Counted from the stretch's first letter, positions 1 through 64,000 are shown. The stretch: DNA of 64,000 bases from an uncultured delta proteobacterium (GCA_963794325.1 CAWCDG010000007.1:256001-320000); one strand, 5' to 3'. A program made the numbers and translations. Notes: generated from the sequence alone by a model not told the origin.

Positions 1-607
<607 letters not shown>

Positions 608-720
608 ACTATAACTTAGCGAAGATTTGCAATCTGGCCTGCAAAGTTGGGCGCAGCCTTCAAATGCTCAGTCGAATGATGCCCTCGCGCTCGCCGTTGC
701 AATGCAGGAGAGGGTCGAAC

Positions 721-1184
721 AGCCTGCCCTGAGCCTTGCCGAAAGTTGAGGGTCCTTCTGAAGTGGCACAGGCTTTAGCCTGTGATTCTTCTTCCGCGCG
801 CGATTCAAGATTCCGCTCCGCATTCTTGTCCTTGTGTCATTCCAGAGCGCGTCCGGATGAGCCGCTTCCACCAGCCGAAGCCCTGAGCGCACCCGAAGGG
901 GAAGAATCCCGCCTCCGATCTTCGCCTCGCCCCGTCAGGGCGAGGATCGAAGAGCCTGCCCTAAGCCTCGCCGAAGGGTGAGGGCCCTTCTGAAGTGGCA
1001 CAGGCTTTAGCCTGTGATTCTTCTTCCGCGCGCGATTCAAGATTCCGCCCCGCATTTCTTGTCCCTGTGTCATTCGGAGCGCATCCCGATGATTCCGCAT
1101 CCACCAGCGGAAGCCCTGAGCGCAGCCGAAGGGGAAGAATCCCGGCTCTTCTCTTCCCCTCGCCCCGTCAGGGCGAGGATCGAA
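721..1184. repeat. tandem ~232-bp duplication built from nested REP-like palindromes
   Basis: Copies start at 721 (AGCCTGCCCTGAGCCTTGCCGAA) and 953 (AGCCTGCCCTAAGCCTCGCCGAA). Both contain GTGGCACAGGCTTTAGCCTGTG, TGTCATTC..GAGCG...GAAGAATCCC and CCTCGCCCCGTCAGGGCGAGG. Confidence 0.9.
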
Positions 1185-1234
1185 GGTGAGGGTCCGCTTA
1201 CGGCGCGCGATTCTCGCGCGCGAGTTTGGATTCT
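1151..1234 (+). repeat. left arm of the ~85-bp inverted repeat flanking the methyltransferase-nuclease cassette
   Basis: CTCTTCCCCTCGCCCCGTCAGGGCGAGGATCGAAGGTGAGGGTCCGCTTACGGCGCGCGATT... matches the reverse complement of 4038-4123. Confidence 0.85.
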
Positions 1235-1545
1235 TTTCTCGCTCAGACTGTTGCCAGCGATCTGGGAATTGGCCCACCAATCGAACCGGAAGTTCTCAAG
1301 TGGCCCGCAAGTTGAGTCGCCCTTGGTGCGGTCTTGAGAAAGTGCGGTTCATGACAACCGCTGTCCGTACTAATCAAAAATGTGCACGAAGCTCACGCCT
1401 CAGTATTTGGAAACCGCTATTCGCGTGCTACGATCCACTCGGTTTCGTTAGGGGGCATCGAGTTCGTTGGTTAAACGTCAGCCATACGTGCAAGGCAATG
1501 CGGGCCACTGCGGTCGGAACGCAATCTAGCGTCCGAGCGCCGAGA

Positions 1546-2353
1546 ATGCTCAAACTTCCGTTCGGTCCGGAAGCTCTCCGCATCCGTCCGCCGCTCAAAT
1601 GGGCCGGCGGAAAGCGATGGCAAGTGCGGCATCTGCACGACAATCTGGAGACCACACAATCATCGAAGACTGGTCGAACCGTTCTGCGGCGGTCTCGCTA
1701 TTACACTAGGACTGGCACCTTCTTGCGCACTACTTAATGATGTGAACCCTCACCTCATTAATCTATATCGCTGGTTAAAAAGAGGACTGAAGCCAACGAT
1801 CTCGATGAAACACAATTCCAAGGCATATTACGCGCAGCGCGTTCGCTTCAACGAATTGCTGTCAGCCGGCAAGGCTGATACTGCCGAAGCTGCGACATTG
1901 TTCTACTACCTGAATCGAACCGGCTATAACGGACTTTGTCGTTTCAATAACAAGGGCCACTTCAACGTTCCGTTCGGTCGCTATAAGAAGATCGACTATC
2001 GTAGCGATTTCACTGAATATAAGAAGGCCTTTGCCCAGTATGAGTTCACGAATACCGATTTCGAGAAGCTGGAGCTTCATCCCGAGGATTTCGTGTACGC
2101 TGATCCGCCTTACGATGTAGAGTTCACTCAGTACTCGACGGGCGGCTTTGGCTGGGAAGAGCAGGAACGCGCAGCAGAATGGCTGGCAAAACATCGCGGT
2201 CCGGTAGTGCTGTCGAATCAGCGGACAGAGAGAATAGAAAAGCTATATGCGAAGCTCGGATTCTCCGTCACATTACTATCTGCGCCACGGCTAATCAGTT
2301 GTAACGGCGACAGAACCCCGGCGCGGGAAGTATTGGCGACGCTCAACCTGTAG
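1546..2353 (+). CDS. Dam-family (D12 class) N6-adenine DNA methyltransferase with a +1 frameshift near 1640
   Basis: PPLKWAGGKRW in the first frame continues after one extra base as IWRPHNHRRLVEPFCGGLA...LLNDVNPHLINLY, then FYYLNRTGYNGLCRFN, FNVPFG and catalytic YADPPY. Alternative start at 1498. Confidence 0.9.
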
Positions 2354-2357
2354 TGCC

Positions 2358-2771
2358 ATGCCCGGAAACACTCGAACCGGCAGTGTTCTGGAATTAACAA
2401 TCCTGCCTGCCTTAGATCGTGGCGGCTACCACCATCGCGCGCAAATTGAGATTGGCCAACGCCTCGGCTGCGGTAAACACATAGTTGATATAGTCGCAGA
2501 GAAAGATGGCCGCGAGTTCCTAATTTCGTTAAAGTGGCAGCAAGTCGCTGGCACAGCGGAACAGAAGGTCCCGTTTGAAGTGATATGTCTCTTAGACGCA
2601 ATCGAACGGGGAAGGTACTCCAAGGCGTACTTAGTACTCGGAGGAGAGGGATGGAAGTTACGACAGTTTTATATAAATGGCGGCTTGAACCGCTTTCTTT
2701 CTGTGGAAGATAGGGTCGAGATCGTCACATTAGAAGGATTTATCGCTAAAGCAAACTCGGCGCGGCTATGA
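2358..2771 (+). CDS. PD-(D/E)XK superfamily nuclease (restriction-endonuclease-like)
   Basis: VDIVAE...LISLKWQQVAGTAEQKVPFE fits D...SxK with a relocated Glu; starts 4 nt after the methyltransferase stop. Confidence 0.75.
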   Translation: MPGNTRTGSVLELTILPALDRGGYHHRAQIEIGQRLGCGKHIVDIVAEKDGREFLISLKWQQVAGTAEQKVPFEVICLLDAIERGRYSKAYLVLGGEGWKLRQFYINGGLNRFLSVEDRVEIVTLEGFIAKANSARL

Positions 2772-2777
2772 GTAAAA

Positions 2778-3617
2778 ATGGCTGACGACAATCTCAAAGA
2801 TCAGCGCGCGGCGTTCGAGTTCCTACGCGAAAAGTTCCGCTCCCAGGATGCGTTCACAAAGCACGATCTTGAGCAGAAAACCGGCTGGGTTTGGAAATCG
2901 GTAACTACATATTGGTCCAAACAGTTCGAGCCCTTCGTCAAGCCAGTCTCCCCGATCCTAAAGGGGGCTGCGCAGAAAGACCAAAAGTTCAGAGTAACTA
3001 GAGCGTTCTTGCCTTTTGGCACGTGGACGAAGTTCCGTCGGCACGTCAGCCAGAAGCGGCGTCTAACCTTTCACTACGATCACACAAGCTACGACACAGT
3101 TCTGTTGTTCGATTTTTTTCTCCCGCTTACGAATGAAACAGTGCTTCGGATGTCTCTCGATTCCCTGTTCTACAAGGACACAATCCAGAAGCAGCTACTC
3201 GCCATTGGCATTCAGACACTACGCACGCACTTCAAAGGTGCCGAAGGCGCAAGCGACGACGCTTTCCTACAAGAACTTACCGGGTGGATTGGCGATCACT
3301 TCGGAGGCTATTCGATCAGCCACGTCAATGGCCGATTTAAGGCGCGACCCGATAAAGGCGAACCAGCGATGCTCACTATGCAAGAGGCAACGGCACTTCA
3401 AGAACGCGCCGGGCGGTATCTCATTGACGAAACCACCGCGATCACTCGCTTCATCTTTCCGTGTCACGATAGGGAAGAGGCTGAAACGGTTCGATGGTTC
3501 TTCTTCGAATTATTCGTCGAAAGCGTAACCGAAGTAAGTGGCGAAGCTGAAGTTTGGATGATCGAGAGCGGTCTGCAAACTCGTTTGCATATCTGGAATG
3601 TCAAACAAGAATCGTAA
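2778..3617 (+). CDS. hypothetical protein, 279 aa; possible N-terminal winged HTH and C-terminal PII/ferredoxin-like domain
   Basis: In the operon, 6 nt after the nuclease. FTKHDLEQKTGWVWKSVTTYWSK looks HTH-like; later pattern FFLPL...HFGGYS..NGRF...IDE...EAEVWMIE. Confidence 0.7.
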   Translation: MADDNLKDQRAAFEFLREKFRSQDAFTKHDLEQKTGWVWKSVTTYWSKQFEPFVKPVSPILKGAAQKDQKFRVTRAFLPFGTWTKFRRHVSQKRRLTFHYDHTSYDTVLLFDFFLPLTNETVLRMSLDSLFYKDTIQKQLLAIGIQTLRTHFKGAEGASDDAFLQELTGWIGDHFGGYSISHVNGRFKARPDKGEPAMLTMQEATALQERAGRYLIDETTAITRFIFPCHDREEAETVRWFFFELFVESVTEVSGEAEVWMIESGLQTRLHIWNVKQES

Positions 3618-3966
3618 GATCAGTCAGGTTAGAGTTCGTCCGGCTATTGGCGACACCGACGTGCGGGTTTGGCTGCGCGCGAATGGCTACGACGACGTGG
3701 CCGATCAAATTGATCAAATGATGGTTCGCTGGAAAGCGCAGGGCAAGGCAACCCGGCGCAACTGGTGGGAAATTCTCGCCGGAGACAAGAGTGGCAATCC
3801 TCGCATTGCTGGAGGCAAGAAGTTTCCGATATTGCGCGCTGCGCGTATTCGGCAAGGTCTCGGAACAGATGTCCCAAACTTGCTGTGCAGAAACGTAAAC
3901 GAACAGGCACCCCCTGTCCGCAACCCTCCACGATGGTCCGGAGAACGAGGGCAACGTTCCAACTGA
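3598..3966 (+). CDS. basic hypothetical protein, 122 aa
   Basis: Overlaps the previous gene's end. Trp/Arg-rich core WLRANGYDDVA...TRRNWWEILAG...FPILRAARIRQGL. Confidence 0.7.
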   Translation: MSNKNRKISQVRVRPAIGDTDVRVWLRANGYDDVADQIDQMMVRWKAQGKATRRNWWEILAGDKSGNPRIAGGKKFPILRAARIRQGLGTDVPNLLCRNVNEQAPPVRNPPRWSGERGQRSN

Positions 3967-4037
3967 AAGTTCTCCCATGGTCGCGCTCTATGACCGCGCC
4001 GGCGCGACCATTCCCAATCACCGGCCAACCCAGGAGC

Positions 4038-4123
4038 AGAATCTTGAGTCGCGCGCAAAAAAATCGCGCGCTGTATGCGGACCCTCACCTTCGATCCTCT
4101 CCCTGACAGGGCGAGGGGAAGAG
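4038..4123 (-). repeat. right arm of the ~85-bp inverted repeat; further REP-like hairpins continue to ~4250
   Basis: Reverse complement reads CTCTTCCCCTCGCCCTGTCAGGGAGAGGATCGAAGGTGAGGGTCCGCATACAGCGCGCGATT... Confidence 0.85.
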
Positions 4124-4338
4124 GGGGCGAGCAATTGTGCAATTCTGACAGGCGGGACGGGAGGTCTGCGCAGCGCGTTTGTCCTCCACCCTGACCCTCC
4201 TCCGACGTTGGAGGAGGGAATTCGGACGGGGCGCTCTGGAATGACAGGAGTCGGAGGGCGGGCACGGCGTGCTATCTCCGGGGCTGCCGCGCGCTACCCA
4301 ATTTCGTGTTTCGTTCTCCTGAACTAAACTGCCAAAAA

Positions 4339-4354
4339 CGTTTCACGTGAAACA
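4339..4354. promoter_or_regulatory. parS: parS centromere-like site (ParB binding)
   Basis: CGTTTCACGTGAAACA contains the perfect palindrome GTTTCACGTGAAAC and matches the canonical TGTTTCACGTGAAACA at 15/16; intergenic. Confidence 0.85.
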
Positions 4355-4494
4355 TTTTCGCCTAAAAAACTCAGCAAATCAGCCCTGTCTTGTCGAAAAA
4401 AAGCGAAACTCCGCGCACTGGATCAATCCAATGAAATTTTCCACGTTGACCCACAGGTGACCGAGTGTTAGCCGGAATGGGGGAGGGCTTTTTC

Positions 4495-5802
4495 ATGAAA
4501 CGCATGCTCTCAATCGCAATCGCTGCAATCGGGCTGCTCTGTTCCGTCACGATCGCGAGTGCCGCCTCGGTCAAGCCCGGCGACGTTATCGGCAAGGAGA
4601 ATGCGGGCCTGGTTGCCGACCTCCTCAGTCCCGGCAACTACGCGCTCGCGCGCCAGGGGATGGAGATGAAAATCGTCCCGACCCGGGACTACGATTGGCC
4701 GCCGCCGTTCAAAAGCTCGACCGAGCAATACTCATCGCAGGTTCGGCTCGGTCCGAACGGCGAGTTGCAGCATTACAAAGCCGGGTTGCCGTTTCTCGCG
4801 ATCGATCCCAACGACCCGACCGTCGCGCAGAAAATTATGTGGAACTTCCAGTTCGGGCCGTCCTTAACCGACGACCTCGACTCGAAGGACGATGCGATCG
4901 CTTCCTACGCGCCCGGAAACTCAACGCCGTGGTCCTTCTATCCGGTCGGGCAACTCGCCGTGTATCGCAATATCGGGCGCGCCGAAGTCGCTCCAATCAC
5001 GGAGGACAACGACTGGTATTCAGGAATCATGCAGCGGCTGGCGCTCGGGCCAATTATCGTTCCGATCGAACCGCCGTTCTGGCAAACGCCGTGGGACTAT
5101 ATGGTCCGCTACCGCTACGCGGATCCGAAGCGCGGCGATCTGGTGTGGTCGGGGCAGTCGACCTGGGGTTTCTCGGATTACGAACATCCGGGGATGGGGC
5201 CGACGGACTACCTGGTAGGAACCTCGTTCTTCGGCAACCTCGACATGGACTCGCTGTTCGGTTTCTCGGGACGATTCGCCGACTATGACTTCAAGTATCT
5301 CGGCGAGAAGCAGATGCTTGCAGTCGTCCACGCGTCGAGCCTCCCCGCGCGGTCATGTGCAACCGACAATGGCCGCACGATTTGCCCCGAGAACTGGGAG
5401 CTGCGCCACGTCTATGTTATCGAGGCGGACGCGCGCAGACAGGGCATGCTCGGTGACGTTCCTCCGATCGCAAAACGGATTCTGTACATCGATTCTCAAG
5501 GATGGTTCATCACTGCCTCTGATCAGTTTGATCACGCAGGGAACCTGTGGAAGACGCTGGCGATTTTCAACACGGTGCGCGATCGCGAATATCCGAATTC
5601 GAAAGCCGCCGTCTACAACTTCCCCCGCCTGTTCCAGACCGCGATGGTCGATGAAGACGTGCAGAGCGGCTATTCGACGATTTTCTTCACGCCCACACCC
5701 GACCGCGAGCCGCACGATACGTGGTTCATCAACCAGGGCGTGGTCTCGTCCCGCTGGATAGTGCCGAACCGCTACACCACCTATCGGCAATACTTTTATT
5801 AA
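4495..5802 (+). CDS. DUF1329-family exported protein
   Basis: Signal peptide MKRMLSIAIAAIGLLC; motifs VKPGDVI, STEQYSSQVRL, YKAGLPF..IDPNDP..AQKIMWN, WELRHVYVIE, KRILYID, DHAGNLWK. Confidence 0.8.
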   Translation: MKRMLSIAIAAIGLLCSVTIASAASVKPGDVIGKENAGLVADLLSPGNYALARQGMEMKIVPTRDYDWPPPFKSSTEQYSSQVRLGPNGELQHYKAGLPFLAIDPNDPTVAQKIMWNFQFGPSLTDDLDSKDDAIASYAPGNSTPWSFYPVGQLAVYRNIGRAEVAPITEDNDWYSGIMQRLALGPIIVPIEPPFWQTPWDYMVRYRYADPKRGDLVWSGQSTWGFSDYEHPGMGPTDYLVGTSFFGNLDMDSLFGFSGRFADYDFKYLGEKQMLAVVHASSLPARSCATDNGRTICPENWELRHVYVIEADARRQGMLGDVPPIAKRILYIDSQGWFITASDQFDHAGNLWKTLAIFNTVRDREYPNSKAAVYNFPRLFQTAMVDEDVQSGYSTIFFTPTPDREPHDTWFINQGVVSSRWIVPNRYTTYRQYFY

Positions 5803-5868
5803 GAGCGTGAGATTTGTGGGGCGCGATGGCTATCGCCCGCGAACCGTTTAGACTTAAATAGACGGGCA

Positions 5869-6294
5869 ATGAAGCCAAAAATAATTGGATCAATTCTCGC
5901 GATAGGCGTCGCGCTTGCCGTCGTGCAGCCGGCCCTAGCGGCGGACAATGACGTGGCTGACGGCCACAAGTATTTCGTCCGCTACTGTGCATCGTGTCAT
6001 GGGACGGACGGGCTTGGAGATGGGCCAGTGGCGAAGAGCCTCGTCACGCCGCCGGCGAATCTGCGCAAGCTCGGCGACAAATACGGCATGCCGCTGCCCG
6101 CGCATAAGATTGCCGAGTTCATCGACGGTCGCGATACAGCCAGGGCGCACGGGAGTCACGAGATGCCCGTGTGGGGCGAGAAGCTTTACGAGATGGGTGC
6201 GGGTGAGCGCGGCGAGTACGGAATCGGCGAGGTGATCGGCAAAATAATCGCGTACCTCAATACGATTCAGGATCGACGGACCGCGATGAGATAG
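5869..6294 (+). CDS. monoheme c-type cytochrome
   Basis: Signal peptide, CASCH heme motif, HG..EMPVWG distal Met. Confidence 0.9.
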   Translation: MKPKIIGSILAIGVALAVVQPALAADNDVADGHKYFVRYCASCHGTDGLGDGPVAKSLVTPPANLRKLGDKYGMPLPAHKIAEFIDGRDTARAHGSHEMPVWGEKLYEMGAGERGEYGIGEVIGKIIAYLNTIQDRRTAMR

Positions 6295-6299
6295 GCCAG

Positions 6300-6932
6300 T
6301 TACGTTCCGCGACGCATCCAGACGACTCGGCCTTCAGTTGCGATATCGATGTCGACCTGCTTCGCGACTTTGAGGAAGAACAAGCTCGGATCCTTCATTC
6401 CCCAATCGACGTACGGCACTGAAAAGTGACACGCGGCGGTCAGCGTGTTTCCGACCAGCTGACCATGAACATCAGTGACGATTTCGTGCCTCGCACCGTG
6501 AATTGTCAGGACTCCGTCGAGCTTTGCTTGAAACTGGCCTCCCGTCCTCAGTTCTAGAGTAAAGTGCTGAGGGTCGAAAGTTATCTCTGGATACCTTTGA
6601 GCCTCGAGAACATTCTCTCGCATGTCTCTGTCACGCTTGCCGATGCCCGTGACGCCGCTCCTGGCGTCGACGACGATGGAACCGCCAGCTTTGCCAGTAG
6701 CGGGGTCCGCGATGATGGTTCCTCGTTCAAGTTTGAAAGTTCCATGTGTCGTATGTAGCGAACCTGGCAAGCGGAACTCGACGAGCGTTTTCGATGGATC
6801 AAGTTCCAAAGATCCTGAGCGTAAATCCAGCGCCGCCCCGTTTTGGGCGGAGGCGGCCAGGGCGCTTACGAACGCCACGACAAGAACGCTAAATCTTCTC
6901 AATGCGCAGCCATCGCGGGCTGCGAGGCCCAC
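6300..6932 (-). CDS. YceI-family (lipid/polyisoprenoid-binding) protein
   Basis: LHTTHGTF, RDRDMRENVLEAQRYPEITF, GVLTIHG, YVDWGMKDPS. Confidence 0.85.
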   Translation of the reverse strand: MGLAARDGCALRRFSVLVVAFVSALAASAQNGAALDLRSGSLELDPSKTLVEFRLPGSLHTTHGTFKLERGTIIADPATGKAGGSIVVDARSGVTGIGKRDRDMRENVLEAQRYPEITFDPQHFTLELRTGGQFQAKLDGVLTIHGARHEIVTDVHGQLVGNTLTAACHFSVPYVDWGMKDPSLFFLKVAKQVDIDIATEGRVVWMRRGT

Positions 6933-7345
6933 TTGATGAGCAACATTTTTTCATCGTCGGTGAGGCGCGCGGAGTGATCGAGCGCCGTGTAGTCTCCGGG
7001 CGGCATAGAACCACCGCTAACGGAGGCTCCTATGCTCTTCAATGCTCCTGATTTCTTTTGCGCGTCGTAGGTTTGCCAATCGGAAAAATTCAGCACTCCG
7101 CGCGCTGAGTTAGCTGCAAGGTATGTCGGAGAAACGGCCGCGTACCAGGGTGCCTTACCTCCGGTCGAATGGCACTGGTAACACGACTTCTCAAGGATCG
7201 TGTTCACCTGCGAGTCGGTACTAACTGTATTGGTAGAACTCGGAACGGTCGCTTCAGGCGTAGCCGCCTGCTGAGAGCTGGAACAACCCACAATCAGAAC
7301 AGCTAGAGATAAAAGCAATGCTATCGGTAGGGGAAGCTTAAGCAT
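6899..7345 (-). CDS. haem-binding-domain lipoprotein (c-type)
   Basis: Start moved to ATG 7345 (GAAGGAG RBS). IVGC lipobox; ILEKSCYQCHS, PWY, LNFSDW, MPPGDY...HSARL. Confidence 0.85.
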   Translation of the reverse strand: MLKLPLPIALLLSLAVLIVGCSSSQQAATPEATVPSSTNTVSTDSQVNTILEKSCYQCHSTGGKAPWYAAVSPTYLAANSARGVLNFSDWQTYDAQKKSGALKSIGASVSGGSMPPGDYTALDHSARLTDDEKMLLIKWASQPAMAAH

Positions 7346-7356
7346 CGTCACTCCTT

Positions 7357-8523
7357 CTAGTCGTCGAGGCTTACGAAGCGGATAAGTCCTGCGCATAGGA
7401 AGATCATTCCTATACCTAAGGTTGCCGCCAAGGGCAGCAACGCAGCGGACGGCGGTTGGTTGCGAATCATCAAATCGTTGAACGCCTGCATGGTCCAGGT
7501 CGTCGGTAGCCATCGAGCGAGTTCGCGCATCCATCCGGGCTCGAAGTCCAGCGGCCACCAGCATCCGCCGATCGCCGCCATCGAAATGCTGATGGTCACG
7601 CCCAATGACGGCACCGAGTCGTGCGCGGTTGCAACAGAGGCGACCACCAGTGCTAGCGCTGCAGCCGCGAAAGAGATCCCGACCGTCGGTATGATCAAGG
7701 CTAGAGGATTGCGCCCAAGCGAGATTCCGAACAGCGCCCATCCGACCGCGAATAGCACGATCATTTGCGCGATCCCGACGATGAACCGCGCGAATAATTT
7801 CCCCAGTAGCAGACCTGTAAGCGGCGCACCACTGACCTGGAGGCGCTTCAGGGTCCCCCAATCGCGCTCATCGAAGAGCGTCAGCGCGATTCCCAGCATC
7901 ATACCTATAAGGAGAAACGTGATGCCGAATCCGGGGACGTACTGATCGAAGGCGTTCACAGTCACGGCTTCGCCCTCGATCGCAGGTTTCTCGACGAATC
8001 CGATATCTCCCGGGAGCACGATCGCCTGAGCCTCTCCGAAGGACTCGATTTGCGATTGGGCCGCCGTCCTCGCTTGTTCGGTGATCCTTCGGCATAACTC
8101 GTCGATACGAAGCTCGAGAGCGTTGATCTCGACTCGCCTGACGGGATCGACGAATAGAATCAGCCGAGGCTGGCCGCCTGCGGCGACCTGGCTGCTGGTT
8201 CCCGCAGGAATTAACATCGCTATAGGAGTCCGATCGCGTCGGCTTACAACGCGTCGCGCTTCGTCGGGGTCGTCGAGCACCTCCAAAGCGACGCCGTGCT
8301 CCCTGCGCAAAGCCTCAATTATTCCCTGGGCTACTTTTCCGTGATCGAGGTCGACCAGGGGTAGCCGAAAAGAATTCGCCGAGCCACCGTACAGACCGCC
8401 GAGCGAGTATCCCGCGACGGTGATAATTACGATCGGCGCGAACAACAGCATGAACACGACGATCGGATCCTTGACCAGGAGCCGCGCCTCGTTTTGCGTG
8501 GTTAGCCAGATTGCTCGAAGCAT
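7357..8523 (-). CDS. ABC-2 type exporter permease
   Basis: ABC-2 topology; ERDWGTLKRL, GGCWWPL, LPTTW. Confidence 0.9.
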   Translation of the reverse strand: MLRAIWLTTQNEARLLVKDPIVVFMLLFAPIVIITVAGYSLGGLYGGSANSFRLPLVDLDHGKVAQGIIEALRREHGVALEVLDDPDEARRVVSRRDRTPIAMLIPAGTSSQVAAGGQPRLILFVDPVRRVEINALELRIDELCRRITEQARTAAQSQIESFGEAQAIVLPGDIGFVEKPAIEGEAVTVNAFDQYVPGFGITFLLIGMMLGIALTLFDERDWGTLKRLQVSGAPLTGLLLGKLFARFIVGIAQMIVLFAVGWALFGISLGRNPLALIIPTVGISFAAAALALVVASVATAHDSVPSLGVTISISMAAIGGCWWPLDFEPGWMRELARWLPTTWTMQAFNDLMIRNQPPSAALLPLAATLGIGMIFLCAGLIRFVSLDD

Positions 8524-8533
8524 GGCGATACGC

Positions 8534-9490
8534 TCAGAGGACCTGGTCGCGCAGCGTGCGGCCCGTCAGCGCGATGAATGCGTCCGACAGATTCGGGCTG
8601 TGCAGGTTGAAATCGACGACGTTCACATCCAGGGTCCGAAGTCCGTGCAGCACCTCCGCGATCTGCGCGAAACTGTTCATCTCGAGGATCGCCTTGCCCT
8701 CGCCGACGGTGGTTCCTATTTCACGCACCCCGGCAAGGCTGCCGAAGCGGCCGTCCGGCAATTGCCCGCGATAGGTCAGCTCGATGCGAGGCCGGCTGCC
8801 CCCGAGCGAGATCACCTTTTCGAGGTCGCCCTCGGCGATCAGTTTGCCGCGATCGATCAGCAGCACGCGATCGCAAATGCGCTCCGCCTCTTCCATGTAA
8901 TGGGTGCTGTAAATTACGCCCGCGCCCGCATCGGCATAGTGCCGAATCCGCGCCAGTAACTGTTCGCGCGACTGAAGATCGACGCCAACCGTAGGTTCGT
9001 CCAACAACAGCACGGGCGGACGATGGACAATACCACAGGCCAGGTTCAGCAGCCGTTTCATCCCACCGGAAAATGAATGCATAGGATCGCCGGCGCGATC
9101 GCCGAGACCGACCTCCTCGAGCGCGCGCTTGCAATGCTCTATTGCGTCGTTGTGAGAGAGTCCCTGCATGCGCGCGAAATGCCATACGTTCTGCGCCGCG
9201 CTAAGGGTGGGATACAGCGCGAGCGATTGCGGCACCAGCCCAAGCATCCGTCCCAGTCCGGTCGGGTCGCTCTTTCGCGGCTTACCATTGATAAGAACAT
9301 GACCGCTATCGGGTTTAAGTAGAGTAGCCAGAATCGACAGCGTCGTGGTCTTGCCCGCGCCGTTGGGTCCGAGCAAGGCGGCAATTTCACCTGGCCTTAC
9401 TGCGAGGCTGACATTGTCAAGCGCAAGCCGCGCGCCGTAACTCTTCGAAATCCCGATCGCCTCGATAAGTGGTGCCTTTTCGGGACTCAT
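8534..9490 (-). CDS. ABC exporter ATP-binding protein
   Basis: Walker A GPNGAGKTT, FSGGMKR, LLLDEPTVGVD; start chosen at ATG 9490. Confidence 0.92.
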   Translation of the reverse strand: MSPEKAPLIEAIGISKSYGARLALDNVSLAVRPGEIAALLGPNGAGKTTTLSILATLLKPDSGHVLINGKPRKSDPTGLGRMLGLVPQSLALYPTLSAAQNVWHFARMQGLSHNDAIEHCKRALEEVGLGDRAGDPMHSFSGGMKRLLNLACGIVHRPPVLLLDEPTVGVDLQSREQLLARIRHYADAGAGVIYSTHYMEEAERICDRVLLIDRGKLIAEGDLEKVISLGGSRPRIELTYRGQLPDGRFGSLAGVREIGTTVGEGKAILEMNSFAQIAEVLHGLRTLDVNVVDFNLHSPNLSDAFIALTGRTLRDQVL

Positions 9491-9521
9491 TGAAACAGAG
9501 TTGTTTTGGCGTCGCTCGATT

Positions 9522-10652
9522 TCAGTTGGCGAACGCCGGTGGAGCAACAGCGGCGGGCTGGCTGACACGCGTGAGCATGGCCGTTACGCGCATCGCGCCG
9601 GGCCAGACCCTGAGGCAGAACGGCAGCACAGCGCGCGCGAGTGGGTTGTTCAAGCCGTGGTCGGCGGCCCCGGCAAAACGCATCTGGAGCCGCATTGCGG
9701 AGCGCAGTTTTGGCTGAAAGACCTGCGCCGGCTCCGCTGCAAGATACGCAGCGGCGGCACGGCGGGCAGTATTCAGCGCGATGGATATGCCGTCACCGGT
9801 GAACGAGGGGATGACGGCTGCCTGATCGCCAATGCAGTAGAGCCCATCGTCCGTTGTGCGACGGATGAAACCGTAAGGGATATGAGTGACGACGATCGGT
9901 TTGTCGAGCAGCGGCTGCGCACCGTCAAGCCGCATTGCGAGGTGGGGACAATCCTGCTGCATCTTCGCAAGGAGGCCCTCCCAGCGAAGACCCGCACTCG
10001 CAAAATACCACCGTTTCACCACCAGGCAGAAATTCGCAATGCCGTCTTCCACCGGTTGAATACCACCGTAGCCTCCGGAATAGAGCATCAACTCGGAGCC
10101 GTCCGCCAGGTCAGCGGTCTGGGCGGCAGACAACCGATAATACATCTTAAAGGCGATCCATTGGTGAGGGTCCTTCGGGCGACGGTGGCCGCGCAGATCG
10201 TGCTTGCCCGTGGCGAGAAAGGCGGTTGGAGCTTCGTAGGTGGTGCCGTCGTCGAGCGTAGCCTGCCAGAGCTTGGCGGTCGCGCGGCTGAGCGACTGCA
10301 CACTGCGACCGCGCTCGACGCGGACTCCATTGGTGACAGCCTCGGCAATGAGCGCGGTATCGAGCGCCTTGCGCGTGAGCGAGGCTGCGCGAAAAGGTAG
10401 CGGAGCCTCCGCGGCGCGTCTGGCTGCGGCAAGCCGAACGTAATCGATGGGCACCGCGCCAAGAGAGGCCACGTCGATGCCGAGAGCATGCAGGTCTTCA
10501 AGGGCCTCACCGCTTAGGAATTCTCCGCAGACCTTATGGCGCGGCGCGGGTTCGCGTTCGATCAACGTGACGCTTCGTCCCTTTCGGGCGAGCGCGATGG
10601 CAGCGGCACAACCTGCCACTCCACCACCGAGGACGAGAACTTCATCTTGCAA
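9522..10652 (-). CDS. FAD-dependent oxidoreductase (geranylgeranyl-reductase/monooxygenase-like)
   Basis: GGGVAG, HKVCGEFLS, IGDQAAVIPSFTGDGISIA. Confidence 0.88.
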   Translation of the reverse strand: MQDEVLVLGGGVAGCAAAIALARKGRSVTLIEREPAPRHKVCGEFLSGEALEDLHALGIDVASLGAVPIDYVRLAAARRAAEAPLPFRAASLTRKALDTALIAEAVTNGVRVERGRSVQSLSRATAKLWQATLDDGTTYEAPTAFLATGKHDLRGHRRPKDPHQWIAFKMYYRLSAAQTADLADGSELMLYSGGYGGIQPVEDGIANFCLVVKRWYFASAGLRWEGLLAKMQQDCPHLAMRLDGAQPLLDKPIVVTHIPYGFIRRTTDDGLYCIGDQAAVIPSFTGDGISIALNTARRAAAAYLAAEPAQVFQPKLRSAMRLQMRFAGAADHGLNNPLARAVLPFCLRVWPGAMRVTAMLTRVSQPAAVAPPAFAN

Positions 10653-10677
10653 AGGATTGCTCCTGATTCACGTATTT

Positions 10678-11412
10678 CTAACTGTGGTGAAGATCGTTGG
10701 ACAGCTGGGTGGTTACGGGCCTGTAGTCAGATCGGATCTGGAGGGAGCCAGCTTCGGGAGATACGTCCGCTACCGTCAGACTGCGGCGCGTGGTGAGTTC
10801 CTTCCAGTTGAGCCCGAGGTCGACCAGAACGATAGAGGCCAGGGTGAAGGCGATGACGCCAACCGCCGACAGTACGTCGCCAAGATGGCTCCAGTAGGCG
10901 GGCACAAGGTTGAGTACACGGGTGGAGACAAAGGTAAAGGTGACCGCATAGGAGCGGGCCATCCACTGGCGGTGAACGGCGATCTGTCCGTTACGCGCGG
11001 CGATCACGGCAGCGGAAGTGCAGACGATCCATGCAGCGCCTTGCATGGCGGTCCCAGGCAGCCCGGGACGTCCGGTGGCAAGGGCGATCCCGGTAAAGGC
11101 GCCGAAGATGACGGCGATGAAGTACATGCGGCCTATGACGCGATGGAACTTCAGGTAACGCTGCCGAATGCGCGACGAGAACTGCAGTGGGCCGGCCAGC
11201 AGAGCGAAGGTTCCGCAGAGCGTGTGCGGGATGAGGAGTCCGCGGTCGGCTATGACCTGCAGGCGGTAGGCATGGTACATGGGGTAATCGGTGAAGAGAA
11301 GGACCTCTGACGTGATGAAGACAAAGAGCGCCGTGACACCAAGAGAGATCCAGAGAACGGTTTTGAATCTGGGGCGGCCGGCACTGAGTGTAGGCAGGGT
11401 GAAAGATGCCAT
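10678..11412 (-). CDS. DUF2306-like membrane protein
   Basis: Multi-TM; PH...GPLQF, FHRVIGRMY, HRQWMARSYA. Confidence 0.8.
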   Translation of the reverse strand: MASFTLPTLSAGRPRFKTVLWISLGVTALFVFITSEVLLFTDYPMYHAYRLQVIADRGLLIPHTLCGTFALLAGPLQFSSRIRQRYLKFHRVIGRMYFIAVIFGAFTGIALATGRPGLPGTAMQGAAWIVCTSAAVIAARNGQIAVHRQWMARSYAVTFTFVSTRVLNLVPAYWSHLGDVLSAVGVIAFTLASIVLVDLGLNWKELTTRRSLTVADVSPEAGSLQIRSDYRPVTTQLSNDLHHS

Positions 11413-11518
11413 TATTCGCCGCTCAGATGGCTAGACGTGATAAGGTCCGCCACGAGGGCGGCGTGGGCGAGATGCTTCACAGCTCTTAGTCCAACGAGAC
11501 GCCTCAGAATCACCGACC

Positions 11519-12337
11519 TCACTTCCACCGCCCCACGCACAACCGTCCCGGCCGCCAACGTTCTACCGTCGCCAGCTCCCGCGGAACATCAGCCGCAGCC
11601 AACAGGCGTACCCAATCCTCTTTGCGGAAGGCTCGCCGGAACGACACCGGCCCATCATGCCTCACAATCGGGTGCCACCGCACCATCCCAAACATCCGAT
11701 AACTCCACTCCGCCCGTTCCAAATCGTTGATAAACCAACCCAGCTGCACGGTCGCTTCCATCCGGCGCAGCAGCGCGACGATCTCTTCGTCCTCCAGATG
11801 ATGTGCCAGCAGCGAACTAACAACGATATCCATCGGCTTCTCCGGCCGATACAGCCTGGCATCGCCGGTCACCCATTTAATTCCGAGATCCTTCGGCGTG
11901 GACTCCGCTGCCGCGCGCGCCGCATAAGGATTCAAGTCGATTCCGGTTAGCTGCACAGCGATGCCCCGTTTCCGTGCCCAGCCTGCAATCTGCCGCAGTA
12001 GATCTCCACCGCCGCAGCCCACGTCGACGATGTGAATCGGCTCACGCAAGCCGCGCGGTAGCCGCTCCAGCCACGTCAGCGTCGGCCGATAGCCTAGCAG
12101 CCAGCGATTGATTTTTTCCAGACTGCGCAGGCAGTCACGGAAATCTTCATAACTACAGTCACCATCCATAAGCTCCGGGAACTCACGCGGAGAAACCCGC
12201 CGACTGAGATCAATCTTGCCGCTCCGCTCATTCCAAAGCGGTGTCGAGAGAACTTCCTGCGGATAATAGTTGTTGGGAAGCGCGCGATCGATCGATCGCA
12301 ACACCGGGTGGTTGATACCCGAAGACTGATGCCTCAA
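11519..12337 (-). CDS. class I SAM-dependent methyltransferase with an N-terminal stub resembling a type III PKS start
   Basis: ELMDG, IVDVGCGGGDLL, SSLLAHHL, INDLER, HDGPVS. The N-terminus LRSIDRALPNNYYPQEVLS resembles the chalcone-synthase-family start. GAGGAGG RBS upstream. Confidence 0.85.
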   Translation of the reverse strand: MRHQSSGINHPVLRSIDRALPNNYYPQEVLSTPLWNERSGKIDLSRRVSPREFPELMDGDCSYEDFRDCLRSLEKINRWLLGYRPTLTWLERLPRGLREPIHIVDVGCGGGDLLRQIAGWARKRGIAVQLTGIDLNPYAARAAAESTPKDLGIKWVTGDARLYRPEKPMDIVVSSLLAHHLEDEEIVALLRRMEATVQLGWFINDLERAEWSYRMFGMVRWHPIVRHDGPVSFRRAFRKEDWVRLLAAADVPRELATVERWRPGRLCVGRWK

Positions 12338-12453
12338 CGTGTCCTCCTCATTAACTGGGGGATTCGTAATGAATCGCTTTTTTGTCAGTCCGCGCGTAGA
12401 GGCGTTGTTCTTGATGCTAACTATTGGTCGGCGACGACTGATGCGAGAATGCT

Positions 12454-12469
12454 AGCAAAGCCCCTGCCA
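12454..12469 (-). promoter_or_regulatory. sigma54 -24/-12 promoter for the methyltransferase-to-YceI operon
   Basis: Minus strand reads TGGCAGGGGCTTTGCT (GG-N10-GC). Confidence 0.8.
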
Positions 12470-12540
12470 TCGTTTTAGGTTAGTATAGACAGGAATTTGC
12501 GAAGCTACCCATCCATCCTCTTTTGGAGACGATATTGTTT

Positions 12541-12587
12541 GTTCCAAAATTCGAACGTGACTCAAAGCAGCGTACAAACTTTTGAAC
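12541..12587. promoter_or_regulatory. putative tandem enhancer (bEBP) sites
   Basis: GTTCCAAAATTCGAAC (12541-12556) and GTACAAACTTTTGAAC (12572-12587), 31 bp apart, between two divergent sigma54 promoters. Confidence 0.55.
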
Positions 12588-12648
12588 TAGATGAACACCA
12601 AGTGTGACTAACTTTCCGCTTTTATTAACAAAAATTAATCTACGGTCG

Positions 12649-12664
12649 CGGCATCGCCTTTGCT
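12649..12664 (+). promoter_or_regulatory. sigma54 -24/-12 promoter facing the two-component genes
   Basis: CGGCATCGCCTTTGCT (GG-N10-GC). Confidence 0.6.
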
Positions 12665-12667
12665 GTA

Positions 12668-12808
12668 CAGGCTTTTGAAAAAGTGATTTTCAACGCCAGT
12701 TCCCTCTCTCTTGTCTCCCCCGAATGGGGGAGAGGTTATAGGAAAGAGGACAGTTTTAACGCAGGGTGTTCGAAAATGACGATTGATCCAGATTTTTCAA
12801 CACCCTGC
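12668..12808. mobile_element. MITE-like remnant with IS5/IS1182-type ends and an internal REP hairpin
   Basis: CAGGCTTTTGAAAAAG (12668) and GCAGGGTGTTCGAAAA (12761) are both complementary to TTTTTCAACACCCTGC (12793-12808); no ORF inside. Confidence 0.45.
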
Positions 12809-12828
12809 ATGGGCATGTTTTCGTTTTG

Positions 12829-14169
12829 ATGACTGAGAATAAATCAAGCAGGAATCTCTGGGCGCTTAGCACCTTCGCAGCGACGATGGGCGATGGCGCC
12901 GCCGATTTCGCCGAGGACGATAATCATTCGTTTGGCCGGCAAGAGTTCGTCTTCGCCTCGCTCAATCTTCTGCTGATCGGCGCTCTGTTAGCGTTAGACT
13001 CGATCTCAAGATATGTCCGGGGCAAACCTGCCGCCGCGGTCATCATTGTGCTCGCCGCGGGATTTCTAATTCAAGGCGCTCATCTTATCTGGCTTCGCAA
13101 GCGAAGTGCTACGAGTTCTCGCGGCAGGCGACAGTTCCTCACCTTCTGGTCCCTCGGGTTCAACACGATACTGGCTCTCGTTCTCACCCTGCTCACTATC
13201 AAGGGAGACACGGCCTACTACGCCCTGATGTTGCTCCCCGTCCTGGAAGCGTCTTTCCGACTGGACCTTCCCGGCACTCTCACCGTTATCGCGCTGGCCG
13301 ATGTTATCGCGTTCATGGGCGCCTACGGCATGAAATTCGGCGAGTACATCGAAGCTGGTGCAATCGCCGTAATTTACAGCGTGATGGGAGTGCTGGTCTG
13401 GTTGCTGGTCAACAATCTTCGCGCGAGAGAGGCGAGCTTCGTGCGCAATCTGGAGGAGCTCGAGCGCACCCGGCAGCAACTGCTCGCCGACGAGAAGCTT
13501 GCCGCAATCGGACAACTGTCCAGGGCAATCGCGCACGAGATTCGAAATCCGGTCGCGATGATCTCCAGCTCGCTGGCGACTGCCACGCGGCCGGGCCTGG
13601 ACGATTCGGAACGGGAGGAAATGTTTGCGATCGCGGCGAAGGAAGCGCAGCGGCTCGAGCGGCTGACCACCGATTTTCTGGTTTACGCGCGGCCGCGTCC
13701 GGTGCAGGCGGCTGCGGTCAACGTCGCCGACACGCTGAACTATGTCGCCACCGTCGCCCGCGCACATGCGGCCAACGAAGGCGTCGCGATCGACGTCGAG
13801 GCCGACAGCAAGCTCGAAGGGGAATTCGATGCGAACCAGATGCATCAGGCGCTGTTGAACCTGGTGCTCAACGCGATCGACGCATGCCATCGCGGCGATC
13901 AGGTGAAACTCGATGCCAGGACCAACGGCAACGGCTCGATCAGAATCGACGTGGTCGATCCGGCGGGACCGATACCGCCGGAGATTGTGCCGAACATTTT
14001 CGAGCCGCTGTTTACCACCAAGCAGGGCGGCAACGGACTCGGTCTGTCGATCGCGCGCAACATCGCACGCGCGCACGGCAGCGATATCCTTTTAAGAATC
14101 AACGAACCTCGGCGGGTATGCTTTTCAATCGACATACCGGCGCACGGCGCGAACCAATCGCACGGTTAG
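12829..14169 (+). CDS. membrane sensor histidine kinase (PilS/NtrB-like)
   Basis: Multi-TM N-terminus; AHEIRNP, LLNLVLNAIDA, FEPLFTTK, GNGLGL. Confidence 0.93.
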   Translation: MTENKSSRNLWALSTFAATMGDGAADFAEDDNHSFGRQEFVFASLNLLLIGALLALDSISRYVRGKPAAAVIIVLAAGFLIQGAHLIWLRKRSATSSRGRRQFLTFWSLGFNTILALVLTLLTIKGDTAYYALMLLPVLEASFRLDLPGTLTVIALADVIAFMGAYGMKFGEYIEAGAIAVIYSVMGVLVWLLVNNLRAREASFVRNLEELERTRQQLLADEKLAAIGQLSRAIAHEIRNPVAMISSSLATATRPGLDDSEREEMFAIAAKEAQRLERLTTDFLVYARPRPVQAAAVNVADTLNYVATVARAHAANEGVAIDVEADSKLEGEFDANQMHQALLNLVLNAIDACHRGDQVKLDARTNGNGSIRIDVVDPAGPIPPEIVPNIFEPLFTTKQGGNGLGLSIARNIARAHGSDILLRINEPRRVCFSIDIPAHGANQSHG

Positions 14170-14178
14170 GGGACAAGC

Positions 14179-15588
14179 ATGGGGCAGATACTTATCGTAG
14201 ATGACGAACCGCATTTGCGGCGGATACTGATCTCTAATCTGAAGCAGGAACATCACGAGGTCGTCGAGGCGGCCGGCGTCAACGACGCGCGCGTCGCGCT
14301 TGGCGAGCATACCTTCGACGTTGTGATCACCGATCAAAAGATGGCCGACGGTGAAGGATTGGACGTCCTGGCGGCGGCGCGCGAAGCTGATCCGAGCCTG
14401 TCGGTGGTTTTTCTGACGGCGTTTGCGACGATTGAACTTGCGGTCGAGAGCATGCGCCGCGGCGCTTTTGATTTCATCACCAAGCCGTTCATCCCCGAAG
14501 TCTTGCTCGCATCAGCGACCCGCGCGATGGAACATACGCGGCTGGTGCGCGAGAACACGCGGCTTCGCGACACGGTCGTGCGCCTCGAAGGCTCGTCGGA
14601 GATCACCGGACGCAGCATCCCGATTCGCCAGCTTCGCGAGCAGATTGCGCGGGTCGCACCGACCAACGCGACCGTCCTCATCACCGGAGAAACCGGTTCC
14701 GGCAAGGAGCTCGTCGCGCGCGCGATTCACCATAGCAGTCTGCGCGCCGAGCAGCCGTGGGTCGCGATCAATTGCGCCGCGTTCACCGAAACCCTGCTCG
14801 AAAGCGAGCTGTTCGGACATGAGCGCGGAGCGTTCACCGGCGCCGATCGCGCGCGCGAGGGAGTTTTCGAGGCTGCCCACGAGGGCACGCTCTTTCTCGA
14901 CGAGGCTTCCGAGATGTCGCTCCCGGCACAAGCCAAGCTGCTGCGGGTGCTGACTGACGGGCTCATCACGCGGCTGGGATCGACCAAGCCCCGGCACACC
15001 GATGTGCGATTGCTGGTCGCAACCAACCGCGATTTGAAAAAGCGGGTGCAGGAAGGACGCTTTCGCGAGGATCTATACTACCGGCTCGCGGTAGTTCCGC
15101 TCACGGTCCCGCCTCTGCGCGACCATCGCGAAGATATCCCGGAGCTCTGCGCTCTTTTTCTGGCGCAAGCGGCGCGCGATCTGAAGACGCCGCCACGCAG
15201 AATGACCGTCGAGGCGCTGCACACGTTACTCAGCTACGAATTTCCCGGAAATATCCGGGAACTCCGCAACCTCATAGAGCGCGCGTGCATTCTCTCAGCC
15301 GGCGAGGAGATCGCCCCGGAGAATTTCCCGGTGTCGGCGCCGCGCAGCGCAAATGGCGTCGTGTCCCGCAGTTCCGCCGAACTCACTCCCGATCAACTCG
15401 CCGACATGATTCCGGAGACGCACAATCTTCGGGACTTCCTGGCCTCGCTCGAAAAAGCCGTGATTCAGCGCGCGCTGAAAATCGCCGATGGCGCGCAGGC
15501 GGAAGTGGCGCGACGCCTTGGAATGTCGCGCAGCGATCTTTCCTACAAACTCGGCAAGCATCGCATCAAGGATCAGTCCGGCCAATGA
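14179..15588 (+). CDS. sigma54-dependent response regulator (NtrC family)
   Basis: Receiver domain, GETGSGKE, GAFTGA, C-terminal HTH. Confidence 0.95.
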   Translation: MGQILIVDDEPHLRRILISNLKQEHHEVVEAAGVNDARVALGEHTFDVVITDQKMADGEGLDVLAAAREADPSLSVVFLTAFATIELAVESMRRGAFDFITKPFIPEVLLASATRAMEHTRLVRENTRLRDTVVRLEGSSEITGRSIPIRQLREQIARVAPTNATVLITGETGSGKELVARAIHHSSLRAEQPWVAINCAAFTETLLESELFGHERGAFTGADRAREGVFEAAHEGTLFLDEASEMSLPAQAKLLRVLTDGLITRLGSTKPRHTDVRLLVATNRDLKKRVQEGRFREDLYYRLAVVPLTVPPLRDHREDIPELCALFLAQAARDLKTPPRRMTVEALHTLLSYEFPGNIRELRNLIERACILSAGEEIAPENFPVSAPRSANGVVSRSSAELTPDQLADMIPETHNLRDFLASLEKAVIQRALKIADGAQAEVARRLGMSRSDLSYKLGKHRIKDQSGQ

Positions 15589-15840
15589 GCAATCGCAATC
15601 GTCGGGCGCCGCTGCGAAACCTTCCGAATCTCGCGACGTATAATCTGCAAGTCGTGGAACTCCCTCGAGAGCTGAACGCAGCCCCGGCGGCGGTCAGCTG
15701 TAGGCCGGCCGGTTTAGTCAGTTGAGTATGTTTTCGCGTAGCGATGTGTCACCCTATGAGTACCGCCTGGTACGTTGGTTCTCCCGGCTTCTCCCCCGCG
15801 TATCTCCACAATTGGTAGCTCGAAACTGAGGTATCGGACT

Positions 15841-16950
15841 GTGTTGTCGTCGATCCGCCGCATAAAGGAACAGAAGAAGGACATTATAAGCCGGCATGCG
15901 CAGGCCGATAATGGCAGGGCACTGATCCAGGTTCTTACGACGCTGGCGTCATTCACGCTTCTGTGGTGGGTCGCGCTGATGAGCGTCCATTTATCCTACT
16001 GGCTCACCGCCGTTGCGGTGTTGCTAATCAGCTTGTTCACGTTGCGCGCTTTCGTGCTGATGCATGAATGTGGTCATGGCAGCCTGTTTCGCAGCCAGTG
16101 GCTCAATCGCGCATTCGGGTTTCTTCTCGGCGTAATCTCCGGCATGCCGCAGTACGTATGGTCGCAGCATCATAATTTTCATCACGCCAACAACGGCAAC
16201 TGGGAAAAATATCGCGGACTCTATACGACGTTGTCAGTCGATGAATACGCCGCGATGACCCCAGCGCAGCAGCGCATGTACCGGCGCAAGTGCAGCATCG
16301 CGACCGCTCCGTTTGCCGGCCTCGTTTACGTGATCCTCAATCCGCGATTTACCTGGCTCAAAGGCAGTATCGGCTTGATGACTCATATTGTTAGAGGGAA
16401 AGTTGCGCGGCCGGACCTGCCGATCAAGGCGCACGTCGCCAGCTTCGAAACGCGCTATTGGAAAAACTACCGGGAGTACCGGCACATGTTCTGGAACAAT
16501 GTCGTGCTGCTCAGCGTGTGGGGATTGATGTGCTGGGAATTCGGCACTGTGCTGTTCTTTACGATCTATTTGATCAGCGCATCACTCGCCGGCGGTGTCG
16601 GGATTATTTTGTTCACGGTGCAGCATAATTTTGAACACTCCTATGCGACCGACGGCGGGCACTGGGATTATGATGCCGGCGCGATCGAAGGATCGAGTTT
16701 TCTGATTCTGCCGCGCTGGTTAAACTGGTTCACCGCAAACATTGCCTATCACCATGTTCATCACCTATCCGCCAGGATTCCTAACTATCGTTTGATCCAA
16801 TGTCACAACGAATATCGTGAGCTTTTTTCTGACGTGACCCGCGTGAAGTTATTTCAGATTCACAACGCCTTGAAATATATTCTCTGGGACAAACACGCAC
16901 AGCGAATCATCTCGGTCGCAGAGTACGAAGCGCGCGGTCACGCCGCCTAG
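15841..16950 (+). CDS. fatty acid desaturase
   Basis: His boxes HECGH, HHNFHH, HHVHH; start uncertain (15775-15841). Confidence 0.9.
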   Translation: MLSSIRRIKEQKKDIISRHAQADNGRALIQVLTTLASFTLLWWVALMSVHLSYWLTAVAVLLISLFTLRAFVLMHECGHGSLFRSQWLNRAFGFLLGVISGMPQYVWSQHHNFHHANNGNWEKYRGLYTTLSVDEYAAMTPAQQRMYRRKCSIATAPFAGLVYVILNPRFTWLKGSIGLMTHIVRGKVARPDLPIKAHVASFETRYWKNYREYRHMFWNNVVLLSVWGLMCWEFGTVLFFTIYLISASLAGGVGIILFTVQHNFEHSYATDGGHWDYDAGAIEGSSFLILPRWLNWFTANIAYHHVHHLSARIPNYRLIQCHNEYRELFSDVTRVKLFQIHNALKYILWDKHAQRIISVAEYEARGHAA

Positions 16951-17366
16951 TCGGTCCGAGCCACCAGGGCGACGAAATCGCCCTCAGTGATGATGCCGAC
17001 CAGGCGCCCGTTTTCCACCACCGGAAGGCAACCGATCTTGCGTTCAGTCAAAACCCGCGCCGCGTAGATCAGTGAGGCATCGGGCCTGACTGTGACGACC
17101 TCAGTGGTCATCACATCTTTGACGGCGAGAGAGTCAAGCAGCTTGCGCTGAGCGTGCTTGCCGTAGCCAAGCGCCTGCGCGAGTGCATCGCGAAAAAGAT
17201 CGCGCTGGGTCACGATACCGACCAGGCTCTTGCCGTCATCGTCGAGAACCGGCAGATGGCGTACGCGTCCCAGCCGCATGATATCGTCGGCCAAGGTCAG
17301 CTTGTCGTTGCGCTTGAGCGTGGTCGGATCGGCCGTCATCACGTCACGAACTTTCAGTTCTTTCAT
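16947..17366 (-). CDS. CBS-pair protein
   Basis: VRDVMT...VRHLPV...LVGIVT and VKDVMT...IGCLPV...LVGIIT. Confidence 0.92.
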   Translation of the reverse strand: MKELKVRDVMTADPTTLKRNDKLTLADDIMRLGRVRHLPVLDDDGKSLVGIVTQRDLFRDALAQALGYGKHAQRKLLDSLAVKDVMTTEVVTVRPDASLIYAARVLTERKIGCLPVVENGRLVGIITEGDFVALVARTD

Positions 17367-17387
17367 TTTGATGTCTCCGAAATCACT

Positions 17388-18698
17388 TCACAGATAGCCC
17401 AATTGCCGCGCGCCGAAACGAAGTTCTTCGCGAAATTTCGGATGCGCTATCGCAATCAACGCCTCGGACCTTTGCGCCGTCGATTTGCCGGTAAGACAAG
17501 CGACGCCGTATTCGGTAACCACATACTGAGTATCGGTCCTTGGATCCGTAGTAGGTCCTTCTACTTTTGCCACGATGCGCGAGATAGCGCCATTGCTCGC
17601 CGTCGAGTACGCGGCGAGAATTGATTTGCCGCCCTTCGATAGCTGGCTGCCGCGCACAAAATCCAGTTGCCCACCGGGCGCGCTGTACTGCTTACCCAGG
17701 ATCGCCTCGGAGTTTACTTCGCCGTCCAGCCCGACCTCGAGGTACGCGCTTATAGAGACCACCAGGTCGTTCTGACCGATGACGCTCGGATCGTTCACGT
17801 AATCGACCGGGCGCGCCTCCATGCTCGAGTTGTCATTCAGAAATTCGTAGAACGGCTCGTCGCCGGCGGCCAGCGTGTACACGTTCTTGTAGCGATTCAG
17901 GTTCTTGTACTTGTTGGTAACGGCCCCGCACTGAATCAGCCCCACCACCGACGGCATCATCAGCTCGGTGTGGATGCCCAAGTCCTTGTGGTCGTGTAGC
18001 GCGGCGCACACAGCATTGGGCACTCCGCCGATTCCTATCTGGAGGCAAGCGCGGTCGGGAACCATCTCGACGATGTGCTTGCTGATCAAGATGTCCAATG
18101 GCGTGGGTTGCCGGCTGGGCACCGAGAACAGCGGACTTTCGTTTTCGACGATCGCCGAGACTTCCGAAATGTGAACCGATGAATCGCCGAACGCGCGCGG
18201 CATCCTGGGATTAACTTCGACGATCAGCTTCTTTGCGATTCGCGCAGTCGGGATCGTGTAATCGGCGTTTGTGCCGCAACTGAAGAATCCGCCCTTGTCC
18301 ATCGGCGCGACCATCATGACGAACGCGTCGATTCCAATTTCGCGCAACGTCCGCGGCATCGCACTGAAATTCCCCGGCATGTAAAAAACGACGCGCCGAT
18401 TGTCATGCTGGCCCAACTCGAAGAGCCGCCGTTCGACGATCGTCGGGAAGAACGGATGCGGCTTGATGACGTCCATGTATTCGTACTTGAGAATCGTGAA
18501 CGCGGCGGCGGTGATCGAGTGCGAATAGTAAACCCGCAGCTCCTCGACCTTGCCGGCTTTCACGCGATTCTCGAGCGCCGTCAACAAGGCGGGCGGCTCG
18601 CTGACCGCCATGCCCATCGAGAGCGTGCCTCGCGACGGGATAAGCTCGACCGCCTGCGCAGGCGGCATCAGCTTGGACTTGTATTCGGTATCGTACAC
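17388..18698 (-). CDS. acetyl-CoA hydrolase/4-hydroxybutyrate CoA-transferase family
   Basis: LQIGIGGVPNAV, DLGIHTE, GGQLDFVRG, YVVTEYG, IAHPKFREEL; start set at GTG 18698. Confidence 0.9.
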   Translation of the reverse strand: MYDTEYKSKLMPPAQAVELIPSRGTLSMGMAVSEPPALLTALENRVKAGKVEELRVYYSHSITAAAFTILKYEYMDVIKPHPFFPTIVERRLFELGQHDNRRVVFYMPGNFSAMPRTLREIGIDAFVMMVAPMDKGGFFSCGTNADYTIPTARIAKKLIVEVNPRMPRAFGDSSVHISEVSAIVENESPLFSVPSRQPTPLDILISKHIVEMVPDRACLQIGIGGVPNAVCAALHDHKDLGIHTELMMPSVVGLIQCGAVTNKYKNLNRYKNVYTLAAGDEPFYEFLNDNSSMEARPVDYVNDPSVIGQNDLVVSISAYLEVGLDGEVNSEAILGKQYSAPGGQLDFVRGSQLSKGGKSILAAYSTASNGAISRIVAKVEGPTTDPRTDTQYVVTEYGVACLTGKSTAQRSEALIAIAHPKFREELRFGARQLGYL

Positions 18699-18950
18699 GC
18701 AGCTCTCAACTGAAAGACGGTAGCGGGTTCCGTGCCACTGAGAGAAGCCGAACGTCGCCCCTTCATAGTGGCAGTTCGCCATATCGGAATGCTGCGTTCG
18801 GTAACGGAGCCATTCGCTCGGTGTATCCGATCGCGCCACTTTATCCGAATCAGATCAATTTATTCGGCCTGATTTGCGACTCGATTGATGGTCCGCGAAT
18901 TGCTGTGTCTTGCTGTGAACGACGATTAGCAGAACGGTTTGGGAGCTTCT

Positions 18951-19428
18951 ATGAAATCGACGATCAGTGGCAACGCCAAAACACCGCGACCTACCGCAAA
19001 CAAGGCCCGACAATATGATCCGAGCAAGGTGCTGGCGCAGGCGCACGACGAGGCGCTTGCTCGAATCCACGTGCTTCGCCACGAGGAGCAAGCGGACGCC
19101 GTAGAACTGCCCGCCGATCGGCTGGACGTGGCTCGTTCGCTCGAGGATGTCGAGACGGATGCCGCGACTAATCGAGCGATACGAATTTCAATTGAAGCAG
19201 ATAGACGCAGCGTTCAGCCGGCTTGAACGCGGTCGTTACGGAATCTGCGAAAAATGCAAGGAACAGATCGCGATCGAGCGGCTGAGAGCGATGCCGTTCG
19301 CCGCGTATTGCCTCGATTGCCAGAAGGAACGGAACGACCGAAGTCGCCCCGGCGAGGGCGAGGTCGATGAGCCGTCGCGTCATGTCTGGACGCCACCCGA
19401 AGAACTGAAGGAGTCAGTGGAAGAGTAA
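18951..19428 (+). CDS. TraR/DksA C4 zinc-finger protein with a +1 frameshift near 19170
   Basis: Coiled-coil tip PADRLDVA in the first frame; GRYGICEKC...ERLRAMPFAAYCLDCQ in the next frame. Confidence 0.85.
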
Positions 19429-19455
19429 CCGGCCTGATCGAGCCAGGAGGCAGCG

Positions 19456-19966
19456 ATGATTCAGCTATTTCAGCAGGATCTTGTGCCCGATTGATTTTTC
19501 GGATCACTCATCGGCAGCTCTGGAGGTCGCGATCATAATGGCGCTGCAGAATGATGCGGAACTCTACCTGCTGAATGTCGCGCCGGTGCCGGCAGGCGCG
19601 GCTGGTTTCCAGCCGGTGCCGTTGGATCCGTACCCGTGCGTTGAGAACGACAGGAAGGAAAAACTCGCGGAGTTCGCGCGGGCAAAGATTCCCCCGAAGG
19701 CGCGTTACCAAACGCTCGTCATAAGCGGAGATCCTGCCGAGCAAATCCTGAACACCGCGCGCGGCTCGGATATCGACTTGATCGTAATGGGCACGCACGG
19801 GCGGACGGGACTGGGTCATCTGGTGCTGGGCAGCGTTGCCGAGCGGGTCGTGCGGGAATCACCCATACCTGTTCTGACAGCGCATGCATCCGCGCCTTCG
19901 GAAGGACGCGTGATGAAAACCTCACGGGACGTGCTTGGGATGGATCGTCATGACCGGGACCGGTGA
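19456..19966 (+). CDS. universal stress protein with a +1 frameshift near 19470
   Basis: CAGGAGG RBS and ATG 19456; removing one T from TTT gives MIQLFSRILCPIDFS; DLIVMGTHGRTG..LGSVAERVVR. Confidence 0.88.
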
Positions 19967-20368
19967 TTCGCGTACCACGTGCTCGGCGACGCTGCCGAGC
20001 AGGAAGTGCGAGATGCCCTTGCGGCCATGCGTGCCCATCACGATCAAGTCGATCTTTTGCTCGGCAGCCAGCTTGAGAATTTCAGGCCCCGCGTTTCCGC
20101 TCGCGACGAATACCTGACGTGCAACCCCGGCCAGTTTTTCCTCCGCGATTGCTTCCAACCGGCGGCGGGTCTCCGTTTCAAATTCAGCGTCAGGGAAGAT
20201 AGGGACGGGCGGTAGAGCGGTGGCAGCGGCGGACGGAATGCCGATTATCGTCAGCAGGTAAACCGTAGCGGAGTTCTGCTTCGCTAACCTGGATGCGAGC
20301 TCGAGCGCATCCATCGAGTCACGCTCGAAATCGATTGGGCACAGTATTCTTGAAAAAACCGCCGCCAT
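19922..20368 (-). CDS. universal stress protein
   Basis: FSRILCPIDF; DLIVMGTHGRKG..LGSVAEHVVR. Confidence 0.92.
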   Translation of the reverse strand: MAAVFSRILCPIDFERDSMDALELASRLAKQNSATVYLLTIIGIPSAAATALPPVPIFPDAEFETETRRRLEAIAEEKLAGVARQVFVASGNAGPEILKLAAEQKIDLIVMGTHGRKGISHFLLGSVAEHVVRESPVPVMTIHPKHVP

Positions 20369-20456
20369 CTCTCTTAATCTTAGTCCGGGTGAACGAATTG
20401 TCATACGTGAGAGAATCTGCCGTGCCTGACGCTCGCAAGGATCGCACACCAACAGA

Positions 20457-21443
20457 ATGACCCCGACTCGCAGATTCGCGCTCGCAATCTCGCTCGTAGC
20501 GCTGATGACCCTGATAGGCGCGGCCGGTTACATCCTGATCGAGCACATGTCGGTGCTCGACGCCTTCTATATGTCGGTCATCACGATCTCGACGGTCGGC
20601 TTCCAGGAAGTGAAGCCGCTCAGTCCGGCCGGTCGTCTTTTCACGATTGGACTGATAGTCACAGGTGTCGGCAGCGCGATTTATCTGTTCACAGTGATCG
20701 GCGAACTGGTGGTTGAAGGGCGCCTCAGAGAGTTTCTCGGGAAGAGCGCGATGAATCGCAAAATTCACAGTCTCGCGGAACACGTAATCGTCTGCGGCTA
20801 CGGTCGGTTCGGGCGCGCCGTGGTCGAAGAGCTGACTCGCAACGCGGTGCCGATGGTGGTAATCGAGTCGGACCCCGCCAGGCAGGCGGACCTGGAAACC
20901 GCCGGCATACTGCACGTGATGGGATCGGCGCTGGAAGATTCGGTGCTTGAGGACGCTGGAATCAGTTCGGCCCGCGCGATAATCGTCGCCACCGGATCGG
21001 ACGCCGACAACGTGTACATCACGCTTTCCGCGCGCGAGAAAAATCCGAAGATTCTCATCTACGCCCGCGGCGACTCGGATGCCGGCCTGCGCAGGCTCAA
21101 GCTGGCAGGGGCAGACCAGGTCGTCGCGGCCTATCAATGGGCAGGGCTGAGAATTGCCGCGAGCATCATGCGGCCGGCGGTCATAGATTTTCTGCAACTC
21201 TCCATGCCCGGCCGCGAGTCCGAGGTCGATCTCGAGGAGATCAGGATTTCCCGCCAGAGCCCGGCGGTTGGAAAGAATATCGCGGAGATGGAACGCGAGA
21301 ATCCGCGACTCCGAATCGTCGCGATGAAACGCAACGACCAGCGACTCGAGATGATTCCCGCCGCCGATACAAAGATTGAAGCGGGCGATTTGCTGGTCGT
21401 GATCGGCGAATCCGACAGTCTGAAACGCCTGGCATCCGCTTAA
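20457..21443 (+). CDS. potassium channel protein (pore + TrkA-N/TrkA-C, MthK-like)
   Basis: TISTVGF filter; CGYGRFG RCK domain; C-terminal TrkA-C. Confidence 0.92.
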   Translation: MTPTRRFALAISLVALMTLIGAAGYILIEHMSVLDAFYMSVITISTVGFQEVKPLSPAGRLFTIGLIVTGVGSAIYLFTVIGELVVEGRLREFLGKSAMNRKIHSLAEHVIVCGYGRFGRAVVEELTRNAVPMVVIESDPARQADLETAGILHVMGSALEDSVLEDAGISSARAIIVATGSDADNVYITLSAREKNPKILIYARGDSDAGLRRLKLAGADQVVAAYQWAGLRIAASIMRPAVIDFLQLSMPGRESEVDLEEIRISRQSPAVGKNIAEMERENPRLRIVAMKRNDQRLEMIPAADTKIEAGDLLVVIGESDSLKRLASA

Positions 21444-21463
21444 GAGAACAACAGGAGTATGCT

Positions 21464-21643
21464 GTGACTACCGATACGAACGCGGATGGAGTTAAAGAGT
21501 ACCAGGGGTATACCATCAAGCAGAACTGCGAGACCGCGCGATGGGAAGTTTTCTGGCGCGAGCGAAAGCAGAACGTCGATTTCGCGCGAGTAGCGGACGC
21601 CGAAGAATGGATCGACGATCAGATCCCGTCGCATCGATTCTAA
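21464..21643 (+). CDS. small hypothetical protein, 59 aa (below the ORF-track cutoff)
   Basis: ACAGGAG RBS then GTG: MTTDTNADGVKEYQGYTIKQNCETARWEVFWRERKQNVDFARVADAEEWIDDQIPSHRF; fills the intergenic gap. Confidence 0.65.
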   Translation: MTTDTNADGVKEYQGYTIKQNCETARWEVFWRERKQNVDFARVADAEEWIDDQIPSHRF

Positions 21644-21677
21644 AAGCGATCGAGTGCCACCCCAGGAGGATTGTCCA

Positions 21678-23219
21678 ATGGCATTAAATTCCCAGCCGGC
21701 AGCGCCACGCCGGATAGCGATCATCGGGTCCGGCTTCTCCGGCCTTTGCCTCGGCATCCAGCTTAAACGGCTGGGGATCGATTCGTTCACGATATTCGAG
21801 AAGGCGGATCGTCTCGGCGGCACCTGGCGCGACAACACCTATCCCGGCGCGGCGTGCGACGTGCCGTCATTTTCGTATTGCTTCTCGTTCGAGCAGAAGA
21901 CCGATTGGTCGCGGAAGTGGGCGCCGCAGGCGGAAATCCTCGAGTACATGGAGGATTGCGCGAAGAAGTACGACCTCCTCCGGCACATTCGGTTCGGCAC
22001 CGAGATTGCCAGTGCGAATTGGGACAACGATGCGGCCGTGTGGAAAATTCGCACCGTCAAGGGTGAAGAAGTCCTGGCCGAGGTGCTGGTCGCTGGGGTG
22101 GGGCAGTTGAACCGTCCGAACATGCCGCAGCTTCGCGGCGCTGAGAATTTCAAAGGGGTGTCGTTTCATTCGGCGCGATGGCGTCACGACATCGACTTGA
22201 CTGGCAAGAATGTCGGCGTCGTCGGCAATGCGGCCAGTGCAATCCAGTTCATCCCGCAGATCGCGCCCAAGGCCGGCAAAGTCTTTATCTTCCAGCGCAG
22301 CGCGAACTGGATGATCCAGCGAAACGATCTCGCCTACACCGACGAGCAAAAGCGCCGCTTCGCGAGCAATCCCGTGCTGACGCGGCTCTACCGATGGCTG
22401 ATCTATTTCCAGCACGAGATGAACTGGCCGGTGTTTCGTCGAGTTTCGTTTCTGTCGCGGCGGATGGCGCAAGCCGCCGAGACTTACATGCGCACGACGG
22501 TCCAGGACCCGAAGCTCCAGCAGGCGTTGATTCCCGATTATCCGATCGGCGGCAAACGCATCCTGATCTCTGACGATTATTACGCGGCGCTCAATCGCGA
22601 AAACGTCGAAGTCGTCACCAGCGCGATCGATCATCTGGAAGAGAACGCTGTCGCAACCAAAGATGGCCGAACGATCCCGGTCGATGTCCTGATCTACGCG
22701 ACCGGTTTCGAATCCACTGCCTTCCTCGCGCCGATGGCGATTCGCGGTCGCGACGGACATCTGCTGCAGACAGAATGGGCCAATGGCGCCAAGGCCTACC
22801 TCGGCATCAGCGTCGCTGGATTTCCGAATCTGTTTCTGATGTACGGTCCGAACACCAATCTTGGCCACAACTCGATCATCTTTATGATCGAATGCCAGGC
22901 GAACTATATCCTCGACTGTCTGAGAAAATTGGACGCGAGCGGCGCTTCCGCGATCGATCTGCGGCGCGAAGTGATGGACGAGTTCGATACGAAACAGCAA
23001 GCAGAGCTGCGGCAAAGAGTTTGGGCGTCCACCGGAAAGAGCTGGTACAAGAACGAAGCCGGCCGCATCACCAACAACTGGTCGGGCAGCACCCTCCGTT
23101 ATTGGTGGAACACGATCCGCGCCGATCCGAAACTATACCAGCTCGAAACGCGCCAGGTGTCTTCGACCGCCGAGCATCCCGAGACCGCCAGCTCCGACCA
23201 AACGCACCGAGCCGCGTAG
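21678..23219 (+). CDS. Baeyer-Villiger/flavin-containing monooxygenase
   Basis: GSGFSG, GGTWRDNTYPGAACD, FKGVSFHSARW, ATGF. Confidence 0.93.
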   Translation: MALNSQPAAPRRIAIIGSGFSGLCLGIQLKRLGIDSFTIFEKADRLGGTWRDNTYPGAACDVPSFSYCFSFEQKTDWSRKWAPQAEILEYMEDCAKKYDLLRHIRFGTEIASANWDNDAAVWKIRTVKGEEVLAEVLVAGVGQLNRPNMPQLRGAENFKGVSFHSARWRHDIDLTGKNVGVVGNAASAIQFIPQIAPKAGKVFIFQRSANWMIQRNDLAYTDEQKRRFASNPVLTRLYRWLIYFQHEMNWPVFRRVSFLSRRMAQAAETYMRTTVQDPKLQQALIPDYPIGGKRILISDDYYAALNRENVEVVTSAIDHLEENAVATKDGRTIPVDVLIYATGFESTAFLAPMAIRGRDGHLLQTEWANGAKAYLGISVAGFPNLFLMYGPNTNLGHNSIIFMIECQANYILDCLRKLDASGASAIDLRREVMDEFDTKQQAELRQRVWASTGKSWYKNEAGRITNNWSGSTLRYWWNTIRADPKLYQLETRQVSSTAEHPETASSDQTHRAA

Positions 23220-23225
23220 CGACGA

Positions 23226-23474
23226 ATGGGAAGCGAGCCAGAAAAAAACGATATAACGCCCCCGCCTCCGGAAATTCTCTACGCGGACTTCTTTAGGCCG
23301 AGGCTATACCGTATCGTCCTGTACGTCGTCCTCCCTGCAATCATCTTTATGTGCGAGAAGGGCTGGATCCCGTTTCAGCCTGCCGCACTTCTCGGCGCGT
23401 GCGTATTTGTGTTTGGGAGTTATCTCGAGCACCGTGAGAAGCGCGCCATGAAAGAGCATCGACATTCAGACTGA
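23226..23474 (+). CDS. small 2-TM hypothetical protein
   Basis: Starts 6 nt after the monooxygenase stop; two hydrophobic segments. Confidence 0.6.
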   Translation: MGSEPEKNDITPPPPEILYADFFRPRLYRIVLYVVLPAIIFMCEKGWIPFQPAALLGACVFVFGSYLEHREKRAMKEHRHSD

Positions 23475-23562
23475 GATACTACCCACACGGTATGTTTCAG
23501 CGTTCCTCCTCCTCCCTAGGCTAGGTTCCCTCACGATTGCAAATCTTCCATTTCATGCCCAT

Positions 23563-23597
23563 AGTCGGTAAAAAGTACACGGAAAAAATTACCGACT
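23563..23597. promoter_or_regulatory. inverted repeat upstream of the NtrC-like regulator
   Basis: AGTCGGTAA-N17-TTACCGACT. Confidence 0.5.
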
Positions 23598-23731
23598 CGC
23601 TAGGTCTCCGCTAACGTTTTGAGTAAAAATCATCGATGAATCATAGTGTTTTTGGATCGGCGACCCGTCGCATAATTGTTGCACTGCATCGGGCGGGGAA
23701 ATAACGCCTTGGTGTGCGCTGGGAGATCCGA

Positions 23732-25099
23732 ATGTCTAATGAAATTCGAGTTCTGATCGCAGAAGACGACGTCAACACCCACGAGGAGTGGCGCGAGTCG
23801 CTCACGGCTTGGGGCTTTCGGGGCGAGATCGCCGAAGACGGCGTGCGGGCCCTGGAGCTAATCCGCAGCTTCGATCCGCACATTCTGCTCTCCGATCTGA
23901 GGATGCCGCGCAAGGGCGGACTCGAGTTGCTGCATGACATCCACGAGCTCGGCATCAGTCTGCCGACCATCATGATCTCCGGGCAGGGCGAGATACCCGA
24001 TGCGGTCGAGGCGCTCAAGCAGGGCGCGATCGACTACATGCGCAAGCCGGTTGACCCGACCCATCTTCAGCGCGTGCTGAAGAACATCGCCGACAACATT
24101 AGTATCCGCGAAGAGAATTCGAACCTGCGCCGGCGGCTGGCCGAGGTTGGCGAGCTGGGCCCGCTGTTCGGGCGGTCGCTGCCGATGCGCAAGGTGATAA
24201 CGGCGATCGAGCGGCTGGCGCAGTCGTCGGCGTCGGTGGTGATAACCGGCGAGAGCGGCACCGGCAAGGAGTTGGTGGCGCGCACGATTCATGAGCTGTC
24301 GCCGCGGCGCGATGCGGCCTACGTGCCCGTCAACTGCGCGGCGATTCCCGAGACTCTGATGGAGAGCGAGCTGTTCGGCCATGAGCGCGGCTCGTTTACC
24401 GGCGCCGACCGGCGCAAGGAAGGATGCTTCGAGGTGGCCAACGGCGGCACCTTGCTGCTCGACGAATTGACCGAGATGAAGACCGAGTTGCAGCCCAAGC
24501 TGCTGCGAGTGATCGAGGAGCAGCGGCTGCGCCGGGTAGGCGGGACGACCGAGATACCGCTGGACGTTCGAGTGCTGGCGTCCTCGAATCGCGACATCGA
24601 GCAGGCGGTGCGTGAGGGCAAGCTTCGTTCGGACCTGTTCTATCGGTTAAACGTATTCACGATCATACTGCCCCCGTTGCGCGAGCGTATCGACGATCTG
24701 CCGCAGCTCGCGCAGATGTTCGTAAATCACTACGCGGCGCAGAACAAGAAGGATGTGACCGGGGTCGACGAGGAGTGTATGAAGTCGCTGCAGGCGCATC
24801 CGTGGCCCGGCAACGTGCGCCAGTTACGCAACGTGATCGAGCGGGCGCTGATCGTGTGCGAGGGCCGCACCATTCGCAAGCCCGACCTGCCCGACGATTT
24901 TCGCGCGGCGACCGGCGGCGGCGATGGCGGCTTCATAAAGATTCCGCTGGGCACTTCACTCGACGATGTCGAAAAGGAGATGATCTCGCGCACTATCGAG
25001 TTCACCGCGGGCAATAAAACCCGCGCGGCGGAAATCCTTGGGGTGAGCGCCAAAACTCTGTACAACAAACTCGAACGTTTCGGCTCCGAGCGCACCTGA
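23732..25099 (+). CDS. sigma54-dependent response regulator (NtrC/AtoC family)
   Basis: Receiver domain, GESGTGKE, GSFTGA, GNKTRAAEILG HTH. Confidence 0.95.
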   Translation: MSNEIRVLIAEDDVNTHEEWRESLTAWGFRGEIAEDGVRALELIRSFDPHILLSDLRMPRKGGLELLHDIHELGISLPTIMISGQGEIPDAVEALKQGAIDYMRKPVDPTHLQRVLKNIADNISIREENSNLRRRLAEVGELGPLFGRSLPMRKVITAIERLAQSSASVVITGESGTGKELVARTIHELSPRRDAAYVPVNCAAIPETLMESELFGHERGSFTGADRRKEGCFEVANGGTLLLDELTEMKTELQPKLLRVIEEQRLRRVGGTTEIPLDVRVLASSNRDIEQAVREGKLRSDLFYRLNVFTIILPPLRERIDDLPQLAQMFVNHYAAQNKKDVTGVDEECMKSLQAHPWPGNVRQLRNVIERALIVCEGRTIRKPDLPDDFRAATGGGDGGFIKIPLGTSLDDVEKEMISRTIEFTAGNKTRAAEILGVSAKTLYNKLERFGSERT

Positions 25100-25167
25100 C
25101 TCGAAACGAAGCGGAAGTGGAGGGCCGGCAGGAAGGCCCCGCCTAAAGAATCATCGCGCAAAGAATT

Positions 25168-26973
25168 ATGCGTCTGCGAGCAAGACTGGCCCTCATAGCT
25201 CTGGTGCTGATGCTGGTTCCCACGATCGTGCTCAGCGTCATCTCGATCGATTCCCGAATCGCCGACATGATCGACGAAATGTCGCAATCGACCGACTTCA
25301 TGATTGCGCAGATCTTCGAAGAGGTGCGGCTCGCTCTCTCACAGGGCGACGCCGACGTCTCGCCCGCGCTCCGCAACAGCGAACCGGTGCGCAAGCTCCT
25401 CGATTCGACGGTTGCCTTCGGCCCGGCGGTGGTAACCGCGTCGATCGTCGCCAATGACGGCACCGTGATCGTGGCGGCCAATGGCGACGGCGAGGGGAAA
25501 CCGGCGCTCGACCTGCCGTCGGTCAAAGCACTGGACGAACAGGCTTCGCGATGGCTGCTGTTCACCTCGCTGCCCAGCCTGCTGACCGCAAGGGTGTACG
25601 AAGCGCGGCGCCGGGTGGATATCAACGGTCATCCAGCCGCGACTATTTCAATCGGCGTGACGACGGCGCTCATTGCAGGCGAGGTTCGGCATCTGTTGGT
25701 CGTGATCGTCGCCACCGCGGGTCTCGTCATCGCGGCGGCGATGCTTGTGGTATCGCTGATCGCCAATCGAATCCTCGAACAACTTGCCAACCTTACCAGC
25801 GGATTCGAACAGCTGGTTGCCGGCAAGAGTCCTTCGGAAATGAAGCTCTCGGGCGCCGGTGAGCTGAGCACTCTTGCCGAGAAGTTCAATGAACTGTCGC
25901 GGCAAGTCAGGGCGGACCGGTCCCGGCTCGATAGCGACCAGTCTCATCTGTTCGACGTGGTCCGCTCGATTCAGGACGCCGTCGTGCTGCTCGACGCGAA
26001 CACTGTGGTGTTGTTTGCGAACAAGGAGGCGCAGGAGCGGCTGGCGCCAAAGAACGGCCCGCTCGAAGGAGCGTCACTCGCCTCGGCGCTCGAACCGTCG
26101 CATCCCCTGCTCGCATTGGTGCAATCGACGGTGGCGGGGACTGAGGCTCACGATGTTCCGTTGGCGCTTCCGCCGGGCGGGACCTACCTGGTTTCATTCT
26201 TTCGGCTGGGGCGCGAGCGGGTGCCGGCCGGTCTGCTGATTGTGCTGAGAGATTTGCAGCCTGTTATCGAACTGGAAACGGCGCTCGATTCGTCGAATCG
26301 GTTGGCGCGTCTGGGCACGCTGATCTCCGGCCTCGCTCATCAGTTGCGCAGCCCGCTCAACGGAATGAACATGAGGCTTGAGCTGTTGCGCCACGAAGCC
26401 GGCGACGCCGGCGCAAAGCACATCGACAAATTGCGGCGCGAGGTGATGCGGCTGGACGAATCGGTCGAAGCGTTACTGCGTTTCATGCGGCCCGAGCAAT
26501 TGAAGCTGAGCGATTTCGACATTAACGAGTTGCTCAAGGAGCTCGGCGGGCGCATCAATGCCGAAAAAGTCAAAGTCGAGTACCAGCTCGATCCCGCGCT
26601 GCCTCCGGTTCAATGCGATCGCGGATTGATTTATGAGGCACTCTCCAATTTGATAACCAACGCCGAGCAGGCGATGTCCGACGGAGGAGGGTTGACGCTG
26701 TCCAGCAGGCTGCAGGGGACGACGGTCGAGCTTGCTATTGCGGATCGCGGTCCCGGAATCCCGAAGGAGCAACTGGATCGAATCTTCGACTTGTATTACA
26801 CAACCAAAGCTGGCGGCAGTGGTTTGGGACTGCCATTCGCGATGCGTGCAATCGAACTGAACGGCGGTAAGATAGCGATAGATTCAAAAGTCGGCCAAGG
26901 TACGGTGTGTAAGATTACGATTCCGATTGCATCCAATGCGCCCGCCAAACCAGCAGTTCCCAGCGCGGCCTGA
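25168..26973 (+). CDS. sensor histidine kinase (periplasmic, HAMP, PAS, HisKA, HATPase)
   Basis: Two TMs; AHQLRSP, NLITNA, DRGPGI, GSGLGL. Confidence 0.93.
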   Translation: MRLRARLALIALVLMLVPTIVLSVISIDSRIADMIDEMSQSTDFMIAQIFEEVRLALSQGDADVSPALRNSEPVRKLLDSTVAFGPAVVTASIVANDGTVIVAANGDGEGKPALDLPSVKALDEQASRWLLFTSLPSLLTARVYEARRRVDINGHPAATISIGVTTALIAGEVRHLLVVIVATAGLVIAAAMLVVSLIANRILEQLANLTSGFEQLVAGKSPSEMKLSGAGELSTLAEKFNELSRQVRADRSRLDSDQSHLFDVVRSIQDAVVLLDANTVVLFANKEAQERLAPKNGPLEGASLASALEPSHPLLALVQSTVAGTEAHDVPLALPPGGTYLVSFFRLGRERVPAGLLIVLRDLQPVIELETALDSSNRLARLGTLISGLAHQLRSPLNGMNMRLELLRHEAGDAGAKHIDKLRREVMRLDESVEALLRFMRPEQLKLSDFDINELLKELGGRINAEKVKVEYQLDPALPPVQCDRGLIYEALSNLITNAEQAMSDGGGLTLSSRLQGTTVELAIADRGPGIPKEQLDRIFDLYYTTKAGGSGLGLPFAMRAIELNGGKIAIDSKVGQGTVCKITIPIASNAPAKPAVPSAA

Positions 26974-27766
26974 GCGAATCGATCGGCCAGTAATCTGGCA
27001 GCTCCTCTGCGGCTTCCTGTTATCACTGATTTTTCTCGCCGGATGCGCCGGCGGGACTTCGGGCTCGAACTGGTTTACTAATTTTTTTGGCGGTGCATCG
27101 CTGACGCCGAGTCCGACCGTTGAGCTAACTCCAACTGCGGCGCCCAGTCCGATTGCAAGTCCGGCAGCGGCCGAAACGGTACCGGCCGGCAGGAAAGCCG
27201 CGAGGCAGGCCCGCGCTGCTTCCGAGAACGCACAGGTCGCCTCGAAAGAAGCTGCGAGCGCATCTGCCGCCGCAGCGCTCGCCTCGAAGCAGGCGGCAAG
27301 TGCGGCGAATCGGATCGAAGGAACCGGCCCGACCAACCCCGACGTAAGCCTGGAGAACAGTTCAGCGACCGCGGCATCGGCGAATCCCGTTGGAGCGATC
27401 AGGAACGGAGCATCGCCGACGCCAAGTCCGTCGCTGATGACCTCCGCACGCGAACCATCGTCACGAATCGCTCCGGCTGCGAGTTCGCCCGCGCTCGAAG
27501 CAATGGGTACGTCAGGCGAGTCCGATCTTGCGAAGGCCGCAAAACTGATCAGGAACGTCGATGTGATGGATAAGAAGGTCGATCGCAAAAATCTCACGGC
27601 CGACGATTCTCAGCGCGACATTCTCGCGCAGAAACTGTTGCAAGAAGCAAAGAAGGCGCTGGTCGATCGCGACAGCATTGCCGCGATCAGTCTCGCGACC
27701 AAGGCCTCGACGCTGTTCGAGCCTTTGCCAAAACTCGCCGACTCTTCGATCGCGCCGCCACCTTAG
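26936..27766 (+). CDS. Ala/Ser/Pro-rich lipoprotein
   Basis: Hydrophobic stretch plus LAGC lipobox; low-complexity linker; helical C-terminus; start uncertain. Confidence 0.65.
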   Translation: MRPPNQQFPARPERIDRPVIWQLLCGFLLSLIFLAGCAGGTSGSNWFTNFFGGASLTPSPTVELTPTAAPSPIASPAAAETVPAGRKAARQARAASENAQVASKEAASASAAAALASKQAASAANRIEGTGPTNPDVSLENSSATAASANPVGAIRNGASPTPSPSLMTSAREPSSRIAPAASSPALEAMGTSGESDLAKAAKLIRNVDVMDKKVDRKNLTADDSQRDILAQKLLQEAKKALVDRDSIAAISLATKASTLFEPLPKLADSSIAPPP

Positions 27767-27904
27767 CGGGCAGCATCGCGCACGGTCGATTTGTTCCATT
27801 AGGAACAAATGTCACGACTGTAAAATCTGCGCATCTTCGGAAGTCGTGAAGGAATTTCCCCAAAGACCTCGATAAGAGGCTCGAAGGATAATGAGTTTTT
27901 CAAA

Positions 27905-27920
27905 TGGCCCTATACTTGCT
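27905..27920 (+). promoter_or_regulatory. sigma54 -24/-12 promoter
   Basis: TGGCCCTATACTTGCT (GG-N10-GC). Confidence 0.7.
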
Positions 27921-28092
27921 CCCATTACTTGTTAGGCACGACATCGGCGTCGTGAAGAGCAGTCAGGCATGGTGGTCAGCTTTGCGAGCAGCGACCGATT
28001 GAACTACTCCGCTTCGTTTTCGCACGCGTCCCGCCCGTAAAAGATCCGATCCATGTTTGATGGCGAATGGGTGGCCGACAAGGGAATTCCGA

Positions 28093-28674
28093 ATGACGAA
28101 GTCGCGGAAACTCAATCCGATCGTTCTCGCGGTTGAAACTGCCACCAGCGAGCTCAACGATCTTCTAAACGCGATAGGATTGCGGATCTCACTTCTGCAA
28201 CATCAGGTCGAGGCGTCTGCGTTCGAAGCAGAAATTGTTCGCCTTGCCGGGCTGCTCGAGAAGGCGACTCAGCGGGTGCGGCTGCTCGACGAATATGCGC
28301 GCGCGGAGGCTCTGGTGGCCGCGATGCGGCCCGAGCGTCCCAGGCGACATACAACAATTTCCAGCGTCGCGAATCCTGATACGGCCTTGGATCGGAAACC
28401 GCGGACGGCTCTCCTGATTACCGACGCGGCCGAAGAAAATAGCGCGATCAAAGAATGCCTCGAGCGCAACGGATGCACCGTGGTGGTGGCGGAATCAACT
28501 GCGGCCGGATTGAAGATGCTCAGGTCCAATCAAAGTTTCGATCACATCCTGTGTGACTCTGCGTTTATCGCTGAGACCGGATCGAAGTTCACCGCGGAAC
28601 TGTCGCGAGCAGCTCCCGAATCGCGGGTGTACGTTTTACAACGACACATGCAATTCGCCAATCCCGCGGGCTGA
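28093..28674 (+). CDS. degenerate HisKA-like helix pair fused to an atypical receiver domain
   Basis: SELNDLLNAI resembles an H-box without the His; ALLITD...FDHILCD receiver pattern. Confidence 0.65.
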   Translation: MTKSRKLNPIVLAVETATSELNDLLNAIGLRISLLQHQVEASAFEAEIVRLAGLLEKATQRVRLLDEYARAEALVAAMRPERPRRHTTISSVANPDTALDRKPRTALLITDAAEENSAIKECLERNGCTVVVAESTAAGLKMLRSNQSFDHILCDSAFIAETGSKFTAELSRAAPESRVYVLQRHMQFANPAG

Positions 28675-28785
28675 GAATTTTTTGCACACAATCCCGAGCA
28701 TTTTCGCTGAGCATTTCGGTCGGAATGTGGAAAATACTACACATACTTTTTTCTGAATAATCAGCGTCCTCCCACCGTCCGGCAG

Positions 28786-28801
28786 TGGTATGGCAATTGC
28801 G
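28786..28801 (+). promoter_or_regulatory. sigma54 -24/-12 promoter
   Basis: TGGTATGGCAATTGCG (GG-N10-GC), 28 nt before the ATG with an AGGAGG RBS. Confidence 0.75.
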
Positions 28802-28829
28802 TTATCAGCTGTAGCGCAAGGAGGAGCAA

Positions 28830-29123
28830 ATGAAACGCGAAATACATTGGTATCTGTTGACCACGGTAGTTGCGACCTTCGCAATTGTTGGCACCGCATT
28901 TTGTCTGAATCCTTCTTACAACACGAAGTATCAGCTAATTGCTGACAATTCAGTTCCGGTCAAACGAAGCATAATCAAAGTGCATACGGACCACGGCGTG
29001 ATCGCTATACCCGGTGATGCTGATTCATGGGAAGCGGCGGAGCGCGCAGTGTTTTTGGCCGACAGCATTGCCGATTTGCAAATAGCCAATAGCGAAGTTC
29101 CGTGGCAGATCGCAATGGAGTAG
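28830..29123 (+). CDS. small exported protein with a degenerate BON domain
   Basis: Strong RBS; signal-like N-terminus; IKVHTDHGVIAIPGDADSWEAAERAVFLA. Confidence 0.6.
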   Translation: MKREIHWYLLTTVVATFAIVGTAFCLNPSYNTKYQLIADNSVPVKRSIIKVHTDHGVIAIPGDADSWEAAERAVFLADSIADLQIANSEVPWQIAME

Positions 29124-29204
29124 CTATTCCGTATCTACTGCAAAATATACTTTTGATTACTCACTTGATTAAACAGTAGCTATAGTTAGCAGCTTGGTGT
29201 TCGC

Positions 29205-29633
29205 ATGAAATCCGTCACAGTCAAATTCATTAGCGCGGGGTTGCTTTCCAGTCTCGCGATGTTCTCGATTCCCGTTTCGACGTGTCTGGCACAGCAGCAA
29301 GTGACTGACAACAATCCTGCCGTGACTACCGAACGATCGATAACACTGGAAGATGACGACGTGCAGACTTCAGCCGAACATCGCTACAACTCTCCCGCCG
29401 AACGCGCGAAGGATGACCTGCTGATAACCGAAGTGAAGAGTTCGCTGGCCGAGCGAGGCATCTCGGATCGATACCCGGTGGAAGTCGATTGCGACCATGG
29501 AACGATCCAGCTGAGCGGTGTTGTGGCGTCAGCCGATGCTGCGCGGCAGGCAGAAGCAATCGCGCTTAACACGAAAGGCGTGGTCGGGGTCAAGGACAAG
29601 CTGACCTGGCGCCAGACTTCATCCTCGCAGTAG
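29205..29633 (+). CDS. BON-domain (OsmY-like) protein
   Basis: DDLLITEVKSSL...VEVDCDHGTIQLSGVV...GVVGVKDKL. Confidence 0.88.
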   Translation: MKSVTVKFISAGLLSSLAMFSIPVSTCLAQQQVTDNNPAVTTERSITLEDDDVQTSAEHRYNSPAERAKDDLLITEVKSSLAERGISDRYPVEVDCDHGTIQLSGVVASADAARQAEAIALNTKGVVGVKDKLTWRQTSSSQ

Positions 29634-30566
29634 CGGGATAACCTCCCGCGCGAACTGCTCATGCTGCGCGTCGCGATCGCTCGGCGCTGAGATAACGTCC
29701 ACATTGACGTCACGAATTCCCGCTTTGACGAACTCGTCGATTCTCGCGGCGACATCCGCGGGCTTGCCGATCGCGGCGTAGCGTTTTGCAGGCTCGCGAA
29801 AGTCCATCGCGTAACGCTTGCTCAGGTGCGTCGCGGCGACATCGAGCGCAGCTTCATAGCTGGGCCCGAGCGTCACGAACAAATGCAACGCAGTGCCGAA
29901 GTGATCGAACTTGCGGCCTGCTTTGTCGGCCTCAGCAGCGATGAACTCGAGTCCCTCGCTGACCCGCTTGGGCGTCACCACGTATGGCATCCATCCGTCG
30001 CCCAGCCGCGCCGCGCGCTTGAGCGCAGCTTCGGCGCGTCCTCCGACCCATACCGGAGGTCCGCCGGGCGTGCGTGGCTTCGGCAGCATCGTGACTTTCC
30101 CGAAGCTGAAATACTTGCCGTGATACTCGACCGGTTCTCCGGTCCAGAGCCGCTTGATTATTTCGATCGCTTCGTTGGCGCGTCCGCCGCGTTGGTTCAG
30201 GAGGATGCCGCATGCTTCGTACTCGCGGGGAAATTCGCCGCCGACTCCGACGCCGAAAATAAAGTGTCCCGCAGCCATCAGGCGATCCACCGTCGCAACC
30301 ATCTTGGCGACCGTCGTGGGATGGCGCAGCGGTAACAAGAAAATGCTGGTGCCGAAAATCAGGTTCGGCTTAAGCGCCGACAGGTAAGTGAGTTGTGTCA
30401 AAGGATCGTCGACGGGTCCGGTGAACGCGACATGGTCTCCGGTCCAGATACTGTCGTAGCCCCACTCCGACAGGGTGTTGACGGTCTTGAGCGCATGGTC
30501 GCGATCCGCGGCGGTCGCCATCGCGCCGAATCTGACCTTCGAATTCAGCGGTAGTGCATTACTCAT
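29619..30566 (-). CDS. LLM-class (luciferase-like) flavin/F420-dependent oxidoreductase
   Basis: GYDSIWTGDHV, LPLRHP, GVGVGGE, PPVWVGG. Confidence 0.9.
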   Translation of the reverse strand: MSNALPLNSKVRFGAMATAADRDHALKTVNTLSEWGYDSIWTGDHVAFTGPVDDPLTQLTYLSALKPNLIFGTSIFLLPLRHPTTVAKMVATVDRLMAAGHFIFGVGVGGEFPREYEACGILLNQRGGRANEAIEIIKRLWTGEPVEYHGKYFSFGKVTMLPKPRTPGGPPVWVGGRAEAALKRAARLGDGWMPYVVTPKRVSEGLEFIAAEADKAGRKFDHFGTALHLFVTLGPSYEAALDVAATHLSKRYAMDFREPAKRYAAIGKPADVAARIDEFVKAGIRDVNVDVISAPSDRDAQHEQFAREVIPLLRG

Positions 30567-30569
30567 AAA

Positions 30570-31355
30570 TCACACCGAGCGAAGCGCGCCGCCGTCGACG
30601 CGGATCAACGAACCCGTCACGTAGGCGGCCAGCGGACTGGCGAGGAACGCAGCGACCGCGCCGAATTCCGCGGGAGTGCCGAGCCGTCCGACCGGGATTG
30701 CCTGCGCGTTTCGTTGGATAGCTTCCTCGACCGAAATCTTCTGGCGCTCCGCAGCCGCGGTGCTTATCTGAAGAATCCGATCCGTCTTAATTGCGCCGGG
30801 CAGAAGCGTGTTGACCGTGATTCCGTCGCGCGCGACCTCGCCCGCAAGAGTCTTGGCCCATCCGACGATCGAGCTGCGCAACGTATTCGAAACTCCGATC
30901 GCGGCGATCGGCTCGACCACGCTGGTCGATGCGACGTTCAGGATTCGTCCCCATTTGCGCGCGCGCATGTCGCCCAGCAGCAAGTCGGTGATTCGAAACA
31001 ACGGCATCACCATCGCATGGAATTGGTCCTCCCATACTTTGGCGGACACTCCTGCCACGCCGGACGGCGGCGGGCCGCCGGAATTGTTGAGCAGGATGTC
31101 GATCGCTCCAAGTTGTTTTCGCGCCTCATTGGCGGCAGCTTCGAGTGTCGGCCAGTTCGCGAGGTCCGCCGCAAATCCTGCAGCCTTGGCGCCTCGCGAG
31201 GTGATTTCCGAGACGGCGCGATCAAGCGCCTCCTGTCCGCGCGCTACAATCGCGACCGCAACGCCCTCCGCCGCTAGCGCGTCGGCAACGCCGCGACCGA
31301 GTCCTTTGCTACCGCCGAGAATCAGCGCCGTTTTTCCTTTGAGTTGAAGATCCAT
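30570..31355 (-). CDS. short-chain dehydrogenase/reductase
   Basis: GGSKGLG, NNSGGPP, GITVNTLLPG, VDGG. Confidence 0.92.
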   Translation of the reverse strand: MDLQLKGKTALILGGSKGLGRGVADALAAEGVAVAIVARGQEALDRAVSEITSRGAKAAGFAADLANWPTLEAAANEARKQLGAIDILLNNSGGPPPSGVAGVSAKVWEDQFHAMVMPLFRITDLLLGDMRARKWGRILNVASTSVVEPIAAIGVSNTLRSSIVGWAKTLAGEVARDGITVNTLLPGAIKTDRILQISTAAAERQKISVEEAIQRNAQAIPVGRLGTPAEFGAVAAFLASPLAAYVTGSLIRVDGGALRSV

Positions 31356-31378
31356 TTCATTTCACCGATCTCTGATCG

Positions 31379-31942
31379 TTACGGATTCTGCTTCGGTGCG
31401 CCCGGCAGCCAATGGTCCAGCGGCACGCCGAAACTGTTGAGCGCCCACGATACGAGGTTGTACTGCCCGATCGTGAACACCGCATCCATCATTTGCTCGA
31501 TACTGTAGCGCGCGGACAACTGCTTCCAGGTCTCCTCGGAGACGACGGAGTTCTCGTATAAATCGTCGGCAGCCTGAAGCAGTGCGGCTTCGTGTTTGTC
31601 CCATCCGGCCTTGGGACCCTTGCTGATGCGATCGATCTCGTCGTCGGTGAGTCCGGCGGCCTTGCCGATTCGCACGTGCTGTTCCCATTCGTAGGGCGCC
31701 TGGTTGAGCCAGCCGATGCGCAGAATCAAAATCTCGCGGTCGCGCACCGGCAGCGTCTGACGCGTGGACAGGATATATCCGCCGAAGCGGCCCCAGCTGC
31801 GCGTGAGCTTCGGGTGATTCATCAGCACCTTGAAAATGTTGATCACGTCGCCGTTAACGATGTTGCGGTCGGCCATCTCGCGATCTTCGGGGCTCAGAGT
31901 CGAAAGATCGCGGAAAGGGATTCGTTGTTTTCTCGCAGTCAC
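31379..31942 (-). CDS. carboxymuconolactone decarboxylase/AhpD-like protein
   Basis: REILILRIG..NQAPYEWEQH. Confidence 0.85.
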   Translation of the reverse strand: MTARKQRIPFRDLSTLSPEDREMADRNIVNGDVINIFKVLMNHPKLTRSWGRFGGYILSTRQTLPVRDREILILRIGWLNQAPYEWEQHVRIGKAAGLTDDEIDRISKGPKAGWDKHEAALLQAADDLYENSVVSEETWKQLSARYSIEQMMDAVFTIGQYNLVSWALNSFGVPLDHWLPGAPKQNP

Positions 31943-32070
31943 GGGTGCTCCTCCGTCGATGTTTATTATGTGCGGGACAAACCGTTCGTCCGATCAGGTT
32001 TAATCCACAATCAGATTTTTCTCCAGCCGCCTTGCACCGGCGCGTCGCAGCGCGCGTAATTAGCTCGTCC

Positions 32071-33247
32071 ATGGAATCGTTTGACGTCGTGATCGTGGGG
32101 GCCGGGGCGGCCGGGCTGATGTGCGCGATGACGGCCGGCGCTCGCGGACGGCGGGTTCTGATTCTCGAGCACAACGAGGAGGCTGGCGCCAAGATTCTCA
32201 TCTCGGGCGGCGGGCGCTGCAATTTTACCAATCTTGAAATTGCGCCGGAGCGCTTCCTTTCGGCGAACCCGAATTTCTGCAAGTCCGCGCTCAGCCGCTA
32301 CACGCAGCATGATTTTATCGCGCTGGTCGAGCGACATCGGATTCGTTATCACGAGAAGACTCTGGGCCAATTGTTTTGCGACGGATCGGCGCGCGAGATC
32401 CTCGCGATGCTGCTGGCGGAGTGCGCGGCCGCGCGCGTCGATTTGCGGACCAGGCAAAAGCGTGACGGGAATAACGCGCGCCGATCGCTTTCGGATCGAG
32501 ACCAACAAAGGCAGCTTCGAGGCGCCGGCCTTGGTGCTCGCGACCGGCGGCCTTTCAATTCCAAAGATGGGCGCGACCGGCTTTGCATACGACATGGCCC
32601 GGCGCTTCGATCTTCCAATTATCGAGCCGCGGCCCGGACTGGTGCCGCTGAAGTTCGCCGGCGAGACGCTCGAACTTTGCAAAGACCTCACAGGCGTGTC
32701 GGTGGATGTTGTCGTTTCAAGCGGCCGCGACAGTTTTCGCGAGAATATTTTGTTCACGCATCGCGGCCTGTCAGGTCCGGCCATTTTGCAGATTTCGTCG
32801 TACTGGCAGGAAGGCGGCACGTTGTCGATCGACCTCGCACCGTCATTGGAAGTCGAGAGTTTCCTGGCGGATCGAAAGCGCACGCGGCCAAAGGCCGAGC
32901 TCAAAACCATTCTCGCAGAGGTGCTTCCGACTCGCCTGGCGCATGCGCTCGCGGGCGCCGCGACCTCCAACATCCCAATCGCGAATGTGCCCGACCGCGA
33001 CCTTTTGAACCTGGCGCATCGGCTGAAGCGATGGCAGCTCAAACCGGCCGGCTCCGAAGGATGGGCGAAAGCCGAAGTTACCGTTTGCGGAATCGACACT
33101 GCCGCGCTCTCTTCGAAAACAATGGAGGCGCGCGCCGTGCCGGGGCTATTTGTGATTGGCGAAGCGGTGGACGTGACGGGATGGCTCGGCGGTTACAATT
33201 TCCAGTGGGCGTGGTCGAGCGGATGGTGCGCGGGGAGCGCGGTGTGA
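32071..33247 (+). CDS. HI0933/YhiN-family flavoprotein with a +1 frameshift near 32452
   Basis: GAGAAG and KILISGGGRCNFTN in the first frame; LATGGLSIPKMG, LFTHRGLSGP and GGYNFQWAWSSG in the next frame. Confidence 0.9.
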
Positions 33248-33293
33248 GCGCACCTAAAGCGTAAATGTGACAGAAGTCGGTGCTCGGTGCACG

Positions 33294-33370
33294 CTAACCC
33301 CTGCCCCATGGTGGGAAGGGGAACCGGAATATGAGGCCCTAACCCATTCCCGAATTGGCAAGGGTGCCGG
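33294..33370. repeat. REP-like pair between convergent genes
   Basis: CTAACCCCTGCCCC...GGGAAGGGGAACCGG and CTAACCCATTCCC...GGCAAGGGTGCCGG. Confidence 0.5.
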
Positions 33371-33379
33371 TGTTTTGGC

Positions 33380-34615
33380 TCAGGCGGCTTTGCGGGCGCT
33401 GGGGGTCAGGCGGACCGGCAGGTGCTTCAGGCCGTTGATGAAATTCGAGCGCAGGCGCTTGACCGGGCCGGTGGGCTCGACCGTTGCGACCCGCTTCACC
33501 AGTTCTTCGAACAGGATGCTCATTTCCATCCGCGCGAGGCTCGCGCCGAGACAGAAATGCGGGCCACCGCCACCGAATGCCACGTGTTGATTGGGCGTGC
33601 GCCTGATGTCGAAGGTGAACGGATTCGGGAAAATTTCTTCGTCGCGATTGGCCGAGATATACCAGATGCTGACCTTGTCGCCCGCTTTGATTTTTTGTCC
33701 CCGAATCACGGTGTCCTTCGTCACATTGCGGCGGAAGAACATTACCGGAGACGCCCAGCGCAGGATTTCCTCGGTGGCCGCCGGCACGAGCGCGGGATTG
33801 CCGGCGAGCATCGCGAACTGATCGGGATTCTCGATGAGCGCATGCATGCCGTGCGACATCGCATTGCGCGTCGTCTCATTACCGGCCACCGCGAGCAGCA
33901 GGAAAAATACGTTGAAGTCCATCTCGGAGAGTTTGTCGCCGTCGAGGTCTGCTTTGAGCAGCGCGGTCACGATGTCGTCGCGCGGATGCTCGCGGCGCTG
34001 CTTGGCAAGCTCGTTCGAGTACATGTACATCTCGATCGCAGCCTGCTGGACCTTTTCCTGGCTGACCGCGTATTCGGGATCCTTGCTGCCGATCATGCGG
34101 TTGCTCCATTCGAAGAGCTTGTGCCGATCTTCGTACGGCACGCCCAGCATCTCCGCGATCACCTGCAACGGAAGCTCCGCGGCGACGTCAGTGACGAAAT
34201 CGCAATCGCGCCTTTCGAGCGCCGGATCGAGGATTTTCGTCACCATCTCGCGGACGTGAGTGCTGAGCGCGTTGATCATGCGCGGCGTGAATCCTCGATT
34301 TACCAGCGAGCGGTAGCGCGTGTGATCGGGCGCGTCCATCGTGAGCATCATGCGTCCCTGCGCGGAAATATCGGCGGCCGCCTCGGTGTCCTCCAGCGCG
34401 ACGACGCCGCCGCGAGACTGCTCCGATGAGTAGGTGACGCCGTCGCGGCCCACTTCGACCACGTCGTCGTAGCGCGTGATTACCCAGAACCCCGGACCGC
34501 CCGGCTCTTGATGTTTGAAGACAGGGGCGTTGTGCCGAAGCCAGGTGAACCATTCGTGCGGAACCTTGTTTTCGAACACCAATGGGTCGAGCAGATTGAT
34601 CTCGCCAGCTTCCAC
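33380..34615 (-). CDS. cytochrome P450 (CYP125/124-like)
   Basis: AGNETT, EEILR, FGGGGPHFCLG. Confidence 0.95.
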   Translation of the reverse strand: MEAGEINLLDPLVFENKVPHEWFTWLRHNAPVFKHQEPGGPGFWVITRYDDVVEVGRDGVTYSSEQSRGGVVALEDTEAAADISAQGRMMLTMDAPDHTRYRSLVNRGFTPRMINALSTHVREMVTKILDPALERRDCDFVTDVAAELPLQVIAEMLGVPYEDRHKLFEWSNRMIGSKDPEYAVSQEKVQQAAIEMYMYSNELAKQRREHPRDDIVTALLKADLDGDKLSEMDFNVFFLLLAVAGNETTRNAMSHGMHALIENPDQFAMLAGNPALVPAATEEILRWASPVMFFRRNVTKDTVIRGQKIKAGDKVSIWYISANRDEEIFPNPFTFDIRRTPNQHVAFGGGGPHFCLGASLARMEMSILFEELVKRVATVEPTGPVKRLRSNFINGLKHLPVRLTPSARKAA

Positions 34616-34717
34616 GGCGGCTCCTCCGAACTATCGGAAATAGAATGCGCTCTAATCTACCAAGAGTTCAGGCGCATGCGTCAATCGGTCGAAACGGGGA
34701 ACTGAGGAACGATTGAA

Positions 34718-34970
34718 TGTGAAACCCGCGGTGGGTTTCACGCTTCCTTCGGCAGGGGTGACCCCTGCACCCAGTGAGAATCGCAAAATGTCGAGGACGA
34801 CCTTTTGCTCTCAGGTTCGGGGGAGGACGGTCCGGGAATTTACCTCGCCCGTTATTTTACGGGAGAGGCGACCGGCGGGCGCAGCCGCCGGTTGGTGAGG
34901 GTTCTGGGCCACATCACAATACCTAGCCGACTGACTCTTTGTGTCATTCAGAGCGGAGCGAAGAATCCCG
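34718..34970. repeat. intergenic REP/hairpin mosaic
   Basis: GTGAAACCC-GCGGT-GGGTTTCAC hairpin; CCTCGCCCGT...ACGGGAGAGG...GGTGAGGG; TGTCATTCAGAGCGGAGCGAAGAATCCC (same motif family as 835-910). Confidence 0.6.
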
Positions 34971-35083
34971 GATCTTTTCTGTAGCAGCCATGCAACGGAT
35001 TCACTGCATTTCGTCATTCCCATTCCACCGCTAAGTAATCTAACATCACAGTCGGACTCGTGTTTCGAGGTCTGGAGGTCTTG

Positions 35084-36934
35084 ATGGATTCAGCGGATGC
35101 GAAAATTGCCGGCGGAGGGACTGCTACTGCCGCGGCTACTGTCCACGAGCCATTACCGCTGAGGATCAAGCTTCTCTACGGCGCCCCCAGTTTCGCGGGC
35201 GCCGCGATGATCATCCCGATCCTAATCCTCATGCCGAAGTTCTATGCCGACGTGGTGCTGGTGCCGCTGGGATACCTCGCGATGGCGATCGCGATCGCTC
35301 GTTCGCTCGACGCGCTCAGCGATCCCCTGATGGGCTGGATTTCCGATCACACGCACACGCGCCTCGGCAGACGTCGTCCTTACATGCTGATCGGCGCTCC
35401 GCTGTGCGGCATCGCGTTTTTCTGCCTGCTGAATCCGCCGGAGGCGTTCAAAGGAAAGGACGCCGCGATCTGGTTCGGTATCACGTTCATCCTTTATTTC
35501 ATCTTTCACACATCTTACGTTCTGCCGCATTACGCGCTCGGGCCGGAACTCACGCAGAATTATCACGACCGCTCGACGCTGTTCGCCTGGCGCGAGTCGT
35601 TCACAATCCTCGGCACGATCGTCGCCGCCGGGGCGCCGGGCGTCATGATGAAGACCATGCATCTGAACGATCGTCAGGTGTTCTTCAGGCTCGGCATCTT
35701 CTTCGGCGTATTGCTCACCCTGCTGTACTGGCTGCTGGTGTTAACGATAAAGGAGCGGCCCGATTTCGTCGCGCGCGAGTCTAATCCGCTGGTGCCGGGC
35801 GTGCGACGCGCGCTGCGCAACCGCCCTTTCGGCATTCTGCTTGGCAGCTACGCAGTCGGGAGCATCGCGGGCGCGATTCCGGCCACTATGATGCCGTTCT
35901 TTACCCAATATGTAATACATCCTGCTGATCCCATCGTGTGGGTCTCCAAGCTGCTGGTCGGCTATTTCGGATTCGGATTTCTCTCTCTACCGATGTGGGT
36001 TTGGTTTGCGCGGCGAGTTGGAAAGCTCAACGCGTGGCTCACCAGCTTTTTTTTAGGCATCAGCGGTGGCGCTGCGATGTTCTTGCTGCGGCCCGGCGAC
36101 ATCCGGTGGCTGATGGTGCTGATTTGCTGGGCCGGGATTGGATTCGGCGCCGGCCTGTTTCTCACGCCGTCGATGCAGGCCGACGTGATCGACTACGACG
36201 AGCTGTACACCGGGAAGCGGCGCGAAGCGCAGTACACCGCGTTCTGGTCGATGCTGCCGAAGTTTATCGCGATTCCCAGTGCCGCGATTCCGTTCGCGAT
36301 TCTGGCCTCGCTCGGCTACGTCCCCAACGCCGCGCAATCGCCGCACGTGGTGTTTGCGATACGTGCGATTTTCGCGCTCACCCCTGCGGCTTGCTCGGCC
36401 CTCTCGTTCCTGATCGCGCGCCACTTCCCGATTACGCAGGCGATCCATACAGCGATCCTGGATGGAATCGAGCGACACGCGCAGGGCGAACCTGCGCTCG
36501 ATCCGCTGACCAACATGATGGTCCCGCCGCCGAAGCCCGGCTACGACGATGATACCGGCTGGTTCCTCGATTACTTTTCCACTGGCGAGCTGAAGCGCTA
36601 CCTGGCCAGAGGCGGCTCGCAGCCGGTGCGCGACGTATTGGCGATGGCGGCAATATCAATCTGCGTGTCCGTGGCATCAGTCATCTACGTGCTGAATCGT
36701 GTTCACACGCTCAGCACCGATCCGGGCGCGCTGACTTCAGTGATCGTCGTGGCCGCTGGACTCGCGCTCGCGATCTTCGCCTTCCACATGATGCGGCTCG
36801 GACCCGCGCGGCGGCTGGCGGCAGGTGAGGTGCCCGCCGATGTCGTCAGAGCCCATCTTGGCGAGGTCGTCGAAGCGCTCCGTGAGGGAGTGCCGGCGCC
36901 AGTCGTCGCAGCCAGTGTCGTCGAGCCTAACTAG
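35084..36934 (+). CDS. GPH-family (MFS_2) cation symporter with a C-terminal extension
   Basis: DALSDPLMGWISD.T.TRLGRRRPY, ADVIDYDELYTGKRRE. Confidence 0.9.
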   Translation: MDSADAKIAGGGTATAAATVHEPLPLRIKLLYGAPSFAGAAMIIPILILMPKFYADVVLVPLGYLAMAIAIARSLDALSDPLMGWISDHTHTRLGRRRPYMLIGAPLCGIAFFCLLNPPEAFKGKDAAIWFGITFILYFIFHTSYVLPHYALGPELTQNYHDRSTLFAWRESFTILGTIVAAGAPGVMMKTMHLNDRQVFFRLGIFFGVLLTLLYWLLVLTIKERPDFVARESNPLVPGVRRALRNRPFGILLGSYAVGSIAGAIPATMMPFFTQYVIHPADPIVWVSKLLVGYFGFGFLSLPMWVWFARRVGKLNAWLTSFFLGISGGAAMFLLRPGDIRWLMVLICWAGIGFGAGLFLTPSMQADVIDYDELYTGKRREAQYTAFWSMLPKFIAIPSAAIPFAILASLGYVPNAAQSPHVVFAIRAIFALTPAACSALSFLIARHFPITQAIHTAILDGIERHAQGEPALDPLTNMMVPPPKPGYDDDTGWFLDYFSTGELKRYLARGGSQPVRDVLAMAAISICVSVASVIYVLNRVHTLSTDPGALTSVIVVAAGLALAIFAFHMMRLGPARRLAAGEVPADVVRAHLGEVVEALREGVPAPVVAASVVEPN

Positions 36935-37003
36935 CTGTTAGAAAAATAAAGGGACGCGCGCGTCGATGCCGGCTGAGCGCGTTCAACATCGGAGGTCTGG
37001 TCG

Positions 37004-37837
37004 ATGGCTTCAATCCCTGTGGTCTCCGCCAACGATGCTTCGTCAAAAGTTGTCGAGTGCCTCGAACGCGACGGGGCGGTTGTCGTCAGTGGCGTGACCG
37101 ACCGCGCGGTGCGCGACGCGGTCTTGCGCGAACTCGCGCCGCATCTGGAGATTGTCGATCCTGACGCCAGCATCAACAAGAAGTATGAAGCTGATGGCGG
37201 AACTTCGAATTTCTATCCCGGCAAGACCAAGCGGATCACAGCGCTGATCGCGCGATCGGAAACATTCCGGACCTTCGTGACTCATCCTCTGATGCTGTCG
37301 GCGTGCGACGCGATTCTTAAACCCAACTGCGTTCATTACCAGGTGCATGCCACGGCCGCGCTCAAAATCGGGCCGGGGGCGCGCGAGCAGGTGCTCCATC
37401 GCGAAGAGGATCCGTATCAATTTTTCAAAGTGCCTCGGCCGCGGATGATCCTCGCGAGCATGTGGGCGATTACCGATTTCACTGAGGCGAACGGCGGGAC
37501 TCTGATTGTTCCCGGCAGTCATCTGTGGCCACAGGATCGCGTCGCGCGTCCCGATGAGGTCGTTGGGGCCGCGATGCCGGCGGGGTCGGTGCTGCTCTGG
37601 ATGGGCGGCACATTGCACGGCGCCGGCGCGAATCGCACCGATGAATGGCGCTACGGAATCTTCCTGTCGTACTCGCTTGGATGGCTGCGGCAGGAGGAGA
37701 ATCAGTATATCGACGTTCCCGGCGACATCGCGCGGACGCTCGACAAACAAGTGCGCGATCTAGTCGGCTACAGAATGCATCTGGGGATTGGCTATGCGGA
37801 CGTCACCGTGAGAGACGGTCGCACAAAGAGGGACTGA
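37004..37837 (+). CDS. phytanoyl-CoA dioxygenase family (Fe/2OG)
   Basis: QVLHRE, TDFTEANGGT..VPGSH, HGAGAN, WLRQEENQ. Confidence 0.9.
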   Translation: MASIPVVSANDASSKVVECLERDGAVVVSGVTDRAVRDAVLRELAPHLEIVDPDASINKKYEADGGTSNFYPGKTKRITALIARSETFRTFVTHPLMLSACDAILKPNCVHYQVHATAALKIGPGAREQVLHREEDPYQFFKVPRPRMILASMWAITDFTEANGGTLIVPGSHLWPQDRVARPDEVVGAAMPAGSVLLWMGGTLHGAGANRTDEWRYGIFLSYSLGWLRQEENQYIDVPGDIARTLDKQVRDLVGYRMHLGIGYADVTVRDGRTKRD

Positions 37838-39069
37838 TGCCGAAGATTTCCTACCGCGTGCGGCCGGAGACCGCCGTACTGACCCGCGGCTTCGACCCGG
37901 AGTTGTCGGTCGGATCGGCGCGGCCGCCGGTCTATCGCAGCTCGACCTTCGTGTTTCCAAGTCCGGAGGCGGCCGAGCGCGCGTTTGGAATCGTGCTCGG
38001 GAAAATCCGACCGCTCGGTGACGATCGTCCCGACCTGATTTACGCGCGGCTGAATCATCCGAACGCTGAAATCCTCGAAGAGCAACTTGTACCGCTCGAG
38101 CGTGGCGCCAACTCCGCCGCGATTTTCAATTCCGGCATGGCCGCGATTTTCACTGTGATGCTCACGTTCATCGAACGGGGCGGATCGCTCATCTATACGC
38201 AGCCGCTGTATGGCGGGAGCCAGCACCTGATTCACCAGGTGATCGAGCCGCTCGGGTTCGAGGCGCGCGGCGTGCCTGCCGGCAATACGAAGGCGCTGAG
38301 CGAGGCGATTGAGAATGCGAACAATCTGAGCCTCGTGCTGATCGAGACGCCTGCGAATCCCACGCTGGTGATGACCGATATCGCGCAGGCGGCTGCCGCG
38401 ATTCGCAAGCGGCAGAAGCGCGCCCTGCTCGCAATCGACAACACTCTGCTTGGCCCGACGTTTCAGCATCCGCTGATTCATGGCGCGGACCTCGCGATTT
38501 ACTCGGCTACGAAGTTCCTCGGCGGATTCAGCGATTTGCTGGCCGGCGCGGTGTTGGCGACTGATCCAGAATTGATTCAGACGCTCACCGGGATGCGCGC
38601 GCTGCTCGGTAATATCCTGCAGGCGGACGAGTGCTGGATGCTTGATTCGCGGCTGTCGACCGTCGCGCTGCGGATGAACCGGCAAAGCAAGAACGCGCAG
38701 CGAATCGCCGAGCAGTTGGCCAAGAATCCGCGCGTCAAGCGCGTCATTTATCCGTCGCTGTTCACTGACGAGGCGCAGATAAAGATTCGCGACGCGCAGA
38801 CCGATTACCCCGGATCGCTGGTGTCGCTGGAGGTCGAGGGCGGAAAGACCGGCGCGTTTGAATTCCTGCGCCGTCTGAAGATCGCGAAAAATGCCGTCAG
38901 CCTCGGCGGCGTCGAAACTCTCGTATGCCATCCGATGACGACCACTCACAGCGAGCTATCGCCCGAAGAGTTGTCCGCCGCCGGAATCACCGAGTCGCTG
39001 GTGCGCATCTCGGTCGGCACCGAGCATTGGCGCGACTTGCTCGAGGAATTTACCCGAGCGCTCGCTTGA
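37837..39069 (+). CDS. cystathionine gamma-synthase/methionine gamma-lyase family PLP enzyme
   Basis: YARLNHPN, SGMAAI, ETPANPT, SATKFLGG, AVSLGG, RISVG; TGATG overlap with the upstream gene. Confidence 0.92.
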   Translation: MPKISYRVRPETAVLTRGFDPELSVGSARPPVYRSSTFVFPSPEAAERAFGIVLGKIRPLGDDRPDLIYARLNHPNAEILEEQLVPLERGANSAAIFNSGMAAIFTVMLTFIERGGSLIYTQPLYGGSQHLIHQVIEPLGFEARGVPAGNTKALSEAIENANNLSLVLIETPANPTLVMTDIAQAAAAIRKRQKRALLAIDNTLLGPTFQHPLIHGADLAIYSATKFLGGFSDLLAGAVLATDPELIQTLTGMRALLGNILQADECWMLDSRLSTVALRMNRQSKNAQRIAEQLAKNPRVKRVIYPSLFTDEAQIKIRDAQTDYPGSLVSLEVEGGKTGAFEFLRRLKIAKNAVSLGGVETLVCHPMTTTHSELSPEELSAAGITESLVRISVGTEHWRDLLEEFTRALA

Positions 39070-39081
39070 GCAGTCAGTTCA

Positions 39082-39435
39082 TCAGGTCCGAATCTCCTCC
39101 AAGCGGCCGGTGTGATTGGAAATTCCTGAGCGCAGGCTATCGGCGTCGATGCCGAGAGCCTCGCAGACGCTGAGGAACGCAAACGGGCCGCATTCGTCGT
39201 CGCAGCTCAGCCATTCGGCTGCCTCGACGAAGTCCTCGTTGTTGTGCGCAGCATCGTTGTCGCGATGTCGCAGGTAGGTTCGGATCGCATCTTCAAGAAC
39301 GGCGAACAGCAGCTTGCGTTCGCCTTCTGCCGGCAGCTTCCGTCGTCGAGTCTCCCCGTACTGAACCGGCAGGATGCCCACGGCGCTGAATACGTTTGGC
39401 AAGTCGTCGTGGGCGGCGTATGTGGTGGCTTCCAT
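39082..39435 (-). CDS. small acidic helical protein of unknown function
   Basis: ILPVQY...GERKLLFAVLEDAIRTY...EAAEWL...PFAFLSVCEALGIDADSLR; GGAGG RBS. Confidence 0.8.
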   Translation of the reverse strand: MEATTYAAHDDLPNVFSAVGILPVQYGETRRRKLPAEGERKLLFAVLEDAIRTYLRHRDNDAAHNNEDFVEAAEWLSCDDECGPFAFLSVCEALGIDADSLRSGISNHTGRLEEIRT

Positions 39436-39483
39436 GATTTCCCTCCGCATTTTCAGCTCGACTGTTCGAGCCTCACCAGTGTC

Positions 39484-39499
39484 AGCAAAAGCGCTGCCA
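39484..39499 (-). promoter_or_regulatory. sigma54 -24/-12 promoter
   Basis: Minus strand reads TGGCAGCGCTTTTGCT (GG-N10-GC). Confidence 0.8.
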
Positions 39500-39603
39500 A
39501 CGGAATCGCAGTAAAAATGCCACGATCTATCGACATTTTTACCGACCGGCGGGAAACTCGGAAAATTTTTCAGACTGAGCTATCGAGCGGGTTTCCGATC
39601 AGA

Positions 39604-40239
39604 TCAGATCAATTTCATCTCCGTGACGGCTTCGAGTTCCGCAATTGCTTGTGGGCCGCTCTCGACTTTGATCGTCGTCATACCGAGAGCGCGAGCGGGT
39701 TTCAGATTGCCGCCGAGGTCGTCGAGATAGACGCAAGCGTCCGGCGACACGCCGAGCTTCTCGCACATCATCAGGTAGATGCGCGGATCGGGTTTGCGAA
39801 TTCCAATCTTTGAAGACTCGATCAAAGCATCGAACAGTTCCATGATCTCGCGCGAATAGATTGAGCGGCTGCTGGCGACGGCGGCGCTCGCATCCGCCGG
39901 CATGTTGTTGGTGATGCAACCGGTCTTGAACCTGGGCTTGATGCGTCGGAGCGCTTCGATCATCTCGGGGCGGAAGTCGCCGGCCAGCAGCGCGACGACG
40001 TCGCGTCCTGGAATCCGGTAGCCGAGCAGGCGGGCTTCCTCCGCGAACGCCGCGTCGAAACCGGCGAAGTCGATTGCCGAGCGTTCGAACATCGCCCACG
40101 CATTACTCTCATGATTGGTGGAATTGATCTTCCTGATAACGCCGACCGGTATTCCGCGTTCGCGCTCGTAGCGCGCAAAGGCTTCGAACGGCGAGGTCGT
40201 GAACACCCCGCCGAAATCCCATATCACTGCTTCAATCAC
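39604..40239 (-). CDS. HAD-IA family hydrolase
   Basis: AVIWDFGGV, ITNN, RKPDPRIY, YLDD. Confidence 0.92.
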   Translation of the reverse strand: MIEAVIWDFGGVFTTSPFEAFARYERERGIPVGVIRKINSTNHESNAWAMFERSAIDFAGFDAAFAEEARLLGYRIPGRDVVALLAGDFRPEMIEALRRIKPRFKTGCITNNMPADASAAVASSRSIYSREIMELFDALIESSKIGIRKPDPRIYLMMCEKLGVSPDACVYLDDLGGNLKPARALGMTTIKVESGPQAIAELEAVTEMKLI

Positions 40240-40270
40240 ATCACTCTCCGATTTAAATGATTCGGGGTCA

Positions 40271-40777
40271 CTACTGGAATCGTTCGACTCCCGGAAGCTT
40301 CTTCTTCAAACCGTCTATTTCTGAGTCGAGTTTCTCAAGCAACTCGGCGACCTTCTCGCGAGTATCCAGGGCGGTCAGCGTAATTCCGTATATCCCTATC
40401 ACTACGGTCATCGCGAAAAGCAGAAGTGCGATTAACCGAACCCCTGGAAAGTAGAGTCCCATCACACTGGGGAAGATCATCACCGCAATTCCAGTAAATC
40501 CGAGGACGAGCATCCCTAACAACAGCCGGAGCGTATTCAAGTAGAGAGCCTTGTCAGAGGATGCGTACAAAGCGACGCCGCTTCTTTGCAAGTTAAGCTG
40601 CTTGATACGGTTCCGAATGCGCGTGAATGACCGCTCGGCAAGTCTATTCCGCATCTGCCGTATAGAGGCGCGAACGGCGGACCCAACACTCAACGCATCC
40701 GCAACGACTGCGAATATCGCCGCCAACAAGACGGCAATGAGTATCTCGACCCAATTGGCCGAAATGAAATTTAGCAT
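40271..40777 (-). CDS. 3-TM hypothetical protein, lower GC
   Basis: GGAGG RBS; three hydrophobic segments and a coiled-coil tail. Confidence 0.65.
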   Translation of the reverse strand: MLNFISANWVEILIAVLLAAIFAVVADALSVGSAVRASIRQMRNRLAERSFTRIRNRIKQLNLQRSGVALYASSDKALYLNTLRLLLGMLVLGFTGIAVMIFPSVMGLYFPGVRLIALLLFAMTVVIGIYGITLTALDTREKVAELLEKLDSEIDGLKKKLPGVERFQ

Positions 40778-40973
40778 CCAACCTCCAGTTGCCTAACAAA
40801 CATGAAAACAATTCTTCAGCTCGTGCAAGAGCAGGTCGCGGATCATTCGTAACGAATCCGGCTTTCGCAAGCGACCGCCGCTGGTTAACCCTCGCGATAC
40901 ATCGAGGTTGCGCAAATGTGATTCGGTTTGAGATGGTCAAGCTGGATCGAGATTCGGGGAGGGAGGAGCGGCA

Positions 40974-43242
40974 ATGTCGTACAAGCATCCGTCGGGCGAA
41001 GAATTTGGCGGGGTTATCGGGCGCACGATTGCGGAATCGAAACCCTGGTGGCCCGCTCCGAAGCTTGCGCAAGGCGCGCCCAACGTCGTGATCGTGGTGC
41101 TGGACGACAGCGGTTTCTCTCATTTCGGCTGCTACGGATCGACTATCGAGACCCCCAACATCGACCGGCTGGCCAGCGCGGGCATCCGATTCACCGGCTT
41201 TCACACCACCGCGCTATGCTCGCCGTCGCGCGCATGCCTGCTGACCGGACGCAATCATCACGCGGTCGGGATGCGCGCCATCTCAAACATGGACACCGGC
41301 TTTCCCAACATGCGCGGCGCGATTCCCCGATCGGCCGCGACGCTGGCCGAAATTTTGCGCGACAATGGTCACGCGACCTTCGCGGCCGGAAAGTGGCATC
41401 TGGCGCCGATGGCGGAATGCACCGCGGCGGGACCATTGCACAACTGGCCGCTGCAGCGCGGATTCGATCGCTACTACGGCTTTCTGCAAGCTGAGACCGA
41501 TCAGTTCTATCCCGAGCTGACCTCCGACAATCACTTTGTCGATACCCCCGGAACGGTTGCCGAGGGCTATCACGTCTCCGAGGATATCGTCGATCGCTCG
41601 ATGGGTTTCATTCGCGACACCAAGTCGTTGGTCCCGGAGCGGCCCTTCTTTCTCTACCTCGCTTTCGGCGCGACCCATTCGCCGCATCAGTCGCCGCAAC
41701 GCTATCTCGAAAAGTATCGCGGACGCTTCGATGCGGGATGGGACGCGGTGCGCGAGGAATGGTTCGCCCGCCAAAAAGAATTCGGAATCGTCCCCAGGGA
41801 TACGCGGCTCGCGCCGCACAATCCCGGCGTCAGGCCATGGACACAACTATCGGACAAGGAACGACTCTTCGCGGCGCGTCTGCAAGAGGCGTTTGCCGCG
41901 ATGCTCGATCACACCGATGCGCAGATTGGCCGCCTCACTGCATTTCTGAAGGAGCTCAATCTGCTCGACGACACGCTGTTCATCGTGATGTCGGACAACG
42001 GCGCCAGCCAGGAGGGCGGCCCGCTCGGCGTGCTCGACGAGATGCTTTATTTCAACGGCATGCGCGAGGATCTCGACAACGCCATCGCGCGGCTCGACGA
42101 CATCGGCGGACCCAACAGCCATTCGAACATACCGTGGGGATGGGCGCAGGCGGGGAACACTCCGCTCAAGTGGTACAAGCAGAATACTCACGGCGGCGGG
42201 GTCAGGGACCCGCTGATAATTCACTGGCCCGCAAAGATCGGCACGACCGGACAGATCCGGCGTCAGTTCTGCCACGCGATCGATCTCGCGCCGACCGTGA
42301 TGGACTTGCTCAACATCGCGCCGCCAACCGAGGTCGCGGGCGTCCCGCAAATGCCGGTGCATGGCGTCAGTCTCGCGCCTGCGCTGACCGATCCGAACGC
42401 GGCAACTGCGAGGAACACGCAGTACTTCGAGATGCTCGGACATCGGGGAATATGGCATCGCGGATGGAAGGCGGTGACCCATCACGAGTCAGGCACGCCG
42501 TTCGACGACGACAAGTGGGAGCTTTACCATCTCGATCAGGATTTTTCGGAGTGCAACGACCTTGCGGCCGCGGAGCCCAAGCGCCTCAAGGAAATGGTCG
42601 AGCTGTGGTGGGCCGAGGCTGAACGCAACGGAGTGATGCCGCTCGACGATCGCGGTGCAGCGATGCTGTTCCGCGCCGCGATGCGTCCCGGGTTGCCGAC
42701 CTCGCGCCGGCGGTTCGTGTACTATCCACCGATTTCACACATCGTGGCCGACGCATGTCCGTCAACTGCGCGCGGATGGACCATGACGGTCGAACTCGAG
42801 CATCCGTCGGGCGACGGCGATGGCGCGCTCATAGCTCGCGGCAGCAGCAACAGCGGATTCGTGCTCTACGTGAAAAACGGCAGGGTGCATTTCGACTACA
42901 ACTGCTTTCATCAGCACACCCTAGTCTCATCTGAGAGCCGGCTGGGCGCGGGCCGCCACCAGATCGCGGTGAAGATCGAAAAGACCGACAAGGCCACCGC
43001 CGCGCTCGCCGCGATGCTGATAGACGGCGTCAAGGTTCGGTGAGGGCCAAATCGCGAATCTGCTGCGCATAATCTCCAGCACCGGCATGGACCTCGGCCG
43101 CAGCCTGTCCCCGGTGAACGCGGACTATCAGGCACCTTTCAAGTACTCGGGCCGCATCGTGGAAGTCGTCTTCGAATTGCCGACCGGACCGCAAGATCGC
43201 GAGATCGCGGCCCAAGTGCGCGCAGCAATGACGCGCCAGTAG
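40974..43242 (+). CDS. arylsulfatase (Cys-type) with a +1 frameshift near 43035
   Basis: VVLDD, CSPSRACLLTGR, GKWH. After GTT>GT the frame continues GEGQIANLLRIISSTGMDLGRSLSPV..YQAPFKYSG to TAG at 43242. Confidence 0.92.
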
Positions 43243-43317
43243 GTAGCGCTCGCCTATGCGGGCCGGCGGTCACTGTCGTAATGTAAGAGGCGAAGATCAC
43301 ATATTCGGAGGAACGAG

Positions 43318-44136
43318 ATGGACTTCGCCGAAATCATTTACGACAAGAAGGACCGCGTCGCCACCGTGACGATGAACCGGCCCGAGAAGATGAACGCGTG
43401 GACGCCGAAGATGGGTGCGGAGATGCGCACGGCGATGCTCGATGCCGAGCGCGACCCGTCGATCGGCGCGATAATCGTCACCGGCGCGGGACGCGCGTAC
43501 TGCGCGGGCGCGGACATGACCGCGTTGTCGAATATCGCGGCGGGACACGCGGGCGCGCGCAGTGCAGAGGCGCCGGATGAATGGCTGGCCGCGCAGCGCG
43601 CGGACTATCGCACGTCGTACTCGTGGCCGCTGGCGCTCAATACGCCGGTGATTGGCGCGATCAACGGCGCATGCGTGGGGCTGGGATTCACCACGTGTCT
43701 CTACCAGGACGTCAGGATCGCGTCGGAGAACGCGCGGATGGGATTGATCTTCACCCAGCGCGGTCTTGCGATCGAGCACGGCAGTAGTTGGATGCTGCCA
43801 AGAATCATCGGGCTGGCGCGCGCGACCGAGCTGGCGATTACGGGCCGGCTGGTCGATGCGAGCGAGGCGCTCGAGATGGGGCTGGTAAATCGCGTCGTGC
43901 CGCAGGACAAGCTGATGGCGACGGTGCGCGAAATCGCGTCAGGGATCGCGTCCAAGTGCTCGCCACTCGGAGTCGCGCAGGCGAAGAAGATGATCTACCA
44001 GCATCTGTTCACCGACCTCGCGACGGCAGTGCGCGACGACGACGCGTCGATGGAGATGATGACGCGATCGGAAGATTTCAAAGAGGGTGTGAAGGCATTC
44101 GTCGAGAAGCGCGCGCCGAAGTTCACGGGCAAGTAG
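43318..44136 (+). CDS. enoyl-CoA hydratase/isomerase family
   Basis: MNRPEKMNA, GAGRAYCAGADM, AINGACVGLG, DFKEGVKAF. Confidence 0.93.
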   Translation: MDFAEIIYDKKDRVATVTMNRPEKMNAWTPKMGAEMRTAMLDAERDPSIGAIIVTGAGRAYCAGADMTALSNIAAGHAGARSAEAPDEWLAAQRADYRTSYSWPLALNTPVIGAINGACVGLGFTTCLYQDVRIASENARMGLIFTQRGLAIEHGSSWMLPRIIGLARATELAITGRLVDASEALEMGLVNRVVPQDKLMATVREIASGIASKCSPLGVAQAKKMIYQHLFTDLATAVRDDDASMEMMTRSEDFKEGVKAFVEKRAPKFTGK

Positions 44137-44148
44137 GGCGTTGCCCGT

Positions 44149-44382
44149 CCTAACCTCTCCTTGTCCGAGGAGAGGTCGGCGCGAGCCGAAGGCGAGCGAC
44201 GGGAGTGGTGCAACGCTGGCCGTCGCACAAAGCCTTGTTGTGCTGCTGTCGAGCGGCGAACTGGTGTCTCTGCATTTGAGATTAAACAAGTCCGCGTTGG
44301 TGGGATGTCTCGCGTTGCACCTCTCCCGGCGACACCGCTTCGCGGCTTTCGCCGACCTCCCCTCGGACAAGGGGAGGTTAGG
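44149..44382. repeat. inverted REP-like doublet (REPIN/MITE-like)
   Basis: CCTAACCTCTCCTTGTCCGAGGAGAGGTCGGCG...GGTGCAACGC pairs with GCGTTGCACC...CGCCGACCTCCCCTCGGACAAGGGGAGGTTAGG. Confidence 0.8.
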
Positions 44383-44405
44383 ATTTGGGCGCCAGGACGC
44401 GACGG

Positions 44406-44894
44406 CTACTTGTCCAGCGGGTGCTTGAACTTGCGGTCGGGGTGACGGATTGTAAGCACCGGGCAGGGGGCTTTTTGAACGACGCGCTCGGCGACGCTGC
44501 CCATCAGGACGTGCGCCAATCCGGTGCGTCCGTGAGTGCCGAGCACGATCAGGTCGGCGTTCTCGTTTTGGGCTGTGTGCAGGATTTCAAGGAACGGCGA
44601 CCCTACCTTGAGCTGGACCTTGACCTTGAGGCCGGCGCCCCGCAGGTTACCCGCGATCTTGTCGAGTTCCTTCTGCGCGAGCATCCGCTGCTCTTCGGCA
44701 ATTCGGCCCATCGCGCCAACGTCCATCGCCGGTCCCAGCTCCGGCGTCATCATCACCGGCGCGAGCGGCTGATCGACATGCAGCAGCACGATATCGGCAG
44801 AGAACTTGAGGGCAAGCTCCTGCGCGAAGCTCAGCGCGAGGTTCGAATCTTCGGAGAAATCCGTGGCGGCGACAATTTTTGAAAAGGTTGGCAC
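44406..44894 (-). CDS. universal stress protein
   Basis: FSKIVAATDFSEDS; DLIVLGTHGRTG..MGSVAERVV; start GTG 44894. Confidence 0.92.
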   Translation of the reverse strand: MPTFSKIVAATDFSEDSNLALSFAQELALKFSADIVLLHVDQPLAPVMMTPELGPAMDVGAMGRIAEEQRMLAQKELDKIAGNLRGAGLKVKVQLKVGSPFLEILHTAQNENADLIVLGTHGRTGLAHVLMGSVAERVVQKAPCPVLTIRHPDRKFKHPLDK

Positions 44895-45014
44895 ACAGGA
44901 ACCATAACGCCGCGACGGCGATGGTGGCAAGCGACATTTGCAGCGCGCGCGCACTCGACCGACCCGGTGGCGCTGCATTACAATTGACGCAATATCGTGG
45001 GAAACTGAGATTCT

Positions 45015-45392
45015 ATGCCTACCAGCCGCGGATTCGGGATTGCAGACTTCGAGCGCGCCTTCGACGAGTTCTTCGATGAACTGCTGATCGACCGATGGAA
45101 GTGCGGAACGCCCGCCGTCGAGTTCGAACGCGCGCAGGTTATCGATCATCGAGATCGTTACGAAGTGCGAGTCGCCGCGGTCGGCGTCGATCCGGCGAAA
45201 ATTCAGGCCGAAGTCTCGGGGCAGCGGCTGGCGCTTCATATGCCGGACCAACTTGGCGGCACGCTTGAGAGTTCGTTTGCTTTCTCCGATTCGATCGACG
45301 GCGAAGCCTCGACCGCAAAGTGGTCTGAAGGAACACTGGTCATCACGGTGCCGAAAAAGAAGGGCCGGCGAATCGCGCTGAAGGCGTCATAA
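45015..45392 (+). CDS. Hsp20/alpha-crystallin small heat-shock protein
   Basis: GVDPAKIQAEV...AKWSEGTLVITVPK..RIAL. Confidence 0.8.
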   Translation: MPTSRGFGIADFERAFDEFFDELLIDRWKCGTPAVEFERAQVIDHRDRYEVRVAAVGVDPAKIQAEVSGQRLALHMPDQLGGTLESSFAFSDSIDGEASTAKWSEGTLVITVPKKKGRRIALKAS

Positions 45393-45419
45393 TCACGCGC
45401 CAGAAAAGCCGCTAGCAAT

Positions 45420-47945
45420 ATGACCGACAAGAGCGACCTCATCGCTACCGACGCCAGCGCCGCGCTGATTCACGTACCGCCGGCGCCGGAGCTTGCCGCG
45501 TCTGAACTCAAGCGGCGCATGCCGCTCGATGCGGCGGCGCTGGAGCGCGCGGCGGCGAGCGATGGCGATGCCGACCTGTTCGGGCAGAGTCGCGCGCTCG
45601 ACGCGATACGGCTCGCGATCGGAATCGACGCGCCGGGGTACAACGTTTTCGTTAGCGGCCTGCGCTCGCGGCCCGAGCGCGAATCGGTCTTGCGCATTCT
45701 GAGCGAAAAGGCCGCGACGATGCCGACTCCCGGCGATTGGGTGTACGTAAACAATTTTCGCAATTCCGAATCTCCGGTTGCGATCTACCTGCGGCCGGGG
45801 CAGGGCGTCGAGCTGCGCGCGAAGATGACGGAGCTGGTCGCGTTTGTGCTCGAGCAGTTGCCGAAAGCATTTCGGCGCGAGGATTTCGATCAGGAGCGCG
45901 CGGCGCTGCGCGACAAATACAACAAGCGCGCGCAGGAACTGTTCGGCAATCTCGAGACGCGGGCGCGCGAGCGTGGCTTCGCGGTCCAGAGTGCGCCCAC
46001 CGGCCAGGTGATTTTCATCCCGCTGATCGACGGCAAGATGCCCGAGTCGCCCGAGACGCTGAACAAGGCGATGGCGGCGAAAACCGACGCCGAGCGCGAG
46101 CAACTGGCGAAGGCGCAAGGCGAGCTGCAGGACGAGCTGGCGACATTGACGCTCCGCCAGCAGGAGATGATGCGCGAGCTGATCGACGACATTCGTGCAA
46201 TCGAGCGCGCGTTCGCGGCGCGGATGATAACGCCGTCCGTGGAAGACTTAAAGCATCACTTTAATAATCCCGCCGTCGACAAATACCTCGACGAGGTTGC
46301 GCAGCACATGCTCGGCAATCTCGATCGCTTCCGCGAGCAACCGCCTGAGCAGGCGCAGGGGCAGGGGCCGAGACTTCCTGGAGTCGAAGAAGCGCGATGG
46401 TTCGACTACCAGGTCAACGTGATGGTCGACAACTCGGCCACGCGGGGCGCGCCGGTCGTGCTCGAGGACGCGCCGACCTATCGCAATCTGTTCGGAACGA
46501 TCGAGCGCTGGATCGATCCGCTGGGGCGGTCGGGCACCAACTTCACGCGCATCATCGGCGGATCGTTTCTGAAATCGCACGGCGGGTTCCTGGTGTTCGA
46601 TCTCGAGGACGCGGTGGTCGAGCCCGGCGTGTGGAAGACGCTCAAGCGCAGCCTCAAGTCGGGGCGCATGACGCTCGAGACTTTCGAGCCGTTGCCGTTC
46701 TTCTCGATGAGCGGGCTGAAGCCCGAGCCGATCGAGATCCACAACAAGGTGGTGACGCTGGGCGGCGCGTATCTTTACAACATGCTTTATTTTTACGATC
46801 CGGATTTTTCGGAGCTGTTCAAAATCAAAGCCGAGATGCGGCCGTCGGTGGCGGCTGACGGTGCGGCCGCGGCGCACTATGCGGCGCGCGTCGGAGCGCT
46901 GGCGCGCAGAGAGAACCTGCCGCCATTCGATGCGGGCGCGCTGGCGAAGATCGTCGAGTTCGGGATGCGGATGGCGGGCGATCGGTCGCGAGTGATCGCG
47001 ATGCTCGAGCCGATAGACGATCTCGCGCGCGAGTCGGCGTACTTCGCACGCGGCGAAGGGGCTCAGCGCGTGACTACGGCGCACGTCGAGCGGGCGCTCA
47101 CCGAGCGGATGCTGCGCGCCAATTTTATCGAAGAAGAAATCCGCAGGCTGATCGCGGAAGGCACGCTCATCGTAAATATTCGCGGCGCGAGTGTCGGACA
47201 GATCAATGGTCTGGCCGTGCTGGACGTCGGCGGATACAGCTTCGGGCGGCCGTCGCGGGTGACGGCGACCGTCGCGCTCGGGCAGGCGGGCGTGATCAAC
47301 ATCGAGCGCGAGGCGCGGATGTCGGGATCGACGCACGACAAGGGAATCATGATCCTGAGCGGATTTTTGCGCGCGCGATTCGGACAGCAGCATCCAATCG
47401 CGATGTCTGCTGGCATCTGCTTCGAGCAATCGTACTCGGGAATCGACGGCGACAGCGCGAGCTCGACCGAATTGTACGCGCTGCTATCGGCGCTGTCGGG
47501 CGTACCGATCCGGCAGGATCTCGCGGTGACGGGATCGGTCGATCAATACGGCACGGTGCAGGCGATTGGCGGGGTCAATCAGAAGGTCGAGGGATTTTAC
47601 CGCGTGTGCAAGGCGATTGGCCTCACGGGCACGCAGGGCGTGATGGTCCCGCGCACGAATGTTGCGAACCTGATGCTCGATCCGGAGACCACGGGCGCAA
47701 TCGAGCGCGGCGAATTTCACATTTTTCCGATCGATACGATCGATCGCGGCATCGAGACTCTGACCGGCGTACGTGCGGGAACCATCGACCAGCCCGGCAC
47801 GATCAACTATCTAGTCGATCAGCGGCTCAAAAACATGGCGAACATTCTGCGCGATCGGCCGATGGGTGAAACTCGCGTGGTGCAGGAGCCGGCGCCGAAT
47901 ACTCCCGCACCCAAACCACCTGCACCGCCGGAGCCGCCGCGCTGA
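45420..47945 (+). CDS. Lon-like protease (LonC/LonB type) with a degenerate Walker A
   Basis: GQSRA, DWVYVNNF, PTYRNLFG, GQINGLAV, FEQSYSGIDGDSAS, IGGVNQKVEGF (Ser-Lys dyad). Confidence 0.9.
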   Translation: MTDKSDLIATDASAALIHVPPAPELAASELKRRMPLDAAALERAAASDGDADLFGQSRALDAIRLAIGIDAPGYNVFVSGLRSRPERESVLRILSEKAATMPTPGDWVYVNNFRNSESPVAIYLRPGQGVELRAKMTELVAFVLEQLPKAFRREDFDQERAALRDKYNKRAQELFGNLETRARERGFAVQSAPTGQVIFIPLIDGKMPESPETLNKAMAAKTDAEREQLAKAQGELQDELATLTLRQQEMMRELIDDIRAIERAFAARMITPSVEDLKHHFNNPAVDKYLDEVAQHMLGNLDRFREQPPEQAQGQGPRLPGVEEARWFDYQVNVMVDNSATRGAPVVLEDAPTYRNLFGTIERWIDPLGRSGTNFTRIIGGSFLKSHGGFLVFDLEDAVVEPGVWKTLKRSLKSGRMTLETFEPLPFFSMSGLKPEPIEIHNKVVTLGGAYLYNMLYFYDPDFSELFKIKAEMRPSVAADGAAAAHYAARVGALARRENLPPFDAGALAKIVEFGMRMAGDRSRVIAMLEPIDDLARESAYFARGEGAQRVTTAHVERALTERMLRANFIEEEIRRLIAEGTLIVNIRGASVGQINGLAVLDVGGYSFGRPSRVTATVALGQAGVINIEREARMSGSTHDKGIMILSGFLRARFGQQHPIAMSAGICFEQSYSGIDGDSASSTELYALLSALSGVPIRQDLAVTGSVDQYGTVQAIGGVNQKVEGFYRVCKAIGLTGTQGVMVPRTNVANLMLDPETTGAIERGEFHIFPIDTIDRGIETLTGVRAGTIDQPGTINYLVDQRLKNMANILRDRPMGETRVVQEPAPNTPAPKPPAPPEPPR

Positions 47946-47988
47946 ACGTGCGGCCGACTTCTTCGCGGACGAGAACGAGAAACACCGG

Positions 47989-62492: not shown

Positions 62493-62611
62493 TTCCGGTC
62501 GCCATGGCGAAGGTGAAACACCCGTTCCCATCCCGAACACGGCAGTTAAGCCCTTCAGCGCCGATGGTACTGTGACCGAAGGCGTCACGGGAGAGTAGGA
62601 CGCGGCCGGGG
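62493..62611 (+). rRNA. rrf: 5S rRNA
   Basis: CACCCGTTCCCATCCCGAACACGG...GCCGATGGTACTG...GGGAGAGTAGG. Confidence 0.97.
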
Positions 62612-62619
62612 AATCTCGG

Positions 62620-62657
62620 AGAGGGCGGAGTCGAAAGACTCCGCCCTCTTCTTATTT
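62620..62657 (+). terminator. rho-independent terminator of the rRNA operon
   Basis: AGAGGGCGGAGTC-GAAA-GACTCCGCCCTCT followed by TCTTATTT. Confidence 0.85.
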
Positions 62658-62719
62658 CGCGCGCTTCGCGCGCGAAAAATTCGCTATTGCGCGATCCGCG
62701 CAATAGTCAGAAGAGGCGC

Positions 62720-63115
62720 TCAGCGGACGATAAGCATGATCTTGAAGACCTTGGCCGGCTTCGAGTCCTTCTCCCACGGACGCAGGTAGCGGATCTCCAG
62801 CGAACCCGTTCCGCTTGCTTCGATACCGAAGTGGAAAATCTGATGTCCCGCTGCACCAGGCATCGCGGCGTCGAGCGCAAACGCCGGCTCACCGACCTGC
62901 TTGACGAACGCGCCAGCGACAGGCTCGGCCTGCCATGTATACCCGGTCCCCGAAGTAGCAGGCAGCGATATCTCGAGCGCATCGCCGCGATCGAGCGTGA
63001 ACACGCGCCCATTGTCGTCCGGAGAGATAAAAACCATGCTCGCACTCGCTGGCCTTGGTAAGGAAAGCGTGAGCGCGACCAGAAGCAACAGCAAATATGA
63101 TCGGCGAATAGTCAT
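62720..63115 (-). CDS. protease inhibitor I42 (chagasin-like) exported protein
   Basis: Signal peptide; LPATSGTGYTW, MPGAAG, YLRPWE. Confidence 0.85.
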   Translation of the reverse strand: MTIRRSYLLLLLVALTLSLPRPASASMVFISPDDNGRVFTLDRGDALEISLPATSGTGYTWQAEPVAGAFVKQVGEPAFALDAAMPGAAGHQIFHFGIEASGTGSLEIRYLRPWEKDSKPAKVFKIMLIVR

Positions 63116-63162
63116 GAGCGCTCGGGCGTCTCGAATTCTGTCACTTGCGAAGCTTCTCGGCT

Positions 63163-64000
63163 ATGACTTTTGCGATGCCGATCAGATCGTACAGCAAAGC
63201 TGCAAAGCCTCGAGCGCGCGAGCTTGGGATTCCTTTTGACGGCGAGCCCGCGCCGCTCAACGCGATCACCGATGTTGCCGGCGTCGAGGTTGGTCACACT
63301 ACAATCATTCGTGGCGACGGCAAGCTGATCGTTGGACGCGGGCCGGTTCGCACCGGCGTCACTGCGATTCTGCCGCGCGGAAAGCGCGACGCGTCCCCGG
63401 TTTTCGCGGGCTGCTTCTCGCTCAACGGCAACGGCGAGATGACCGGCACGGCGTGGATCGGGGAGTCGGGCCTGCTGACGACGCCAATCATGATCACCAA
63501 CACTCATAGCGTTGGCGTCGTGCGCGACGCGGTGATCGCGTGGCAGGTGCGCCATCGCAAGATGGCGCAGCCGTGGTCGCTGCCGGTTGTCGCGGAGACC
63601 TACGATGGGTTGCTCAACGACATCGACGGCTTTCACGTCACCGCCGAGCATGCGTGGGCGGCCCTTGCGAGCGCGCGCGGCGCCGTCGTCGTCGAAGGAT
63701 GTGTCGGCGGTGGCACCGGCATGATTGGCTTCGGATGGAAGGGCGGGATCGGCACCGCGTCGCGCCGGCTCGATCGCAAATCGGGAGACTACACGTTGGG
63801 AGTCCTGGTCCAGCTCAATTGCGGACGACCCAACGAGCTGACAGTGGCCGGCGTTCCGGTCGGCAAATCGCTTCGTCCCGGCCATGATCCTTTCAGCACG
63901 CAGGAACTCGGATCGATCATCATCGTTGCGGCTACCGACGCGCCGCTGATGCCGCATCAGTTGAAAAGAATCGCACGGCGCCTCGCGATGGGCCTGGCGC
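63163..64000 (+). CDS. dmpA: P1/S58 family peptidase (DmpA-like), 3' end outside the window
   Basis: Not in the ORF track (no stop codon). Manual translation gives RARELGIPFDGEPAPLNAITDVAGVEVGH, TGVTAILP, LNGNGEMTG, VGGGTGM..GWKGGIGTASR, GSIIIVAATDAPL. Confidence 0.92.
   Translation, partial: MTFAMPIRSYSKAAKPRARELGIPFDGEPAPLNAITDVAGVEVGHTTIIRGDGKLIVGRGPVRTGVTAILPRGKRDASPVFAGCFSLNGNGEMTGTAWIGESGLLTTPIMITNTHSVGVVRDAVIAWQVRHRKMAQPWSLPVVAETYDGLLNDIDGFHVTAEHAWAALASARGAVVVEGCVGGGTGMIGFGWKGGIGTASRRLDRKSGDYTLGVLVQLNCGRPNELTVAGVPVGKSLRPGHDPFSTQELGSIIIVAATDAPLMPHQLKRIARRLAMGLA

Follow-up and report, generated by a model that had tools for sequence, protein, structure and literature searches.

Gene content of the locus

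The window, by which we mean the whole 64,000-nucleotide stretch of uncultured delta proteobacterial DNA analysed here (GCA_963794325.1 CAWCDG010000007.1:256001-320000), carries four small genes close to its start (Table 1). The initial annotation had described them as a tightly packed, co-oriented and AT-rich cassette beside a Phd/VapC pair, and each of these points is borne out. All four lie on the plus strand, following one another with gaps of 4 nt and 6 nt and then a 20-nt overlap between genes 3 and 4; GC content is 0.49-0.53 over positions 1600-3800 versus 0.56-0.62 in the flanks; and the two adjoining genes, both on the minus strand, match PF02604 and PF01850.

Table 1. Positions of the cassette genes and of the features that surround them
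Feature	Position	Strand	Remarks
PIN/VapC protein	1-333	-	PF01850, 8.7e-5, exactly at cut-off
Phd	330-572	-	PF02604, 2.1e-13
Upstream boundary: tandem ~233-nt dispersed repeat	707..1222	.	23 matches in genome
Dam-family N6-adenine DNA methyltransferase	1546..2353	+	two frames in window; ~268 aa without extra base
PDDEXK_11 nuclease, 137 aa	2358..2771	+	PF20472 match
Gene 3, 279 aa	2778..3617	+	N-terminal winged helix and C-terminal PII-like, SAM-lyase-like domain (AF2 model)
Gene 4, small basic protein, 122 aa	3598..3966	+	methyltransferase-associated adaptor-type domain
Downstream boundary: inverted dispersed-repeat copy	4052..4123	.	89% complementary to 1151-1222

The last 72 nt of the upstream repeat (1151-1222) are the inverted partner of the downstream copy. 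These flanking inverted repeats were considered as a dedicated mobile-element end and rejected as such, because the repeat is dispersed through the genome. A promoter scan returned 0 promoter-like sites, and terminator-like sites numbered 5 against 4.2 expected, which is uninformative. GATC occurs in the window at an observed/expected ratio of 2.24, so that the site is not avoided, and the ratio is uninformative on specificity. The source of the methylase-nuclease pair is a soil bacterium.

A putative minimal restriction-modification pair

The assignment of the first gene to the Dam family of m6A methyltransferases holds at curated cut-offs. Its 203-aa C-terminal part (1742-2353) scores 140.7 bits against TIGR00571 (cut-off 114.85; 6.7e-41) and 102.6 bits against PF02086 (cut-off 22; 3.8e-29), and the translation of this part contains ADPPYD, with the catalytic motif DPPY. 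In the window the gene starts at 1546 in frame 1, undergoes a +1 shift near 1642 and continues in frame 2 to its stop at 2353. The N-terminal SAM-binding motif is present as well, the N-terminal LKWAGGKR being read in the first of these frames and VEPFCGG in the second. The methyltransferase is probably intact in the population and the frameshift an assembly error, since one base, at window position 1642, is missing from the contigs of all four public runs (4/4); one of these contigs, at a depth of 2.5, is otherwise identical over 128 nt and still lacks that base.

The second gene had been read as a very short PD-(D/E)XK nuclease, and it scores 43.1 bits with PF20472 (PDDEXK_11), for which the cut-off is 23.7 (4.5e-11); its relatives score up to 159.5 bits. 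The proposed D...SxK...E active site is likewise well conserved among 68 family members, with D44 in 61/62 letters, K59 in 63/63 and E68 in 61/65, the serine-lysine stretch being S57-x-K59. Position 57 separates two subfamilies: it is Ser in 26/29 members linked to Dam, where E12 and E68 are also conserved, and the canonical Glu in 15/18 members linked to beta-class methyltransferases. Cfr10I/NgoMIV-type variants of the PD-(D/E)XK fold carry a D...SxK pattern and take their second acidic residue from elsewhere. The Dam-linked nucleases, with E12 and E68, resemble this description; the PDDEXK_11 proteins are far smaller, at 134-163 aa, and the likeness considered here is that of the active-site pattern. 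We found no NCBIfam match to the nuclease, its best match among PDB sequences was AF1548 at an E-value of only 0.41, and a limited literature search gave no paper on PDDEXK_11.

Restriction-modification is the commonest bacterial defence and is usually seen as two genes, sometimes with a small controller. The nuclease gene adjoins a methyltransferase gene in 67/84 scanned loci, and the two occur without genes 3 and 4 in 6/12 loci of related genomes, including the same genus, as well as on an Alicyclobacillus plasmid and in cyanophage S-RIM50. Because the pair occurs alone elsewhere, the Dam methyltransferase and the 137-aa nuclease look, on sequence grounds, like a type II restriction-modification system of the ordinary, minimal two-gene kind, in which the nuclease probably does the restricting and the methyltransferase is its partner. 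PDDEXK_11 would thereby gain a clean annotation, as the nuclease partner in minimal methyltransferase-nuclease pairs. A 101-aa gene that follows the pair on the Alicyclobacillus plasmid was considered as a relative of gene 4 and rejected (hhalign probability 0.14).

Conservation of the four-gene unit

The initial annotation had proposed that the four genes belong together in a candidate defence system of no recognised type. Among 84 scanned loci, 20 have the order Dam, nuclease, gene 3, gene 4 and 17 the same order with a beta-class methyltransferase. Clustering at 90% identity reduced the loci to 70, and 28 of these, from metagenomes or genomes, had enough flank to be informative. All four genes are present in 23 of these 28, so that the cassette is indeed a recurrent unit; four loci hold the methyltransferase with genes 4 and 3 and no nuclease, and one holds the methyltransferase, nuclease and gene 3 without gene 4. 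Where a non-redundant locus extends for 400 bp or more on either side, gene 4 adjoins gene 3 in 43/44 cases. Loci with a beta-class methyltransferase fall at three separate positions in the tree of gene 3, indicating that the class of methyltransferase has been swapped several times.

It had further been suggested that the two extra proteins provide targeting, sensing or regulation in a module resembling restriction-modification, the nuclease having little room for a recognition domain of its own. The tie to the methyltransferase stands: it is present in 28/28 informative non-redundant loci, genes 3 and 4 never being seen apart from it, and fusion proteins (below) point the same way. The tie to the nuclease does not. 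A need for genes 3 and 4 in targeting the nuclease is weakened from both directions, by the pairs that occur alone in related genomes, on the plasmid and in S-RIM50, and by the 4/28 loci in which genes 3 and 4 persist with the methyltransferase and no nuclease. In five loci (L001, L002, L041, L091 and L096) genes 3 and 4 have been lost or have decayed where Dam and the nuclease stay intact, and the two genes are therefore dispensable for restraint of the nuclease.

Comparison with named defence systems gave matches to the methyltransferase only. With PADLOC v2 the window's four proteins matched methyltransferase models and, weakly, PD-Lambda-5_B, both on Dam; the nuclease, gene 3 and gene 4 matched 0 families of PADLOC-DB v2.0.0 at E-values up to 0.1, and four relatives together with one gene 3-gene 4 fusion matched 0 families at E-values up to 0.01. 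In a limited literature search, too, none of the three proteins other than Dam found a match.

Gene 4 and fusion proteins

The description of the 279-aa and 122-aa products as unknowns remains apt, neither having a match in Pfam, NCBIfam, PHROG or PADLOC. The gene 4 protein has a core of about 65 aa that carries W25, L26, R53, R54, G62, G66, F76 and P77. Its AF2 model has a pLDDT of 84, and since its best structural match in the PDB reaches only Z 3.3, no fold is assigned, which does not imply that the fold is novel; a search of the ESM Atlas gave scores of 0.78 or less.

The domain also occurs in longer proteins. Of 24 such proteins, 15 carry PF02086, one carries PF01555, four carry AAA_15/AAA_21 and four have no Pfam domain. 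Dam and gene 4 are fused in both orders, as Dam-gene 4 in one locus (L023:34-1308) and as gene 4-Dam in another (L081:2575-3786), and two proteins (P0136 and P0232) are by sequence fusions of gene 3 with gene 4. The gene 4 domain also sits on the ATPase of the PADLOC candidate system PDC-M56A (1.6e-127). A further protein, P0146, combines the C-terminal domain of gene 3 with a methyltransferase region of TaqI-like type (PADLOC MTase_II, 1.1e-5; M.TaqI motif alignment, E 0.4). Taken together, the fusions link gene 4 or gene 3 with three classes of methyltransferase and with an ATPase.

Gene 3, a winged helix joined to a SAM-lyase-like domain

The AF2 model of the gene 3 protein (pLDDT 84) has two domains, a winged helix at about residues 1-93 and a PII-like, SAM-lyase-like domain at about residues 99-279. 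The latter fits the ferredoxin-like beta-alpha-beta-beta-alpha-beta fold and lies nearest to solved lyases. Its best match, to 6zm9, has a Z of 8.7 (rmsd 2.9, 120/129 residues), a value that barely exceeds the 7-8 given by the tool as its typical best chance value. SAM and SAM-AMP lyases take all of the first six places among the structural matches (Z 8.7, 8.6, 7.1, 7.1, 7.0 and 7.0), all PII proteins score 6.5 or less, and Foldseek gives a probability of 1.00 for both 6zm9 and 6znb.

Invariant polar residues of the gene 3 family are located at strand ends and in loops of the lyase-like domain (N119/E120, G185-R186, D217-E218-T219-T220, E256 and E263); E218 opens beta3, and E256 belongs to the loop that connects alpha2 with beta4. 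SAM lyases have an essential Glu at the junction of T-loop and beta3 and a Gln in the B-loop (PMC7877911; PMC12255297); the conserved residues of gene 3 are placed on these catalytic positions by secondary-structure order only. The T-loop is where the protein departs from the lyases. It is 10-12 residues long in those enzymes, according to PMC12255297, and the loop between beta2 (179-188) and beta3 (215-229) in our model has about 26 residues, which is unlike the SAM lyases and resembles a sensor PII protein instead. Profile searches gave an hhalign probability of 0.1 against T3 SAMase and no match among PDB sequences at E-values up to 10, and the ESM Atlas yielded no usable match. Known SAM lyases are themselves barely alike in sequence, as described in PMC7877911.

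Three groups of proteins invite comparison. The phage SAM lyases (Svi3-3, 6zm9/6znb; T3 SAMase) provide the best match; they have in common with gene 3 a PII-type, ferredoxin-like fold and, by order of secondary structure, an invariant Glu close to where beta3 begins. Gene 3 differs from them in having no detectable sequence similarity, about 60 extra residues, the long T-loop and the winged helix, and in being a chromosomal, methyltransferase-linked gene, not a phage early gene. The SAM-AMP lyase of Cas10 immunity, the second-best group (Z 7.1), provides a precedent for a host-encoded SAM-lyase fold in an immune system, although that enzyme breaks down a nucleotide signal that Cas10 produces, whereas gene 3 has no CRISPR context and is partnered by a DNA methyltransferase. 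PII/GlnK proteins (Z 6.0-6.5) share the ferredoxin-like fold with a long T-loop; they form trimers, in which the T-loop binds partners and adenine-containing ligands are held at subunit interfaces. They rank below all lyases, however, and the gene 3 domain is larger, has conserved motifs of its own and lacks a nitrogen-regulation context. A limited search of the literature found neither a winged-helix SAM lyase nor a bacterial SAM-lyase homologue linked to a methyltransferase.

A proposed coupling of the accessory pair to methylation

The new part of this locus is the accessory pair, genes 3 and 4. The reading that we favour, tentatively and at slightly short of an even chance, is that two proteins associated with the methyltransferase have been added to a minimal restriction-modification pair of type II and make restriction or defence responsive to the supply of SAM or to the activity of the methyltransferase. 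By comparison of homologous loci, the Dam-family m6A methyltransferase and the 137-aa PDDEXK_11 nuclease would form the restriction-modification pair, and genes 3 and 4 are the conserved accessory pair. Gene 4 may be what holds gene 3 on the methyltransferase. Gene 3, to judge from its predicted structure, could form a PII-like trimer in which SAM is bound, and perhaps cleaved, at the subunit interfaces, while the winged helix holds DNA. The two proteins would then exert this coupling in one of two ways, by reporting a phage-induced loss of SAM or by withdrawing SAM locally, which would leave incoming DNA unmethylated before it is cut.

A more pointed version, which we regard as possible and somewhat doubtful, is that gene 3 is a host-encoded relative of the phage SAM lyases, fused to a DNA-binding winged helix and docked through gene 4 onto methyltransferases, and that it adds a hitherto unrecognised level of immunity or control by sensing or destroying SAM where DNA is methylated. 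If this is true, gene 3 is the host-side mirror of the anti-restriction SAMase of phages, and its gene 4 adaptor also plugs into an unrelated candidate defence ATPase (PDC-M56A). Here is a family tied, through gene order and fusions, to three classes of DNA methyltransferase and having the fold of a phage enzyme that defeats SAM-dependent immunity. Should gene 3 bind or cleave SAM, hosts, and not phages alone, would manipulate the methyl donor during conflict, and there would be a handle on the balance between methylation and restriction. Gene 4, in turn, would be a new adaptor domain common to restriction-modification and an ATPase-based candidate system.

We think it unlikely that the methyltransferase with genes 4 and 3 is a self-contained, methylation-guided defence with a BREX-like logic, in which the nuclease is an optional second effector. 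Gene 3 would then be the effector: its winged helix would meet unmethylated DNA, SAM would be destroyed and the phage starved. The four loci that keep the three genes without a nuclease (L040, L056, L073 and L080, with no nuclease within 1.2-5 kb) argue for such a module, the more so as they form one well-supported clade on the gene 3 tree. So do the fold of gene 3, closer to catalytic SAM lyases than to sensor PII proteins, its many invariant polar residues, and its neighbourhoods, which are defence islands often containing AIPR, DUF3800, Mrr_cat or a C5 methylase. BREX and similar systems are alike in that the nuclease-less form keeps a methyltransferase with non-nuclease partners in defence-type neighbourhoods; they are unlike it in that this module consists of three to four small genes and has no PADLOC v2 match beyond Dam. 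On the other hand, a SAM destroyer tethered to a SAM-using methyltransferase would hurt self-methylation too, the long T-loop is sensor-like, 23/28 loci do hold a nuclease, and the match of gene 3 to the catalytic residues follows the order of secondary-structure elements only.

It is also improbable that gene 3 is a mere transcriptional controller of the restriction-modification operon, analogous to a C protein, with gene 4 as a co-regulator or DNA-binding helper and the PII-like domain serving oligomerisation or the sensing of a metabolite other than SAM. The N-terminal domain does resemble MarR/PadR-type winged helices (Z 6-6.7), PII-like proteins are for the most part metabolite sensors (PMC10890737), and relatives can do without genes 3 and 4. 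Type II systems with a C protein also combine, in one operon, a methyltransferase, a PD-(D/E)XK nuclease and an extra small DNA-binding protein, and are mobile, patchy units often found in defence islands. Genes 3 and 4, however, do not appear to be Xre-type helix-turn-helix C proteins, neither having a match to HTH_3, and they follow the methyltransferase even where there is no nuclease, and fuse with it. The recognition helix of gene 3 (T44, Y45, W46, S47 and K48) varies little or not at all from one subtype to another, yet inspection by eye of 35 upstream regions revealed no motif common to all subtypes. A repeated motif, TGATCAACGATCC, lies upstream of the methyltransferase gene in the beta-class subtype, which favours a controller; in the comparison with conserved C boxes a repeated upstream motif was seen only in that subtype. 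Nor would a pure regulator explain why fusions exist with three methyltransferase classes and with an ATPase.

Two further readings appear very unlikely. According to the first, the module modifies DNA in some further way besides methylating it, with gene 3 acting on DNA next to the methyltransferase, using the aminocarboxypropyl part of SAM and releasing MTA as the lyases do. A SAM-lyase-like fold carried on a DNA-binding winged helix and, in P0146, on a DNA methyltransferase would suit this, but as regards the transfer chemistry it is pure conjecture, and gene 3 has been lost in relatives that keep the nuclease, a dangerous loss if protection needed the extra modification.

The second, for which the prospects are similarly slim, holds that the cassette came from a phage or mobile element and serves to counter restriction, an orphan Dam and a SAM lyase both being known tools of phage counter-defence. 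The nuclease matches phrog_6124 (3.6e-19) and has matches in 39 cyanophage records, the cassette has a lower GC content, and its distribution is patchy, gene 3 being found in 3/401 genomes of the phylum and the nuclease in 14/101 relatives. Against this, the gene 3 family, for which 475 homologues and, separately, at least 368 clusters at 50% identity were counted, has 0 relatives in IMG/VR, 0 in 50,697 phage records and 0 in 72,556 plasmids; no integrase or phage structural genes were seen beside the cassette, and its neighbours are defence genes. That genes 3 and 4 lie beside the restriction-modification pair by chance is an explanation with next to nothing to recommend it except that the pair is able to stand alone, since the methyltransferase accompanies them in every informative locus, fusion proteins exist, and gene order is kept across proteins that are only 40-50% identical.

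Recurrence of the cassette

The cassette combines a minimal restriction-modification (R-M) pair, a methyltransferase and a nuclease, with an accessory pair, genes 3 and 4, that is linked to the methyltransferase, and such loci lie in defence-type neighbourhoods. Gene calls, the GC profile and Pfam bear out the four packed, co-oriented genes, the lower GC and the Phd/VapC neighbours described in the initial annotation: successive genes are spaced by 4 nt and then 6 nt, genes 3 and 4 overlap by 20 nt, and GC is 0.49-0.53 in the cassette versus 0.56-0.62 outside. The methyltransferase and the nuclease each belong to a known family and are unremarkable there; for genes 3 and 4, Pfam, NCBIfam, PHROGs and PADLOC v2 gave 0 matches.

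Features of the cassette, its surroundings and compared loci (L-numbers)
Feature	Locus	Position	Strand	Details
Dam-family methyltransferase	window	1546-2353	+	PF02086, 3.8e-29; TIGR00571, 140.7 bits (cut-off 114.85)
Nuclease, 137 aa	window	2358-2771	+	PF20472 PDDEXK_11, 43.1 bits (cut-off 23.7); phrog_6124
Gene 3, 279 aa	window	2778-3617	+	
Gene 4, 122 aa, basic	window	3598-3966	+	
Phd antitoxin	window	upstream of cassette	- (opposite)	PF02604, 2.1e-13
PIN/VapC protein	window	upstream of cassette	- (opposite)	PF01850, 8.7e-5
Inverted repeat copies	window	1151-1222; 4052-4123		89% complementary (72 nt)
Tandem ~233-nt unit	window	707-1222		pairs 707-824/939-1056 and 862-952/1095-1185
Second Dam	L087 (G000:C6:129431-133090)	1405-2217	-	60% identical to cassette Dam
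Truncated gene 3 joined in frame to gene 4 tail	L001	5986-6801		
Gene 3 split over several frames	L002	6001-6650		
Dam-gene 4 fusion	L023	34-1308		
Gene 4-Dam fusion	L081	2575-3786		
577-584-aa protein	L014	2093-3826		
577-584-aa protein	L015	3163-4896		
577-584-aa protein	L025	4530-6263		
577-584-aa protein	L044	6220-7953		PF10592, 2.8e-33
577-584-aa protein	L048	6202-7956		
TGATCAACGATCC-like motif	L015	640-700		
TGATCAACGATCC-like motif	L053	3590-3650		
TGATCAACGATCC-like motif	L011, L025, L048, L057			
Methyltransferase, then nuclease homologue	L102 (cyanophage S-RIM50)	1584-2905		

Homologues of gene 3 numbered 475 at E <= 0.001 among 857 candidates scored. We scanned 84 loci, the window's own (L003) excluded, with iteratively built HMMs, one per component; the best 80 of 240 gene 3 relatives from a metagenome scan were kept, and further gene 3 loci came from species genomes (two) and from genomes of the window's phylum (two). 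Of the 84, 67 contain the nuclease family, 73 gene 4, 36 a Dam-class methyltransferase and 21 a beta-class (PF01555) one. The most frequent gene orders were Dam-nuclease-gene 3-gene 4 (n=20) and beta-class methyltransferase-nuclease-gene 3-gene 4 (n=17), many loci outside these two being interrupted by contig ends.

Collapsing the loci at 90% gene 3 identity left 70 clusters, with 28 representatives having enough flank (a minimum of 1500 bp either side, or of 1700 bp upstream with 400 bp downstream). The four genes, initially proposed as a candidate undescribed defence system, do recur as a unit, with all four in 23 of these 28; four representatives (L040, L056, L073, L080) hold the methyltransferase, gene 4 and gene 3 without the nuclease, and one (L041) lacks gene 4. 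Gene 4 adjoins gene 3 in 43/44 representatives having at least 400 bp on both sides. Occurrence of genes 3 and 4 independently of methyltransferase or nuclease genes, named in the initial annotation as a refutation, was not seen for the methyltransferase, which was never absent (28/28). The association of the accessory pair with the methyltransferase is solid. Gene 3 itself is rare and patchy, occurring in 3/401 genomes of the phylum, the window's own included, and copies from the same genus share only ~65% DNA identity.

The methyltransferase-nuclease pair and loss of genes 3 and 4

PF20472 was found in 14/101 related genomes, the window's own counted. Around these matches, 12 loci divided into six with all four genes and six with Dam and nuclease alone, as called over 1.5 kb either side. 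An Alicyclobacillus plasmid carries a Dam-nuclease pair without gene 3 beside an Abi gene, and in cyanophage S-RIM50 a nuclease homologue directly follows a methyltransferase, again without gene 3, making these genes a phage-borne pair of the same kind as the cassette's. The nuclease can therefore exist beside a methyltransferase without genes 3 and 4, and the suggestion that these might help to target the 137-aa nuclease is weakened. A small-nuclease homologue occurs in 39 records of T4-like cyanophages.

All nuclease variants fall within PF20472, and residues D44, K59 and E68 are near-invariant across the 68 members compared. Position 57 is Ser in 26/29 Dam-linked nucleases, which retain E12 in 26/29, and is the canonical Glu in 15/18 beta-class-linked ones; the Dam-linked pattern resembles an active PD-(D/E)XK site with a relocated acid.

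The window's genome has a second, solitary Dam (L087), flanked by a VWA gene and an MBL-fold gene. At the equivalent locus, two relatives (L091, L096) have Dam and nuclease and one metagenome contig (L041) has Dam, nuclease and gene 3, a stepwise decay series with an orphan methyltransferase as its endpoint. Two Vicinamibacterales or Acidobacteria MAGs of one lineage (L001, L002) retain an intact Dam and nuclease, but deletion has broken or fused genes 3 and 4. Loss thus begins with genes 3 and 4 and reaches the methyltransferase last. The two genes are accessory, and restraint of the nuclease does not require them.

Partner exchange, fusions and defence context

Loci labelled as having a beta-class methyltransferase fall at three separate positions in the 51-row gene 3 tree, and the nuclease-less Dam-gene 4-gene 3 form is one supported clade; genes 3 and 4 have thus switched methyltransferase partner more than once. 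Such repeated change makes it unlikely that they read the sequence specificity of the methyltransferase. Neighbours at other loci include AIPR abortive-infection proteins, DUF3800, a C5 methylase and an Mrr_cat protein. A 577-584-aa protein comes immediately after gene 4 in five beta-class loci; the one at L044 hits the AIPR family, and the other four are grouped with it by similar N-terminal sequence alone. In the beta-class subtype, two directly repeated copies of a motif close to TGATCAACGATCC lie immediately upstream of the methyltransferase gene and might serve as an operator or as a site sensitive to methylation.

Fusions, too, link genes 3 and 4 with methyltransferases. Of the 24 longer proteins with a gene 4 domain, PF02086 is present in 15, PF01555 in one (P0133, confirmed by a second check), AAA_15/AAA_21 in four and no Pfam domain in four; Dam-gene 4 and gene 4-Dam fusions also occur at loci. 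Their sequences show P0136 and P0232 to be gene 3-gene 4 fusions, and P0141 combines a gene 4 domain with the C-terminal domain of gene 3. The single long relative of gene 3 detected, P0146 (774 aa), has that C-terminal domain followed by a further region matching type II methyltransferase models (1.1e-5) and aligning weakly (E 0.4) with the SAM-binding and NPPY-type motifs of M.TaqI. In P0142-P0145 the gene 4 domain sits on the N-terminus of an AAA_15/AAA_21 ATPase; that of P0142 matches PADLOC candidate PDC-M56A (1.6e-127), and the gene 4 domain is therefore common to an unrelated candidate defence system. The gene 4 model (28-sequence alignment, pLDDT 84) has three short helices and a hairpin, with no match above Z 3.3 among solved structures.

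Predicted fold of gene 3

An AF2 model of gene 3 (22-sequence alignment, pLDDT 84) has two domains, an N-terminal winged helix (~1-93) matching MarR/PadR-type regulators (Z 6-6.7) and a C-terminal domain (99-279) of beta-alpha-beta-beta-alpha-beta fold. The best match of the C-terminal domain among structure representatives is the phage SAM lyase Svi3-3 (6zm9; Z 8.7, rmsd 2.9, 120/129 residues), and when the top 1000 Foldseek chains were re-ranked the six best were all SAM or SAM-AMP lyases (6zm9 8.7, 6znb 8.6, 9gad 7.1, 9gab 7.1, 9lqe 7.0, 9lqd 7.0), canonical PII proteins scoring below all six (Z <=6.5). Foldseek E-values were weak (7e-3) at probability 1.00. In BFVD the top matches were small uncharacterised phage proteins (best E 6.9e-4). 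Since the best chance matches typically reach Z 7-8, according to the tool's warning, a PII-like fold is credible and specific kinship with SAM lyases suggestive. No gene 3-SAM lyase sequence similarity was detected by a PDB profile search or by profile comparison with T3 SAMase.

According to PMC7877911 and PMC12255297, SAM lyases require few residues, namely a Glu at the T-loop end (E69/E71), a B-loop Gln (Q104/Q108) and, ahead of the T-loop, Gly56 and Tyr58, and the ligand sits between trimer subunits. Invariant or near-invariant in gene 3 are G185-R186-F187 (end of beta2), D217-E218-T219-T220 (start of beta3) and E256 (alpha2-beta4 loop), which may correspond to the lyase catalytic places by secondary-structure order. 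The gene 3 beta2-beta3 loop, at ~26 residues, has the length seen in sensor PII proteins; that of SAM lyases is 10-12 residues (PMC12255297), which counts against lyase membership. A profile of this domain recovered 368 clusters at 50% identity, 168 of them at E <= 1e-30; most share the gene 3 architecture and a few carry other N-terminal domains. Three proteins (P0190, P0227, P0282) have the SAM-lyase-like domain behind unrelated 150-370-aa N-terminal regions without a Pfam match.

Possible function

We tentatively favour a reading in which gene 4 would dock gene 3 onto the methyltransferase; gene 3, as a PII-like trimer with DNA-binding activity, would bind and perhaps cleave SAM, and restriction or defence would thereby be coupled to the availability of SAM or the activity of the methyltransferase. 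A three-gene methylation-guided module with gene 3 as a SAM-depleting effector seems unlikely. Equally doubtful is a purely transcriptional controller whose second domain senses a metabolite. Further DNA modification drawing on SAM is very improbable, and we give as little credence to a phage-derived anti-restriction cassette, gene 3 being absent from IMG/VR, 50,697 phage records and 72,556 plasmids searched. Chance adjacency is scarcely believable given the co-occurrence and the fusions.

As the initial annotation supposed, no named system matched: none of the family libraries searched gives the accessory pair a name, PADLOC v2 has no model for it, and the literature searched, mostly at abstract level, yielded no description of a winged-helix/SAM-lyase-like protein or of this gene set. 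The novelty is that of a new, widespread accessory module on an R-M system. The SAM-lyase-like fold predicted for a methyltransferase-linked protein is an unexpected lead, biochemical function and phage protection being putative.

Integrity and flanks of the cassette

Dam is split in the window, from frame 1 at its start (LKWAGGKR) to frame 2 onward (VEPFCGG). Logan contigs from 4/4 public metagenome runs, aligned over 1300-4000, lack the base at position 1642 (1640-1645). An assembly error or a rare variant is therefore the probable source of the extra base, and Dam is probably intact, although the evidence is not fully independent, as the run with the best contig may be the very sample from which the window came. 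One 128-nt contig (depth only 2.5) is otherwise identical to the window at the frameshift, and a 6112-nt contig from a ~94%-identical relative covers 1313-3968 with no further indel within genes.

Inverted repeat copies flank the cassette, the upstream unit lying in tandem. The repeat looks REP- or MITE-like, and its dispersal (23 matches in the genome) rules it out as the ends of a dedicated mobile element. By base composition, GATC is over-represented in the whole window (observed/expected 2.24) and CTAG strongly under-represented (0.23).
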